From assembly GCA_009391195.1 (NCBI GenBank), contig VEXB01000004.1:6665-70664 (forward strand): DNA of 64,000 nucleotides, given 5' to 3'. The position numbers and the translations under genes are program-made. A model generated the notes under the pieces. That model ran no database searches. It was given only the letters and a program-made list of their open reading frames with translations, and was not told where the DNA came from. This stretch comes from SAR202 cluster bacterium AC-647-P02_OGT_505m (GTDB lineage Bacteria > Chloroflexota > Dehalococcoidia > Lucifugimonadales > UBA826). Shown here in pieces: positions 1 to 64,000 of this stretch (the first letter of the stretch is position 1; each line of letters starts with the position of its first letter).

Positions 1-1
1 C

Positions 2-313
2 CCAGCTCTATTGTTTAATCTGGTAGACGAAGGGATGTTAACCCAGATAACTGCGAGCAGCGTATATGGAAAATTTGGCGACGAGGTTCAAAGATTTACG
101 AAGCAGATTTTGCGTTGTAATTTGGGGCATATACTCGCCTCGGACGCACATATGTCTACAGGTCCCAGGCCTCCGGATCTATTGAAAGGGTATTTTGAGG
201 TTTCTAAAATAGTTGGGAGAGATGCTGCAAAGGATATGGTAAGTACACTTCCAGGGGCTATATTAGAGAATAACGCGCTGGATATAAAACCACCAATATT
301 GATAAAAGATTGA
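2..313 (+). CDS. PHP-family tyrosine-protein phosphatase (CpsB/CapC/YwqE-like), 5'-partial
   Basis: QITASS...G.FG and ASDAH motifs typical of the CpsB/YwqE C-terminus; frame is open from the window edge. Confidence 0.75.
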   Translation, partial: PALLFNLVDEGMLTQITASSVYGKFGDEVQRFTKQILRCNLGHILASDAHMSTGPRPPDLLKGYFEVSKIVGRDAAKDMVSTLPGAILENNALDIKPPILIKD

Positions 314-327
314 TTTGCAAAAAAGCG

Positions 328-957
328 CTATCTGAGATGTCTACGAACAATATCCCAAACCTTTTCACTTATAGATTCGCTTGTTTGATTTGCATTAATT
401 ACTGTCCAAAGATTCTGGTCATTCTCAGAAATTTTTAGATATCCATCTCTAACTTTCTTGTGAAAGTCGATATTTTCTAGTTCCCACCTGTCTAAAGTAC
501 CTTTTTGTTTCCTTTGGAAAGAGTCTTCGGGATTAATATCCAGTAGAAATGCAATGTCTGGATTAAGATCATCAGTTGCCAACATATTTACATAATCAAT
601 ATGTTGGATATCTATACCTCGTCCGAATCCCTGATATGCAAGAGTAGAGTAGGTGTATCTATCCAGGACTACGACATGATCATTGGCCAAAGCGGGAATT
701 ATTTTATTTTTGACAAGGGCTCTTCGTGAAGCCGAAAGAAGAAATAATTCTGAATAGCCGTCGAGATCACTGCTAGTCTGAAGCCATTCTCTTATTTTTT
801 CACCGGTTTCAGTATCACCTGGCTCTCTGAGGTGGAGACAATTTATTCCTTCTCTATCGAGCTGACGTGTGAGGAGATGGGATTGCGTGCTCTTTCCGCT
901 GCCCTCTACTCCCTCAAAAACTATAAAGAGACCTCTGTTGCCTACAGATTTAGTCAT
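328..957 (-). CDS. tmk: Thymidylate kinase
   Basis: FEGVEGSGKST P-loop, REPG, DRYTYSTLAYQG. Confidence 0.95.
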   Translation of the reverse strand: MTKSVGNRGLFIVFEGVEGSGKSTQSHLLTRQLDREGINCLHLREPGDTETGEKIREWLQTSSDLDGYSELFLLSASRRALVKNKIIPALANDHVVVLDRYTYSTLAYQGFGRGIDIQHIDYVNMLATDDLNPDIAFLLDINPEDSFQRKQKGTLDRWELENIDFHKKVRDGYLKISENDQNLWTVINANQTSESISEKVWDIVRRHLR

Positions 958-2540
958 GCTTCGGAAATTACAACTCGCCGACGAGGTTCACTTCCAACAC
1001 TAGATGACTCAAGCCCAAATTGGGTGGCGACTTGATGTTGGAGTCTACGGATGTGGGAATTCTGGGGCCTTAATTCAATATCTGATTCCCCTTTACCAAC
1101 TCTGAGGGCGGCTTTCTCTGCCTCAAGGACAGCCAAGGAACGGTCCGCATCAGAGACTGATCTTCCCTCGCTTTCCCTAACTATGGCCCTAACGAATTGT
1201 TCAATCTGATTAACTGTATTTCTGCGAAGAACAAAAACAGGTTTCCCCATCCTTTCTGCTGTTTTTAACGCTTGTGTGCCTCTTCGATGATAATTTTTTG
1301 TCGTGACAACAAGATCAGCGATTTTCATGTCCCCCACCAGCGTTAATGGGGCATTTAGAGTTTTTATAATTTGATCTATTCTGCCTCTGTTTACCCCGTA
1401 TGGGAGAACACTGGTAATTTTGACGGATTCAGAAAAGAATTTAGCCGGGGATTCCTGATGGCCATTTCCGTTGCTATTGTCAGAAGTGCTGAGAGTCTTC
1501 ATATTATTCGTTTCAACCGACTTTTGGCTTACAATAGCTCCTTCTTCATTTAGGGATCTTACTTCGGATGAGATTGATTGCTTTCGAAGCATCCTATCTA
1601 CAGTACTTGCGACGTCATCGTGCACATTGACTATGTCCCACCCTTGTATCTCGACGAGTATGTCAAAAGTAGGTGGTGCATTTCGCTCTAATACAGTTTT
1701 CTGCGACCGACGTCTTCGAGCCTCTATATCTCCGAGGGTGACAGTATGGATTCCTCCCACTAGGTCAGATAATGTGGGGTTCATAATAAGATTCTCTAAT
1801 TGGTTCCCATGTGCTGTTGCAACAAGCTGCACTCCTCGTTCAGCAATAGTTCTCGCTGCATTCGCTTCTCTTTCCGTACCGATTTCATCGATGACTATAA
1901 CTTCCGGCATGTGGTTTTCAACCGCCTCAATCATTACGCCATGTTGTTCGGTAGGGGAGGGGACTTGCATTCGTCTTGCTCTTCCAATTGCCCTATGAGG
2001 AATATCTCCATCTCCAGCTATTTCATTGGATGTATCAACGACTATAACCCTTTTCCCAGCATCATCTGCCAAAACTCTTGCGACTTCTCTCAACATCGTG
2101 GTTTTTCCGACACCCGGTTTTCCTAGTAGGAGAACACTTTTTCCTGATGTAACCAAATCTTCTATAATCCGGATGGTTCCATATACGGCTCTCCCCACTC
2201 TGAAGGTAATACCTACAACCTTTCCACTGCGGTTCCTTATTGCAGAAATTCGGTGAAGAGTTCGCTCTATGCCAGCTCGATTGTCTAATCCGAACATACC
2301 TACTTTAGCGACAGAGAAATCTAGATCTGATTGATCTACTTCTGCGATGTCAATGAGTTCATTGATACCAAGGAAGCGGGCTTCAGGAGGACGGCCGAGG
2401 TCGAGCACCACCTCTAGTAGCTCTTCGAGGTTCGCATGAGCCAGAAGCTTATTTCTGATTCGGTCAGGAATAACCTCTATCAATAGCTGTAAGTCGGTAT
2501 CTTTTTCCTGAGTAAATATGGGACTGTTACCTACTTCCAC
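954..2540 (-). CDS. Ycf45/SpoIIIAA-like AAA+ ATPase with C-terminal R3H domain
   Basis: DLGRPPEAR, GKPGVGKT, VIDEIG, ATAHG; C-terminal RRLQH R3H motif; 4-bp overlap with tmk. Confidence 0.88.
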   Translation of the reverse strand: MEVGNSPIFTQEKDTDLQLLIEVIPDRIRNKLLAHANLEELLEVVLDLGRPPEARFLGINELIDIAEVDQSDLDFSVAKVGMFGLDNRAGIERTLHRISAIRNRSGKVVGITFRVGRAVYGTIRIIEDLVTSGKSVLLLGKPGVGKTTMLREVARVLADDAGKRVIVVDTSNEIAGDGDIPHRAIGRARRMQVPSPTEQHGVMIEAVENHMPEVIVIDEIGTEREANAARTIAERGVQLVATAHGNQLENLIMNPTLSDLVGGIHTVTLGDIEARRRRSQKTVLERNAPPTFDILVEIQGWDIVNVHDDVASTVDRMLRKQSISSEVRSLNEEGAIVSQKSVETNNMKTLSTSDNSNGNGHQESPAKFFSESVKITSVLPYGVNRGRIDQIIKTLNAPLTLVGDMKIADLVVTTKNYHRRGTQALKTAERMGKPVFVLRRNTVNQIEQFVRAIVRESEGRSVSDADRSLAVLEAEKAALRVGKGESDIELRPQNSHIRRLQHQVATQFGLESSSVGSEPRRRVVISEA

Positions 2541-2566
2541 AGTAACTTCTTTTGTCCCTCCCTATA

Positions 2567-3142
2567 CTATGAACTTGATAATCTACAGAACAATTCGTGT
2601 AGACGTGTATCGTCGGTCAATTCTGGATGGAAGGATGTTGCCATCAGTTTGCCTTGCTTTACTGCTACAGGTTTACCGTCTTCCACCTCAGCTATTATTT
2701 CAACTTCAGGACCTACATTAGTAACGACTGGGGCACGGATAAAAATTGCGTGAATTGGATCTCCTTCGATCGATGATACCTGTATGTCAGTTTCGAAACT
2801 GTCAACTTGCCTGCCGAAGGCATTGCGGGAAACCTCTATATTCATGAGTCCGAGAGGTTCTGGGCGCCTGTCCAGCAACTTTCTAGCAATAACAATCATT
2901 CCTGCGCAGGTACCCCAAACAGCCATCCCTTCACTTGACCTACGTTTGATGGCGTCTCTAAACCCATATATGTCCATTAACTGGACAATAGTCGTGCTTT
3001 CCCCTCCCGGTATGATCAATCCATCAAGACCCTCGAGCTGGTCAGGTAGTCTAACCTCTGACCAGTCAATTGAAATCGCGTCAAGCATTTTGCCGTGCTC
3101 TAGAAAATCGCCTTGGATAGCCAAGACTCCAATCTTCGGCAA
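2567..3142 (-). CDS. pdxT: Pyridoxal 5'-phosphate synthase glutaminase subunit
   Basis: GVLAIQG, PGGEST, GTCAG, FIRAP, FHPE. Confidence 0.96.
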   Translation of the reverse strand: MPKIGVLAIQGDFLEHGKMLDAISIDWSEVRLPDQLEGLDGLIIPGGESTTIVQLMDIYGFRDAIKRRSSEGMAVWGTCAGMIVIARKLLDRRPEPLGLMNIEVSRNAFGRQVDSFETDIQVSSIEGDPIHAIFIRAPVVTNVGPEVEIIAEVEDGKPVAVKQGKLMATSFHPELTDDTRLHELFCRLSSS

Positions 3143-3143
3143 A

Positions 3144-4043
3144 CTAGCAGCCTCTTGTTGCTAGCTGTTCAGACTCGGGCATGGTGCGAATATCTAGTCC
3201 AGGCATTGCATCTCCTAGTCCTTTTGAAACCTCCGCTAGCATGTGGGGATCGTTGAAATGTGTGGTGGCTTTCACAATGGCATCGGCCATTATGTCAGGA
3301 CGTTCAGACTTAAATATTCCTGAGCCAACGAATACTCCATCAACACCTATCTGCATCATCAAGGCAGCATCCGCAGGTGTTGAAATTCCTCCTGCAGCAA
3401 AGTTTACGACTGGAAGCTCGCCACTTTCATGTATGCCTTTTACTAATTCGTAAGGCGCCTTTAAATCCCTTGCTGTAGCCATTAACTCATCCGCTTCCAT
3501 GCTTTTAATGTGATTTATTTGGCCGAGTACTTTCCTAGCATGTCTTACTGCTTCAACGATGTTTCCGGAACCGGCCTCTCCTTTAGTCCTTATCATCGCG
3601 GCCCCTTCACCTATTCTCCGTAGGGCTTCTCCGAGGTCTCTGGCTCCACATACAAAAGGAACTTTAAAGTCATCTTTACTTATGTGGTTGTTTTCGTCTG
3701 CAGGGGTTAACACCTCTGACTCGTCAACGTAGTCAACTCCTAATGCTTCAAGTACCTGGGCCTCTACAAAATGTCCTATTCGTGCCTTGGCCATGACGGG
3801 TATCGTGACTGCCTCAATGATCTCGGCAATCATTTTAGGGTCTGACATTCTCGCGACACCACCCATCTTTCTTATGTCAGAGGGCACTCTCTCCAATGCC
3901 ATTACGGCCACTGCTCCCGCGTCTTCCGCGATTTTTGCTTGGTCGGGAGTGACAACGTCCATAATGACCCCCCCTTTTAGCATCTGTGCTAAGCCGGACT
4001 TTACTGTCCATGTACCTGTATCTGGTTTAGTTTCTATAGCCAT
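3144..4043 (-). CDS. pdxS: Pyridoxal 5'-phosphate synthase lyase subunit
   Basis: [28 protein letters not shown]; ATG at 4043 follows a GGAGG RBS. Confidence 0.97.
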
Positions 4044-4153
4044 GTGGTTCCTCCGCATCAGAATTTATCTGGGAATGTACTTTCGAAATTATACCTGTTT
4101 ATATGTCAGTCCCTCAATCAAGGACAGCTTTGGGCAAATATTAGGTGAGTCTG

Positions 4154-5179
4154 TTAATGAAATCCTTTTGCTGCAACGTACCTTGCCATGTCGATGGTTC
4201 TCAAACTATATCCCCATTCATTATCGTACCAGCCAACAACTTTCACCATGTTGGTTCCCAGAGTGATGGTTGAAAGGCCATCAATAACGCAACTGAATTT
4301 ATTCTTTCTATAGTCGGAGCTTACTAGAGGTTCAAGAGTAAAGTCTAAAATTCCATTGAGACTCCCCTCTGATGCATTTATATATGCTTGGTTAATGACG
4401 TCTGGGGTTATGCTGGATTCAAGTGTAGCGACTACGTCAGTTACAGAAACGGTTGCAGTGGGGACCCTGAAAGCCATTCCATGGACTTTACCCTCAAGGG
4501 CTGGAATGACCTGCCCAACTGCCTTAGCAGCTCCGGTAGTAGTCGGGATTATATTGGTACCTGCCGCTCTTGCTCTTCTCATATCCTTATGTCGTTTGTC
4601 TAAAACTTGCTGATCGTTTGTATAGGAATGAATCGTGGTCATCATACCGCTGATAATGCCGAATTGATCTTCAAGGACTTTCATTAGAGGTGCAACACAG
4701 TTGGTGGTACAAGATGCGTTAGAGAGTATGGAATGAGATACGGGATCATAATCTGACTCGTTGACCCCCATCACCACGGTAACATCCTCTCCTTTGGCTG
4801 GTGCTGAAATTATTACCTTTTTTGCACCAGCATCAATATGTTGCCTGGCCTTTTCGGCATCTGTAAATTTCCCAGTGCACTCCAATACTATGTCCACGTC
4901 CAATCTGTCCCATGGAATATCTATAGGGTTTGGGCTTGACACACAGTTGATTTCCATCTCATCAACAACAAATTTATCGCTAAAAGAGGAGACGGTTCCG
5001 TCATATACTCCGTAGGTACTGTCGTACTTAAACATATGGGCATTGGTTTCTGGATCTGCAAAACTATTTACCGCAACTACCTCCAAATCTGGGTAATTAC
5101 CGTCAGCAATTCCTCGCAGGATGAGTCTACCTATTCTTCCAAATCCATTAATTCCTAGACGCGTCTTGCTACTTGTCAT
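4154..5179 (-). CDS. gap: Type I glyceraldehyde-3-phosphate dehydrogenase
   Basis: GINGFGRIGR, ASCTTNC, WYDNEWGYS. Confidence 0.96.
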   Translation of the reverse strand: MTSSKTRLGINGFGRIGRLILRGIADGNYPDLEVVAVNSFADPETNAHMFKYDSTYGVYDGTVSSFSDKFVVDEMEINCVSSPNPIDIPWDRLDVDIVLECTGKFTDAEKARQHIDAGAKKVIISAPAKGEDVTVVMGVNESDYDPVSHSILSNASCTTNCVAPLMKVLEDQFGIISGMMTTIHSYTNDQQVLDKRHKDMRRARAAGTNIIPTTTGAAKAVGQVIPALEGKVHGMAFRVPTATVSVTDVVATLESSITPDVINQAYINASEGSLNGILDFTLEPLVSSDYRKNKFSCVIDGLSTITLGTNMVKVVGWYDNEWGYSLRTIDMARYVAAKGFH

Positions 5180-5228
5180 TATTTTTGTCTACTTTCCTTT
5201 TAGTTCCTTTGATAAAAACATTGGAGGT

Positions 5229-6521
5229 TCAACCTAAGTATTTCTTGTAAATGTCTATGCCGGCATATATTGCTTCACTTCCGAGTTCTTCTTCAATTCT
5301 GAGCAACTGATTGTACTTTGCAGTTCTTTCACCTCTTGCAGGTGCCCCGGTTTTGATTTGCCCGACATTCGTACCCACAGAGAGGTCTGCTATCACGGAA
5401 TCCTCAGTTTCTCCTGATCTGTGACTCATCACCATACCCCATCCGGCTGATCTAGCAATTTCGATGGCCGTCAGTGTCTCACTTAGTGTTCCTATTTGAT
5501 TCGGCTTTACAAGTACAGCGTTACCACACTTTTGTTTTACACCTTTAGAAATGCGTCTCGGATTCGTTGTTAATAAGTCGTCTCCAACTAGTTGTACAGA
5601 GGAACCTATAGAGGCAGTCATTTCCCGCCAATCATCCCATTCGTCCTCTGAAAGACCATCCTCTATGCTGACAATGGGATATTGATTTACCCAACTTTTG
5701 TATATATTAGACAATTCTTTTCCTGTGACGGTCCTGTTTTCACGTTGAAGTGAGTAATTGGAAGTTTCCTCGTCGAAGAGTTCCGCAGCGGCTGTGTCCA
5801 ATGCTATAAAAAATTGTTTACCAGGTTCGTAGTTTGCTTTCTCTATTGCGTCCATTATTAAATCTATAGCGGCTTGGTTTGAGGGAAGAGAAGGTGCAAA
5901 TCCACCTTCGTCTCCAACAGTTGTTTGCATTCGGTTTTTTTTCAATATGTCCAGCAGTGAGTAGTAGACTTCGCAACCAGCTCTCATTGCTTCAGTAAAA
6001 CTTTCAAATCCTGCGGGCACCACCATGAATTCTTGAACGTCGGTAGAATTTTCTGCGTGGCGCCCTCCGTTAATGATGTTCAACATAGGAACTGGGAGAA
6101 TATATTTTCCCGTATTATTGATGTGTTGATAAAGAGGAGTTTTACTACTCAGAGCCGCAGCTTTGGCAGTGGCAAGGGATACTGCGAGAGTGGAGTTGGC
6201 TCCTACATTACTTTTATTTTCTGTACCGTCAATTTCCACAATTTTTTTATCTATTTCTTCTTGACTCGAGGCATCCATCCCTTTAACTGCTGGAAATATC
6301 AAGGAATTTATGTTTTCAACAGCTGAAAGCACGCCCTTACCCCTAAACCGGGTTGGGTCTCCGTCTCTAAGTTCATGGGCTTCATATATTCCCGTACTTG
6401 CTCCAGATGGGGCAGCTGATCTACCAACTGATCCATCTGACAATCTTACGTCAGCTTCGACCGTTGGGTTACCTCTTGAATCCAAAATTTCCCTGGCCCT
6501 TATCTCTTGTATGTATGTCAT
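5229..6521 (-). CDS. eno: Enolase
   Basis: DSRGNPTVE, GDEGGFAP, SHRSGETED, KYNQLLRIEE. Confidence 0.98.
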   Translation of the reverse strand: MTYIQEIRAREILDSRGNPTVEADVRLSDGSVGRSAAPSGASTGIYEAHELRDGDPTRFRGKGVLSAVENINSLIFPAVKGMDASSQEEIDKKIVEIDGTENKSNVGANSTLAVSLATAKAAALSSKTPLYQHINNTGKYILPVPMLNIINGGRHAENSTDVQEFMVVPAGFESFTEAMRAGCEVYYSLLDILKKNRMQTTVGDEGGFAPSLPSNQAAIDLIMDAIEKANYEPGKQFFIALDTAAAELFDEETSNYSLQRENRTVTGKELSNIYKSWVNQYPIVSIEDGLSEDEWDDWREMTASIGSSVQLVGDDLLTTNPRRISKGVKQKCGNAVLVKPNQIGTLSETLTAIEIARSAGWGMVMSHRSGETEDSVIADLSVGTNVGQIKTGAPARGERTAKYNQLLRIEEELGSEAIYAGIDIYKKYLG

Positions 6522-7009
6522 CGATTCTCACATTTATTTAGTCTTTTGTTAGCTAGTAGTAATGCCGTTTCCACTGCCTGTGATGGAGTGTTACACAAAT
6601 GTAGGGAATTATCTTCACTACCTTCTCTATTAAAACTCCAAGTGTTCAGGCCAACAACTGGGATTTCATCTGATAGAGCATGACCGATCTCTGAAAGTGT
6701 GCCATAGGCGCCTCCAATTGCTATGACGGCGAGGCCCGATCTCACTACTATTAAATTTCGGGCATGTCCTAGGCCTGTACATATTGGGGTATCTATCCAG
6801 GGGTTAGCTTCATCTGTATTGAGTCCAGGTAAAATTCCGATTGTACTTCCACCTGCATTACTGGCACCTTTGCATACCGCTTCCATAACACCTCCCATAC
6901 CTCCGCAAACCACGGTTGCACCTGATTCTGCAAGTAGTTTTCCGACTTCCTCGGCTAGTGAGTAATTCTTGTGCGACGCGTTGCTTTCACCGATGATTGA
7001 TATGAGCAA
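6518..7009 (-). CDS. LOG-like Rossmann-fold protein (TIGR00725 type)
   Basis: CGGMGGVMEA, GILPG, GLGHARN, GGAYGTLSE. Confidence 0.85.
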   Translation of the reverse strand: MLISIIGESNASHKNYSLAEEVGKLLAESGATVVCGGMGGVMEAVCKGASNAGGSTIGILPGLNTDEANPWIDTPICTGLGHARNLIVVRSGLAVIAIGGAYGTLSEIGHALSDEIPVVGLNTWSFNREGSEDNSLHLCNTPSQAVETALLLANKRLNKCENR

Positions 7010-7132
7010 TTTTAACCAGAACTTTGGAAATTAAATCGGACGAGATTATAAGATTGTAAATATTGCAAAACTGAGTACACCGGCGAATCAAAGGCTTGGT
7101 ATTTCAGTGGATTATATACAGGGTGTAAATAT

Positions 7133-7957
7133 ATGGAAACTATACTAATCACTGGAGCTTCTTCAGGTATCGGCCGACTTTCAGCGATTCATCTTGCAGA
7201 GAAAGGTCATCAGGTAGTTATAGCTGCTAGAAATATGGATCGATTAGAAGAGACGGTGCATCAGGTGCCTAGCGTGGCTCACAACATTCATCCCTATATG
7301 ATGGACGTAAGTGATTCTAATAGCGTCAATAACACGGCGAATCTGATATTAGAAGACTGGGGGCATATTGATGTTCTTGTGAATAATGCGGGTTATGGAT
7401 TGAGAGGACCCTTGGAATTATTGGAGGCACAAGAAATTCAGGAACAGTTTCAGACAAACGTTTTTGGGTTGATGGAATTAACAAGGTTATTTATTCCGGA
7501 AATGAGAAAACGCTGTAGAGGTAAAATCATCAATATCAGTTCAGTTGTAGGTAGAATGCCCCTCCCATTCAATGGGGCTTATTCAGCAAGCAAATTTGCT
7601 CTTGAAGGGTTGTCTGAGAACCTGCGATTAGAGCTTGCCCCTTTCGGTATATCCGTATCAATAATAGAACCAGGTTATTTTGATACTGCCTTTGTTACCA
7701 ATCAAACAAAAGGTATTCATTCAGAGGAGACTGAGTCTCCTTATAAGTCTTATCAGGATAAGTATCTACATCGGCAAAATACTTTTGGCCGGCCGGCCAA
7801 AGCAAACAAAGTTGCCGTTACTATTGGTAACGTGATTGCATCTAAATCACCCAAATTGAGATATTTGGTTGGGGTCGATGCCCATTATGCAATGTTTTTA
7901 AAAGCTATTATCCCAGACCGGTTATTCAACTATATTCTAGGGAAAATATTGATGTAG
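7133..7957 (+). CDS. Short-chain dehydrogenase/reductase
   Basis: TGASSGIG, NNAG, YSASK. Confidence 0.92.
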   Translation: METILITGASSGIGRLSAIHLAEKGHQVVIAARNMDRLEETVHQVPSVAHNIHPYMMDVSDSNSVNNTANLILEDWGHIDVLVNNAGYGLRGPLELLEAQEIQEQFQTNVFGLMELTRLFIPEMRKRCRGKIINISSVVGRMPLPFNGAYSASKFALEGLSENLRLELAPFGISVSIIEPGYFDTAFVTNQTKGIHSEETESPYKSYQDKYLHRQNTFGRPAKANKVAVTIGNVIASKSPKLRYLVGVDAHYAMFLKAIIPDRLFNYILGKILM

Positions 7958-7958
7958 G

Positions 7959-7996
7959 AGAATGTAAGGACGTTGGAGATATAGTCCTTACATTCT
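7959..7996. terminator. Hairpin between convergent SDR and mdh (probable bidirectional terminator)
   Basis: 13-bp perfect inverted repeat AGAATGTAAGGAC / GTCCTTACATTCT. Confidence 0.7.
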
Positions 7997-8003
7997 ACTA
8001 AGA

Positions 8004-8936
8004 CTATTCAGCCTGAGCCATAACATCTATTAGTTCTTGAACAGCTTCTGCGGATCGTTTCAATTCACTATGCTCTTCTTCGTTGAGTTTAAGCTCCACA
8101 ATTTCCTCGGCTCCACCAGATCCTAGTTTCACGGGAACTCCGACATATAAATTGTTTATTCCGTAATGGCCTTGCAGATACGCTGTACATGGGAGTATTT
8201 CTTTTTTATCAAAAAGTATTGCTTCCACCATCTGTACAATTGATGCGGAGGGCGCATAGTATGCGCTACCGGTTTTGAGCAAGTTGACTATTTCTGCACC
8301 TCCATCACGTGCTCTTTGTACTATCTCTTCGAGTCTTTCAGGCTCAATTAATTGACTAACCGGAGTTCCTGCTACGTTGGTACTCTCTACTACTGGCACC
8401 ATAGTGTCTCCGTGGCCACCTAGGACGTAAGCAGAGACAGAATCCACAGACACGTTAAGTTCTTGTGCAAGAAAACTTCTATACCGGGCGGTGTCCAATA
8501 TTCCTGCCATGCCTACAACCCTTTCAGAAGGGAACCCACTGACTTTGAGTGCCTGCTGCGCCATTGCGTCCAGAGGATTAGTAACTATGACGTGAACGCT
8601 ATCGGGAGAATACTTAGAGGTCTCCGAAACGACGCTTGATACAATTTTCTGATTGGTTAGAAGTAAATCATCCCTACTCATTCCCGGTTTTCTTGCTATC
8701 CCTGATGTTACTACTACGACATCCGAATCAGCAGTTTCTTCGTATGTATTCGTCCCCAATATTTGAGCATCGGAACCTAGAATTGGGCCTGATTCAAGCA
8801 TGTCGAGAGCTTTTCCCTGAGGCAATCCATCCACTATGTCAACTAACACAACATCTGCATAGCCGCGATCAAAAATTCTTTGGGCTGCTGTCGCTCCCAC
8901 ATTCCCAGCACCAACAATTGTTACCTTGCTTCTCAT
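8004..8936 (-). CDS. mdh: Malate dehydrogenase (LDH-like)
   Basis: [16 protein letters not shown] (Arg specificity residue), NPLD, GGHGD. Confidence 0.95.
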
Positions 8937-9057
8937 ATTTCCCCTTTCCTTGGATTAACTTATTACTGAAACGTTGTTATTCAATAACTATCAATAACAT
9001 ACACTAGCGGATAGGTAAGAGTGAATACTGGGAATGCATGATTACTGATTAGAGCTG

Positions 9058-10914
9058 CTAGGACAGAACAATTAGTACATCACCCTTTACAACAGTTGCA
9101 CCTTCTGTGACCTGCAGTTTCTGGACGGTGCCTGTGGCGGGTGACGGTAGAGTATTTTCCATTTTCATCGCTTCAAGAATTGCGACAGGTTCTCCAACTT
9201 TAACTTCGTCCCCTTCCTCAACTAAATACCTCAACAAAATTCCGGGCATGGGGGACACAAGAGATTCTCCATTGTTTGTAACTGAATCTTTAGAACTTGG
9301 CTCCTTGAAATCTGGTGCAATTTTCTCCTGGTTAATTCCTTCCGACTGATTAACCATAGGGACTATTTGACCAGGGGGCACATCTGCTGGATCAACTTCA
9401 ACTTTGAAATATTCATTTTCTACAAAAACATTAAAAGTTTTTGTCAATTGACTTTTTGGAGGGTATTGATCTCTAGGTTGGGGAATTATGGCTACAGGTT
9501 CAGAATCAAATCCGGGTTTCATTTCTTCAGGCATCTGGTCGAGTCCGTGTTTGATCCTGAGGAATTTTAAACCAGTGGTTGGGTAGAGGGCATATATTAA
9601 TACATCATCTATATTATCTGTGATGTCAGCAATCTCCGACTTTGCTTTTTCCATTTCAGGGTCTAATAGGTTTGCGGGGCGCTCATGAATAACAGGGCTC
9701 CCTTTCTTATAATCCTTCAGAACCGTTTTAGCTATTTCAGGATCAATAACTGAAGGAGGCCTACCATACATTCCGTAAACATATTCTTTGACCTGTCCAG
9801 AGATCATCTCGTACTTTCCGAATAGTACATTGCTAACGGACTGAGAGCCGATCATTTGGCTCATTGGAGTTACTAATGGCGGATATCCAAGGTCTTTTCT
9901 TGTTCTGGGGATTTCTTCCAGAACTTCATCCAATTTGTCTATGGCGTCTGCTTCCCTAAGCTGTGACAGTAAATTGCTAGCCATCCCACCGGGTATCTGG
10001 TGGCTTAGGACCTTTGCATCGATAACAGCTGCCTTTGGGCTTTCCAAATGGTGTCGGTACTTCGGAAGGATCGATTCGAGTTGATCTCCCAATTGAAGAA
10101 GTTGTTCTAAGTCCAGCTTAGGGTCATATGGAGTGCCGCTGAGGGTAACAACCAGAGGTTCGACTGCAGGTTGAGAGGTACGTAAGGCCAAGGGAGCAAG
10201 AGATGTATCAACCACGTCTATACCAGCTTCTATAGCCTTTAAGACACTCATTGACGCCATTCCGCTCGTATAGTGTGAGTGTAACTGAAGCGGTACGGAG
10301 ATTTTGCTTTTGAGGCCCTTTACAAGATTATAGGCATCATATGGCGCTAGTAGTCCTGCCATATCTTTGATGCATATACTGTCGGCTCCCATGGATTCAA
10401 ACAACTCAGCTTTGGAAAGATAGTAGTCCAAGCTGTAGATAGGGCCACCCATTTTTCCGGATTCAGTGACTGAGTAGCAAAGGGTCATCTGAAGATGTTT
10501 TCCAGTCTTCTTAACAGACTCAGCAGCTTTGCTGAGATTCCATTCGTCATTCAAAGCATCAAACACCCTGAAAACGTCAATGCCATTTTCTGATGATCTC
10601 TCCACGAACTCTTGGACCACATCGTCAGCGTAAGTTCTGTAACCGACTAAAGATTGGCCTCTTAGAAGCATGGAAAGTGGTGTGTTGGGCATCAACTCTT
10701 TGAATTTTCTGAGGCGATCCCAGGGATCTTCGCCAAGAAAACGAGTTGCTGTGTCAAAAGTTGCCCCTCCCCAAACCTCCATGGAATGAAAGCCTATTTG
10801 GTCCATCGCAGCGGCCATTGGCTCCATATCTTCCATTCTTAGTCGGGTGGCAAGCAAGCTTTGATGTCCGTCTCTGAAAGTAGTGTCTGTTATTTTTATG
10901 GGGCTTTGAGTCAT
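9058..10914 (-). CDS. Pyruvate/oxaloacetate carboxyltransferase fused to a biotin carrier (PycB/OadA/transcarboxylase 5S+1.3S-like)
   Basis: RDGHQSL, EVWGGATFD, IKDMAG, HSH, PGGM; C-terminal EAMKM biotinylation site. Confidence 0.92.
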   Translation of the reverse strand: MTQSPIKITDTTFRDGHQSLLATRLRMEDMEPMAAAMDQIGFHSMEVWGGATFDTATRFLGEDPWDRLRKFKELMPNTPLSMLLRGQSLVGYRTYADDVVQEFVERSSENGIDVFRVFDALNDEWNLSKAAESVKKTGKHLQMTLCYSVTESGKMGGPIYSLDYYLSKAELFESMGADSICIKDMAGLLAPYDAYNLVKGLKSKISVPLQLHSHYTSGMASMSVLKAIEAGIDVVDTSLAPLALRTSQPAVEPLVVTLSGTPYDPKLDLEQLLQLGDQLESILPKYRHHLESPKAAVIDAKVLSHQIPGGMASNLLSQLREADAIDKLDEVLEEIPRTRKDLGYPPLVTPMSQMIGSQSVSNVLFGKYEMISGQVKEYVYGMYGRPPSVIDPEIAKTVLKDYKKGSPVIHERPANLLDPEMEKAKSEIADITDNIDDVLIYALYPTTGLKFLRIKHGLDQMPEEMKPGFDSEPVAIIPQPRDQYPPKSQLTKTFNVFVENEYFKVEVDPADVPPGQIVPMVNQSEGINQEKIAPDFKEPSSKDSVTNNGESLVSPMPGILLRYLVEEGDEVKVGEPVAILEAMKMENTLPSPATGTVQKLQVTEGATVVKGDVLIVLS

Positions 10915-10926
10915 TTCATGATCCAG

Positions 10927-11160
10927 TTAAAAGTTATATGTTGATGTCCTGTTCCAGCCCATCGACTTTCTTGTGTATGCCAGAGGTAAAGACCCCTTTA
11001 GGGATACTTTCCAAGGGGGGAGAGAAAGAGAAGTTTTAAATTGTGGTTTGGTTTCGTCGCCCAGGTATGCATTTACGGCAGCGACTATGGCGGCGATTTG
11101 AGCTTGTTTTGGTTTGCGATCTGAGCTTCGTGTAGACGGTGGTGTTCTTGAATGTCTCAA
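10927..11160 (-). CDS. Small carboxylase accessory subunit (acyl-CoA carboxylase epsilon / OadG-MmdD-like)
   Basis: [12 protein letters not shown] helix followed by a Trp-containing tail; TTGA overlap with the upstream carboxyltransferase stop. Confidence 0.6.
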
Positions 11161-12719
11161 AGAGGTATGCTCCCGTGCTTTTTGGGGGGTAGAGTTTCTC
11201 TTTTGTTTTCTAACATCTGTAGAGCTCTTATTATTTTTCTCCTAGTTTTGGAAGGCTCTATAACGTCATCGATGTATCCTCTACTAGCAGCGATATATGG
11301 ATTCATGAGGCTATTCTCATATTCATTGACTAATTCTTTTCGTTTTTCCTCAGCATCTTCGGAATCCTTGAGAATGGACCTGTGGATAATGTTAACTGCA
11401 CCCTCCGCACCCATTACTGCTACCTGCCCCGTTGGCCATGAGTAATTCACGTCACCTCGCAGACTTTTGCTACTCATTACGATGTATGCGCCTCCGTATG
11501 CTTTACGGGTGAGAACGCTTATCTTCGGCACGGTAGCTTCCGCATAAGCAAATATTAATTTTGCACCGTGTCTTATTATTCCGCCATGTTCTTGGGATGT
11601 GCCAGGTAGGAATCCTGGCACATCTATAAAGGTTATGATTGGTATGTTAAAAGCGTCACAAAATCTGACAAAGCGTGCGGCTTTTACGGAAGCATCTATA
11701 TCCAAAACTCCGGCAAATTGATTCGGCTGCTGAGCCACTATTCCAACAGTGTTTCCATTCATTCTTGAAAACCCTACAAGAACGTTTCCTGCAAAATTCT
11801 GATGAACTTGCATAAAGTTTTTTGAGTCCACCACGGCTTCAATTACATCTAGCATGTTGTAAGGGTGGTTGGAATTATCTGGAATAATGGTATTAAGTGA
11901 CTCATCATCCCTTTCAGGATCGTCTGTGGAGACTATGGGAAGGGGGTTTTCCATGTTGTTTTGAGGTAGGAAACTAAGAAGTTCCCTTACTCGTAAGATG
12001 CAATTGTTTTCATTGTCATCCAGAAAATGGGCAACTCCACTTTTCGCTGTATGAGCTTCCGCTCCTCCGAGTTGTTCGTGAGAGACTTCTTCACCAGTAA
12101 CCGACTTTATGACATCAGGGCCAGTTATATACATCTGGCCTACGCCTTTTACCATAAATATGAAATCTGTTAGGGCAGGGGAGTAGGTTGCGCCACCAGC
12201 CGCAGGACCGAGCATGACTGATATTTGAGGAATGACCCCTGAAGCTAGTACGTTTCGGTTGAATATGTCGCCGTACCCCGCGAGGCTGTCAATTCCTTCC
12301 TGGATTCGTGCTCCCCCTGAGTCGATAAGACCTACGATGGGTGCCCCGTTTTCCATGGCCATATCCATGACTTTACATATCTTATTGGCAACTACTTCAG
12401 AGAGGGAGCCCCCAAAAACCGTGAAATCTTGAGAGTATACGAATGTAAGTCTTCCGTTTACCTTACCGTACCCGGTGACAACAGCGTCACCAAGGTATTG
12501 TTGCTTGTCGAGACCGAAATTCGTGGAGCGATGGATTACAAAAGGATCAAGCTCTTCGAAGGACCCTGGGTCAAGGAGAAGATCTAAGCGTTCTCTTGCC
12601 GTAAGCTTTCCGCGGCTGTGTTGTGCTTCAATCCTTCGAGTCCCTCCTCCTTGAAGGCTTTTTTCTCGGAGTTGCAACAGTTCATCTCTTTTCTGTTCAG
12701 TTGGTCCTTGAGATGTCAT
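11157..12719 (-). CDS. Acyl-CoA (propionyl/methylmalonyl-CoA) carboxyltransferase subunit (PccB/MmdA/12S-like)
   Basis: [42 protein letters not shown]; ATG at 12719 has a GGAG RBS. Confidence 0.94.
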
Positions 12720-12852
12720 TAAAATTCTCCAAAATTTTGCGTCACATCCCATCAAAAATATCAGATAATAGGGAAGTGTTACAAGGAATCTATATCCCAT
12801 GTGGCATGAGTTTAAAGAAGTCGTTAAGTATGTGTGACAGGGAGAATCTATT

Positions 12853-13662
12853 TTGTTGTGGGGTGATAAAACCTATGTCATGGGTATATTGAATACAACT
12901 CCGGACTCTTTTTCTGGTGATGGCACAGGATTAGATGTACGTCACGCGGTGGAAAAAGGTATTGAATTTGTAAAAGAGGGGGCGGATATTCTTGACGTCG
13001 GAGGTATGTCTACGAGGCCGTCGTCTATGTACGGAACTGTCGATGTGGTATCTGAGGAAGAGGAAATATGTAGGATACTTCCTGTTGTAAGGTTGCTAGT
13101 ATCCGAAGTTGATGTGCCCATTAGTATCGATACTTACAGATCATCGGTAGCTACTGTAGCTCTCTCAGAAGGGGCGACAATCGTTAATGATATATGGGGA
13201 TTAAAGAAGGATCCTTCTATGTCTTCTCTCGTCGCAGAATCTGGTGCATATATTGTACTGATGCACAACACAGGTGATCCTAGGTATGAAGACGTTGTAT
13301 CTGACGTGATATCCGACCTAGAGGGTACTGTTGCAAAGGCGATTAAGTGTGGAGTAGATCCTACTAAGATCATTATTGACCCAGGAATAGGATTTGCAAA
13401 GAATTCCGAGCAGAACCTGGAGATCATTAGGCGGCTAGGTGAATTTAAACGATTGGGTTACCCGATTCTAATTGGAACCTCCAGAAAATCTACTATCGGG
13501 ACAGTTTTAGACCTTCCTGTAGATCAGAGACTTGAGGGGACCGCAGCAACTGTAGCCTTGTCGATAGCAAATGGAGCTGATGTTATACGTGTTCATGATG
13601 TTAAAGAAATGTCACGGGTTGCTACTATGGCGGATGCGGTTGTGAGAGGTTGGAGTCACTAA
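12853..13662 (+). CDS. folP: Dihydropteroate synthase
   Basis: [30 protein letters not shown]. Confidence 0.95.
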
Positions 13663-13667
13663 CTGTC

Positions 13668-14159
13668 ATGGGTCTAAATGGAGATGTATATATTGGTCTG
13701 GGTTCTAATATTGGAGACCCTGTTAAAAATTTGAAATCGGCTATCTCAGCTATTGCAGAAATATCAGATTTTCTGGTTCCTTCGAGCGTTTACGTGTCCT
13801 CGGCTGCTGGATTTACAAGTCAGCCCAATTTTTTTAATGCGGCCTGCAAAATTGGCACTACTTTAAGTCCATTCGAGTTGTTGCATTCTCTTTTATTGAT
13901 TGAAAATCAGTTGGGGCGAAGCAGGGCATTTGTAAATTCCCCTCGTCTAATAGACTTAGATATTCTTCTATGGGGTGATCTGAGACTAGAAGCACCACAT
14001 CTTAGAATTCCTCATCCACGTCTTCACGAACGTGGCTTTGCTCTTGCTCCTTTACTGGAAATTGACTCTTCGTTGGTACATCCATATTCCCATATTGAAT
14101 TGAGGGATTTTTATGAACGGCTACCAGCGGCTGAAAAACCTTTGGCGCTAATAGTATGA
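13668..14159 (+). CDS. folK: 2-amino-4-hydroxy-6-hydroxymethyldihydropteridine diphosphokinase
   Basis: YIGLGSNIG, PRLIDLDIL, IPHPRLHERGF; start uncertain (13650 or 13668). Confidence 0.93.
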   Translation: MGLNGDVYIGLGSNIGDPVKNLKSAISAIAEISDFLVPSSVYVSSAAGFTSQPNFFNAACKIGTTLSPFELLHSLLLIENQLGRSRAFVNSPRLIDLDILLWGDLRLEAPHLRIPHPRLHERGFALAPLLEIDSSLVHPYSHIELRDFYERLPAAEKPLALIV

Positions 14160-14175
14160 GAGTTGTCGACTATCC

Positions 14176-14361
14176 CTACGCGCCTCCCGAGTCGGGACTA
14201 AGAAAATTTGGGATTCCATCCTTTACAGGGAAAAAGAGACCGCACGTGTCGCATATTAGTCGTCCATTAACTATTTCTGCTGCACCTTCTTCATCGGATT
14301 CAATTCTTAGATCTCCCTTACAGTCGGGGCAAGCCAATATTTCTAAAATTTCCTTATTCAT
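14176..14361 (-). CDS. Trm112-family (YcaR-like) small protein
   Basis: LEILACPDCKG...L.C..C...FPVKDGIP pattern. Confidence 0.88.
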   Translation of the reverse strand: MNKEILEILACPDCKGDLRIESDEEGAAEIVNGRLICDTCGLFFPVKDGIPNFLSPDSGGA

Positions 14362-14393
14362 CGCCTTATAACCATCCGGTTTCATTCACTTCA

Positions 14394-14897
14394 TTATCCA
14401 ACAGTAACTTCATACATAGACCGCAGCACGCTTGAAAGTAGATAAACTATTAAACCTAAAACGATAACCAGGTTATAACCAGCTAGTAGTCGCAATATGT
14501 TTCGCTTAGGGTTTCTGGGAAAATTTTGGATTGATCTGTAATTCCATGCTGTGTGCCTTTTGGCCCTTATTAGATAAAACATGACAGTGACCAGTGATAG
14601 CTTAATTCCAAGTACTATTAGATAGTTCACCCCTAATGTCCCCGGAGTTAGTCGCTCAAATGTCATCACAGCCCCAGTTGCTAGCAAGACGAACAGACAT
14701 GTGTCTACTAATGTTCGGAACTCTGCGGATACATTTTTGTTGATTCTAGAGTCACTGACACCATTTTTTTTCACAGCGGGTCTCAGTACTACAAGCCAGA
14801 ATATGCCTCCCCCAATCCAGGCGGAAGCAGATACAAAATGTGCCCATCTCACCGCTATATGAAACCACGATGCCAAGTCCAAATTAAGGTTTCTCAA
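14394..14897 (-). CDS. CopD-like four-helix membrane protein
   Basis: RWAHFVSASAWIGG motif and four hydrophobic segments. Confidence 0.6.
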   Translation of the reverse strand: MRNLNLDLASWFHIAVRWAHFVSASAWIGGGIFWLVVLRPAVKKNGVSDSRINKNVSAEFRTLVDTCLFVLLATGAVMTFERLTPGTLGVNYLIVLGIKLSLVTVMFYLIRAKRHTAWNYRSIQNFPRNPKRNILRLLAGYNLVIVLGLIVYLLSSVLRSMYEVTVG

Positions 14898-15420
14898 TCT
14901 TTAGTAGAGTATCTATAATTTTCCTCAATTGTTCTGCTTTTATTTCTCCCTGCCAACTCTTGTATATGTTTCTTTCTGAGTCAATGAATACTGTGGTTGG
15001 GAATCCAGTTACACCATAGTCAACCGCTATGGAACCGTCATTGTCAGGGCCCACAGCGTAGCTTATAGCTGACTCCGTTACAAAATCACTTCCATCAGAC
15101 ACAGAATCTAGCCCAATCAGTTGAATACCGACTATGTCCACTTTATCTCTGTATAGTCGATAAACCGAATCTATGTCTGGCATTTCTTTGACACAGGGCG
15201 GACATGAAGGGAACCAAAAGTTTAGGATCAGTGGTTTCTTAGAGTTGTCGTCGAGGTTAAATGTAGTCCCTTCTTTGTAAAATTTGGTTTCGTATGTGGT
15301 GATTGAAAAATAGGGAGCTTTTGGATTTACAAGTTGAGACTGGCAAGCAACACAGAGGAAAAAAAGAGTGGTTGCAAGTAGCAAACCATATGTATGGAAG
15401 TAATTAAAAATACGCATCAT
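14884..15420 (-). CDS. TlpA/ResA-family thiol-disulfide oxidoreductase, probable lipoprotein
   Basis: LNFWFPSCPPCVKEMP, GFPTTVFID; N-terminal hydrophobic stretch with VAC lipobox. Confidence 0.88.
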   Translation of the reverse strand: MMRIFNYFHTYGLLLATTLFFLCVACQSQLVNPKAPYFSITTYETKFYKEGTTFNLDDNSKKPLILNFWFPSCPPCVKEMPDIDSVYRLYRDKVDIVGIQLIGLDSVSDGSDFVTESAISYAVGPDNDGSIAVDYGVTGFPTTVFIDSERNIYKSWQGEIKAEQLRKIIDTLLKIEKP

Positions 15421-15443
15421 TGAATAAGTATTAGGCCCCGTGG

Positions 15444-16688
15444 TTAGAGCGTATTTGATTGGGAGTGTTCGGATATTAATAATTTACCCTTATTAAGTAG
15501 GATTTCTCTTTTTTCACCCGTAACCCCTCTTTCTGTTAGGTAGGTTTCTAAAGCTTCTAAGGGTTCTATTTTTTCGGAAAAATTCTTTCCCAAACGATTT
15601 CTTGACTCGCTTATCAAGTTTTTTCTAATAGTTGCGACAAGGTGACTTTCTTCTAGAGAAGTTCTTATTAATCTTTCATCGATCTCTTGGTATTTTGACG
15701 CTGGTGTGTCGATCAAAACCTGAACTATGGCTTCGCGTACATCGTAATTAGTAATTTCATTAATAACGGTTTGTGTAGGGTTTGAGTCGCTATCGGTTAT
15801 GGTTGATTTTATAGTTAAGAACTTTCTGGCGTTAACCTCTACGAATTTATATGACTGTTCTCTTTTGCCGGGTGATTCACTTGGATCTAAATCTATTACA
15901 CAGAATCCCTTTGTGTCTTTTTCCTCTCCAAAATCAATCCTTTGTAGACTTCCAGGATACACAACGCGAGGGGTAATATTTAGTTCCTGATGTCTGTGTA
16001 TGTGTCCCAACGCTACGTAGTCAAATTGTGGCAGTGCTATGGAGCTTTTCAGAAGTAAGTAATCTTTTCCCAACATCATTGATATCTCTGAACTGGTTTT
16101 GGCGGAATCTACAGAGAGGTGGCCTGCTAAAACGGCCGGTATCGATGGGTCCAAGGCTTCTGCATTACTCTGAATTGCCTGGGTCAGAAGAGTTTCTATC
16201 GATTCATTTAATTTGGAGGGGTCGTTTTCCCCGATTCCCAGTGATGACATGAATTGTCCCTTTCTTATCCAGGGAACTGACACGATCTGTAGAGGTCCGC
16301 TTCGCGTTTCTACCAAGTGTGTTTTAAGGGTATCTCCAGTGTGAACATTTCCCACCCCCAAGGTTGGAAATATATCGAGCGCAGTGGCCGGACCAGGAAT
16401 ATTAGGAGCATCGTGATTGCCAGCTAAAAGAAACACCTGGATATCATTAGTGGCTAGTCGTGATATACGGGCAGCAAATTCTCTTTGATGTGTCTGGCTA
16501 GGGTTGCGACTTTTGTACGCGTCACCACAGAATAGAACTATGTCAGCCTGATGAGAAATAGAATAGTCGACAACTTCATCCAAGGTGTTCAAAAAATCTT
16601 GGAGCCGACTTGATGTTTTCGTTACTGGATCGGGACGACCATAATTTTCGACCCCAATATGTACATCGGCTGTGTGTACGATTAGCAT
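15444..16688 (-). CDS. sbcD: SbcD/Mre11-family nuclease
   Basis: HTADVHIG, GD, GNHD, ALGHIH, YPGSLQRIDFGE. Confidence 0.9.
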   Translation of the reverse strand: MLIVHTADVHIGVENYGRPDPVTKTSSRLQDFLNTLDEVVDYSISHQADIVLFCGDAYKSRNPSQTHQREFAARISRLATNDIQVFLLAGNHDAPNIPGPATALDIFPTLGVGNVHTGDTLKTHLVETRSGPLQIVSVPWIRKGQFMSSLGIGENDPSKLNESIETLLTQAIQSNAEALDPSIPAVLAGHLSVDSAKTSSEISMMLGKDYLLLKSSIALPQFDYVALGHIHRHQELNITPRVVYPGSLQRIDFGEEKDTKGFCVIDLDPSESPGKREQSYKFVEVNARKFLTIKSTITDSDSNPTQTVINEITNYDVREAIVQVLIDTPASKYQEIDERLIRTSLEESHLVATIRKNLISESRNRLGKNFSEKIEPLEALETYLTERGVTGEKREILLNKGKLLISEHSQSNTL

Positions 16689-16703
16689 CTACTCGTATTC
16701 TCC

Positions 16704-18047
16704 TCAGTTGCCAATCAATAGACTAGAAATCTCCCCTGCCAAGTTTGCAATCGAGACTCTCTTTTGATTCATAGAGTCTCGTTCTCTGATTGTGACACAA
16801 TCATCATCTAATGAATCAAAGTCAACGGTCACACATAACGGGGTACCAATCTCATCCTGTCTTCGGTATCTGCGTCCAATACTTTGAGCATCGTCAAATT
16901 GGACATTTCCTCCAATTAGGCGGCTTTTTCGAATATTGTCGTAAACCGACTTAGCGAGTGGAACAAGTTTTTCATTTCGGCTCAAGGGCAAAACGGCGAC
17001 TTTTATCGGTGCAATGGAGGGATCCAATTTAAGTAGTACTCTGGTTTCCGTTTTACCGGATGCTGCAGTTGTCTCTTCTTCAGTATAGGCATCGACCAAA
17101 AGGGTCATAACAGCTCTATCTACTCCGAGCGAAGGCTCTATGACGTAGGGTATTACATGTTGGCCAGAGGCTTCATCAAAATATGTCAATTTTTCTCCGC
17201 TCATTGTCATATGAGCTTTAAGATCAAAATCTGTTCTATTGGCTATCCCTTGGATTTCTCCCCATCCCCACGGGAATTTATACTCAATATCGTATGTTGC
17301 TTTAGCGTAATGTGAGAGTTCTTCATCTTCATGTTTTCTTAATCTGAGATTTTCAGGTGTAACCCCAATATCGGTATACCAGTTCATGCAATCCTGCATC
17401 CATTGTTCATGAACTGGTTCATCTTCTCCCGGCATGACGAAGTATTCAATCTCCATCATTTCAAATTCTCTTGTTCTGAAGATAAAATTTCCGGTGGTTA
17501 TCTCATTCCGAAATGACTTGCCTATTTGGGCCACACCAAAGGGTAATTTCTTCCTTGTAGAAGTGAGAATATTGCTAAAATTTACGAAAATCCCCTGAGC
17601 TGTTTCGGGTCTGAAATAGACTATCGCGGCTTCTTCTTCAACTGGCCCCATGTGGGTCTTGAACATCATGTGAAAAAGCCTTGGATCTGATAATTCTCCA
17701 CCACATTCGGGGCATGTTACTGAGTCAATATGATCTTCTCTGAACCTTTTGTTGCATTGCAAACATTCAACTAAAGGATCTGTGAAGTTTTCTAGGTGGC
17801 CACTGGCTCGCCAGGCGTCAGGATGCATGAGTATGGCAGCGTCTAGGCCGACAACGTCATCTCGTTCCCAGACCATGGCTTTCCACCACGAGTCTTTCAC
17901 GTTCCTTTTAAGTTCTGCTCCAAGAGGACCATAATCCCAGGTACTTGCCAAGCCACCATAAATCTCACTGCTCTGAAAAATAAAGCCCCTCCTTTTACAG
18001 AGAGATGTCAGTTTTTCTATATCAATGGCAGAGGTGCTGTCGGACAT
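16704..18047 (-). CDS. glyQS: Glycine--tRNA ligase (homodimeric alpha2 type)
   Basis: RPETAQGIF, GKSFRNEI, FRTREF, IEPSLG, IGRRYRRQDEIG. Confidence 0.96.
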   Translation of the reverse strand: MSDSTSAIDIEKLTSLCKRRGFIFQSSEIYGGLASTWDYGPLGAELKRNVKDSWWKAMVWERDDVVGLDAAILMHPDAWRASGHLENFTDPLVECLQCNKRFREDHIDSVTCPECGGELSDPRLFHMMFKTHMGPVEEEAAIVYFRPETAQGIFVNFSNILTSTRKKLPFGVAQIGKSFRNEITTGNFIFRTREFEMMEIEYFVMPGEDEPVHEQWMQDCMNWYTDIGVTPENLRLRKHEDEELSHYAKATYDIEYKFPWGWGEIQGIANRTDFDLKAHMTMSGEKLTYFDEASGQHVIPYVIEPSLGVDRAVMTLLVDAYTEEETTAASGKTETRVLLKLDPSIAPIKVAVLPLSRNEKLVPLAKSVYDNIRKSRLIGGNVQFDDAQSIGRRYRRQDEIGTPLCVTVDFDSLDDDCVTIRERDSMNQKRVSIANLAGEISSLLIGN

Positions 18048-18211
18048 ATTGGACTCCGTGTAAGTGGCTGAGATACAAAAATTGTATCAGATTCCTAGCT
18101 ATATACAGGCTTGCTATTATCTTCTACTAGAGGTTGTGTTGAGAGGGTTTTAAAGTAGAATCAACGACGGCATTTTGAGTAGGTATGAACATACAAAAGG
18201 GAGTATGAATT

Positions 18212-18898
18212 ATGAAAATTATTTTAGCGGGGATTGAGTATGTAGGTACAACGACGTTGGCTAATCTGCTCTCGGACTGGAAAAAAGAGACTATGGGGGA
18301 TCCATTTTATATGGACCTCATACACGACCATTCCAAACTTCCGCATACGTCAGGACATCCTGATGACACAACGCTTGAAGAGCAGGAGCAGGTTTTAGCT
18401 CTCTCGCCAAAGCTAAAAGAGATGTACCACCGATATGGAATGTATTATCACATTCACCATTATGCTCAGGAGGATGATCTCACTGTAGGGTTCCATATAG
18501 AGGAATCAATTTATGCTCGACGTTACTTCCACTATGGACTACCTGGTGATCAATTTGATAGGGAAAAAGTGTTTGACCAAGTTGAGAATCGGATAAAGCA
18601 AATCACTTCCGATCCGATAATTATTGTTCATATGACAGCTGCCCCCGAAATAATTTCAGAGCGAATGAAAGAGCTATCAAATCATCCGGCACATTCGAAT
18701 AGCCCTTTGACTCAGGCTGATATTCCCGAAGTTCTTTCTGAATACGAAAGATTGGTTGAGAAATCTTCAATCGGACCTGTTATTAAAGTTGACACATCAA
18801 ATGAAAATCCAAATCAAACATTAAATAGAGTTACCTCATTACTTGAGCAATATTTCACGGAGAGTGACAGGGATAGAATAGCTGCTTTTAAAGTCTGA
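18212..18898 (+). CDS. Hypothetical protein with nucleotide-kinase-like P-loop fold and degenerate Walker A
   Basis: N-terminal GIEYVGTTT, HIEESIY, C-terminal IKVDTS; GGGAG RBS. Confidence 0.6.
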   Translation: MKIILAGIEYVGTTTLANLLSDWKKETMGDPFYMDLIHDHSKLPHTSGHPDDTTLEEQEQVLALSPKLKEMYHRYGMYYHIHHYAQEDDLTVGFHIEESIYARRYFHYGLPGDQFDREKVFDQVENRIKQITSDPIIIVHMTAAPEIISERMKELSNHPAHSNSPLTQADIPEVLSEYERLVEKSSIGPVIKVDTSNENPNQTLNRVTSLLEQYFTESDRDRIAAFKV

Positions 18899-18925
18899 AA
18901 AATCGGTGGACACTTATGGAAATTA

Positions 18926-18957
18926 GAAGGCAATCAAATTCATATTTGATTGCCTTC
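18926..18957. terminator. Hairpin between convergent genes
   Basis: 14-bp inverted repeat GAAGGCAATCAAAT / ATTTGATTGCCTTC. Confidence 0.7.
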
Positions 18958-18975
18958 GCATGTCAGTGACGATAA

Positions 18976-19629
18976 TTATCTTTCGTTGACGTTTCCCCAG
19001 GAATCCCAATAAGTTACTTCCTCTACCGCCTGTCTTTTTGGCTGTGACCATTTACCCTTATCTGGATAACCTAGTGGTATCAGAGCCATCGTGGTGGCAT
19101 CATCAGGTATACCGAGTAGATTCTTTACATCTTCTTCATGCCCCGCATACAGTGTAGTCAAAGTGGACCCAATGCCATATGCCCTTGCAGCCAGCATTAA
19201 ATTTTGAACTGCACCATAAATTGAGGAACCTGTTCTAGGATTCCTCGAATCACTCGTATTACGAAGCGTCCCAATAATCCAGATAGGTGCGTCTTGTATG
19301 TGATTCGCCAGATATTCAGCGCTCAAATAATTCCTCGGGCCTAAAGTGTCTGAAGAATCGGATCGATCCATTATGGCCTGACGACGCTTTCCATAAGCGA
19401 GATGCCAACCTTCTCGATACCATTCAGATATCTGATTTTTCTTCTCCTGATCCTTTAATATTATCCAGTTCCATCCTTGGCTATTTCCGCCCGAAGGAGC
19501 TCTGATAGCGGCATCTAAAAGTTCCCAAATTATCTCGTTCGGGATCTCCTTTTTGGAAAGATATCTCCGTGCTGGAGTCGAGTGCAGTGCCTCAAAGACA
19601 TTAAGTGAGGCAATAGTTTGATCAACCAT
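18976..19629 (-). CDS. Nitroreductase-family flavoprotein
   Basis: RAPSGGNSQGW, QNLMLAARAYGIG, IPLGYP. Confidence 0.9.
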   Translation of the reverse strand: MVDQTIASLNVFEALHSTPARRYLSKKEIPNEIIWELLDAAIRAPSGGNSQGWNWIILKDQEKKNQISEWYREGWHLAYGKRRQAIMDRSDSSDTLGPRNYLSAEYLANHIQDAPIWIIGTLRNTSDSRNPRTGSSIYGAVQNLMLAARAYGIGSTLTTLYAGHEEDVKNLLGIPDDATTMALIPLGYPDKGKWSQPKRQAVEEVTYWDSWGNVNER

Positions 19630-19670
19630 ATGTATAGTCCTCTATAAGTTATGTGGGTTTAATCGGGTTT

Positions 19671-20720
19671 TCAGAGAGATAATCTTGGCTTTACCTTTGT
19701 GCAGAATAGTCGTAATGATTCCTCTACTATAGATTCTGGTAGGTCTTCGCCCGCATTGAATTCCGCTGCGATACTGTCTAGGCCAAGTTCTTCAATCATT
19801 CTACTTAGTTGATCTGCAACTTTCTCTGGGTCTCCAACCGCAACTTTTTCCCCCTGAATAGTTTCCCAGCGAATTTCTGCAAGCCGACTACTCCTCTCAG
19901 ATCTTTCCGTTCCTGAATCCGCGGTTTCTTTTCCCACGGATGACCCAAGTTGTGAGCCTAATCGATGAAATTGCTTCATGAAACTGGTTTCAGAATTTTC
20001 TAACGCTTTTTTTGTGGACTCTGCCACATGAACTGGTACCCGTAATGACACGCTTCCATTGCTATGTCCATTTCTGGCTAATGCTTCACGATAAGTTTTT
20101 ACCTGAGCTGATACATCGGCAAGAGTTAGGCCTCTAACTCCAACGAAAATGGGCATGCCCATTTCACCTAGTAGAGGAAACGTTTCGGAGGTTGTGGCAG
20201 CCACTCTCATCGGGGGATGCGGCTTTTGAAATGGCTTCGGCGTAAGGCAAACATCTTCATATTGGTGAAATTTGCCGGAATATGAAAACCTATCTTTCGT
20301 GAAGGCCTCCTGAATTATTTCGAGAGATTCAAAGAATCTTTCTCTGCTCTCTCCGTAAGAAATGTTGTAACCCTCGTATGCTCCAGGCAACCCACTCCTA
20401 CCGATTCCGAATTGAAATCTTCCTTCACTTAGATGGTCCAGAGTAGCCACTTCCTCCGCTATTCTAAGGGGATTACCAAGTGGGAGTACCTGTACGGCAG
20501 TACCAATATTGATCCTCTCTGTTTTACCAGAAATGGCGGCAGCTACTATTAGTGGGGCGGACAAAACGGATCTTGAAGGATTGAAGTGGCTTTCGGCTAA
20601 CCAAACCGTATCCAGACCAAGCTTTTCTGCTATATCTATGTGATTAAATGCTTCCTGAAAGTCGGCATTTTGACTGCGACCCTCTCTTGCATGGAATTCC
20701 ATAAAGGAACCGAATTCCAT
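19671..20720 (-). CDS. Luciferase-like (LLM) flavin-dependent monooxygenase
   Basis: WLAESHF, PLRIAEEVATLDHLSEGR, PKPFQKPHPP. Confidence 0.92.
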   Translation of the reverse strand: MEFGSFMEFHAREGRSQNADFQEAFNHIDIAEKLGLDTVWLAESHFNPSRSVLSAPLIVAAAISGKTERINIGTAVQVLPLGNPLRIAEEVATLDHLSEGRFQFGIGRSGLPGAYEGYNISYGESRERFFESLEIIQEAFTKDRFSYSGKFHQYEDVCLTPKPFQKPHPPMRVAATTSETFPLLGEMGMPIFVGVRGLTLADVSAQVKTYREALARNGHSNGSVSLRVPVHVAESTKKALENSETSFMKQFHRLGSQLGSSVGKETADSGTERSERSSRLAEIRWETIQGEKVAVGDPEKVADQLSRMIEELGLDSIAAEFNAGEDLPESIVEESLRLFCTKVKPRLSL

Positions 20721-20965
20721 AATTCCCCCTTAGTTACTTTGTCGTGTAGTGCAAGAGAATAGGTTGCGTGCTCATTGACGTCAAGATCACAAGGCAAATT
20801 TGATCAAAGTCAGAGGTTCAACCGACAAGGGAATGGGCATTACTTTACAAAGTTGGGACAGGGCTGTTAATTCAGTGACTCTTCACTTTTAGTGCTAAAA
20901 TTTTCCCTTACGATGCCTGTATTAGACTAAGTACCAAATAGAAATATCAGCAGGAGTATGAGGGG

Positions 20966-22159
20966 ATGCCAAGACTAGAAGCGTTGAGCGAGGCACAGAG
21001 GAAAATGTTGTTGAATTGGCCTTGCCCAGACAACGACGACACCCCTTGGACTACTATGGGGAAGCCACTTTCAGAATCTAAAGTGGCGATGGTGACGACT
21101 TCCGGGATTCACCTAAGAAAGGATGCTCCTTTCAGGAGTTTGAAGGGTGGGGATACGTCGTATCGAATTATTCCCCGAGATTCTGACCCAGCCGATATTA
21201 TTCAAAGTCATACTAGCATTGGATTCGATAGAACCACCTCGTACAGGGATATCAACATATCTTTTCCTGTGGATCGACTGGAAGAATTAGTACAAAGTGG
21301 TTACATAGGAGAATTATCTAATAATTATTATTCTTATATGGGCGCGATTAACGATGTGACGGGTCTCATGGAAGACTCTGGCCCAGAAGTTGCGACTAAA
21401 TTATTATCTGAGGAGGTTGATGTAGTTCTACTTGTGCCTACTTGACCGGCCTGCTCAAACGCCGTGAGCGTGCTTGCTAGGGTTTATGAGGATATGGGGC
21501 TCGTAACAACTGGACTTGTTTTAATTGAAGAGCATGCAAAGAGGGTTAAGCCTCCTCGCATGCTGTCAGTTCCTTTTAATTTTGGGAATACTTTAGGAAG
21601 GCCGAATGATCCTGAATTCCAGCACGAGATTTTAAGGACAACTTTTGATTTATTGGATAGACAAGAGGGACCGGTACTGGAGAGTTTTTCCCCCGATATT
21701 GCGCCTGAATTATTTTCCCAGGGGTCTGGGGTAGCTAGAGAGGAATCCCCTGTAGTTTCTGATCCTGGTCAAGAGGTTGACTTAAGGAGACCTTTTTATG
21801 AGCGATGGGTTCAACAAAACCATGGGAGAACGGCAGTTGGTGTGAGTACAATCTCTCAAACAGATTTCAAATTGGTGATTAAGTTCCTAGAAGATTTTAC
21901 GGAGAATGAGGAGTCTGATACTCCTATCCGTCCCAATCAATTTAGCGTCGCCCACTTTATAAGATATTGCGTCGATGACCTTAAGGCATATTACTTTGAG
22001 TCGAAAATGTCTGAAGACCCAGAATTGTCCATCACTCAATTGCATGAGTGGCTTTGGGCTGAGACAGCATTGGGATCTTTAATTATGAGATTAGCCGAGA
22101 GAATGAGATCCGATGACAATAACGAGGTAAAAGCCGTAGCCTTTGGCATAGCTAGATAG
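20966..22159 (+). CDS. PrdB/GrdB-like selenoprotein (Sec160, UxxC) with C-terminal extension; single gene read through TGA 21443-21445
   Basis: The GrdB/PrdB-type N-part (KPLSESKVAMVTTSG, FPVDRLEEL, VDVVLLVPT) continues in frame after TGA as PACSNAVSVLAR...PPRMLSVPFNFGNTLG; a hairpin lies directly 3' of the TGA. Confidence 0.85.
21449..21473 (+). promoter_or_regulatory. Candidate bacterial SECIS element
   Basis: GCTCA (21453-57) pairs with TGAGC (21465-69) around the loop AACGCCG, extendable by a G-U pair and outer GC pairs, just downstream of the in-frame TGA. Confidence 0.5.
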
Positions 22160-22221
22160 TGTGTAAGCTTGCCGACAGCCGGTTGCCCAAACGTTCTCCA
22201 TCTATTGCCTAGTTAAAAGAG

Positions 22222-22260
22222 CAAAAACTCCATGTTTAATTGTTAAACATGGAGTTTTTG
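22222..22260. terminator. Bidirectional intrinsic terminator
   Basis: 18-bp perfect inverted repeat CAAAAACTCCATGTTTAA / TTAAACATGGAGTTTTTG between convergent genes. Confidence 0.8.
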
Positions 22261-22268
22261 ATAGGTGG

Positions 22269-23231
22269 CTAAATTCTTGCGAATTTTTGTAATCCTTTTG
22301 TGGTTCCTACCTCTGATATGTAGATATCTCCCTGGGTGTCTATCCAGATACCGTGCGGGAAACCTCTAAAGTTTCCAGCGTCTTCGCCTCGGCTTCCCCA
22401 GCGTCCAACAACCTCTCCTTCCAAGGTAGTTATTAAAACAGAACCTACTCCCTCCGCAATGTGCATCATTTCGTCGTCGTCTATAACAGCGTCATTAGGA
22501 CCTCTAACATCTAGCCACTGATTTATAAAATTGCCATCAGCATCAAAAATTTGGCATCGATTATTTTCTCGATCCATAATGTAAACGTTGTTATTTGAAT
22601 CCACAGTTACATCATGAGGTAGATTAAATTCTCCTGGTCCCGTTCCGGGATTTCCAGTTGCATTTGGGTTGTCTTCCTTCTTATACAGATTCCAGGCTTC
22701 CTGGTTAAATACTGGTTCCCCTTCTCCCCATGAGCATATGAGGTCACCATTATTGGTAAATTTGTGAACTCTGTTTTGCCAGTATCCGTCTGAGACAAAT
22801 ATTTCACCGCTAGCTGACTGAACGGCGCGTGTAGGGGACCTGAAAGGCTCTCCCTGTGGTCCGAGTTCGTCCTTAACACCTATTGACATCAACAATTCTC
22901 CGTCAGAGTTAAAGCGTGTCACGGTGTGATTCCCCGAGTCGGCATGGAATATTTCGTCCTCAGGACTAATCCATAATCCATGAGGTGTAGCAAAGTATTC
23001 TTCACCCCATTGGGTTAGGAAGGTCCCATCTTTGTCAAAGACAAGAATGACTCCAGCATTTGGGTTGTCTCCTTCAGTCGTGTATAGCCCTGCATAGGAT
23101 GTACGAACAGCGACGTAAACATTTCCATTTGACGTGGTTGCTATATCGGATGCAACTCCGTCAATAGGCCACTGACCCCAGCCTTCGACAAGTTCGTATT
23201 GATAGTCACCGGTTCCAAATGTGTTTGCCAT
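22269..23231 (-). CDS. NHL-repeat beta-propeller, PAL (peptidyl-alpha-hydroxyglycine lyase)-like
   Basis: PHGL, SDGY, LPHDV, DRENNR, PHGI motifs; no signal peptide. Confidence 0.85.
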   Translation of the reverse strand: MANTFGTGDYQYELVEGWGQWPIDGVASDIATTSNGNVYVAVRTSYAGLYTTEGDNPNAGVILVFDKDGTFLTQWGEEYFATPHGLWISPEDEIFHADSGNHTVTRFNSDGELLMSIGVKDELGPQGEPFRSPTRAVQSASGEIFVSDGYWQNRVHKFTNNGDLICSWGEGEPVFNQEAWNLYKKEDNPNATGNPGTGPGEFNLPHDVTVDSNNNVYIMDRENNRCQIFDADGNFINQWLDVRGPNDAVIDDDEMMHIAEGVGSVLITTLEGEVVGRWGSRGEDAGNFRGFPHGIWIDTQGDIYISEVGTTKGLQKFARI

Positions 23232-23267
23232 ATGTATATCTCCATTTATATTGTGCATTCATTTCAG

Positions 23268-24500
23268 TTATAAAATAACGCCTTCGTCTTGCAGTGATGA
23301 GATGTCGTCCCATGAATAATCTAGACGTTCAATCAATATTTCCTCAGTATTTTCCCCTAGGGAAGGGGCCATTTTTTGTGTGTCTACTGGTGTTTTATCA
23401 AACGTTAGAGGTAGCTGGTGCCACATCGACTCGCCAATTACTGGGTGATCGAAAGGAACTAAGTATTTGTTTTCTATAACCTGAGGATCATTGGGTAGAT
23501 CCAATGTTGCTTGGACCCTCTCCCAAATGAGGTCTGAGTTTCTAAGAATAGTTTCCCATTCAGCAAAGGTCTTTTCTTCAAAAATTGCATCAAGGGTCGC
23601 TATCACAATGTGTTTGTTGTCCTGGCGTGCATCAGATGTAGAAAAGTTCAAGTCTGACTTCAATTCAGGTCTGTCCAACACGTCACAAAAAATAGGCCAG
23701 TATCGTTCTCCTTGGCTCATGGAAAAAGCTATCCACTTCGCATCTTTTGTTTTATAGGTGTTCCATAACGGATTATTCATGTTGCTTCTGTGTTGTCTTT
23801 TAAGTTCTTTTCCTTCAAGGAGTCCTATTCCATCCCTCATCATTCCCAGCCACATCATGCTGCCAAGATGGGAAGTTTCTACTTTCTGCCCCATATTGGT
23901 TCGCTCTTTATATACAAGGCCGGCCAGTATCCCATGGCTGAGCATAATGCCTGCAATTTGATCGGCGACACCATGTAGGTTATAAGGCGTTTCATCTTCG
24001 GGTCCGCCCCACCAGAGTGATCCTGACCTGGCTTCCCCTGTTAAAGCAAAGGCTGGCTTATTGGAATCATTTCCGCTGGGGCCATATCCTGTTGCGGACC
24101 CATATATAAGCTGAGGGTTGATCTCCTTAAGTTTTTCCCATCCAAGTCCTAGTCTTTCCGCTACCCCTTGTCTAAAGTTCTGTACGAATACGTCTGATTG
24201 TTTTACGAGATCCTGGACAATCTCTTTTCCCTTCTCATGTTTTAGGTTGATAGCCATTCCCAATTTTTGACGGTTTAAAACCTCAAAATAATTTGATGAC
24301 AGTCCTTCGTATGCATCACTTCCCACTCCACTAACTTGCCCAAACTGTCTTCCATGATCCCCGTCAAGGGATTCTATTTTTATAACTTCCGCGCCCAGGT
24401 CTGCGAGCATCATCGTTGAAACCGGGCCGAACTGCCACATGGTCCAGTCGAGAACTTTAATTCCGCTCAGAGGTCCCTGCTGATTTTTTTGCATGGTCAA
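23268..24500 (-). CDS. Class III CoA-transferase (CaiB/BaiF)
   Basis: PLSGIKVLD, LADLGAEVIKIE, NFRQG, catalytic Asp in GVADQ, APSLGENT. Confidence 0.93.
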   Translation of the reverse strand: MTMQKNQQGPLSGIKVLDWTMWQFGPVSTMMLADLGAEVIKIESLDGDHGRQFGQVSGVGSDAYEGLSSNYFEVLNRQKLGMAINLKHEKGKEIVQDLVKQSDVFVQNFRQGVAERLGLGWEKLKEINPQLIYGSATGYGPSGNDSNKPAFALTGEARSGSLWWGGPEDETPYNLHGVADQIAGIMLSHGILAGLVYKERTNMGQKVETSHLGSMMWLGMMRDGIGLLEGKELKRQHRSNMNNPLWNTYKTKDAKWIAFSMSQGERYWPIFCDVLDRPELKSDLNFSTSDARQDNKHIVIATLDAIFEEKTFAEWETILRNSDLIWERVQATLDLPNDPQVIENKYLVPFDHPVIGESMWHQLPLTFDKTPVDTQKMAPSLGENTEEILIERLDYSWDDISSLQDEGVIL

Positions 24501-24620
24501 ATATTCCTTCTATATACCGGTGAATAAACTCCGGAAATAGAGCCCCATAAAGTCAGGGCCTAACTCTTTCGGAAATGCGTATATTATGAAATCGATTAAA
24601 AAGGAATACTATAAAAGGTG

Positions 24621-25724
24621 TCATCCAGTGAGATCATTCAATCTCGGCATTACCTTTTCAGCGAGAAGTCTCATAGAGGTTTCGTAATTTTCGCTATCCT
24701 CTGAATGATCAAACGTGAGCCAGAGCAGATGTCCAAACCCTCCAACTGCTGAGTATAGGTTGCGGATTTTCTCCGTTACGGTGTCTGGTGACCCAACTAT
24801 CCATAAATTGTCCAGCATATACTCAATGGTGACATCTTCGTTAGGCATAGATTCGTCATGTTTCATATATTCAACGAAAGGATAAGCTCCGAAAGAAAAC
24901 AGTGGATGTAGATATTCTCTCCAGGCCCTTCCAAGCATGCCATTTAAAGCGCCTTCTCTAGCTTCTTCATCAGTTTCGGCCACCCATATGTCTCTTACAA
25001 TTCTCCATTCACTTCTGGAAGGTGGGGTTCTGCCCTTAGATTTAGCCCCCTCCTCAACAGCATCCCAGTGACTTGCAACGTATACCTCGTTTAGGCCCAA
25101 GCTCATGGGGATATAACCTCTTTCCCCAACAAGTTTTAGGGTGTCGGAGCCGGGGCTTGCTCCAGCAACTCCTATTGGCGGGTGAGGTTTCTGGAACGGG
25201 GTTATATGCGTCCTCAGGTTGGCGAATGCATAGTCTTCTGGGTCTGGTATATTGACCTGCCAAAATTTGCCTTCATATTTAAATGGACCATCCACGTGCT
25301 CCCATAGGTTCAGGATGATATCCAGAGACTCTCTGGTTCGCTCCCTATGCTCACCATTTTCCATATCTATCCCGAATAATTCATGGTCAGATTGTAGGCC
25401 TCCCGAACCTATTCCAAACATATATCGTCCTTGGGCTAGATGATCTAGATAGGCGACTCTCGATGCCAACTCTACTGGATGATGAAAGGGAAGTAGATGG
25501 GCACCAGTTCCAAGCTTTATGTTTTTGGTCTGCATTAATGCTTGCGCGATAAGGATGTCCGGGGATGGTACTGGTTCCCAAGGCGCAGTAAAGTGTTCCC
25601 CTATCCATGCTTCCTCAAGCGCATAATTATCTGCAAGCTTGAGGCAATGAAGGTCCCAGTTTTGGGCGTCTATCGGGGCCCTCTCAGGGGGATGTGACGG
25701 CATCAGAAAAAGTCCTAGTTTCAT
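24621..25724 (-). CDS. Luciferase-like (LLM) flavin-dependent monooxygenase
   Basis: MPSHPP, WIGEHF, LDHLAQGR, PFQKPHPP. Confidence 0.92.
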   Translation of the reverse strand: MKLGLFLMPSHPPERAPIDAQNWDLHCLKLADNYALEEAWIGEHFTAPWEPVPSPDILIAQALMQTKNIKLGTGAHLLPFHHPVELASRVAYLDHLAQGRYMFGIGSGGLQSDHELFGIDMENGEHRERTRESLDIILNLWEHVDGPFKYEGKFWQVNIPDPEDYAFANLRTHITPFQKPHPPIGVAGASPGSDTLKLVGERGYIPMSLGLNEVYVASHWDAVEEGAKSKGRTPPSRSEWRIVRDIWVAETDEEAREGALNGMLGRAWREYLHPLFSFGAYPFVEYMKHDESMPNEDVTIEYMLDNLWIVGSPDTVTEKIRNLYSAVGGFGHLLWLTFDHSEDSENYETSMRLLAEKVMPRLNDLTG

Positions 25725-25791
25725 ATTACTCCACCTCACTCGTGATGTTTTTGCATGTCGTCACGCTTTTCAAAGTTGAACCTTGTTGGGA

Positions 25792-26937
25792 TTAATTTTT
25801 TAAAAGGTTTCTTGCGATTACCATTCGTTGTATTTCGGATGTACCTTCATATATCTCTGTTACTCGGGCATCTCTAAAATATCTCTCGACAGGTATTGGG
25901 GAAAAATATCCAGCTCCGCCATGGATTTGCAAAGCAGTGTGGGCTGCCTTCATTGCCGTTGTCGATGCAAAAAGTTTCGCCATGGAGGCTTCGGTATGGT
26001 AGGAAAGCCCTGCATCCTTTAGGGACGCAGAATGCATTACCAGCTGGCGAGCCGCTTCCGTGTCAGTTGCAATATCAGCGATCATATTTTGTATAGCCTG
26101 CTTGTCTGACAGGGGCCCGCCAAATGCTGATCTATTTTTCGCATAATCAACTGCGGCCTCCAACGATGCTTGGGCTATTCCCACGCTTTGAGCTGCTATT
26201 GAAATTCTGCTGGCATTTAGTACTTCCATTGTCTGTCTAAAGCCAAGATTATCTTCATTGATCAGATTGGTGGACGGCACGTGGCAGTTATTGAAAACTA
26301 CTTCACCAACGGTTGACGCCCTGATTCCCATTTTTCCCTGAAGTTTGTTAACGGTTTTTCCATCAGAGTCACCGTCGACGATGATGGCATCAATTCCCTT
26401 GTATCCTAGGTTTCTATCGTGCGTTGCCAAGGTTACAATCACGCCTGCATCTGGTGAGTTACTTATATATGTTTTGGTTCCGTTTAGGACCAGGTGGCCA
26501 TTGGCTGGAACAGCAGTAGTTTGAATTGCGGCAGCGTCGCTTCCTGCTCCTGGCTCTGTCAGTGCAAAGGCGCCTATTTTCTTTCCGGAAACAAGATCGG
26601 GTACATATTTGTTTTTTTGGGACTCGTTACCATAGTGACTTATGAAATGTGTACAGAGAGTTAAGTGAACTATGTAAATTAGGGAAGTTGCAGCGCACCC
26701 TCGAGCTATTTCCTCGGAGACTATGGCAACTTGTTTGGTGGTACCGCCAGCACCACCATATTCTTCGTTTACCATCAGCCCTAAAAGTCCTAAGTCAGCG
26801 ATATCTCTAAAATTGTCATGAGGAAATTCTTCTAACTCATCGTGTTTGGCGGCTCTAGGTGCGAGAACCTGATCTGAAAATTCTCTTACAGTGTTCCTAA
26901 GTAATAGTTCTTCTTCGGACAGAAGACTCGTAGTCAT
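25792..26937 (-). CDS. Acyl-CoA dehydrogenase
   Basis: FALTEPGAGSD, KMGIRAS, QIHGG, IYEGTSEIQR. Confidence 0.95.
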   Translation of the reverse strand: MTTSLLSEEELLLRNTVREFSDQVLAPRAAKHDELEEFPHDNFRDIADLGLLGLMVNEEYGGAGGTTKQVAIVSEEIARGCAATSLIYIVHLTLCTHFISHYGNESQKNKYVPDLVSGKKIGAFALTEPGAGSDAAAIQTTAVPANGHLVLNGTKTYISNSPDAGVIVTLATHDRNLGYKGIDAIIVDGDSDGKTVNKLQGKMGIRASTVGEVVFNNCHVPSTNLINEDNLGFRQTMEVLNASRISIAAQSVGIAQASLEAAVDYAKNRSAFGGPLSDKQAIQNMIADIATDTEAARQLVMHSASLKDAGLSYHTEASMAKLFASTTAMKAAHTALQIHGGAGYFSPIPVERYFRDARVTEIYEGTSEIQRMVIARNLLKN

Positions 26938-27270
26938 ACTTTCTCCACTCCCTTCCAAAATGTTTGTGAATCAGAAGTCTGTGTGCACCGTATTACATGT
27001 TTCCGAGCAGATGAATCTCACCTTTCAGGTCTGTAGTTGTCCCTTGACGTTAAACTTATCCCAAGCAATTTGACGCACCCTCATAAGTATGGCCAATAGT
27101 ACGCATATTTCTTTTGTAATGCCACTCAGTTAAATGGGTAATATTGCATTACACTGGGAATCACGTAATTGCCCGTATAGAAATCACTATATAGCTTTTG
27201 ACTTCCTTAAAATGGAATAATAAGCCTGATATACAAGTATTTTTTGTTGATTTGATGGAGGATATTTCAC

Positions 27271-28173
27271 ATGGTTAGGGTTGGATCTGACGAAAGATCA
27301 TTTACAGTAGATTCCAATTGGGAAAAATTACCATCTGGTTGGGAAGCGCCTATGGCGGCGGTGGCGGTGGATTCGAGAGATAGGGTTTATGGTTTTAACA
27401 GAGGCCCCAATAAGGTGATCATTTTTGACAAGGAAGGCAATTACTTGGATCACTGGAAGGATTCTGATTTTATATTTCCTCATGCTATATACGCAGATCA
27501 TGCAGACAACATATGGATAGTTGACAGAGATGCTGGGCAGGTTCTGAAATACACGCCAGAGGGTGAACTGTTGCTGTCCATTGGTGAAAAGGGTTACCGA
27601 TCCGATACTGGTGCCGATAACTCAGTGTTCACTTCCGACGGTTTCAAAGATGTAACTCATGCTGGGGAACCATTCAATTTGCCCGCCGGGGTGGCAGTAG
27701 CACCATCAGGAGACGTGTTTGTCGCCGATGGATATGCTAATTGTCGAGTACATCGGTTTGATTCCCAGGGGAACCATATTTTGTCGTGGGGAGAGCCTGG
27801 CAATGGAGAGGGACAGTTTATGTTGCCGCATGGCGTTTCTATAGCTTCTGATGGAACGGTCTTAGTATCAGACCGAGAAAACGATAGGATACAAGCCTTT
27901 GATCAAACAGGAAATTTTTTGTCTGAATGGGCTACAGACCTTATTGGTCCAGCTTTGGTATGGCAGGATTCAGTTGGGCAAGGATTTGTTCCTGAACATA
28001 ATGGGGGTAATTTTAGTGTTTTGTCGTCTGAAGGGGGTCGAATCGCTCGTTGGGGGGACGAACAATATATTTCTTGCCATGGAGCTGCAGGGGATTCTGA
28101 AGGCGGGATCTACTTTGTCCAACCGGTTACAGGCCTGATCGGTCGCCATATAGTGAAATATATTCCTGAGTAG
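27271..28173 (+). CDS. NHL-repeat beta-propeller, PAL-like (second paralogue)
   Basis: PHAI, ADGYANCR, LPHGV, DRENDR, CHG; GGAGG RBS. Confidence 0.85.
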   Translation: MVRVGSDERSFTVDSNWEKLPSGWEAPMAAVAVDSRDRVYGFNRGPNKVIIFDKEGNYLDHWKDSDFIFPHAIYADHADNIWIVDRDAGQVLKYTPEGELLLSIGEKGYRSDTGADNSVFTSDGFKDVTHAGEPFNLPAGVAVAPSGDVFVADGYANCRVHRFDSQGNHILSWGEPGNGEGQFMLPHGVSIASDGTVLVSDRENDRIQAFDQTGNFLSEWATDLIGPALVWQDSVGQGFVPEHNGGNFSVLSSEGGRIARWGDEQYISCHGAAGDSEGGIYFVQPVTGLIGRHIVKYIPE

Positions 28174-28290
28174 ATCGTTTAAGTATAGTTGCTTCTCAGG
28201 TTTCACGACCAAATTTAATATGGCATGTAAGCCTTTTAGATGCCAAGAAAATCTTCACTCAATGATTGGTATCGTTTTGGAGGCCGTGCT

Positions 28291-29667
28291 ATGAAATATT
28301 TGATTAGAGATTCGACTATTATTACGGGAAATTTAAACCGATTGATTCTGTATAAATCAGCGATGCTCACACAGAACGGAATTATTCAAGATATCGGTGA
28401 AACTGGCTTGCTTGAGGAAAAATATCCTTCTGCAACTAGAATCGAAGGGGCAGGGAAAGTGATTTTCCCCGGCCTGATCAATTGCCATACACATCTTTTG
28501 GCCACAGCTGATAAAGGGATTTTAGAAGATTTTGGCTTTCCCACAACTTTAAAATTTCCAACAACAGGTCGCGGGTTGCTGGATCAAGATGAACGTAATG
28601 TGTTTGCGAGGCTAGCCTGTATAGAGGCAATTAAAAGCGGCACTACTACCTTGCTCGAGATATCAGATGATATTTCAGAATATGCTCAAACTTTGGATTC
28701 GACAGGCTTGCGCGTTTTTCTCGGCGAGAACATGAATGATATCGATGATTCAAAGTTGCAAGAAGGGTTATATGAATATTCATCTCATAAGCGTGACATG
28801 GCCATAGGGAAAGCAACCGACTTAATCAATGACTGGCATGGGAAATCAAACGGCAGAGTCAAGGGTTTTGTTGCTCCTCATGCTCCAGAGACCGTTTCCC
28901 CAGAGCTTTTGAGGGCTTCAAGAGATTTGGCAGAGAAATATGAACTCGGATATACGATTCATTTATCTCAGAGTTACAAGGAGATTGAAACTATTAAACG
29001 TATAAGAGGAGTTTTGCCAACTCATTACCTTTTTGCAAACGAATTTCTTAGTAATCGTCTGGTTGCTGCTCACTGCAGGTACGTGAATAGCTCTGAAATA
29101 GCGTTGCTGGGCCAAAAAAACGCTGGTATATCTCATAATTCAGCTATAGGGGCCCGCAGAGGGGCTGCGGCACCTGTGGCTGAGCTATTATCGTCTGGGT
29201 GTTCACTTGGTATGGGGTCCGACAACATGGCGGAAGATATGGTGGAGGTGATGAGAGCTGCTCTTTTTCATGAAAGGGTTCGGAGAAATGACGAAATGAA
29301 TCCTCAACCTGAGGATGTACTGGAGTGGGGGACGATGGGAGGCGCGAGAACACTAGGAATCGCTGATGAATTGGGATCACTTGAAATAGGGAAGAAGGCC
29401 GATCTATTTATGATGGATTTCAGAAAAGCTCATCTGATACCAAGTCTCCGAATTGTTTCATCGTTTATTCATAATGGGATTTCTTCAGATGTAACAGATG
29501 TCATGGTTGATGGGGAATGGGTTATGCAAAATTCTTCCATTGAAAACATCGATGAAACTAAGGTCATTGAACAGGCTGAAGAAATAGGACACCGAGTTTG
29601 GAACCAGTTGGTTAAAGAACACCCCAATGTGCCATTCCCAATTAATTTACCACCTGGACCGTTATAA
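28291..29667 (+). CDS. Amidohydrolase (MTA/SAH deaminase / chlorohydrolase-like)
   Basis: PGLINCHTH, PHA, HLSQ, AHC, GSD, GSLEIGKKAD. Confidence 0.9.
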   Translation: MKYLIRDSTIITGNLNRLILYKSAMLTQNGIIQDIGETGLLEEKYPSATRIEGAGKVIFPGLINCHTHLLATADKGILEDFGFPTTLKFPTTGRGLLDQDERNVFARLACIEAIKSGTTTLLEISDDISEYAQTLDSTGLRVFLGENMNDIDDSKLQEGLYEYSSHKRDMAIGKATDLINDWHGKSNGRVKGFVAPHAPETVSPELLRASRDLAEKYELGYTIHLSQSYKEIETIKRIRGVLPTHYLFANEFLSNRLVAAHCRYVNSSEIALLGQKNAGISHNSAIGARRGAAAPVAELLSSGCSLGMGSDNMAEDMVEVMRAALFHERVRRNDEMNPQPEDVLEWGTMGGARTLGIADELGSLEIGKKADLFMMDFRKAHLIPSLRIVSSFIHNGISSDVTDVMVDGEWVMQNSSIENIDETKVIEQAEEIGHRVWNQLVKEHPNVPFPINLPPGPL

Positions 29668-29706
29668 CCTAGGACAGGATCAATAGTCGTTTTATTGGAA
29701 GATCAA

Positions 29707-31095
29707 ATGACCATATTAAATGATGTGCAATCGCAACTAAATCATACCCCCGTTGCAAGAATCGAAAGACCTTCTTCTCCAACAGAAGTTAGAGCATTGT
29801 TGAATGCGGCGAGGTCTGCTGGAGAATCAATTTGTCCCGCAGGAGCGCTTCATTCCATGGGTGGTCAGCAGTTTCTTACTAATGGTGTTTCACTAAGTTC
29901 TGAAAACTTGAATGCCATAGGACCATTGGATGAGAAATCTAAAATAGTCACAGTTCAATCTGGCGCCAGATGGCCCGAATTAGTTCGCTGGTTGGGTAGT
30001 GAGCAGTACAGAAGCTCTCGACCTTTATCTATCATTCAGAAGCAAACTGGCGCTGATGATCTAAGCTTGGGTGGGGCGTTGTCTTCGAATATTCACAGTC
30101 GAGTACTTGGTCGAAAGCCAATCGTTGAAGATATAGAGTCTTTTTACATTACCACTTCAGATGGGGCTAGGATGAAGTGTAGTAGGGAAGAGAACATTGA
30201 TCTGTTCCAATGTGCCATTGGTGGATATGGCCTCTTTGGGTTTGTTGATTCTATAAATCTTAAATTGACGAAAAGACAACTACTCAAGAGAAAGGTCACA
30301 GAAAACTCCCTGGACGAGGTAATTCCTATTCTAGAAGATTATGCCGAGCAAGGTGCCAGCTATGGAGACTTTCAATATATGACGGACGAGACATCTCAGG
30401 ACTTTTTGTCTAAGGGAATCCTTTCCGTATATATTCCAACTTGCAAGGAATCCGAATGTCCAAAGCAGCGTAATGAATTAACCATTGATGACTGGAAGAA
30501 ACTATTCGTACTAGCTCACACGAACAAAAAGACGGCCTATAACGAATATTTAAATCATTATCTGAAAACTAACGGACAGTGTTATTGGTCGGATGATCAC
30601 CAGTTCAGTCCATATTTACCTGAAGCTGGTACTTTATTGAGCGAAAAATTAGGGTGGCCTATACCTCGCTCGCTTGTAATAACCGAGCTGTATGTACCCA
30701 GATCAAAATTCGTTGATTTTATGAGAAGTGCCAAAACAGTACTTGAAAAAACAGAAGCGAATCTTGTCTACGGGACCGTTAGATTAATTGAAGAGGAGAA
30801 TGAGACGTTCCTCAGGTGGGCTTCACAGGATTTCGCGTGTGTAATATTCAATTTGTTGGTGGAACATTCCTCTGAGGGAAAGCGTAAGGCAGCGCAACAG
30901 TTTCAGATGTTGATTGACTGTGCATTGAATGAGGGAGGGTCCTTTTATCTGACTTATCACAGATGGGCTCGAAGAGACCAAGTAGAAACTGCTTACCCAC
31001 AATTTAGGGCATTTTTGGAGAAAAAATCACGCTGGGATCCAACCGACTTATTTAACAGTGACTGGTACACGCACTATTCCGAGCTGTTTACGTAA
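29707..31095 (+). CDS. FAD-binding oxidoreductase (VAO/PCMH family, ALO/DprE1-like)
   Basis: GALHSMGGQ (covalent-FAD His), SLGGALSSNIH, GGYGLFG, GGSFYL, KSRWDP. Confidence 0.85.
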   Translation: MTILNDVQSQLNHTPVARIERPSSPTEVRALLNAARSAGESICPAGALHSMGGQQFLTNGVSLSSENLNAIGPLDEKSKIVTVQSGARWPELVRWLGSEQYRSSRPLSIIQKQTGADDLSLGGALSSNIHSRVLGRKPIVEDIESFYITTSDGARMKCSREENIDLFQCAIGGYGLFGFVDSINLKLTKRQLLKRKVTENSLDEVIPILEDYAEQGASYGDFQYMTDETSQDFLSKGILSVYIPTCKESECPKQRNELTIDDWKKLFVLAHTNKKTAYNEYLNHYLKTNGQCYWSDDHQFSPYLPEAGTLLSEKLGWPIPRSLVITELYVPRSKFVDFMRSAKTVLEKTEANLVYGTVRLIEEENETFLRWASQDFACVIFNLLVEHSSEGKRKAAQQFQMLIDCALNEGGSFYLTYHRWARRDQVETAYPQFRAFLEKKSRWDPTDLFNSDWYTHYSELFT

Positions 31096-31169
31096 TATGG
31101 AGGGCTATTTTAAAAGACCCCCAGAGGCGTTAAAAGTAATGCCACCGGGGACCTCCATGTTTAATTTGG

Positions 31170-31799
31170 CTATGGACGTTTGGAGTAGGTAATTCTTCCC
31201 AAAGAATGAACACCAGGTCTTTCTATCAGGCTTTGTTGTTCTGACAGTCGGTTGTCTGAAATTATATTGTCGTGAAGTTCTTGCATTAGAGCAAAACTTT
31301 CTGTTATATGAGTAATTCGTACACTGGTTATTTGCCCTCCAACCGGTGTGCTAATGTTATATGCAAAGTTGAGGTCCACATCAGACATCCAGTCAGACAT
31401 TAAGTCAATAAAAGCTTGTAACTTTCCCATCTTTGGCTGGAAGAACCGTCTCATGATGTACTTGGGATCGAACTCTTTTAAGGCATCGATGTTGGTGGCC
31501 CTAACTCTTGATAGAGACATGTTTTCCTGTCTCGATAATCCAGAAAGTTCACTTCTTTCCTTTAGGGCGGCCATATTGTTTCCGAATATGGCGTCCATAA
31601 GGGCGTCTACTTCGTTTGCATCAGGTAGCGGAACTACGGCGGTGACTTTCGTGGACTCCAGATGAGCATTGGGAGGAGAGATAGTGACGCTGACCAGTCC
31701 AGGGACCCCTAGAGACTCCATGGATTTTTGTACCCCTTCAATAACTTCTGCTTCTTTCCCTGGATTTGGTGTGCGATAAGTGTTTAGAAAGTAGGACAT
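31170..31799 (-). CDS. Hypothetical protein with two internally related ~100-aa halves (dimeric alpha+beta barrel/NIPSNAP-like)
   Basis: YRTPNPGK and FFQPKMGK open two similar modules; GGAGG RBS before ATG 31799. Confidence 0.55.
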   Translation of the reverse strand: MSYFLNTYRTPNPGKEAEVIEGVQKSMESLGVPGLVSVTISPPNAHLESTKVTAVVPLPDANEVDALMDAIFGNNMAALKERSELSGLSRQENMSLSRVRATNIDALKEFDPKYIMRRFFQPKMGKLQAFIDLMSDWMSDVDLNFAYNISTPVGGQITSVRITHITESFALMQELHDNIISDNRLSEQQSLIERPGVHSLGRITYSKRP

Positions 31800-31917
31800 T
31801 ATGACCTCCATATAACTGAAATTAATTGATTTGGGCCATATTACGATAAAAGGTAATAGATAGTAACCAACAATAGGATTTTGGTGTAACTATGGGATTA
31901 TCGGAATGGAAATGCTA

Positions 31918-32841
31918 TTAAAGTCTGTTAGTCTTGGACAATCCGCTGTCTTCTACGAGCTCCTTTACTGCTTCTTCCCACCTGTAGGCCATGATATGAA
32001 CACCTGCAACCCCTTGAATAGATTTGAGGTCATCTATTGCCTCTTTAGAAATCTCCAAGCCAATTTGGGCTTGTTCTTTTTCAGGATAATGGTCCATGCG
32101 TTCAATAATCCGGTCAGGAATGGAAACTCCGGCAATATTATCTCTGAGCCATTTCGCCATCTTTGAGGATTTCAATGGGCCGAGACCTACCAACACAGGG
32201 GGTGGGTTTCCGTCGCTAAGTTCAACTAATTTTTCTGAGAAACGCTTCATTACTCCTATGTCAAAACAAAATTGTGTTTGGAAGAAAGATGCTCCAGCCT
32301 TCCATTTTTTGATAGTTCTGTGAGGCCTATAGCTGTGAGGAGGCGCAAATGGGTTCGCTGCAGCCCCAAGAAATAATCTCGGGTTAGGGGTGATTTTTCT
32401 CCCGCTCATGAAACTGCCAGTCTTGTCCATGTTATTTAACGCAGCCAGCATGCTTATGGAATCTAGATCGAAGACCGGTTTGGCATCGGGGTGATCCCCG
32501 GCTGTCACTCCATCTCCAGTAATACAAAAAATATTACGAATACCCAAAGAATGAGCCCCCAACACATCCCCTTGTATAGCTATTCGATTTCGATCTCTGG
32601 CCGAGATCTGCATGACAGGTTCAATATCGTTATCTAAGAGAATATATGCTGCTGCGAGGCTTGAGAAGTGAGGAATGGCACTGGTTGCATCAGTCACATT
32701 TAAAGCGTCGCAATAGGGTGATAGTTTTAAAGCTGTTTCTACTAATTCATCTTTTTCTGAAGAATCGGGTAGCGTAAGTTCTGCTGTTACTGCAAAAGAG
32801 CCGGAATCCAGGGTTCTATGAAGTTGAGAAATCATATTCAT
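31918..32841 (-). CDS. metF: Methylenetetrahydrofolate reductase
   Basis: ALNVTD, RDRNRIAIQ, ITGD, GASFFQTQ, GVHIMA. Confidence 0.9.
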   Translation of the reverse strand: MNMISQLHRTLDSGSFAVTAELTLPDSSEKDELVETALKLSPYCDALNVTDATSAIPHFSSLAAAYILLDNDIEPVMQISARDRNRIAIQGDVLGAHSLGIRNIFCITGDGVTAGDHPDAKPVFDLDSISMLAALNNMDKTGSFMSGRKITPNPRLFLGAAANPFAPPHSYRPHRTIKKWKAGASFFQTQFCFDIGVMKRFSEKLVELSDGNPPPVLVGLGPLKSSKMAKWLRDNIAGVSIPDRIIERMDHYPEKEQAQIGLEISKEAIDDLKSIQGVAGVHIMAYRWEEAVKELVEDSGLSKTNRL

Positions 32842-32847
32842 AAGTTA

Positions 32848-33387
32848 TCAACGTGATTGATTAATCCAGGCGGAGCTGCCTTTAAGCCGACGATCCAGCG
32901 GTTTTTGAATGATTTCTATTTCATGTGAAAAAACACGCATTTTATTGGAGTTTTCCCAGGCAGTAACCCATACGCATGTCATTTTGGGGTCAAGCTCACA
33001 TGAACCATCAGTTCTGACTCCTCCACAAGGTCCGTTTCGTATTTCCTTTGGACAGCCCATGGGGCAAGACATTCCCGTTTCATGGAGGATACATTGACCA
33101 CACATTTGGCAGCCGAAGATAGGCTTTTTGGTTACCCATTCAAACTTAACAAATAGCAGTCTGATGACCCTGTTGTCACCGTATTTTTCAGCTATCCCAC
33201 CCAAAACCTTGGAGGAGACTAGATAAAGTACTTCGAGTAGTTTGACCAATTTGACGCTCTCAGACTCTGAAAAACAATATACTCTGATCTGTTCCAATAT
33301 TCTCGCATAAAATGAATTTGTGAAATGAAGTTCTTTTATACAGAGGAAAATATGTGTAGATTTAGGGAGTATTGTTGCGAGTACCAA
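32848..33387 (-). CDS. MetV-like / MTHFR C-terminal-domain Cys-rich protein (start uncertain, probably shorter)
   Basis: GCQMCGQC...CPMGCPK.IRNGPCGG...CE...CVW directly upstream of metF. Confidence 0.8.
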   Translation of the reverse strand: MVLATILPKSTHIFLCIKELHFTNSFYARILEQIRVYCFSESESVKLVKLLEVLYLVSSKVLGGIAEKYGDNRVIRLLFVKFEWVTKKPIFGCQMCGQCILHETGMSCPMGCPKEIRNGPCGGVRTDGSCELDPKMTCVWVTAWENSNKMRVFSHEIEIIQKPLDRRLKGSSAWINQSR

Positions 33388-33476
33388 AAGGTTGATATGT
33401 TTTAAGATCAGTAGAGAGCGAATTTGTATCAGGATTTTTCTGATGCCCTCAATATAAATGTTGGAGGAGGCGTAGT

Positions 33477-35753
33477 ATGGCTAGCAAAACCGATTCAGTG
33501 AGCAAGGATTACACAGTAATAGGAACGAGGCCGGTTAGACATGATGGTGTCGATAAAGTGACAGGCCATGCCTTGTACGGTGCCGATTTTTCGCTGGCCG
33601 GGCAGCTATATGGAAAAGTTTTAAGAAGTCCTTACGCTCATGCGAAAATCCTTTCGATAGATTTATCAAATGTATTGAAGCATCCCGAAACTAAAGCGAT
33701 AGTTACATTCGAAGATTTTGCGGATTCTCCACGCCCTGCGCGAGCTTATGCTCAGGGAGCGCCGGTAACAGAAAATATTCTTGCTAGAGATAAAGTTTTT
33801 TATAAGGGGCATCCGGTAGTTGCCATTGCTGCGACATCCCCACATGTTGCAGAGCAATTATTGGGTTTAATCGATGTTGAATATGAGGTTCTACCTGCAG
33901 TTTTTAGCCCACAGGATGCTATAAGTCCGGAGGCTCCAGTATTACACGACCACTGGGCAAATGAATCAATGCCCGAGGGTACAGAGGGAATGGGAGCCAA
34001 TGTTGCCGCCCATGAGATATACCAGCAAGGAAATGTCGAAAAGGGTTTTGAAAGTTCTGCACATGTAGTTGAAAGAGAATTCAATACCAAGTCTGTGCAT
34101 CAAGGTTACATAGAGCCCCAAAACGCCACCGCTTATTGGACACCCGAAGGAAGATTAACTTTGTGGTGCAGTAGCCAAGGGCACTTTTCAGTGCGTGATA
34201 ATACGGCGGAAATTCTTGGGATTCCAATTTCAGATGTCAAGGTGGTTCCTATGGAAATAGGGGGTGGGTTTGGTGGAAAAATACCTCCTTACCTTGAGCC
34301 CCTAGTAGCTGTACTATCTAAGAAAAGTGGCCTACCGGTGAAGATGTATATGGATCGGACTGAGGTCATACAGGCTACAGGTCCTACGTCAGGTAGCCAT
34401 GTAAAGGTAAAAATCGGAGTAAGCAGTAACGGTAATATTGAGGCCGCCACGGCCAGTTTCATATTTGAATCGGGAGCCTATCCGGGAGCGCCCTTATCCG
34501 GAGCTGCAGCCGCAGTTTTTGCGCCGTATGCTATCGATAATGTCCGTATTGATGGGTTTGATGTGGTTGATAACAAGCCTAAAACGCAGGCATACAGAGC
34601 TCCAGGTGCGCCTATCGTTGCCTTTGCTGTTGAATCGGTTTTAGATGATGTAGCTTCTGATTTGAATATGGATCCGATGGATCTGAGGATTCTTAACTCA
34701 GCACATGAAGGTCAAAGAAGAGCAGATGGTGTAATCAATTTACGTATCGGTGCTGAAGAAACTATGACAGCTGTCAAGAATCATCCACATTACAGTTCAC
34801 CGCTGGGTGAAGCATCACGAGGAAAAAAAAGGGGGCGCGGTGTCGGAATGGGTTTCTGCCGGAATAATACTGGCATGGCTTGTGCGATAGCGAATGTCTT
34901 ACCGGATGGAAAGGTCAGTCTCATAGAGGGGTCTGTGGACATCGGCGGAAGTAGAACGGCAATTGCGCAGCAATTTGCTGAAGTTTTGGGAATCGATGTC
35001 GGTGAAGTTCATCCATACGTTGGTGATACTGATGCCGTTGGATATACCTCTGTTACTGGTGGTAGTGGCGTAGCTTTTAAAAGTGGTTGGGCCGCTTACA
35101 CTGCCGCCATGGACGTGAAAACTCAAATGATCGAACGTGCAGCCCTGTTATGGGATTGTTCAATTGACCAAGTCGATTATGAAAATGGGAGAGTGTTTCA
35201 CATTTCTGATCCAGAATTATCATTGAGTTTCAAGGAAGTAGCAGGGAATATGCCTGAAACAGGAGGCCCAATAGTAGGCAGCGCGAACATGAATCCAGGG
35301 GGATCTGGAGGATCATATTCAGCCAACATCATCGATGTAGAAGTAGATATGGAGACTGGGAAGATTGATATCTTGAGGGTAACAGCTTTCCAAGATGCTG
35401 GGACTGCAATTCATCCCGATTACGTGGAAGGTCAGATGCAAGGGGGAACAGTTCAGGGGATAGGATGGGCACTTAACGAAGAATATTTTATGGGTTCCGA
35501 TGGGGCTATATTAAATACGAGTTTGTTAGATTACCGCATGCCGACTAGCTTGGATCTACCTATGATTGATCCGGTAATAGTGGAAGTGCCTAATCCCGGC
35601 CATCCTTTTGGTGTTAGAGGTGTCGGTGAGGCAAATCTTTCTGCTCCTTTAGCTGCGGTTTCTAATGCTGCTTTTAGAGCTACAGGGATCAGAATATTAG
35701 ACTTACCGATGAGCCCGGATTCTGTTCATTCTGCGATTGATAAAACCTCTTGA
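33477..35753 (+). CDS. Xanthine dehydrogenase-family molybdopterin-binding subunit
   Basis: KVTG..Y..D, RSPYAHA, GGGFGGK, AYRAPG, EGQMQGG, GVGE. Confidence 0.92.
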   Translation: MASKTDSVSKDYTVIGTRPVRHDGVDKVTGHALYGADFSLAGQLYGKVLRSPYAHAKILSIDLSNVLKHPETKAIVTFEDFADSPRPARAYAQGAPVTENILARDKVFYKGHPVVAIAATSPHVAEQLLGLIDVEYEVLPAVFSPQDAISPEAPVLHDHWANESMPEGTEGMGANVAAHEIYQQGNVEKGFESSAHVVEREFNTKSVHQGYIEPQNATAYWTPEGRLTLWCSSQGHFSVRDNTAEILGIPISDVKVVPMEIGGGFGGKIPPYLEPLVAVLSKKSGLPVKMYMDRTEVIQATGPTSGSHVKVKIGVSSNGNIEAATASFIFESGAYPGAPLSGAAAAVFAPYAIDNVRIDGFDVVDNKPKTQAYRAPGAPIVAFAVESVLDDVASDLNMDPMDLRILNSAHEGQRRADGVINLRIGAEETMTAVKNHPHYSSPLGEASRGKKRGRGVGMGFCRNNTGMACAIANVLPDGKVSLIEGSVDIGGSRTAIAQQFAEVLGIDVGEVHPYVGDTDAVGYTSVTGGSGVAFKSGWAAYTAAMDVKTQMIERAALLWDCSIDQVDYENGRVFHISDPELSLSFKEVAGNMPETGGPIVGSANMNPGGSGGSYSANIIDVEVDMETGKIDILRVTAFQDAGTAIHPDYVEGQMQGGTVQGIGWALNEEYFMGSDGAILNTSLLDYRMPTSLDLPMIDPVIVEVPNPGHPFGVRGVGEANLSAPLAAVSNAAFRATGIRILDLPMSPDSVHSAIDKTS

Positions 35754-35819
35754 TTGGGGAGAGATAACTTCAGGGTTAAACTTAGTTAAATCCGGCGGGG
35801 TGGTAGGACGTTCCAAAAT

Positions 35820-37361
35820 CTAGGAAATTTCGGGAATGTCACCTACCACTTTTACCCTGATTCGTATTGCGTTACTGGGCAAGTAGGTGAGAGGGATCTC
35901 TTCCACGTCGACCACCATCACTGTTTTCGGGTTTGCTCCTGCTGAGATGGCTCTTTTTTTAGCTTCTTCCGTAGCCGCGGATAAGGCTTCTTCTCTACTT
36001 ATTTCAGCTAGGGAATATACGCTCTCTGACTGTCCTCCAACCTGAGCTATTGCCGCCCCTATCGCGTTGGCTATTTCTCCATTTTCAGGACGTAAAACTT
36101 CGGATGCACCTGCTAAATCATCCCCGATAAGAAAATGTCCTCCTCCCACTAAAATAACCGGTATATCATCCGCATTAAATTTAAGTCGGTCAATGACGTC
36201 TTCGGTCATTACATTCATCATATTAAGGCTGCTTTTAATGTCCTCTTCGGATATTTCAGATAGAAGAGTTTTATTGCCTATATTTACTAGTCCAGCAGCG
36301 GCGGCCATATCGGTAGCCGTCCTAATTGATCCACCAAACAGAAGGCTTTGCTGTGTTAGTTGTAGGCCAACACTTTCTGGACCTATTGTAATTGGCGAGG
36401 TATTAACTACGCTTCCTCCTCCTAGGGCGATTGATAACACATCCGGCATCCTGAAATTTGTCCTTATTCCTCCTATTTCGACGGCAATAGATGATTCTCT
36501 TGGAAATCCATTTCGTAAGATCCCCACATCAGTTGAGGTACCGCCAACATCGGCTACTATCGCGTTTTGAATACCCGTTAAAAAAGCAGCTCCTCTCATA
36601 CTATTCGTAGGTCCCGAGGAGATGGAATAAACAGGATATTTCGTAGCAAAGTCAGCGTCCATAAGTGTTCCATCATTTTGAGTCAGGAATAGTGCCGAGC
36701 CAAGATTTAGTTCCTCCACAGCCTTTTTAAAAGCTCCAACGACCGAGTCTGATGTGGTGGAGAGACAAGCATTTAAAATAGTGGCATTTTCCCTCTCTAG
36801 GACACCTACACGGCCAATTTCATGTGACATAGAAATCTTGATATGAGGTGTTTCTTCTTGAATGATTTGAGCAGCAATCTGTTCTTGGGTTGGGTCTACA
36901 GAAGAAAAAATCCCACTGATTGATATCGCTTCTACCCCCTTGTTTGCCATATCGTCAGCAGCTCTTCTTATCTGGCCTTTGTCTATCGTCGAAATTTCCC
37001 GCCCGTCGAATTCAAATCCACCGTCAACCAGATAGGTATAGCCTTTTATGGACTCTTTCATCTCTTTAGGCCAGTCCACCATTGGAGGGAGCATTTGGGT
37101 TGCTGGTAGGCACAGACGAAGGGCGGCAGTTGTGGCTAGTCCATTTTTTTGAAGCAAAGCGTTGGTAAAGTGCGTCGTTCCTATCATCACGGCATCCACG
37201 CCCAAATTTTTTTCTTCCGAGGGTAGTATTGCATGTAAGGAATTTTTTACCCCGTTGGTAATATCTTCGGTGGTAGTAGTTTTAGATTTTCTTACTATCT
37301 GTGTTCCATCTATCAATACGGAATCAGTGTTAGTTCCACCTACGTCAATTCCAATGCGCAT
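35820..37361 (-). CDS. Hydantoinase/oxoprolinase N-terminal family ATPase
   Basis: GIDVGGTNTD, GTTHFTNA, SGPTNSMRGA, DVGGTSTD, ANAIGAA. Confidence 0.9.
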   Translation of the reverse strand: MRIGIDVGGTNTDSVLIDGTQIVRKSKTTTTEDITNGVKNSLHAILPSEEKNLGVDAVMIGTTHFTNALLQKNGLATTAALRLCLPATQMLPPMVDWPKEMKESIKGYTYLVDGGFEFDGREISTIDKGQIRRAADDMANKGVEAISISGIFSSVDPTQEQIAAQIIQEETPHIKISMSHEIGRVGVLERENATILNACLSTTSDSVVGAFKKAVEELNLGSALFLTQNDGTLMDADFATKYPVYSISSGPTNSMRGAAFLTGIQNAIVADVGGTSTDVGILRNGFPRESSIAVEIGGIRTNFRMPDVLSIALGGGSVVNTSPITIGPESVGLQLTQQSLLFGGSIRTATDMAAAAGLVNIGNKTLLSEISEEDIKSSLNMMNVMTEDVIDRLKFNADDIPVILVGGGHFLIGDDLAGASEVLRPENGEIANAIGAAIAQVGGQSESVYSLAEISREEALSAATEEAKKRAISAGANPKTVMVVDVEEIPLTYLPSNAIRIRVKVVGDIPEIS

Positions 37362-37441
37362 TCGACAACTCCAATTTAGAGTAAATACTTTGGATAAAAA
37401 TGATTAATGCTTATATATCTGAAGATTTATGGTGGTCATTT

Positions 37442-38515
37442 TTAAGTTAGAACGAGTGGAGTGTAATCTACTTCATACCCGAAACATGAGGGCCCTACCA
37501 CCTGGAGTCCCTCTTTCGTTGTCCAGAGATCGGGTGAAGGAAACCCTATGACAGTAATCCGGAAGCCGTATCGGAGTAATTCCGTAGTAATTGGTTCTCC
37601 TCTTTCACTGTCTACGATGGAAATTAAATCTGGGACAACACAGACAACTTCATTTTCAATCCTGGCTATTAGATTTTCGTTTTGAAATTCGATTGTCATT
37701 ACAGTTCCAGCAAAGTCGCCAGAGCCATCCACGGTAACTTCACCCCTTGCAAATCCCTGCGTGGTTTTTCTCTGTAAACCAGATATCTTGCCTTCGTATA
37801 GCACCTTTCCTGGATTAACTTTCAGCATCGCATTTATAGGATCGCTTTTTGTTTTGTTGGCGCTTCGCACGGACTCTCCAAGCTTCTTACTGAGCGTCAG
37901 ACTGTCTTTTACGGCAGTGTCGCGGACTTGAGTGGCAGTCATTGGAGCGAGGGCATAACAAGCGACACTCCCCATCTGTATCGTTATTGACCTTGCAATA
38001 CGTTCAACCCATTTACTGGTGATTGCCTTAGGAATTATTGCTACATTTCCCTTCTCATCCGCTATTGCCATCGGGGCATATGGCACCCCATAAACAAAAA
38101 AGGTTTTCATCTGGAACTCTGGGAATGCGCGGCCCATGCCGTCAGCATCCACAACAGGTAAACCGGATATGGCCGCTGGGATTAGAGGTTCAAGGGAATT
38201 ACTGCCACCTATTTCATTGGATATTAGGGCCGTAGCTTTTACATTGAGGTGATTTTCTAAAGCTACCAAAGCGTCGTAGGACTGTTTTCCGCGAACCTTT
38301 TCAATACCAACGGTTGGAGCTCCTATTCCTCCCACACAAACAATTTTGTCGGTGTCTTGGAGGTCGTCTGCAGACAATACTGTTACAGGTCCATACTGTC
38401 GTATTGTTTCTCTAGCTCTTAACATTCCTATATACGGATTTCCACCTCCACCTGTTCCTAGTATTCCTGCACCTATGGAAATGGATAGTAGGTCTTCTTC
38501 AGTTACTTGCCACAT
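37442..38515 (-). CDS. DUF917-family protein
   Basis: GILGTGGGGNP, EIGGSN, VDADGMGRAFPE, FQNENL, PDLI. Confidence 0.9.
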   Translation of the reverse strand: MWQVTEEDLLSISIGAGILGTGGGGNPYIGMLRARETIRQYGPVTVLSADDLQDTDKIVCVGGIGAPTVGIEKVRGKQSYDALVALENHLNVKATALISNEIGGSNSLEPLIPAAISGLPVVDADGMGRAFPEFQMKTFFVYGVPYAPMAIADEKGNVAIIPKAITSKWVERIARSITIQMGSVACYALAPMTATQVRDTAVKDSLTLSKKLGESVRSANKTKSDPINAMLKVNPGKVLYEGKISGLQRKTTQGFARGEVTVDGSGDFAGTVMTIEFQNENLIARIENEVVCVVPDLISIVDSERGEPITTELLRYGFRITVIGFPSPDLWTTKEGLQVVGPSCFGYEVDYTPLVLT

Positions 38516-38610
38516 ACATTCACCTGATTAATATTAAAAGTAAGAGAGAGCATACAGTCTTGTTTATTTTCGTGCCTGAGTAAATTTTTATTTATGGCAC
38601 TTTATATTTA

Positions 38611-39321
38611 TTGTCGTATATCATTTCGATTATTAAATTGTTGAATGGAGGATTAAATTCTTCTATAGCATCACTCGACACTTCTGTGCCTTTTAATCCA
38701 ATGGAAAGGTATAAGAACGATTTTCGATGTATCTCTGCTGATTTGAGGAATGCGGATTTAGGGCAGTCTAGAGGCCCATTAGAGATTGACCGGCCTTGGG
38801 ACGCCTATTCAGATGATCAGCTTGGTTTAATGGACCATCTCGGAATTCGGGAATTTTTGGTTATGGGCTTCTGTATAGGAGGTCCCATGATCCATAACTT
38901 GCTTAAGCTAGCCGAGGACCGTGTCGTTGCAGCTGCGATGATGCAGCCCAGCGGATTTAGCCCGGAATATCCAAATATCTTCTACGAAAATAACACTGAA
39001 CGCTGGGCTCCTCAGCTATGTGAAAAACGTTCAGACATTACTATGGCTCAAGTCCACGATTTTTTGACGAACATGTACACCGACCGTGCCGATTTTGTTT
39101 TCACAGTCTCACGCGATTTTGTGAGGTCCCTTCAGACACCTCTACTAATAGCGCCCGATAATGTGCCGGCCCATCCGTATGAAGCCGCTATGGAAGTTGC
39201 TGAAATTGCGCCTAATTCAGAAACAACCATTTTCCCGTGGAAGGATTCTCAAGAGAATATTGATCGAGTTGTAGATCATGCTCGTCGATTTCTTAAGTTG
39301 CACGAACCAACAGTGGAATAG
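38611..39321 (+). pseudogene. Alpha/beta hydrolase with GFCIGG nucleophile elbow, apparently 5'-truncated or degraded
   Basis: Family-like sequence starts abruptly at GGLNSS; upstream is very AT-rich with no RBS or good start; DLRNA, GFCIGG and PAHP motifs are intact. Confidence 0.5.
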
Positions 39322-39350
39322 GTACTTAGGATCTTGTTCAGGGGTAAAAA

Positions 39351-39427
39351 TGGAGGCGACGGGCGGATTCGAACCGCCGAATAGAGGTTTTGCAGACCTC
39401 CGCCTTAGACCGCTTGGCTACGTCGCC
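39351..39427 (-). tRNA. tRNA-Cys(GCA)
   Basis: Cloverleaf GGCGACG...GAGGT-CTGCAAA-ACCTC...TTCGAAT...CGTCGCC-T-CCA. Confidence 0.96.
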
Positions 39428-39443
39428 TAATTAATCGCTGAAG

Positions 39444-39531
39444 TGGTGCCGAGGAGGAGACTCGAACTCCTACAGCCTGTACGGCCACAGCGCCCTCAAC
39501 GCTGCGTGTCTACCAATTCCACCACCTCGGC
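39444..39531 (-). tRNA. tRNA-Leu(GAG)
   Basis: Long variable arm, anticodon arm CAGCG-TTGAGGG-CGCTG, encoded CCA. Confidence 0.96.
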
Positions 39532-39624
39532 AGTATGACAACCCTTTCGAGCGTCAACTTCTCGTGGCAGGTAATTATATGCTGGCATTTATTAGCTGTC
39601 CATATAGTACGTTCAATACAGAAT

Positions 39625-40809
39625 TTACTGGTGAGCTCTGTTTCCATAGGGGAAATCAGGGACAATTTGGTTTCCCGTTGTAAATCTATCCTTCTTGAAC
39701 ATATTCAGGTATTCATTATCAGGCCCGTTACCACTTACAAAGCTTGATACGATATGGCCTATGACAGGGGACAACTTGAACCCGTGGCCGCTAAAGCCGG
39801 CGACATTGTAGAGATTTTTAATAGTTGACGATTTGTCGACTATTGGATTGCCATCAGGGGTCATGTCATACAAGGATCCATACCCGCCACGACAAATAGC
39901 ATTTCGGAATTCAGGGAACCTTCGGTTAATCCTAGACCAGTAACGCTGAATGAAAATATGATCAGCATTTAACCCGAAGTTGTTAGGATCTGTGATTTCC
40001 ATCATATCTTCCGGAGCCTCTCCTCCTATTAAGGTGTTTGGGCTACCGTCACTTCGGTAATAGGCACCACAGGTGTGGTCTATCACAATAGTTTCTAAGT
40101 TTTTTAGGGATGGGGGTCTTCTCATGTGAACCATCTGAACCCTTATAGGTTCAATTGGTAGTTCTTCGCCGAGTGGGTTAAGCAAAATATTTGCCCAAGG
40201 TCCAGTGACGTTGATCACAACATCGGCATCAAATGTTCCATTGTTTGTGGAAACTCCAACGACTCTGTTTCCCCGTGTTCTTATGCTAGTAACTTCGCAA
40301 TCTGTATGGATTTCCGCCCCATATTTTATGGCCTCTGAGGCAAATGAGTAGGTAGTAGCTACGGGATCTGCATAACCGGCTTCTGGTTCGAATAATGCCG
40401 TTTCTATGTCATCTAAAACGGCATCAGGAATCATTTCAGCCACGTTTTTAGCATCCAAAGTCTCGATTGGTACGCCCTCCGCACGATTCATTTTTGCATT
40501 ATTGCGAGCGGAGCCAGCGTCATTCTCACCAAAAAGGAGTATTCGGCCGGTTTTACGGAAATTTATATCGTACCCATGTTCTTTGGGCCATTCCTCAAAA
40601 AACTTTCGGGCTTGCGATGACATTCGTACCAATTCGGGTGTTAAGTAATGCTCGCGGATCATTGCGCCGGAACGGCCAGTGGCTCCCGTCGCAAGTCCTT
40701 TCTTCTCTAGTACTGCAACACTACCTATGCCCATTTTGGCCAAATGCATAGCTATACTGGTTCCATTGACCCCGCCGCCGATGATGAGGAAGTCGTAAGC
40801 ACTATTCAT
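39625..40809 (-). CDS. FAD-dependent oxidoreductase (DAO / sarcosine oxidase beta-like)
   Basis: IIGGGVNG, GATGRSG, DMTPDGNP, GFSGHGFKLSP. Confidence 0.9.
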   Translation of the reverse strand: MNSAYDFLIIGGGVNGTSIAMHLAKMGIGSVAVLEKKGLATGATGRSGAMIREHYLTPELVRMSSQARKFFEEWPKEHGYDINFRKTGRILLFGENDAGSARNNAKMNRAEGVPIETLDAKNVAEMIPDAVLDDIETALFEPEAGYADPVATTYSFASEAIKYGAEIHTDCEVTSIRTRGNRVVGVSTNNGTFDADVVINVTGPWANILLNPLGEELPIEPIRVQMVHMRRPPSLKNLETIVIDHTCGAYYRSDGSPNTLIGGEAPEDMMEITDPNNFGLNADHIFIQRYWSRINRRFPEFRNAICRGGYGSLYDMTPDGNPIVDKSSTIKNLYNVAGFSGHGFKLSPVIGHIVSSFVSGNGPDNEYLNMFKKDRFTTGNQIVPDFPYGNRAHQ

Positions 40810-40854
40810 ATACTTTTCCTAAAATTAAAAATTGTAGATCAAGACGGACTGCGA

Positions 40855-41658
40855 CTATATCTTAGCTGCTACCCCACCATCTATATTTATGATCTCAGAA
40901 GTTATGAAGCTTGAATCTTCACATGCTAAAAATAAAACTAGGTTTGCCACATCAGTTGGGTACCCCGGCCCAGGAATTATCTGGGCCATGTTGAACATGT
41001 CTTCGAAAACATGGTGCCCTCCGTCGGCATCGTCGATTGTTCCACGAGTGGCTCCTGGAGTCATTATCTGGCCAGGTCTTATGCAGTTCACTCTGATATT
41101 GTGTTTTCCTCCAACTCCGGCCATATATCTGGTGAGAGCATCGACTCCTGCTTTCGCAGCGTAATATGATGGGGCGGTGGCTCCAAATTCATCTAACATT
41201 TTGGGGCTAAAGCCGCGCTGAGCGGCTAATGAAGACATGTTTATAACAGTCCCTCCTCCTGATTTAATCAGGTGGGGCCATACTGCCCTAGAAACGTAGA
41301 ATGTGCCGTTCAGGTTGTCGTTAATTACACTGTTCCACTCCTCAGTGGTTGAGTTGGGGAAATCTCCACCTCCACCGTGACCAGCATTGTTGAAGAGAAC
41401 ATGTACTGAGCCGTATATTGCCGACGCCTTTTCGATCGCTTGATTTACAGAATCAGGTTCTCCAACATCGCATTGCACAAATGTGCATTCTCCGCCCTCA
41501 GCACGGACAGACTCTTGAACTTTTAGCCCTTCAACTTCTCTCCTAGCTAAGATCAATACTTTTGATCCCTCTTTGGCAAAAAGATGTGCTGTTGAAGCAC
41601 CTATTCCACTGTTGCCCCCCGTTATTATCGACACTTTGTTGGTTAGTTTCCCTGACAT
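40855..41658 (-). CDS. Short-chain dehydrogenase/reductase
   Basis: TGGNSGIG, NNAG, YYAAK, NIDGG; ATG at 41658 has an AGGAG RBS. Confidence 0.92.
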   Translation of the reverse strand: MSGKLTNKVSIITGGNSGIGASTAHLFAKEGSKVLILARREVEGLKVQESVRAEGGECTFVQCDVGEPDSVNQAIEKASAIYGSVHVLFNNAGHGGGGDFPNSTTEEWNSVINDNLNGTFYVSRAVWPHLIKSGGGTVINMSSLAAQRGFSPKMLDEFGATAPSYYAAKAGVDALTRYMAGVGGKHNIRVNCIRPGQIMTPGATRGTIDDADGGHHVFEDMFNMAQIIPGPGYPTDVANLVLFLACEDSSFITSEIINIDGGVAAKI

Positions 41659-41900
41659 AATGGCTCCTAATTTCTTTTCAGAAAATCGATTTTGTGGATT
41701 CAGCATACAACGAAACAGCTGGACTTTCACTTATGTGGATCTGGCAACTAATTCTATGAAAACAATTCTTGTTTGATACAGCGTTTTTGTGTAACCACCG
41801 TGAAGGAAATTTCTGGTCCAACTGATTTAAACAAATAGACTTGTGGAGAGATCGTATACTGAGGCTAAGGGATACGAAACAATCTGGAGGGACGAAATTT

Positions 41901-42626
41901 ATGAGTGATCTAGACCCGATATCTGAAGAAACTTTGCGCATACTCAAAAACATTCCTACGCAAACACTGATTGATGGACTGTGGGTAAAAGGCTGGCCTT
42001 CGACATATGTTGAAGGTGCCATACCCTTGAGATTAGGCCAATCTATGGCTGGAAGGGCTGTGACTTTGAGATTTGTGCCTCATAGGCCAGATTTGGCTGG
42101 AGATAAACCGAAGGGAGAAAATTCTGCTGAGTATGTGGCGATTGAGCTTTGTGGCCCTAACGAGGTTTTGGTGATCGACGCATTGGGATGGAAGTACAGC
42201 TCTATCGGTGGAGATATAAAGTTTATGCGCCTTATGCAGAGGAAAGTAGGGGGCCTTGTAACAGATGGAGGGGTACGCGATAGTGTTGTGTTAAAAGAAT
42301 ACGGATTTCCAGTGTTTTCAGCCAGCACAACTGCAAAGCAAGGGCCAGCGGATTTCTGGCCTTGGCAGGTTAATGACGCAATTCAATGCGGGGGAGTACT
42401 CGTACGACCGGGAGATGCGATCGTAGGAGATGACGATGGTGTCGTAGTTGTGCCCAAGTCCGAGATCGAAGATGTTATACGGATTGCTCACCAGAGAGAA
42501 GAAGTGGAAGAAGTAATCAAGCAACAATTAGAAATTGAGGAGTGTTCGCCAGGAAAATATTATCCATTCAATGATAAGACCTGGAAACTATATGAGGAGA
42601 AGACAGGAAAGAAACCTTTGGTATGA
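41901..42626 (+). CDS. RraA/HMG-aldolase family protein
   Basis: MAGRAVT, VTDGGVRD, GDAIVGDDDGVVVVP; GGAGG RBS. Confidence 0.88.
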   Translation: MSDLDPISEETLRILKNIPTQTLIDGLWVKGWPSTYVEGAIPLRLGQSMAGRAVTLRFVPHRPDLAGDKPKGENSAEYVAIELCGPNEVLVIDALGWKYSSIGGDIKFMRLMQRKVGGLVTDGGVRDSVVLKEYGFPVFSASTTAKQGPADFWPWQVNDAIQCGGVLVRPGDAIVGDDDGVVVVPKSEIEDVIRIAHQREEVEEVIKQQLEIEECSPGKYYPFNDKTWKLYEEKTGKKPLV

Positions 42627-42633
42627 AAATTTC

Positions 42634-42662
42634 TTGACACAATGTAGAGCATTTCCTAACCT
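42634..42662 (+). promoter_or_regulatory. Sigma70-type promoter of the ileS leader
   Basis: TTGACA-17 nt-TAACCT just upstream of the T-box leader. Confidence 0.7.
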
Positions 42663-42674
42663 TTAATGGAAAAT

Positions 42675-42916
42675 AAGCTGAGAAGGAGAAGAGTAGGCTT
42701 CAACCGTGGTTAAGCGAACCCTGTATGGTGTGAGAGGGTACCTTAGGAAAGCCGAATATCGCTCTGGAGCATCGGACTGAAAATATTTTGAGTAGGATTC
42801 GACGGTGTACCCGCCGTTATTGGGAGAACCTTTAAGAGCCTCTTTATTGAGAGGAACAAGGGTGGTACCGCGGACTGTAAAAAGGCCCGTCCCTTGCGTT
42901 AGGGACGGGCCTTTTT
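42675..42916 (+). promoter_or_regulatory. T-box riboswitch (Ile specifier) with intrinsic terminator
   Basis: AGTA/AG-box stem I, GAAT-ATC specifier (42758-60), T-box AGGGTGGTACCGCG (42859-72), terminator AAAAAGGCCCGTCCCT / AGGGACGGGCCTTTTT, upstream of ileS. Confidence 0.92.
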
Positions 42917-42948
42917 ACGTTTAATATTTGTCGAAGTGGGAGTTATTA

Positions 42949-45900
42949 ATGTTCAAATCGGTTGATGCCAAGGTGGACTTTCCGGAGATGGAGAGGGGAA
43001 TACTCCGGTGGTGGGAAGAAAATAATATTTCCGAAAAGTATATGGCGCGCAATGAAAAGTCTGATAAGCGTTACTCCTTTATAGATGGCCCGATAACTGC
43101 TAATAATCCGATGGGCGTTCACCATGCTTGGGGAAGAGGTTACAAAGACCTATTCACACGTTTCAGAACCATGCAGGGATATCAGCAGCGGTATCAGAAT
43201 GGTTTCGATGGACAAGGTCTGTGGATAGAGGTTGAGGTTGAGAAAGAGCTCGGATTCGGCTCAAAAACCGACATCGAAGAGTATGGAGTGGACAAATTTG
43301 TCACTCTTTGCAAAGAGAGAGTACAAAGATTTTCCGATGTGATTACAAGCCAGTCAATTCGTTTAGGTTATTGGATGGACTGGGACAATTCCTACCACAC
43401 TATGTCAGACGAAAACAATTACACAATCTGGCATTTTTTGAAGGTATGTAATGACAAAGGATTGATTTATGAAGGTACAGACGTTATGCCTTGGTGCCCA
43501 AGATGTAGCACTGGTCTGTCTGAGCATGAAATTGTCACGGAAGGTTACGTCGAGATAGTACATCCAGGTTTGTTTGTTAGGTTTCCCTTAGTTAATGATG
43601 GCCAGAGCAGTCATGCGCAAGAGTCCATTTTGATTTGGACTACTACACCTTGGACATTGAGTTCAAATGTAGCAGCTGCTGTGAATCCTGATATGGATTA
43701 TGTAAAAGTGTCCCAAAGGGATGAATTCATATTCGTTGCGAAAGGGCAAATATCGTCAATTAAAGGTGATTACAGCATCGTCGAGGAACTGAAGGGAACT
43801 TCACTTGTGGGGAGAACTTATTCTGGACCCTTTGATGAGCTACCAGCTCAGGAAGGGGTTGTTCACAGAATTGTTGCATGGGATGAGGTGTCGGAGGGAG
43901 AAGGCACAGGAATTGTGCATATCGCTCCAGGAGCTGGTAAGGAGGACTTTGCATTAGGGAAAGAAGAAAACCTTGTGCCTATTGCACCTCTTGACGACCT
44001 GGGGAATTTTGTCGACGGCTTTGACTGGTTAACCGGACTAAATGTCTATGATGTAAATGACCGAATTTATGAAAGCCTTAAGTCCAAGAATGTTTTTTAT
44101 AACCTTGAAAGGTATCCCCATCGCTATCCTCACTGCTGGCGCTGTAGCTCTGAGCTCGTGTTTCGGCTAGTTGATGAATGGTTTATAAGTATGGATCCTT
44201 TGAGAGAATCCCTGGCACGGGTTACCCAGAACATAAACTGGGTCCCTGAATTCGGTATGAAAAGAGAGTTAGACTGGCTAAGAAACATGGATGATTGGAT
44301 GATTTCCAAGAAGAGATACTATGGCTTGGCTCTTCCTATATACAAATGTGAATGTGGTCATTTCGAAGTCATGGGTAGTGAGGATGAACTTAAGGAACGA
44401 GCTATAGAAGGCTGGGATGACTTCGAAGGCAATTCTCCCCATCGACCTTGGATTGACTCTGTAAAAATATCGTGCGAGTCATGTGGAGCAAAGACCGAAA
44501 GGATTATCGATGTTGGTAACCCGTGGCTAGATGCGGGAATCGTATCTTTCTCTACCTTGCAATACAGACATGATAAAGACTATTGGAAAAAGTGGTTTCC
44601 TGCAGATTGGATCTCTGAGAGTTTTCCCGGGCAGTATCGTAACTGGTTCTATTCATTGCTAGTTATGAGTACCGTTTTAGCCGATTCAGAGCCATGTGAA
44701 AACATATTCAGCTACGCCCTCATGAGAGATGAAAGCGGCGAGGAGATGCACAAGAGCAAGGGAAATGCGATCTGGTTCGAAGATGCTGCTGAGAAGATGG
44801 GAGTTGACGCCATGCGATGGCAGTTTGCCCGGCAAAATCCAGCTTCAAATCTTAATTTTGGATTCGATACAACGGACGAAATCCGAAGACAATTTCTTAT
44901 CCCTTTATGGAATGTATATTCCTTTTTCACTACCTACGCAAATATTGATCAATTTGACCCATCCATAGAATTTCCAGATGCTAAGGAAAGAACAGAACTT
45001 GATAGATGGATTTTGAGTGAAGTCAACTCTTTGATCGCTACCGTGACCGAGGGTTTGGAATCATTTCAACCAGAAAGGATTACTAGAGAAGTTGAGTTGT
45101 TTTCTGAGTATTTGTCCAACTGGTATGTGCGACGGAGTAGAAGAAGATTCTGGAAAGAAGGTTTACTCAATAACAGCGCAGTAGGCTCGGACCAGGATAA
45201 ATTATCGGCATACGCGACTCTCTACGAAGTTCTTCTAACCCTTACTAAATTATTAGCGCCTGTAATGCCTTTTGTTACGGAATCTATTTATCAGAATTTG
45301 ACGGGCGGGCAGGCTTGGTCAAAGGAAAGCGTACATTTAGAGGATTATCCAATTTCGGATGAATCACTTGTAGATTCAGATCTGTCGGACAGGACCCGAC
45401 TAGCTATGAGACTATCCAGTATGGGTAGATCTGCTCGCAGCAAAGCAGGAATAAAGGTTAGGCAACCGCTTGAGAGTCTCTTTGTTCACACTCGTACCCC
45501 ATCTGAATCGCAGATGTTGACGATGGTTGAGGACCAAATACTTGATGAACTGAATGTTAAAAAAATAGTTTCAGTCGCTGATGCCTCAGATATTGTAAGT
45601 TTTCGGATTCAACCAAACTTGCCAGTATTGGGTCCAAAATACGGGAGAAAAATTGGCGAGATTCGCACTCTGCTTGAAGAGGCTGATCCTGAGATTATAA
45701 GAAAATCAGTTGAATCAGGCACACCTGTTCGTATAGGTGAATTTTCTTTAGATCCTTCAGACATTCTTATCACAGCCACTGAGCTTGATGGCGTATCTTC
45801 TACCACCGATAGCGGCTATGCAGTGGGGATATCATCGGAGGTGTCGGAAGAGCTAGAGAAAGAAGGTCTAGCTAGAGAATTTGTACACATGATACAAAAT

Positions 45901-46116
45901 ATGAGGAAGTCTGCTGGCTTTGAGATATCGGATCGCATACTACTAAACGTTTCAGGGTCAGATCATGTCTTAACTGTACTCAAGGAATACTCTGAATATG
46001 TTTCCCAGGAAACTCTAGCTGATAATCTTGACCAAGATTTAATTGAGACCGAATCATTTAATGAAGATCACGATATTGGTGGAGAGCATGTGACAATCTC
46101 AATTAAGAGGAGTTGA
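42949..46116 (+). CDS. ileS: Isoleucine--tRNA ligase, type 2
   Basis: DGP..AN, WTTTPWTL, GTGIVH.APG, LSNWYVRRSRRRF, C-terminal EGLARE..IQ.MRK extension; Ile T-box upstream. Confidence 0.96.
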   Translation: MFKSVDAKVDFPEMERGILRWWEENNISEKYMARNEKSDKRYSFIDGPITANNPMGVHHAWGRGYKDLFTRFRTMQGYQQRYQNGFDGQGLWIEVEVEKELGFGSKTDIEEYGVDKFVTLCKERVQRFSDVITSQSIRLGYWMDWDNSYHTMSDENNYTIWHFLKVCNDKGLIYEGTDVMPWCPRCSTGLSEHEIVTEGYVEIVHPGLFVRFPLVNDGQSSHAQESILIWTTTPWTLSSNVAAAVNPDMDYVKVSQRDEFIFVAKGQISSIKGDYSIVEELKGTSLVGRTYSGPFDELPAQEGVVHRIVAWDEVSEGEGTGIVHIAPGAGKEDFALGKEENLVPIAPLDDLGNFVDGFDWLTGLNVYDVNDRIYESLKSKNVFYNLERYPHRYPHCWRCSSELVFRLVDEWFISMDPLRESLARVTQNINWVPEFGMKRELDWLRNMDDWMISKKRYYGLALPIYKCECGHFEVMGSEDELKERAIEGWDDFEGNSPHRPWIDSVKISCESCGAKTERIIDVGNPWLDAGIVSFSTLQYRHDKDYWKKWFPADWISESFPGQYRNWFYSLLVMSTVLADSEPCENIFSYALMRDESGEEMHKSKGNAIWFEDAAEKMGVDAMRWQFARQNPASNLNFGFDTTDEIRRQFLIPLWNVYSFFTTYANIDQFDPSIEFPDAKERTELDRWILSEVNSLIATVTEGLESFQPERITREVELFSEYLSNWYVRRSRRRFWKEGLLNNSAVGSDQDKLSAYATLYEVLLTLTKLLAPVMPFVTESIYQNLTGGQAWSKESVHLEDYPISDESLVDSDLSDRTRLAMRLSSMGRSARSKAGIKVRQPLESLFVHTRTPSESQMLTMVEDQILDELNVKKIVSVADASDIVSFRIQPNLPVLGPKYGRKIGEIRTLLEEADPEIIRKSVESGTPVRIGEFSLDPSDILITATELDGVSSTTDSGYAVGISSEVSEELEKEGLAREFVHMIQNMRKSAGFEISDRILLNVSGSDHVLTVLKEYSEYVSQETLADNLDQDLIETESFNEDHDIGGEHVTISIKRS

Positions 46117-46143
46117 GCATTACTATTGGGATGACAAATTAGA

Positions 46144-47739
46144 TCATCCTTCGTAGGTGACTTTTCCTCCTACTACTGTTCTGATGATGGGAATGTCCTT
46201 GATCTCTAACTCATCGGTTTGCGTGGGGTCTTTTGCCAACACGACGAAATCGGCTAGCTTACCTGGTTCAATCGAGCCTTTATCATTCTCTTCAAAAGAG
46301 GCGTAGGCTCCGTTTAAGGTATAGATTTTGAGTGCATCGGAGACGGAAATTTTCTGACTTCCCCCCCATACTTGTCCGTTTATGTCTGTTCGAGTAACAC
46401 AACTTTGTATTCCCAATAACGGCTCGAATGGACCAGGTGGGTAATCTGTAGCCCCAGTGCTAATCACCCCATAATCCATAAATGATTTTTGAGCGAACAT
46501 CCATTCCAACCTGTCATTTCCGTAATACTTCATTTTTTCACCATGGTAATAAACGTAGGTGCAAAATGGGGTGGCTAATGTGCCGGTTTTACGCATACGT
46601 TGGAGAAGTTGAGGATTAACAAGGGTGCAGTGTTCGATACGATGCCTCGGATTATTTCTTGGGTGTCTTTTAAGGGCTTTTTCATAGGCTGAGAGAACCA
46701 TATCTATCGCCGTATCACCATTGGCATGTATGCAGACCTGAAATCCGGACTTATGTATTTCTGCAACCGCTTCTTCCATCTCTTCCTTATCCATTGCCTG
46801 TATCCCAGAATGATTATCTTCAGAGTTGCAATATGAACCAGATATATGCGCTGTGCGGGCCGCGATCGCTCCGTCGGCCACCATTTTTATTCCACCTATT
46901 TTCAAACGATTGTTGCCAAATCCACTTCTTATGCCAGAGCTCTTTAGATTATGGAAGTGTTCCCGTTTCATCAACGTATACACTCTTAGAGTCAACTCGT
47001 CCCTGTCTAGGCTCTCCTGATAGACGGATAATTCATCCGCTGACACTGCGGCATCGTGAACACTGGTTAAACCTGACTCAGACAGCATTTGTCCTATAAG
47101 CTTTAGTCCAGAACGACGGTCGTTTGTCGTTACAGTGGGAAGTATTTTCATAACAGGCTCGACAGCTCTTTCATATATGACACCATTTAAACGCCCAGAA
47201 GCAGAATCCCGACCCAATCTTCCCCCAGGAGGGTCAACAGACTCCTCGGTATAGCCTGTTAGTTCTAGAGCTTTGCTATTAAGAAAATATACGTGTCCTG
47301 CCCGGTGTGTTACGAAAACAGGAAGTTCTTTCGATACGAGATCTAAATCTTTTCTGGTCAAAAATCTATTTTCGACGGTCTTTGTATCGTCAAATTTAAA
47401 TCCTTGAATCCATCCATACGATTTTGTTTCTTCGACCCTTGCTCTCAATATTTTTACAATGTCTTTAATAGATCTCTGGTCGCAGTCAGCTGCCATCACA
47501 TGCATCGTTCCGCTGCTTAAAACGTGTATGTGTGCATCGATAAACCCTGGGATGACTGTCATACCTTCAAGATCGATAATTTTTGTGGTGCTGGTTGACA
47601 GCATTTCCATATCACTATCTGTACCTATGGAAATAAAACGCCCATTCTTGACCGCGAAACTTTCCGCTATGGGATTTTGCTTATCAACTGTGATGATGTT
47701 CGCATTTTTTACGATGAGATCGGCTACGTGGTCACTCAT
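46144..47739 (-). CDS. Amidohydrolase family 3 (YtcJ-like)
   Basis: PGFIDAHIH, KMVADG, HANGD, HRIEHC, GSIEPGKLADF. Confidence 0.92.
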   Translation of the reverse strand: MSDHVADLIVKNANIITVDKQNPIAESFAVKNGRFISIGTDSDMEMLSTSTTKIIDLEGMTVIPGFIDAHIHVLSSGTMHVMAADCDQRSIKDIVKILRARVEETKSYGWIQGFKFDDTKTVENRFLTRKDLDLVSKELPVFVTHRAGHVYFLNSKALELTGYTEESVDPPGGRLGRDSASGRLNGVIYERAVEPVMKILPTVTTNDRRSGLKLIGQMLSESGLTSVHDAAVSADELSVYQESLDRDELTLRVYTLMKREHFHNLKSSGIRSGFGNNRLKIGGIKMVADGAIAARTAHISGSYCNSEDNHSGIQAMDKEEMEEAVAEIHKSGFQVCIHANGDTAIDMVLSAYEKALKRHPRNNPRHRIEHCTLVNPQLLQRMRKTGTLATPFCTYVYYHGEKMKYYGNDRLEWMFAQKSFMDYGVISTGATDYPPGPFEPLLGIQSCVTRTDINGQVWGGSQKISVSDALKIYTLNGAYASFEENDKGSIEPGKLADFVVLAKDPTQTDELEIKDIPIIRTVVGGKVTYEG

Positions 47740-47799
47740 TAAGTTCCCATTTGAAGTGTCTGCTTAAACTAGGGATTTTTATTGCCATAAAATCTGATT

Positions 47800-49269
47800 C
47801 TAATTGCGCAATTGAGGAAAAAGTATTACTTCTCTGATTGACACATTGTCTGTGAGTATCATTGCCAGTCTATCGATTCCAATACCCAATCCACCGGTGG
47901 GTGGCATGCCATGCTCGATGGCTATAAGAAAATCTTCATCCAGTCGATCCATATCTTCCCCTTGGAACTCCTGGTGGAGACGTTCCTGTTCCTCAAATCT
48001 TTGACGTTGATCAATAGGATCATTCAACTCAGAAAAGGCATTACATATTTCCATTCCGTGAACGAATCCCTCAAATCTTTCTACTATTCTGGGATCCTTG
48101 GACGATTTCTTTGCTAGAGGCGACATTGCCAATGGGTAGTCGACCAAAAAGCATGGCTCTCTCAATGATGGCTCTACTTTTTCTGATATGAGTTTGTCTA
48201 ATAGGCCTCCCCAGCTGACTTGCTGGTCTATATCAATTCCAATATCTTTCATTGCAGCGCCTAGAGAGTTCACCGTTTCACATTCGAAAAAATCTATACC
48301 GCTTGTTGTTAATATTTTTTGATGAAGGTTGATTCTCGGCCAAGGAGGGGTGAAGTCCAGTTCTTCGTCTCCAAACTTAACTTTTGCTGAACCGGTTATC
48401 TCTTTAGCACAGTGTGAAACCATATTTTCCACCATTGCCATAACATCGTTGTAGTCAGCAAAAGCCTCGTAACTCTCCATCGTGGTGAATTCTGGGTTAT
48501 GTTGTTGATCTATTCCTTCGTTCCTAAATACACGCCCTATTTCATATACTTTTTCAAATCCACCTACTATAAGTCTTTTCAGATGTAGTTCAGTAGCAAT
48601 TCTCAGGTATAAATCCCTGTTCAGGGATTTATGATGGGTGGAAAATGGTGTTGCCATTCCTCCTGCGGCTATGGGAACAAGCATAGGAGTTTCTACTTCG
48701 ATAAATCCCATATCATCCATAAAACGCCTTATGGATGATACCAACTTGCTTCTGGATTTGGCAGACTTCATAGCTGTTTCGCTTGCGATTAAATCCAGAT
48801 ATCTTTGCCTGTATCTTGTTTCAGTATCTGTAAGTCCATGCCACTTTTCAGGGAGGGGGCGTAAGGCTTTACAAATGATATGCAATTTCGATGCTTGTGC
48901 AGATATTTGGTCCGTTCGCGTTCGAAACATTGTTCCATTGACACCGATCCAGTCCCCGATATCCAGCTGTTCCAAGATTTCGTATTCTTCTCCCATCTGG
49001 TTCTGACGGAGGAGGATTTGAATGGTTCCATCACCATCTGAAATATCGAGAAAGGTAGCTTTTCCCATACCTCGTCTTGCGATAACACGCCCAGCCAATG
49101 AGACTTTGATTTCTTCAGGTGCTTCGGCCGAATTTTCGAATTCAGATATAGCTTCGGCGCTCGTATGGGTTCTATGGAATCTGGCTGGATATGGATCTAT
49201 CCCCATATCGCGGAGTTTTTTTACCTTTTCAAGGCGCACCCTGAAAAATTCGCTTTCAGATTGGCTCAA
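47800..49269 (-). CDS. lysS: Lysine--tRNA ligase (class II)
   Basis: RYRQRYLDL, FRNEG, HNPEFT, GMPPTGGLGIGIDRL. Confidence 0.97.
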   Translation of the reverse strand: MSQSESEFFRVRLEKVKKLRDMGIDPYPARFHRTHTSAEAISEFENSAEAPEEIKVSLAGRVIARRGMGKATFLDISDGDGTIQILLRQNQMGEEYEILEQLDIGDWIGVNGTMFRTRTDQISAQASKLHIICKALRPLPEKWHGLTDTETRYRQRYLDLIASETAMKSAKSRSKLVSSIRRFMDDMGFIEVETPMLVPIAAGGMATPFSTHHKSLNRDLYLRIATELHLKRLIVGGFEKVYEIGRVFRNEGIDQQHNPEFTTMESYEAFADYNDVMAMVENMVSHCAKEITGSAKVKFGDEELDFTPPWPRINLHQKILTTSGIDFFECETVNSLGAAMKDIGIDIDQQVSWGGLLDKLISEKVEPSLREPCFLVDYPLAMSPLAKKSSKDPRIVERFEGFVHGMEICNAFSELNDPIDQRQRFEEQERLHQEFQGEDMDRLDEDFLIAIEHGMPPTGGLGIGIDRLAMILTDNVSIREVILFPQLRN

Positions 49270-49590
49270 CTTATCCCCCGTGTCTGTACAGGCCTATTGG
49301 TATAAGAACCTGATATTGAGAATGGAACCCCTTGGTAGGGTCGGAATATAGACTTCATTTTTATCCTAACGATTGCCCAAGGTAGCATGTGAAATATCTT
49401 ATATTCGACTTGGAACCTTGTAAAACGGGATTAATGCACATCGATCACTTCTGTTCAATTCACGGTGATGATTCTGGTATTACGTTTGGACTACTTTAAT
49501 ATTGCTCCGAAAAGTGACCAAAATCTTCTTTGACTGGCTTGATCTTGTTGTTAGTATCGCTATGAAGGATTGCTTAATCCTATCTGATGG

Positions 49591-50169
49591 GTGGTTGATT
49601 ATTCAGTTTTGGCTATTCGAGTTACGGGTGGAATTCATAGGGGTAGACAAATTGGGTCGCCGAAAGGTGGACCGGGAATTAGACCAACTACTGACAGGGT
49701 AAAGCTAGCTATATTCTCCATATTGGGGACTGAAGCTGTCCAAGGAAAAAAAGTGCTGGATCTATTTGCCTGTACAGGGGCTCTGGGCATAGAAGCGATA
49801 AGCAGGGGAGCGCAAAGTGCGTATTTTGTCGAAAGGGCGCAAAGGAACTGCATTTTGATTAAAAATAACCTTCAGAAATTAGGTATCAGTGACATTGGAA
49901 GAGTGGAAAAATCTGATTGCCTAAAGTTTCTTGAGAGAGGGAAAGGAAATTTTGAGTTAGTTTTTCTGGATCCGCCCTTTGATGAAACTAATTGGGATAA
50001 GTTATTGAATTCCGTTGGACGTGAAAGATTCATTGCTCAGGGTGGTGTTGTGGTCGCAGAACATAAGGCGTCCACTGCTTTAGGCCAGTCATATGGTGCA
50101 ATTAATAGGTTTTCGGAGAGACGATACGGAGATTCAAAGGTTTCTTTTTACGAGGTTGCAAGTGTCTAA
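49591..50169 (+). CDS. rsmD: 16S rRNA (guanine966-N2)-methyltransferase (start uncertain)
   Basis: RPTTDRVK, LDLFACTGALGIEA.SRGA, DPPF, YGDS. Confidence 0.92.
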   Translation: MVDYSVLAIRVTGGIHRGRQIGSPKGGPGIRPTTDRVKLAIFSILGTEAVQGKKVLDLFACTGALGIEAISRGAQSAYFVERAQRNCILIKNNLQKLGISDIGRVEKSDCLKFLERGKGNFELVFLDPPFDETNWDKLLNSVGRERFIAQGGVVVAEHKASTALGQSYGAINRFSERRYGDSKVSFYEVASV

Positions 50170-50638
50170 AGCTTTCTATCCAGGTAGTTTCGATCCAGCT
50201 CATAATGGTCACATAGACGTTGCTACGAGGGCTTCAAAACTTTTTGACGAAGTTATTGTAGGCGTATATGACGCTCCACCTAAAACATTGATGTTTGATA
50301 CCGATGAAAGAGTTGAATTATTTGAAGAGGCTTTAGATGGGATTGGTAATGTGGTGGTGACTCCATTTACTGGATTGGCCCCGGCCGTGGCCAAAGAGGT
50401 GGGAGCGGACGTAATTCTCAGAGGCTTGAGAGCAGCCTACGATTTCGAGCAAGAATTTGAAATGTCGCTTATGTGGAGAAATCTTTCTCCGGATGTAGAC
50501 GTCATTTGCATGATGAGCGCCTTGGAACACCAATTCATCTACTCAAGCAGGATCAAAGAAGTAGCACGATTAGGTGGGCGAATAGATAACCTTGTACCAA
50601 AGCATATAAACGCTGCGATTTTAGAGCGGCTCGATTAG
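50162..50638 (+). CDS. coaD: Phosphopantetheine adenylyltransferase
   Basis: YPGSFDP.HNGH, RGLR, SSRIKE; GTG start overlaps the rsmD stop. Confidence 0.95.
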   Translation: MSKAFYPGSFDPAHNGHIDVATRASKLFDEVIVGVYDAPPKTLMFDTDERVELFEEALDGIGNVVVTPFTGLAPAVAKEVGADVILRGLRAAYDFEQEFEMSLMWRNLSPDVDVICMMSALEHQFIYSSRIKEVARLGGRIDNLVPKHINAAILERLD

Positions 50639-50674
50639 ACATATTTGATGCATAGCCATGGGAGGGCAGTTTCG

Positions 50675-51256
50675 ATGGACACAAAACAGATTTTGAGCGA
50701 ATTAGAGTCCCTGAGAAATTCAGGAACCAAAGTTCCAGGATTTAGGGGCAAGGTTATGATCGAGTCAGATAAGCTCGCTCAACTCGCTTTAGCGATTGAG
50801 TCTGGTATGCCTGCTGACATAGAGGAAGCTCAGGCGATTATTATGCAGAGAGACAGCATAATAAGCCAGGCTAATCTTGAGGCAAAAAGAGTGAAGGAAG
50901 AAGCGGAAAATGCTGCTGACACTCTTAGAAGCACTGCCACGGAAACGCATGACCTTAAGGTTGCTGATTCCGAAATAATGAAAGAAGCTAGCAGTAGAGG
51001 AGATGTAATCACTAACAGCGCTGCCACTGAAGCTCAGAGCATAATCCAAGACTCTCAGCGGAAGGCGTATGCGATCATAAATGAAGCTGAGAATTCAGCA
51101 TCTTTTCAGAGAGAAGGAGCCGATAGGTATTCACGTGAAGTCCTCTCAGGACTTGAAGAAAAGCTAGCAGATGTTCTTGGCCAGGTGAGAAGAGGGATTG
51201 ATACCCTTCAGTCAGATAAAGCTACATCTTCAAACGGAAGTAAGGTATCAGTTTAA
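50675..51256 (+). CDS. DivIVA/SepIVA-like coiled-coil protein
   Basis: L.ELE......VP....., P..I.EA..I...RD, long coiled coil, C-terminal AD.Y....L..LE..L......V.RG; follows rsmD-coaD. Confidence 0.7.
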   Translation: MDTKQILSELESLRNSGTKVPGFRGKVMIESDKLAQLALAIESGMPADIEEAQAIIMQRDSIISQANLEAKRVKEEAENAADTLRSTATETHDLKVADSEIMKEASSRGDVITNSAATEAQSIIQDSQRKAYAIINEAENSASFQREGADRYSREVLSGLEEKLADVLGQVRRGIDTLQSDKATSSNGSKVSV

Positions 51257-51267
51257 GGCTTAGCATA

Positions 51268-51300
51268 AGAGGATTCCGGTCTGTTCGATTGGAATCCTCT
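51268..51300. terminator. Hairpin between convergent genes
   Basis: AGAGGATTCC / GGAATCCTCT inverted repeat. Confidence 0.6.
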
Positions 51301-51320
51301 AGGTTTTGGTATCTGGTAGA

Positions 51321-52184
51321 TCAAGACGTTAGGGCACCGTTAACCAGTTTGTGAAGGGTTTCCAATAGTGCCGCGTTTTCTGCTAAATCGAATCCGTCAA
51401 CTTTATAAATTTGTTCCCCGGAAAAACCGTCCACAGCTCCCAGATCGACCATATCAGAGATCCTTTGGGTGTCTTCGTCGATTGTAGGGAGAATGTTTTT
51501 TCCGGCGGATACTGACAGTGCAGCGAGTAATCCGTACCCACCCCAATTGGAGACGCTGGCAATTATCAATTCAGTAACTTTGGAAACAGCTGGATAGGAA
51601 ACCAGTGTTTCAGATTTTTCTACCCCGTCTCTGACGTTCCCTAGTCCAATTTCGTTTCCGCCATCACCAATCCCAATAGTTTTCGAATGCATATCAAACA
51701 TGAGGTCAACTTTCGCTGTCTGATCACTTATGTCGAGGTCCCGCATGTTTCGATATAAGCCATCAGCTGCAGCAGCACAGCGTTCGATTGATATCAGTAC
51801 AGAAGGATTCTCAGCGCTTAATATTTCCTCTGCGTATTGGACGCTTTTAGTAAGGGTAGTTATTGGAAAATCTATAACATCAGTACTTTCGGCAACATAA
51901 GGGCGTAACAGCATGCTGGAGTATTCATCGGCCACATATTTAACCTTGTATCCAAGCTGTTCTAATCCAACTCCAATGGCAATTGCACCTGGTGGACCAT
52001 CAGTTTCAGCCGCTCCTGCGCTTAGAATGTAAAATCCAGTGGTGATCAAAATCGTCCCGGTATTGTCGAGAACTAGCTCTGCAGCTCTGGCGCAGGAGTC
52101 TGGGGGAACTAGATCCCGTAGTTCTGATATACCTCTTTGATCGTTTGACAGTATGATGTCTTCAATCGTCAAGTTTGCATCCAT
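51321..52184 (-). CDS. DUF4392 / D-glutamate cyclase C-terminal-domain protein
   Basis: TTGF, ETDGPPG, SIER, Y.NMR, GIGDGGNEIG, VSNWGG. Confidence 0.85.
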   Translation of the reverse strand: MDANLTIEDIILSNDQRGISELRDLVPPDSCARAAELVLDNTGTILITTGFYILSAGAAETDGPPGAIAIGVGLEQLGYKVKYVADEYSSMLLRPYVAESTDVIDFPITTLTKSVQYAEEILSAENPSVLISIERCAAAADGLYRNMRDLDISDQTAKVDLMFDMHSKTIGIGDGGNEIGLGNVRDGVEKSETLVSYPAVSKVTELIIASVSNWGGYGLLAALSVSAGKNILPTIDEDTQRISDMVDLGAVDGFSGEQIYKVDGFDLAENAALLETLHKLVNGALTS

Positions 52185-52982
52185 TTATAACACCGAATAT
52201 TCTTCATCTTTTTTATCAGTAATGAACATGTAACCCGGAGCATGGGTGATCATTATTTCTGGCTTTGAGCTCATTGCTACACTTTGAGGTGTCACGCCAC
52301 ATGCCCAAAACACAGGGACTTCGCCCTCATTTATTTCAGTTGAATCGCCGAAGTCTGGCTTTGAAATGTCCGAAATTCCAATCGCTTCCGGTGATCCTAC
52401 ATGTATGGGAGACCCATGAACGCTGGGAAATCTTGACGTCACCTGAACAGCTCTAACAACTTTTTCCTGGGGTATTGACCTCATTGAAACCACCATGGGG
52501 CCAGAGAATTCTCCTGCAGAAGCGGTTTCTATATTTGTAATGTACATGGAAACGTTCGTCCCTTTCTCAAAATGAGGGAGTCTTATTCCATTGTTTTGTA
52601 GCGCAGCCTCAAAGGAAAAGCTACATCCGAGCATAAAGGTTACAAAATCTTTTTCCCAAATGTTTTCTAACGATTTGATTTCTTCTTCTAGGACACCATT
52701 TTTATAAACGCGGTATAGCGGGACATCATTTCTGACGTCACTGCCTGGCGCCGTGAGTTTGGCTTCTATTTCTCCCGGCTCGAGTACTTCAATTAGCGGA
52801 CATGGTTTTGGATTGCGTTGACAAAAAAGAAGGAAATCGAAAGCGTTTTTGCGGGGAAGAATGGCAAGGTTTGCCTGGACAAACCCTGGTGCCAATCCCG
52901 ATGTTGGCCTTGTTAGCTCATTGTTTCGAAAGGAATTACGAAGTTCGGCAGGTGAATTAATTAGGTCTATTTCTTTAAGCAT
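52185..52982 (-). CDS. DUF1445 / YcsI-like putative hydro-lyase (D-glutamate cyclase family)
   Basis: QANL, FCQRNPKPCP, GCSFSFE, FWACGVTPQ, THAPG.M..TD. Confidence 0.9.
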   Translation of the reverse strand: MLKEIDLINSPAELRNSFRNNELTRPTSGLAPGFVQANLAILPRKNAFDFLLFCQRNPKPCPLIEVLEPGEIEAKLTAPGSDVRNDVPLYRVYKNGVLEEEIKSLENIWEKDFVTFMLGCSFSFEAALQNNGIRLPHFEKGTNVSMYITNIETASAGEFSGPMVVSMRSIPQEKVVRAVQVTSRFPSVHGSPIHVGSPEAIGISDISKPDFGDSTEINEGEVPVFWACGVTPQSVAMSSKPEIMITHAPGYMFITDKKDEEYSVL

Positions 52983-53162
52983 AATCTGTTTCCCCCCGGA
53001 ATCTCTTGGTTTCAGGCCTCATATGGTGATTCTAAGCTATTATTACTATATTCACTTCCAACGCTATTCTACCCCCAAGCATTAACTTTTGTCTGAGCTC
53101 TTAATCTCCTCTTTATCCCGTTGAAGCATTATTTGACGCTATGCTATTCTTTTCATTCAGGT

Positions 53163-53239
<77 letters not shown>

Positions 53240-53323
53240 ATCCTAGTCTTTGGGTGTGACTTTTACAGGGTTTCATCCTTTATTTGGACTGACTTAAAAC
53301 TTTTATGAGTTACTCAAATTTGA

Positions 53324-53359
53324 CCGAGTGCCTAAATTTGGATATATTTAGGCACTCGG
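53324..53359. repeat. 14-bp perfect inverted repeat downstream of tRNA-Pro
   Basis: CCGAGTGCCTAAAT / ATTTAGGCACTCGG. Confidence 0.75.
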
Positions 53360-53627
53360 GAGCGGTCAAAATACCCGAAATAGGGAGATAACTTCAAACA
53401 ATCGAATAGTAGGCTGATTGCCTACTGCTGAGCAACGGATTCAGGTTCTTTTAAACCTCATGAGTCATTGCCTAATAAGCATCCCAGGGGTTCACTCACT
53501 CATTCCAACACGTAGAAGTTAATTTCTGGTGCCAGCGATCTTGGTCCGTAATGGCAAACATGCCTAAGGTTTGACCACGGAAAGCCCGCACCAACAGGTC
53601 TGTACATTTAGCTAAGGAGAAGTATAT

Positions 53628-54884
53628 ATGTTAGGGAGTTTAATTCGCGGTAGGACTTTGACAGTGTCAGTTGTTCTATTGGTTGCAGCATTTGTTATGT
53701 TTTCAATCGCTTGTGGGGAGACGGTGAGGGAGGTTGAGGTAATTAAAGTTGTTGAAAAAGAAGTTCCAGTGGAAGTCGTTAAGGAAGTAGTGGTTGATAA
53801 GATCGTTCCAGTGGAAGTCATTAAGGAAGTCGCCATCGATAAGATCGTCGAGGTGGAGGTTCCTGTTGAAGTAGTAAAAATCAAAAAAGAAATTATGAAG
53901 GTAGAGGTTGAAGTACCTGTGCCTGAAGGTCCAAAAAGAGAAATAGTCTTTGGTGGACTTAACTGGGACAGTGCGCTGGTCCAGAATGGTATTGCCAGGT
54001 ATATAGTCGAGCATGGCTACGGTCATGAGACTTCACAGATCGAAGGAGCCACCGTTCCACTATTCCAGGGTTTGAGGAAAGGTGATATAGACATCACGAT
54101 GGAGATCTGGCTCCCCAACCAAAACGTAGTTTGGAATGAAGCTGTGAAGGCAGGGGAAGTGATCCCTGTAGGTAAGAGCCTTGAGGATAACTGGCAGAGT
54201 ACATTTCTTATTCCTGCCTACGTCCAAGAAGCCAATCCAGATTTAGATTCTGTAGAGGACCTTAAAGAAGAAAAATACAAGGCATTATTTGCAGAACCAG
54301 ATAGCAGTGGAAAAGCTGTGCTATGGGGCTGTATCGCTGGATGGGCGTGTAGGGGAGTCCAGGAAGGAACTGACGCTGGTCCGGGACAAATATCAGCATA
54401 TGGCTTAACTGACCATGTTGAACTTAGAGATCCGGGAACCTCTGGCGCGCTGGGAGCCGCTATTGAAGGTGCGTTTAAGAAAGAGGAAGCTATTCTTTTC
54501 TACTACTGGGGACCAACGAAGCTCATGCTTGACCTAGAGTATCCTGTGAAGGTTGTTGACTTAGAGCAGCCCGATCCAAGCACCTGTGCTGGTAATGACC
54601 CTGTACACGGTTGTGCTTTCCCTCCAGCGGAAATCATGATCGCTATGAATACAGATTTAGTTCATGAAGCCCCCTATCTAATCAAGTTTTTCAACAACTG
54701 GGATTGGTCAGCCGGAAATCAGTTAGTCGCTGACGCCTGGTACGGTGACAATAATGGGGATTACGGCAGTTCTGAAGAGGCTTTTGAGGCAACAGCTGTC
54801 TGGTTCCTAAGTAATAATGATTCATGGCAGAGCTGGGTACCTGAAGATGTACGCGATAGTGTATTAGCGGCTTTGGCCAAATAA
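53628..54884 (+). CDS. Glycine betaine/proline-type ABC transporter substrate-binding lipoprotein with a V/E/K/P-rich linker
   Basis: Lipobox SIAC; NWDS, EIWLPN, FYYWGP OpuAC/ProX motifs; AAGGAG RBS. Confidence 0.88.
   Translation: MLGSLIRGRTLTVSVVLLVAAFVMFSIACGETVREVEVIKVVEKEVPVEVVKEVVVDKIVPVEVIKEVAIDKIVEVEVPVEVVKIKKEIMKVEVEVPVPEGPKREIVFGGLNWDSALVQNGIARYIVEHGYGHETSQIEGATVPLFQGLRKGDIDITMEIWLPNQNVVWNEAVKAGEVIPVGKSLEDNWQSTFLIPAYVQEANPDLDSVEDLKEEKYKALFAEPDSSGKAVLWGCIAGWACRGVQEGTDAGPGQISAYGLTDHVELRDPGTSGALGAAIEGAFKKEEAILFYYWGPTKLMLDLEYPVKVVDLEQPDPSTCAGNDPVHGCAFPPAEIMIAMNTDLVHEAPYLIKFFNNWDWSAGNQLVADAWYGDNNGDYGSSEEAFEATAVWFLSNNDSWQSWVPEDVRDSVLAALAK
53763..53846 (+). repeat. Imperfect 42-bp tandem repeat encoding VPVEV(V/I)KEV(V/A)(V/I)DKI x2
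   Basis: gttccagtggaagtc(g/a)ttaaggaagt...gataagatc repeated. Confidence 0.8.
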
Positions 54885-54928
54885 GGGTTTCAGTTAGTTA
54901 GAAATATTGATTTTGCTAACTGGAGTGC

Positions 54929-54966
54929 AAAAAGGGGACCGCTCTGTTCAGGGCGGTCCCTCTTTT
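54929..54966 (+). terminator. Stem-loop with T-tract between binding-protein and ATPase genes
   Basis: GGGACCGCTCTG-TT-CAGGGCGGTCCC followed by TCTTTT. Confidence 0.7.
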
Positions 54967-54986
54967 GTGTGGGATTACTGTGACTT

Positions 54987-56180
54987 ATGACTGTAGAACC
55001 TGAACAAATTAGCCACCAGATTGTGGTGGACCGTCTTTGGAAAGTGTTTGGAAATAACCCTTCCAGTGCCTTGGAAGCTGAAAATGCGGGAAAGTCGCGA
55101 GCAGAGATTCAATCTGAATTTGACCAAGTTGTTGCCCTTAGAGATGTTTCCTTCCATGTGGAGAAAGGGGAAACATTCGTCGTTATGGGACTGTCGGGTA
55201 GCGGAAAATCTACGCTGGTAAGATGCCTGAGCCGTTTAATCGAGACTACTTCTGGGCACATATATGTTGACCTGGAAGATGTTACCTCACTGGACGACAA
55301 ATCACTTAGGGAATTTAGGCGTAGTAAGGTGTCCATGGTATTTCAGAACTTCGGGCTTCTTCCACATCGAAACGTCATGGACAATGCCTGCTATGGACTG
55401 GAAATCAAAGGCTTGTCCAGAACCGAACGTTATGAAAGAGCCCAAAGGATGCTGGATTTAGTCGGATTGAATGGCTGGGAAACTTCTAAAGTAAGCCAAC
55501 TGAGTGGTGGTATGCAGCAACGAGTTGGATTGGCAAGGGCTTTGGCAGTGGAACCAGAGATTCTACTTCTGGATGAGCCATTCAGTGGGCTGGACCCATT
55601 GATAAGACGCCAGATGAGGTCTGAACTTGCAGTGTTGCAAAAAGAGATACAAAAGACGATGGTTTTTATCACGCATGATTTGGATGAGGCTGTCACTGTG
55701 GGGGACAGGATAGCTATTATGCGAGATGGTGAGATAATCCAGATGGGAACGCCTGAGGAAATAATTCTGAACCCGGTAGACGACTTCGTCGCCGAATTCA
55801 CCGAGGATGTTTCCAAGGACAGGGTCCTTAATGCCTCGTCCATTTCAGTCACTCCGGACCTAATTTGGTCCTATTCTCACGATTTGAATAGCTTAAAGAA
55901 CAAGATGGATGAGGTTAAAGCTGGGCATATAGCCTTTGTGAATGAATCAGGAGCCTCGTTGGGTGTCTTGACGGGAAGTGACGTGGAACATATTGCATCC
56001 ATGGAAGAATTAGACCGTATGCTGGGAGAATCAACCGATACGATGATGTATTCCAGCAATGTTAAACCTGCAATTTCAAAATTGGCCAACTCATCAACAC
56101 CTATCCCTGTCGTGGATTCTGATAATAATCTTCTTGGCGTAATAACCCAGGCCTCCATTTTGAATGCTCTATCTGAGTAG
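54987..56180 (+). CDS. proV: Glycine betaine/proline ABC transporter ATPase with CBS pair
   Basis: GLSGSGKS, LSGGMQQRVGLARALA, LLDEPFSGLDPLIR, C-terminal CBS-like region. Confidence 0.9.
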   Translation: MTVEPEQISHQIVVDRLWKVFGNNPSSALEAENAGKSRAEIQSEFDQVVALRDVSFHVEKGETFVVMGLSGSGKSTLVRCLSRLIETTSGHIYVDLEDVTSLDDKSLREFRRSKVSMVFQNFGLLPHRNVMDNACYGLEIKGLSRTERYERAQRMLDLVGLNGWETSKVSQLSGGMQQRVGLARALAVEPEILLLDEPFSGLDPLIRRQMRSELAVLQKEIQKTMVFITHDLDEAVTVGDRIAIMRDGEIIQMGTPEEIILNPVDDFVAEFTEDVSKDRVLNASSISVTPDLIWSYSHDLNSLKNKMDEVKAGHIAFVNESGASLGVLTGSDVEHIASMEELDRMLGESTDTMMYSSNVKPAISKLANSSTPIPVVDSDNNLLGVITQASILNALSE

Positions 56181-56221
56181 GAAAACCCTAATTAAAATAA
56201 ATTGTTGGAGCGCCAAACCCC

Positions 56222-57238
56222 ATGTCAGCACCAGATAGAGAGATATCAGCACCAGATAGAGAGATAATAAATTCAGAGAAGGGTGCATCTCCCCGAATCA
56301 ATCAAAGCTTGAAGAAATTTTATTTCCCGTTTGTAGTGATATTGGGCGCAATTGTTTTGTCATTGATGATCCATGGGTCAGGGTTTGAACTAGCTTTGGA
56401 TTTCCCTGTTGACGTTAGCAATGAAATGGAGGGGGCGCTAGATGATTCGGTCGATTGGATCGTAATTACCTTTGGCGACTTTTTTGATGCTATTAGCGAT
56501 TCTATCAAGGTGGTACTGGGAAAACTTAGAGATCTACTGATCTGGATTCCATGGCCGATAATGATGTCTCTTGTTTTTATAATTGGTTGGAAAGTTGCTT
56601 CTTTAAAAATTGCGATAATGTCAGTTGTAGGCATGACTATCCTAGCCTTAGTCAATTTATGGGAACCCACCATGGTGACAGTCGCGATAATGATAGTTGC
56701 TGTTTTCTTATCTATAGTTATTGGTGTGCCTGTAGGGGTATTGGCAGCTAGAAGTGATTCTGTTGATACCGGGATACGTCCAGTTTTAGATACTATGCAA
56801 ACCATGCCGAGCTTTGTTTATCTTGTCCCTGGAATTATGCTTTTTGGTCTGGGAAACGTCGCCGCTATATTTGCTACAGTGCTATACGCTCTACCTCCGT
56901 GTATACGACTCACCAATTTAGGGATCAGACAGGTGGATCCTTCTGTAGTAGAGGCTGGAACATCTTTTGGTTCGAGTAATATGCAATTGCTTTTCAAAAT
57001 ACAAATACCAATGGCGATTCCCACCATCATGGCTGGAATAAATCAAACCGTTATGATGGCGTTAGCCATGTCCACGATTGCTGCAATGGTTGGCGCGGGA
57101 GGCCTGGGTATTGAGGTATTGAGGGCAATGGGGCAATTAAGAGAAGGAGAAGCGATAATTGCTGGGTGTGCGATTGTTATACTGGCCATCATAATTGATA
57201 GAATTTCGCAGGGTTATATAGAAAATAGAACCCAGTAA
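56222..57238 (+). CDS. proW: Glycine betaine/proline ABC transporter permease
   Basis: LDTMQTMPSFVYLVP, RLTNLGIRQV, EA...FG, GINQT.MMAL. Confidence 0.9.
   Translation: MSAPDREISAPDREIINSEKGASPRINQSLKKFYFPFVVILGAIVLSLMIHGSGFELALDFPVDVSNEMEGALDDSVDWIVITFGDFFDAISDSIKVVLGKLRDLLIWIPWPIMMSLVFIIGWKVASLKIAIMSVVGMTILALVNLWEPTMVTVAIMIVAVFLSIVIGVPVGVLAARSDSVDTGIRPVLDTMQTMPSFVYLVPGIMLFGLGNVAAIFATVLYALPPCIRLTNLGIRQVDPSVVEAGTSFGSSNMQLLFKIQIPMAIPTIMAGINQTVMMALAMSTIAAMVGAGGLGIEVLRAMGQLREGEAIIAGCAIVILAIIIDRISQGYIENRTQ
56225..56266 (+). repeat. Perfect 21-bp tandem duplication (SAPDREI x2) at the proW N-terminus
   Basis: TCAGCACCAGATAGAGAGATA twice in direct succession. Confidence 0.9.
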
Positions 57239-57412
57239 GAACTGCAGCCAGTTATATCGACTTAGTTATTAACAGTTCATATATTGACGGTTTGGAAAAC
57301 TAAGGCGAATTTTGGCACCACAAGAATTCCCAACTACGAAGGTATAGGGGTGTGGGTAAAAGAGTTTTTTTAAAAGAGACTTGGCATTCTGATTAGGATT
57401 GGCTAGGAGAAA

Positions 57413-58432
57413 TCACCTATTCGCATAAGGAATTTCATCGTATAGTCCTGACAGCGTGTCTACCCATTGAGCAGGTAGTAACAATACAGGTTGCATCGAT
57501 CCTTCTTGGCTGTTTAAGGCGTAGTAGTAGTCACCTTCTTCCGATTTGTCCCCAATGATTAGAAGGACGCCGTCTACGTAATTTGTACCTGACTCACTCA
57601 CTCCTCTAAATCTCATCTCTATAGACAGTGAATTGTCACCAATTCCCCATTCCGTGTAATCTCTGTCTTCAACCTTATGCCTATGAATTTTCATTCCTTC
57701 GGGTCTGGACAAGAGTGGCAATATTTTTTCCCACTTTGACACATCGACGGGATGCGGGTCGGCACTTACCAGGTAGTCTGTGACTACCCACTCACCATTT
57801 TTCTTGGTAAAACTAAGTTGGGCTGGATCACTGTCGGGATCGTCAGTAGTAGGGAACAGGTTGAATTCTTCTATAGATTTTGGATTCCGAATTACATAGT
57901 ATTTGGGGTATGGGGGCTCTTTAGCGAGGCGAGATACCACCTCTCCCCAAGTGTCCGCTATTAAAAATAATTGAGGAAACCCAGATATCTGACCGTAATG
58001 ATGGTCTCCGTCAGTGGTTTTATCGCCAAGCCTGAACTGTAGATATCTGTCAAAAGTTAAGCCAATATCAACTATGGTGTGTGGATCCGCTAATCCGTAT
58101 TCAGCTGGATCTTCAATGATTAATTTGGTTTCGGTAAGATCGCGTTTGGTCTGAGGACCTCCGAGTAGATACGCAATTCCCCCCCATCTCATATGGTCCG
58201 GCGGTATATCACCCTCGATGTCAAATGCCCATGTCCCTTCTGCAGTTTTATTGAAAAGAACATCATATCCCTCAGATTGAACGCCAATCGAGGTCATGTC
58301 ATCGACCGATACTTGGTAGAACCAAGGACGAGGCAGTGCCTTTTCCTCTTCCTTCTCAAACGGATTAAGAAAATAAACAGCTCCCGCTATGGCAGCCACA
58401 AATATAAGTGCTAACGTAAGCTTGAAGTTCAA
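57413..58432 (-). CDS. DUF4340-domain membrane-anchored protein
   Basis: N-terminal TM anchor; two EYGL/EWGI...GDK(T/S) modules; last gene of a Gld-like operon. Confidence 0.7.
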   Translation of the reverse strand: MNFKLTLALIFVAAIAGAVYFLNPFEKEEEKALPRPWFYQVSVDDMTSIGVQSEGYDVLFNKTAEGTWAFDIEGDIPPDHMRWGGIAYLLGGPQTKRDLTETKLIIEDPAEYGLADPHTIVDIGLTFDRYLQFRLGDKTTDGDHHYGQISGFPQLFLIADTWGEVVSRLAKEPPYPKYYVIRNPKSIEEFNLFPTTDDPDSDPAQLSFTKKNGEWVVTDYLVSADPHPVDVSKWEKILPLLSRPEGMKIHRHKVEDRDYTEWGIGDNSLSIEMRFRGVSESGTNYVDGVLLIIGDKSEEGDYYYALNSQEGSMQPVLLLPAQWVDTLSGLYDEIPYANR

Positions 58433-58444
58433 ACTGAAACGCTC

Positions 58445-60082
58445 CTAACGTCTTCTCCACCAAACGAAAATGCCGAGTATTAGTGCTAGAGCAGGGGGTA
58501 ATACCCAGCTGGACCACTTTATGAAGTCACGTTCTCTGGAGTTTACGACCAGTTCCCGATATGGGACTAATTTTGGTCTTATTGAAATTAATTCATAATC
58601 ATCCGCAAGCCAATTTACAGAATTCAAAAATAGGTCGGCATTGTCGCTACTATGGAAGTATTTGTTTGTAGCGAAGTCGGAGTCGGCAAAGATGACTATT
58701 TTGGCAGGCTTTCTAGAAGACACCAGAGAAGGAGCTTCAGTAATCAAACCCTGAGTTTCCAAGACTCCAGCCACAACAAATGGCCCAGGCATTTCTTCAT
58801 TCGAGAATCCCGGAGAATCTGAATCGGTCTCAAGCCAACTTGCAGGAGTAGTTATCCCTATCTCAGTGAATTTAATGTGAGATGGCAGATCGTCTGTGTG
58901 CACCAAAGAAGTTATTGGGCCTACCTCAGGAAAGAAACTCACACTTATCTCATCAGCTATTCCGATACCACTTCTATTACTTCCGTATAGTTGGCCGTTG
59001 GCCTTTTGCAACATAGGAGTAAGCATTTCGCCTCCAACATTGCTAACAGCGTCAGCCACTGGTTGATTTCCTATTGCCAAGCCATAGGTGGCCAACATTA
59101 CGTTAAAGCCATCAGGCACTCCAGGGTCATACAATGCTAGAACGTGCCCTCCCGTGGTTACATATTTTGTGAGAGCCTCAAATTCAGTGTCGTCGATGTC
59201 CTTATCAGGGCCAGCTATGATGAGCACGGCTGTGTCTTCAGGAACTTCTCCAACCTGTTTGAGATTGAGTGGCAAAACTCTGTAGTTATCTCGTTGCATG
59301 CCCTCTATCGCAAAATCTAGGCCCGTGTCAGCCCTGTCTGTTTGAGAGGCCTCACCATGGCCGATGAGAACGCGCACCTTTTTCTGTTGCACGTCTGAGG
59401 CAACCAAGATACCTGTGACGAACTCCTGCTCAGTGAATCTCATTATTCCTTGGAGTTTTCCGCTATCTGCATCCTCAAATACTATCGTGGGATAAGTCCG
59501 GACATCATATTTTAAGGCTTGAGCTCTGTTTAATTCTGGGTCTATGAATCTGTAGCTAAAATTGTCTGATCTTCGTTGAAATTCATTTAATAGGTCCTCA
59601 GCCTGTTGCCTTTCTGCGTCAGAAGTTTGTTTTTCAACGAAGAAAGCATTAGCCATGACTGGCGAAGACATCTCATCAAGAATACGAAGAGTCTGGGGTG
59701 ATAATGTGAATATTCTAGTAGCTGTTGTATCAATTCTGGTGGGGCTTTGGTAGATCAAGAAGTTCAACACCAAAAGTATAACGAAGAAAGCAATTGTCAT
59801 TATGGCTACGTTTGTTCCATAGCGACCCCTGCGTCCAACAAGAAAAATAGCAATAGCTCTCGGAGACAACACTATCGCCAAAAAGATCAGAATTGCTCCG
59901 ATTAACAAAACTATTAGAGAGAGGGAGGATAGTGAGTCAAAGGCTAAATTTATGGCTCCACCGATAACAAGGGCGGCGACTCCACCACCACCGGTAACTA
60001 CACTCCAGAATCCTGGCGATTTGACCGAACTGAGTAGGATGCTTGAATAGGATTCTTCAGTTTGTTCCGGCTGGGATGACAT
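58445..60082 (-). CDS. GldG-like ABC transporter auxiliary protein
   Basis: RIDTT....TLS..T, GHGE, LIIAGP, ADSDF, N..LFLN.VNWL, C-terminal TM with WWRRR. Confidence 0.85.
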   Translation of the reverse strand: MSSQPEQTEESYSSILLSSVKSPGFWSVVTGGGGVAALVIGGAINLAFDSLSSLSLIVLLIGAILIFLAIVLSPRAIAIFLVGRRGRYGTNVAIMTIAFFVILLVLNFLIYQSPTRIDTTATRIFTLSPQTLRILDEMSSPVMANAFFVEKQTSDAERQQAEDLLNEFQRRSDNFSYRFIDPELNRAQALKYDVRTYPTIVFEDADSGKLQGIMRFTEQEFVTGILVASDVQQKKVRVLIGHGEASQTDRADTGLDFAIEGMQRDNYRVLPLNLKQVGEVPEDTAVLIIAGPDKDIDDTEFEALTKYVTTGGHVLALYDPGVPDGFNVMLATYGLAIGNQPVADAVSNVGGEMLTPMLQKANGQLYGSNRSGIGIADEISVSFFPEVGPITSLVHTDDLPSHIKFTEIGITTPASWLETDSDSPGFSNEEMPGPFVVAGVLETQGLITEAPSLVSSRKPAKIVIFADSDFATNKYFHSSDNADLFLNSVNWLADDYELISIRPKLVPYRELVVNSRERDFIKWSSWVLPPALALILGIFVWWRRR

Positions 60083-60796
60083 CTAGCGCCACCTTCGGGT
60101 TTCTAAGGATCTAATGGTGAGAAATACGAATATAGCTATCAAGCTAAGGAAGTAAATAATATGGCTGGTATCTATCACTCCTCTCGTAAAGTCAGAGAGG
60201 CGCCCATCCATTGAAATAGCATTTAAGAATCCACCAGGTGCTCCCTCAACAAGGGATGAAACTCTGTCTATGAAGGTGAAGAACAGTAATACTGCTGTCC
60301 CTACTACAGCCGCAACAATTTGGTTTCCAGATAATGAAGACCCGAGGAGTCCAATTGCCAGCGCTGCAGCGCCGTGGAGGATCAATCCTAGGTAACTACT
60401 CAACACCGGACCGGAATCCGGATCTCCAAACACATAAATCATGAGGACGTAGTAGAGAGTTACAAATTGGATCGCGAGTAGCATGGCTAGACTAGCAATA
60501 TATTTTCCTAAAACCACCTCCCATTCCCTGACAGGAGAGGTGAGAAGTAACTCAAGGGTTCCGAGTTTTTGTTCTTCTGCTAGCAGTCGCATCGTAAGAA
60601 GGGGGGCTAGGAATATGGTAAAAAAGCTCGCCCAATCTACTAAGCCCCTTACTCCCGCCTCAGCGAAAGGACTTGAAATATCAAAGACGAAAAAGACTCC
60701 GGTAAGCGCAAGGAACATTGCTCCAACGACATAAGCCGATGGCATAGCGAAATACGCTCTTGTTTCCTTGGCCGTTATGGCTAATAGATTATTCAT
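60083..60796 (-). CDS. GldF-like ABC-2 permease
   Basis: PLLTMRLLAEE..GTLELLLTSP, GKY, NQIVA. Confidence 0.88.
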   Translation of the reverse strand: MNNLLAITAKETRAYFAMPSAYVVGAMFLALTGVFFVFDISSPFAEAGVRGLVDWASFFTIFLAPLLTMRLLAEEQKLGTLELLLTSPVREWEVVLGKYIASLAMLLAIQFVTLYYVLMIYVFGDPDSGPVLSSYLGLILHGAAALAIGLLGSSLSGNQIVAAVVGTAVLLFFTFIDRVSSLVEGAPGGFLNAISMDGRLSDFTRGVIDTSHIIYFLSLIAIFVFLTIRSLETRRWR

Positions 60797-61767
60797 TCAA
60801 GTGTTTCCGGTACGGTAGTTGGGTTGAGCTGTTGCTCTTCAATGGTTAGTCGAAGGAAAATTTCTTCCAAGGACATACCCAAGGACTGCAACTTAAGTAA
60901 TTCCCATTGATTTTCAATGACTGCTGTTGCTAGGTCCGATCGAATATCCTTCCCGAGGTCTACAGTAATTTGGTATCTGTGGAACGCTCCACCTGTGGAA
61001 CTGTCCCGACTTATTTCTTGGACCCCATCGACTGATTCCAGCACAGGTATTATTTCCCTGTTAGGACCCTTTACTTCAAGTTCAACTCTTTCAACACCAG
61101 ACAAATTAGTGCCCAAGTTCTCCGGTTCGTCTACAGCGACTATCTGCCCTTCATGAATAATAATTATCCTATCGCAAATCAGAGAAACCTCTGGCAGGAT
61201 ATGGGAGCTTAATATAAGCGTGTGTTCGTCTCCCAAATCTTTTATAAGTTGTCGGGTTTCAACCACTTGTATTGGATCAATGCCAATGGTAGGTTCGTCT
61301 AGGATTAGAACATCAGGCTCATGGAGTATTGCCTGAGATATACCGACTCTTTGCCTGTATCCTTTAGACAATTTACCGATTATGGTAGAAGAGTATTCTT
61401 CAAGATGACATAGCTCAATTACGTCAGAACGGCGTCTGTTTATTTCACTTCCGTTCATGCCACGAATGGTACCCATGAATGAGAGATAGTCAGAGACAGT
61501 CATATCGAGATACAAAGGAACCGTTTCAGGGAGATATCCTATGTGTTTTCGAGCGTTTAAAGACTCTTCGACGATATCAAATCCGGCTATTGAGGCAGTG
61601 CCACTAGTAGGAGGCATAAATCCAGTCAGTATTTTCATCGTGGTAGATTTGCCAGCACCATTCGGCCCTAAAAATCCTAAGATTTCTCCTTTTGGCACTG
61701 AAAACGTGAGACCAGTGACTGCTGGAAAATCGCCATAGTACTTTGTTATGTCAGATACTTCTATCAA
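60793..61767 (-). CDS. GldA-like ABC ATPase
   Basis: GPNGAGKST, LSKGYRQRVG, LDEPT, SSHIL, SLEEIFL. Confidence 0.9.
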   Translation of the reverse strand: MIEVSDITKYYGDFPAVTGLTFSVPKGEILGFLGPNGAGKSTTMKILTGFMPPTSGTASIAGFDIVEESLNARKHIGYLPETVPLYLDMTVSDYLSFMGTIRGMNGSEINRRRSDVIELCHLEEYSSTIIGKLSKGYRQRVGISQAILHEPDVLILDEPTIGIDPIQVVETRQLIKDLGDEHTLILSSHILPEVSLICDRIIIIHEGQIVAVDEPENLGTNLSGVERVELEVKGPNREIIPVLESVDGVQEISRDSSTGGAFHRYQITVDLGKDIRSDLATAVIENQWELLKLQSLGMSLEEIFLRLTIEEQQLNPTTVPETLE

Positions 61768-61967
61768 TAGCTTTAATTCAATATTTAATGGCTGCGATTG
61801 ATGTAACGTGATTCAGTTGCTGCAACATAAGGCACTAGCGAACCTTTATTACAACTGAAGAATAGTAAATCAACAGCTTTCGTAGTTCAATAGTTATAAG
61901 GATCGCAAATTTGTTTTATTCCTTCATATAAAGCATTGAAATATTTTACCGGTATGATATTGGTACC

Positions 61968-62381
61968 ATGCATTTAATAATAGACGGCTATACAGCCGAT
62001 AGGAAACTTTTGTGGGATCAGACCAGAGTTGAAAAATTTCTGGAAACGTATCCTTCAAAACTGGGGATGACAGTCATATCCCCTCCAAATGTGGTCAGCT
62101 ACAAGGGTTCTAAGAAGGATGACTGGGGGATTTCAGGGGTAGTATTGATCGCGGAAAGCCATATAAGCGTACATACATTTCCACTACGCAATTATCTAAA
62201 TGTGGATATTTTTTCCTGTAAATGGTTTGATTCTGACAGGGCGCAACAGGAGGTGTCAAAGCTGTTTGGCGTTCAAAGAATTAGTTCCAATTTGATAGAA
62301 AGAGGTATTGAATATTTAACCGATGATGAGGCGGAAGAGGGTATGCTTAGTGAGAGATTGTCATTGACGGATAATGAGTGA
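61968..62381 (+). CDS. speD: S-adenosylmethionine decarboxylase proenzyme (pyruvoyl)
   Basis: HLIID, G.SGVVLIAE|SHISVHT self-cleavage site, DIFSC. Confidence 0.85.
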   Translation: MHLIIDGYTADRKLLWDQTRVEKFLETYPSKLGMTVISPPNVVSYKGSKKDDWGISGVVLIAESHISVHTFPLRNYLNVDIFSCKWFDSDRAQQEVSKLFGVQRISSNLIERGIEYLTDDEAEEGMLSERLSLTDNE

Positions 62382-62517
62382 GGTATTAGATACTATGGTG
62401 CTTTTTTAAAAATCTGAAAGTGAACCAACTCCGTGAAATGAGATTTATTGTGGTTGTGATGATAGGGCTGGAATGTGTTTCAAGAGATGAACAATAATTA
62501 ATGAAATTGAGTAGCCA

Positions 62518-63714
62518 ATGAACGGTGATTCCGAAAAATTGGTCTATATGGACCACGCGGCAACGACACCCCTTAGGTCTGAAGCCTTGGAAGATATGCT
62601 TCCCTACCTTCAGGGTAGTTTTGGAAATCCATCTAGCCTGTATACACTGGCCCAGGAAGCTCGGAATGCAGTCGATAGGTCACGGCGTACGATTGCAAGC
62701 CTGATCGGAGCGCGTTCTAGCGAACTAACCTTTACTAGCGGGGGAACTGAGTCAGACAACGCGGCCATTAAAGGTGGTGCCATGGCCATGAGACATCTTG
62801 GAAGGCATATCATCACGTCCGCTATAGAGCACCATGCTGTTTTGCACACATGCCACCAAATGGAGCAATTTGGCTTTGAGGTTACTTATCTTCCAGTGGA
62901 TCAATATGGTCTTGTTAGCGAATCAGACCTATTGAACGCAGTAACCTCAGAAACGATACTGGTTAGTATCATGATGGCTAACAATGAGATTGGAACGATA
63001 CAGCCGATTTCAGAACTTTCAGAATCTATCCAATCTGTTTCCAGGAGAGATGAAAGAACAATCCTATTTCACACTGATGCTGTGCAGGCTCTAGGTCATG
63101 TACCAGTCGATTTGTCCCAACTTGCAGCTGTTCATATGTTGAGTATGTCGGCCCATAAGTTCCACGGCCCTCGAGGTGTAGGGGGGTTGTTTATTAGGCG
63201 AGGAACCCCATTTGAACCTCTCATCATGGGAGGCGGACAAGAACGCCAACGTAGATCTGGAACTGAAAATGTGGCGGGGATAGTGGGGATGGCAACGGCA
63301 TTGAAACTTTCTGTGGACGAGATAGAGGAAAATAAAAGTAAATTACAAAACCTGCGAAACAAAATTGTCAAAACTCTATCAAGTGAAATTAAGGGCGTTG
63401 TTTTCAATGGGCATGATGAAGATAGATTGCCGAATAACGTAAGCGTGTCGGTTGAAGGGGTGGAAGGAGAGCCAATACTACTTGGACTTGATTTGAAGGG
63501 TATCTGTGCATCAAGCGGAAGTGCTTGCTCATCAGCTTCTTTAGAGCCCTCTCATGTGCTTCTCGCGCTAGGGAGGTCGGCGGAGCAAGCACAAGGCACA
63601 CTTCGCATCACATTAGGAAGAGACAATTCTGAAGAAGATGTAGACTATTTGCTGGAAACATTAATTGATCTTGTATATAAACTCAGGTCTATGCCATCGC
63701 TGACTAGTTCTTAA
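62518..63714 (+). CDS. iscS: Cysteine desulfurase (IscS/NifS group I)
   Basis: [34 protein letters not shown]. Confidence 0.93.
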
Positions 63715-63754
63715 TGTCAGTTGTGACTGCTGGATATTATTCGGAAGTGTTGAA

Positions 63755-64000
63755 TTGTTAAATGGATTGAAAATACCAAGCGTTTTATCTTTGTTTTTTA
63801 TCGGTTGCATTACTGTATCTTCGGTTTTTACCATTGCCTGCAACAGTGAGCCAGAGAATCGGTCAGTGGCAGGCAGGAATATTGAAGTTCATACAGGATT
63901 TCCTGTAATAGTTGACTCAGCGTTCTATATGGGTACCGACGGGAAAACCTGGGTAATCACTCCAAGTGCTTCAAATAGGCAATTGGTTGTTATGAAGCCG
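63755..64000 (+). CDS. Putative lipoprotein, 3'-partial (not in the ORF track)
   Basis: Frame open from TTG 63755/63767 to the window end: KIPSVLSLFFIGCITVSSVFTIAC-NSEP..., signal peptide with IAC lipobox. Confidence 0.55.
   Translation, partial: MLNGLKIPSVLSLFFIGCITVSSVFTIACNSEPENRSVAGRNIEVHTGFPVIVDSAFYMGTDGKTWVITPSASNRQLVVMKP

Follow-up and report, generated by a model that had tools for sequence, protein, structure and literature searches.

On the forward strand of a 64-kb stretch of SAR202 genomic DNA (64,000 nucleotides; referred to here as the window), two open reading frames (ORFs) share one frame and are separated at a TGA codon, raising the question of whether they are two genes or one and, if one, what kind of protein it encodes. 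Under translation table 11, the region is called as an ORF at 20966-21445 (159 amino acids, stopping at the TGA) and an ORF at 21464-22159 (231 amino acids). The frame from 20966 to 22159 contains this TGA (21443-45) and no other; translated with the TGA as selenocysteine (Sec, U), it yields 397 amino acids with a U160-P-A-C163 motif in the context LLVPT-U-PAC-SNAVSVLAR (residues around the Sec site, VVLLVPT-U-PACSNAVSVLAR). An earlier note on this DNA had joined the two ORFs into one gene through the TGA, and the single frame, the length, U160, and C163 are all as it described. Full-length relatives measure 393 to 399 amino acids. The features of the locus are collected in Table 1.

Table 1. 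Features of the PrdB-like selenoprotein locus (positions in the window)
Feature	Position	Strand	Basis and remarks
Likely Shine-Dalgarno sequence, AGGAG	20952..20956	+	9 nt ahead of the ATG; read from the sequence
Coding sequence of the PrdB-like selenoprotein	20966..22159	+	ATG at 20966, in-frame UGA at 21443-45, stop TAG at 22157-59; 397 amino acids
PrdB-like α/β core, residues 26-230	21041..21655	+	Matches to TIGR04483 and PF07355
UGA, almost certainly selenocysteine U160	21443..21445	+	TGA conserved at this column; Cys forms have CPxC; DNA runs X2 and X10 agree
TGC, Cys163, presumed resolving Cys of U-P-A-C	21452..21454	+	Without variation across alignment A2 (44 sequences)
SECIS-like hairpin	21453..21477	+	Columns 11-35 counted from the T of TGA; pairing and covariation in the family alignment
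Family-specific C-terminal tail, residues 231-397	21656..22156	+	Six-helix bundle at residues 267-395 in the AF2 model
18-pair hairpin between convergent genes	22222..22260	.	Terminator pattern on the minus strand only, for the NHL-repeat gene at 22269-23258

TGA terminates 14 of the 46 ORFs of at least 200 amino acids in the window, which rules out a global recoding of UGA; since TGA is an ordinary stop here, the frame is open through local recoding and not through an altered genetic code. Independent DNA sequencing runs (X2 and X10) cover the stretch, and none is listed as differing from it at 21443-45. In 14 runs of marine or seawater DNA, drawn from 10 studies, at least 0.90 of its words are present. 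The expectation that annotation would split the gene was borne out by the best 120 database matches, of which 115 are C-terminal halves of 218 to 236 amino acids, called "hypothetical protein" where they are named, and 5 are full-length Cys forms. Longer fused forms of the C-terminal ORF were absent from 2114 candidates, a weak piece of evidence. Because gene callers cut the PrdB-like gene into two "hypothetical proteins," the family is systematically mis-annotated in SAR202 and other uncultured lineages.

At the U160 column, TGA is present in all 80 related genome loci, which span several phyla; among the metagenome loci that reach the site, 64 of 72 carry TGA and the remaining 8 carry TGC or TGT. 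Five full-length Cys forms (P0005-P0009) have CPxC at the Sec site, an unbroken frame, and the same length and tail as the Sec forms. The in-frame TGA and the Cys orthologues that the earlier note had suggested looking for were thus both found. Residues that are invariant across the 44 sequences of alignment A2 flank the TGA on both sides, with E175, G178, P196, P197, and R198 following it. Taken together, these data indicate with high confidence that 20966-22159 is one gene for a selenoprotein of 397 amino acids, with a PrdB-like core joined to a family-specific helical tail and with its internal UGA almost certainly decoded as Sec.

A hairpin 3′ of the TGA had also been noted, and it is indeed present and conserved in the family. 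Across the family alignment, 94.2% of 608 cells in the hairpin columns are paired, compared with 15 to 57% when the 3′ partner is slid; three pairs covary, and the pair of columns 19 and 27 is AU in 44 sequences, GC in 28, GU in 4, and unpaired in 0. Among the metagenome loci, 53 of 64 TGA forms keep the whole 6-pair core of the hairpin, as do 0 of 8 Cys forms. The copy in the window is modest. Of the 8 pairs in the family register it retains 6; it is weaker than most relatives' copies and has an alternative 6-bp stem (21452-57 with 21465-70), which is the single-sequence minimum-free-energy structure. Its folding energy is no better than that of shuffled sequences (z = 0.27; of 200 shuffles, 115 equal or better it). 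The support for a SECIS element comes from the family alignment. SelB and tRNA-Sec would presumably be recruited to this conserved hairpin, which begins about 10 nt past the UGA.

The search for selA, selB, selC, and selD proposed in the earlier note gave a divided result in the host metagenome-assembled genome (MAG). selD is present and is itself Sec-containing (SCAG-U-ASK), and a second selenoprotein, C47 of the UGSC family, scores 133.4 bits against a cutoff of 125. selA, selB, and tRNA-Sec were not found in the assembled MAG, which at 55.7% completeness is weak evidence against Sec. Relatives do carry these genes: of 21 genomes from the lineage, 18 have selB above its cutoff, all 3 congeners among them, and in a set of five close relatives, selA and tRNA-Sec are each above cutoff in four, with tRNA-Sec reaching at least 65 bits in three. 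Two metatranscriptome libraries (X15 and X16) contain contigs on parts of both halves of the gene at a depth of 2 to 3. No contig spans the TGA with 31 nt to either side of it (the X15 contig stops 19 nt past the TGA, and the X16 contig starts at 21453), and the libraries may also contain DNA; we therefore make no claim of transcription or read-through.

Assignment of the protein to the PrdB/GrdB superfamily, with a UxxC motif, also held up. The PrdB model TIGR04483 aligns from residue 26 to residue 230 (profile positions 18-218 of 238), directly across the TGA, with an E value of 1.7e-43 and a score of 148.8 bits, and U160-P-A-C163 falls at the homologous position within this aligned region. 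The score does not reach the equivalog cutoff of 300 bits, nor does any of the 18 TIGR04483 matches in 21 related genomes. PF07355 (GRDB) matches residues 17-159 at profile positions 205-347 and passes its gathering threshold (43.9 bits against 22), while TIGR01918 fails its cutoff (42.4 bits against 65.45) and aligns at profile positions 203-380 only, the N-terminal half of GrdB being absent. AF2 models the whole chain with confidence (pLDDT 90.4, pTM 0.90); in the model, strand 153-157 leads through U160 into helix 161-176, so that U160-P-A-C163 lies at a β strand-helix turn. When solved structures were searched by sequence, there were 0 matches at an E value of ≤1. In Foldseek, this confident model had 0 matches in the PDB at an E value of ≤0.001 (best E value, 3.8e-2; TM, ≤0.26), which gives no fold assignment.

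The C-terminal tail motifs listed in the earlier note (GRTAVG, RYCVDDLKAYY, and WLWAET) are present in the translation. That note had described the protein as fused to an uncharacterized C-terminal domain; the domain is indeed without named relatives, but it is not a fusion specific to this gene, since the tail is present in all 44 A2 sequences, Cys forms included. In the AF2 model, its helices span residues 267-284, 298-312, 328-350, 356-366, 368-381, and 386-395. Its invariant residues (E270, T289, G292, D338, E345, W362, T367, and G394) have no counterpart in the canonical GrdB or the short PrdB-like protein compared. The tail has no match in Pfam or NCBIfam, and searched alone against the ESM Atlas it matched unnamed "hypothetical protein" clusters only (best score, 0.90, within the chance range). 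Invariant polar residues of the core are H49, R51, D53, R67, Q80, S81, S84, D88, D95, N97, R104, and E107. Of the 44 residues invariant in the family, 13 to 23 recur in the GrdB and short PrdB-like proteins used for comparison. Relatives were confirmed in species genomes in 554 stretches, and the family occurs in Dehalococcoidia/SAR202, Entotheonella/Tectimicrobiota, Methylomirabilota/Rokubacteria, Terriglobia, and Binatia.

We then considered the partner genes that a PrdB- or GrdB-type protein would be expected to have. As the earlier note had observed for the window, no PrdA/GrdE homologue (PF09338) is encoded there, and the wider search that it proposed found none in the assembled 55.7% of the host genome. 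PF09338 is also missing from four of five large genomes of relatives that carry the gene; in the fifth, the copies lie roughly 240 and 480 kb away. Neither grdE nor grdC/D-like genes were found in 80 genome loci (±6 kb) or in 76 metagenome loci (±1.5 kb). The gene is thus usually stand-alone, without a PrdA/GrdE partner. In one relative (G021), it lies directly upstream of, and on the same strand as, a grdC/D-like gene, grdE (PF09338, 261 bits), and a Sec-containing grdB, an adjacency that may point to a link with Grd-type complexes in some lineages; canonical grdB genes are also owned by G015, G021, and G004.

The immediate surroundings are less informative. A luciferase-like monooxygenase gene (19671-20720, minus strand) diverges from the selenoprotein gene, and a hairpin follows the latter, so that part of the described flanks stands. 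The promoter scan found no plus-strand site, and its three minus-strand sites are not above shuffles. The terminator pattern of the hairpin is confined to the minus strand, the T-run on the plus strand belonging to the stem; the symmetric A/T runs suggest that it is probably a bidirectional terminator. Among the 80 loci, recurrent neighbors are penicillin amidase (16 loci), glyoxalase/VOC protein (15), a metallo-β-lactamase-fold protein (15), an RF-1-domain protein (10), and an HI0933-like flavoprotein (8); in some clades, cobalamin genes and a fused ETF are found close by as well. This neighbor map is rough, the greedy ORF caller having given false antisense ORFs in high-GC loci. Each recurrent neighbor is limited to a subclade and none is conserved family-wide; we therefore draw no functional inference from context, and the oxygenases that the earlier note saw around the gene lose their weight, as gene context varies from clade to clade. 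Its proposal of an aerobic host fared better: a COX1 homologue scores 529 bits, and from its gene content the host is predicted to be able to respire oxygen.

The protein had been presented as a hidden orphan, and here the literature says otherwise. Two surveys, that of Zhang, Fomenko & Gladyshev 2005 (Sargasso Sea; PMC1088965) and that of Zhang & Gladyshev 2008 (GOS; PMC2398784), place a UxxC "Proline reductase PrdB" with the most abundant selenoprotein families of marine samples; they count 42 Sec forms and 1 Cys form and 235 Sec and 110 Cys forms, respectively. The surveyed family and the present one share a Pfam07355-type domain, a UxxC Sec motif, a marine metagenomic origin, and an excess of Sec over Cys forms (here 64 TGA to 8 Cys, and 115 split halves to 5 full-length Cys forms); in their accessible portions, the survey accounts make no mention of a C-terminal tail, a missing PrdA, or the carrier taxa. 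From these family features, and not from sequence identity, we infer that the surveyed "PrdB" is exactly this subfamily. The gene is therefore one more member of a widespread selenoprotein family, abundant and with a strong preference for Sec over Cys, that has been in print since 2005 as PrdB, and the question of its substrate is not new. As the pyruvoyl partner is absent in most cases, the PrdB label is probably a misnomer.

Overall, the best explanation of the locus is a Sec-decoded, usually stand-alone PrdB-like selenoprotein (probability of roughly 0.8), for which a selenol/thiol reductase working on its own is our best guess at function. In the proposed mechanism, the protein would act alone: Sec160 would attack a bound small-molecule substrate, Cys163 would resolve the adduct to give a selenenyl-sulfide, and a thioredoxin-type dithiol system would re-reduce the protein. 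With PrdA, the pyruvoyl partner, missing, it would not be a D-proline reductase. We offer this mechanism as a tentative one, at slightly below even odds. It is possible, if doubtful, that the family is a self-contained selenoenzyme with an undescribed reaction, in which the tail would replace the pyruvoyl partners by holding or capping the substrate; if so, few selenium-dependent activities would be more common among the heterotrophs of sea and soil that respire oxygen (SAR202, Tectimicrobiota, Methylomirabilota, and Acidobacteriota).

The same UxxC cycle could instead serve another substrate class, in an antioxidant oxidoreductase that acts on protein thiols or peroxides in the manner of thioredoxin or peroxiredoxin. 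An oxygen-respiring host and a variable, housekeeping-like gene context would suit such a role, as would a UxxC motif at a strand-helix turn in the AF2 model, as in Trx-fold redox proteins, and in the surveys, most of the abundant marine selenoprotein families are thiol oxidoreductase-like (PMC1088965, PMC2398784). By homology, however, the protein belongs with the substrate-specific B components of amino-acid reductases and not with Trx-fold families, the many invariant polar residues of the core look more like a small-molecule pocket, and Foldseek found no Trx or Prx fold match in the PDB; we regard an antioxidant role as unlikely. We give a much lower probability to the protein being a genuine B-type subunit in a reductase complex of the D-proline or glycine/betaine type, with the genes for PrdA/GrdE and the other subunits at some other site, such as the 44% of the host genome that is unassembled. 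Clear homology to PrdB (E value, 1.7e-43), the 55.7% completeness of the host, the Grd cluster adjoining the gene in G021, and the canonical grdB genes of G015, G021, and G004 would fit this, but the scores fall far under 300 bits for TIGR04483 (148.8) and under 65.45 for TIGR01918 (42.4), PF09338 is missing or distant in the five large genomes, and grdE and grdC/D are near none of the 80 genome and 76 metagenome loci. Moreover, the GrdB and short PrdB-like proteins used for comparison lack the tail of roughly 165 amino acids and have no more than 13 to 23 of the 44 residues that are invariant in the family.

That the TGA is a real stop, leaving two small genes, a pseudogene, or an assembly error, we consider barely credible. 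Table 11 callers do give two ORFs, the second with a GTG start at 21464, and selD is the sole Sec-decoding gene seen in the host MAG. Against this stand the TGA found in frame in all 80 loci, which come from different phyla, the conservation of the frame to either side of it, the uninterrupted Cys forms, the PrdB profile that aligns straight over the site, the hairpin specific to TGA forms, the agreement of independent DNA runs at the TGA, and a single confident AF2 model for the whole chain.

D-Proline reductase, the enzyme to which the family owes its name, is found in Acetoanaerobium sticklandii and Clostridioides difficile. Its selenoprotein PrdB (TIGR04483; the enzyme is cited in PMC13188914) has a homologous α/β core (E value, 1.7e-43) with Sec in U-x-x-C at the same place. 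The present protein scores 148.8 bits against 300 on that model, has 397 amino acids against a profile of 238 positions, and adds a helical tail of about 165 amino acids; PrdA is missing from the window, from the assembled genome, and from four of five large relatives' genomes, and the host is an oxygen-respiring marine Dehalococcoidia bacterium and not a Stickland fermenter. The UGSC family (NF041046; "UGSC-containing" in PMC2398784) is likewise an abundant, uncharacterized marine UxxC selenoprotein family and is represented in the host. The host protein (C47) matches GrdB profiles weakly in its Sec region (E value, 3.3e-4 to TIGR01917) but differs from the present protein in its length of 186 amino acids, its family model, and its lack of a helical tail. 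With the GrdB/GrdF/GrdH proteins (PF07355, TIGR01917/TIGR01918), the present protein is linked by passing the PF07355 cutoff, and it has G86, F/Y87, P101, S123, G126, U160, E175, G178, R198, and G207 in common with both the canonical GrdB and the short PrdB-like protein. About 200 amino acids of GrdB form an N-terminal half that the present protein lacks, and GrdB in turn has no C-terminal tail; GrdB genes sit with grdE and grdC/D, and this gene normally occurs without them. At the Sec site, the canonical GrdB of a same-family relative reads U-G-S-C-N-R-C, and the present protein reads U-P-A-C-S-N-A.

Two table 11 ORFs (see the table) lie on one strand in a common frame, and translating the TGA at 21443-45 as U joins them into a single 397-aa product carrying U160-x-x-C163 (...LLVPT-U160-P-A-C163-SNAVSVLAR...), as the earlier note had proposed; all the tail motifs quoted there are found in this product. 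TGA is a normal stop elsewhere in the window, terminating 14 of its 46 ORFs of at least 200 aa (TAA, 16; TAG, 16), so the frame is open without an altered genetic code, which is ruled out as its cause. Window positions 20966-22159 are a real selenoprotein gene, and the earlier note spotted it correctly.

Features in and around the selenoprotein gene and related loci (window positions unless a contig or locus is named)
Feature	Position	Strand	Remarks
ORF, first half	20966-21445	+	159 aa; stop TGA; table 11
ORF, second half	21464-22159	+	231 aa; table 11
Hairpin after TGA	21453-21477	+	alignment columns 11-35
Hairpin in gene interval	22222-22260		near selenoprotein gene
Redoxin/AhpC-TSA	14884-15420	-	within 6 kb of gene
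Nitroreductase	18976-19629	-	within 6 kb of gene
Luciferase-like monooxygenase, divergent neighbor	19671-20720	-	adjoins selenoprotein gene
NHL-repeat gene, convergent neighbor	22269-23258		adjoins selenoprotein gene
Luciferase-like monooxygenase	24621-25739	-	within 6 kb of gene
selD	host MAG (G000) contig C2:93137-94198 (locus L003, outside window)	-	374.9 bits; one in-frame TGA, SCAG-U-ASK
UGSC-family (seleno)protein	host MAG (G000) contig C47:1904-2467; locus L189:305-865	-	186 aa; in-frame TGA, ...SGD-U-GSC...
Gene cluster of relative G021	L188 = G021:C1:1974000-1992000, about 3759-11580	same strand	single-contig relative

When genomes were scanned, with each species represented once, 554 stretches encoding relatives emerged, and we examined the best 80. 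As predicted, every one of these 80 has a TGA aligned with that at 21443-45, within a U-P-x-C motif; their MAG labels are Dehalococcoidia/Chloroflexota, Entotheonella/Tectimicrobiota, Methylomirabilota/Rokubacteria, Terriglobia/Acidobacteria, and Binatia, with single loci labeled Gammaproteobacteria and Micromonosporaceae. The expected CxxC orthologues also exist: five uninterrupted homologues (393-399 aa) have C-P-x-C at the Sec site and the same C-terminal tail as the Sec forms. Among the best 120 protein-database matches, 115 are C-terminal halves of 218-236 aa, named "hypothetical protein" wherever the database gives a name; these are Sec forms split by gene callers. A metagenome scan seeded with the Cys forms yielded 76 loci, of which 72 extend to the Sec site (TGA, 64; TGC/TGT, 8) and 4 stop short of it. 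Two DNA runs from separate studies span the TGA, and neither lists a difference at 21443-45; RNA-library contigs lie on parts of both gene halves at low depth, and none bridges the TGA. Set beside this conservation, it is highly improbable that the TGA is a genuine stop or that the gene is a pseudogene.

A hairpin directly after the TGA had also been claimed; it is conserved in the family alignment, and the window's own copy is modest. Across the window and 79 loci (n = 80; L028, which holds an N, was left out), standard pairs make up 94.2% of 608 cells; sliding the 3′ partner by 1-3 columns lowers this share to 15-57%. Pair 19-27 occurs as AU (44), GC (28), and GU (4) and is never unpaired, and pair 16-30 occurs as CG (64) and AU (7). 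The metagenome Cys forms serve as a natural control: of the 64 TGA forms, 53 have all six core pairs (mean, 5.8 of 6), and none of the 8 Cys forms does (mean, ~3.6 of 6), with the peptide around the hairpin nearly identical between the two. Because the window's hairpin is weaker than most relatives' (in the family register it has 6 of the 8 pairs; alternatively, it forms a shifted 6-bp stem) and its folding energy, for this single sequence, does not beat shuffles (z = 0.27), the argument rests on the family comparison.

The Sec machinery is partly present in the host MAG (1.37 Mb, 57 contigs, 55.7% complete, 43.8% G+C) and otherwise in its lineage. The in-frame TGA of the host selD falls at the position of the SelD catalytic Cys/Sec, so the selenophosphate synthetase is also a selenoprotein. 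We found no selA, selB, or tRNA-Sec in the host MAG and read these gaps as incompleteness of the assembly; selB exceeds its cut-off in 18 of 21 lineage genomes (host counted in), including all 3 congeners, selA does so in 4 of 5 close relatives, and tRNA-Sec passes its gathering score in four of these five, three of which score at least 65 bits. The PrdB-like gene was found in 14 of the 21 lineage genomes; its 18 matches have one in-frame TGA each, and none reaches the PrdB cut-off. A simple scan of the host MAG for lone in-frame TGAs adjoining Cys turned up the UGSC-family (seleno)protein on C47. This protein scores 133.4 bits on NF041046 (cut-off, 125), and its Sec region weakly matches GrdB profiles (TIGR01917, E = 3.3e-4), a hint that the Sec modules of the UGSC and GrdB/PrdB proteins may be remotely related.

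The gene is not the hidden orphan it was taken for, because "PrdB" UxxC selenoproteins are already in print. In its passages on the family, the Sargasso Sea survey ranks "Proline reductase PrdB" (UxxC) as the third commonest known selenoprotein family, with 42 Sec sequences versus 1 Cys homologue (PMC1088965), and those of the GOS survey report 235 PrdB selenoproteins over 38 samples (pfam07355, UxxC; PMC2398784). "Proline reductase" selenoproteins are listed for Anaeromyxobacter and Geobacter in the corresponding part of PMC1794560, and the label PrdB is retained in such passages of two reviews (PMC9312934 and PMC13188914). Matched by description (UxxC, pfam07355), the surveys' PrdB may be the window's subfamily; their passages on PrdB do not discuss the missing partner, the tail, or SAR202 carriage. 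Literature searches on PrdB-like/GrdB-like proteins returned only rumen Synergistota papers, and those on SAR202 selenocysteine and Chloroflexi selenoproteins or proline reductase returned nothing specific to the window's family. The window gene adds one member to a known, uncharacterized family for which PrdB is probably a misleading label. Fourteen marine/seawater DNA runs from 10 studies contain at least 0.90 of the sampled words of the stretch.

PF07355 (GRDB, Pfam) matches residues 17-159 (43.9 bits; cut-off, 22), and TIGR04483 (NCBIfam PrdB) matches residues 26-230, across the TGA (E = 1.7e-43), at 148.8 bits, under its 300-bit equivalog cut-off; TIGR01918 scores 42.4 bits, under its cut-off of 65.45. 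A sequence search of solved structures found no relative. From an alignment of 44 sequences (the window, 38 of the 80 loci, and the 5 Cys forms), AlphaFold2 gave one confident whole-chain model (pLDDT, 90.4; pTM, 0.90), with a predicted alpha/beta core up to residue ~240, a strand (153-157) leading through U160 into a helix (161-176), and a tail of six helices within residues 267-395. Such a strand-to-helix turn is the usual setting for a redox-active CxxC/UxxC pair. A PDB fold search with the whole model gave no match at E ≤ 0.001. Residues invariant in all 44 sequences include H49, R51, D53, R67, Q80, S81, S84, G86, F87, D88, D95, N97, R104, E107, P158, U160, P161, and C163 in the core and E270, T289, G292, D338, E345, W362, T367, and G394 in the tail. 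Neither Pfam nor NCBIfam has a model that matches the tail, and the Atlas gave no named cluster for it; the tail is therefore a family hallmark, common to the whole alignment, and not the gene-specific fusion that had been suggested. No longer fused forms of the gene were found, which is weak evidence.

No pyruvoyl partner (PF09338, PrdA/GrdE) was found in the window, in line with the earlier note, or in the rest of the assembled host genome. Of five large genomes of relatives that have the gene, four likewise yielded none; in the remaining one, from Entotheonella, two copies lie roughly 240 and 480 kb from the gene. Within ±6 kb in the best 80 of 554 genome loci and ±1.5 kb in the 76 metagenome loci, there is no grdE or grdC/D-like gene. 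In relative G021, the only such case among the loci examined, the gene immediately precedes, on the same strand, a DUF5940/KAS-III-like gene that we read as grdC/D-like, grdE (PF09338, 261 bits), and a Sec-containing grdB whose Sec context, TSA-U-GTSTRS, has no Cys nearby. The G021 arrangement is what a true subunit of a Prd/Grd-type complex might show, its partners being encoded elsewhere in other genomes; across the genomes surveyed, we consider that role improbable.

Neighbors vary by clade among the best 80 of 554 loci. Near the gene, 16 loci have a penicillin amidase family gene (PF01804; 631 bits in L023), 15 encode a VOC/glyoxalase protein, 15 a metallo-beta-lactamase-fold protein, 10 an RF-1-domain protein, and 8 an HI0933-like flavoprotein; certain clades also have cobalamin genes and a fused ETF there. 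The PF01804 gene occurs in three arrangements, downstream in loci L019-L028, L050, and L051 and upstream in L021, L039, L052, L056, L089, and L063; no homologue was found in the assembled host genome. The RF-1-domain protein (140 aa, ArfB-like peptidyl-tRNA hydrolase type, PF00472) is encoded on the same strand, ~0.9-1.9 kb upstream of the Sec codon, in L054, L057, L059, L061, L062, L064, L066, L067, L070, and L084; because these 10 loci fall in one Dehalococcoidia sub-clade, the adjacency probably reflects inherited synteny.

A conserved Sec/Cys pair at a strand-helix turn, in a family with its own helical tail and without a pyruvoyl partner in most genomes, is consistent with a stand-alone selenol/thiol reductase, a reading to which we give a probability of about 0.4. 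Sec160 would attack the bound substrate, Cys163 would resolve the adduct to a selenenyl-sulfide, and a dithiol system such as thioredoxin would recycle it. An antioxidant oxidoreductase directed at proteins or peroxides is a less probable, rather unlikely role. Redoxin, nitroreductase, and luciferase-like monooxygenase genes lie close by; this set is typical SAR202 gene content, with no conserved link to the selenoprotein gene seen. The host can respire oxygen, since it encodes a haem-copper oxidase subunit I (529 bits), and to that extent its suspected aerobic lifestyle is supported.

The core is a homologue of the B components that confer substrate specificity in systems for reductive amino-acid cleavage. 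We compared residues with two relatives' Sec-containing GrdBs (one with canonical UxxCxxC) and one short PrdB-like protein (326-aa frame): these have 13 to 23 of the family's 44 invariant residues in common with it, whereas none of the tail invariants is common to the GrdBs or the short protein. Relatives G025 (L102; C1, ORF 1288-2256) and G023 (L103) encode PrdB-like selenoproteins of another, shorter subfamily (U-P-V-C; 322 aa counted from the first start codon) that has an N-terminal extension and lacks the helical tail; these score 186 and 178 bits on the PrdB model, higher than the window's family.
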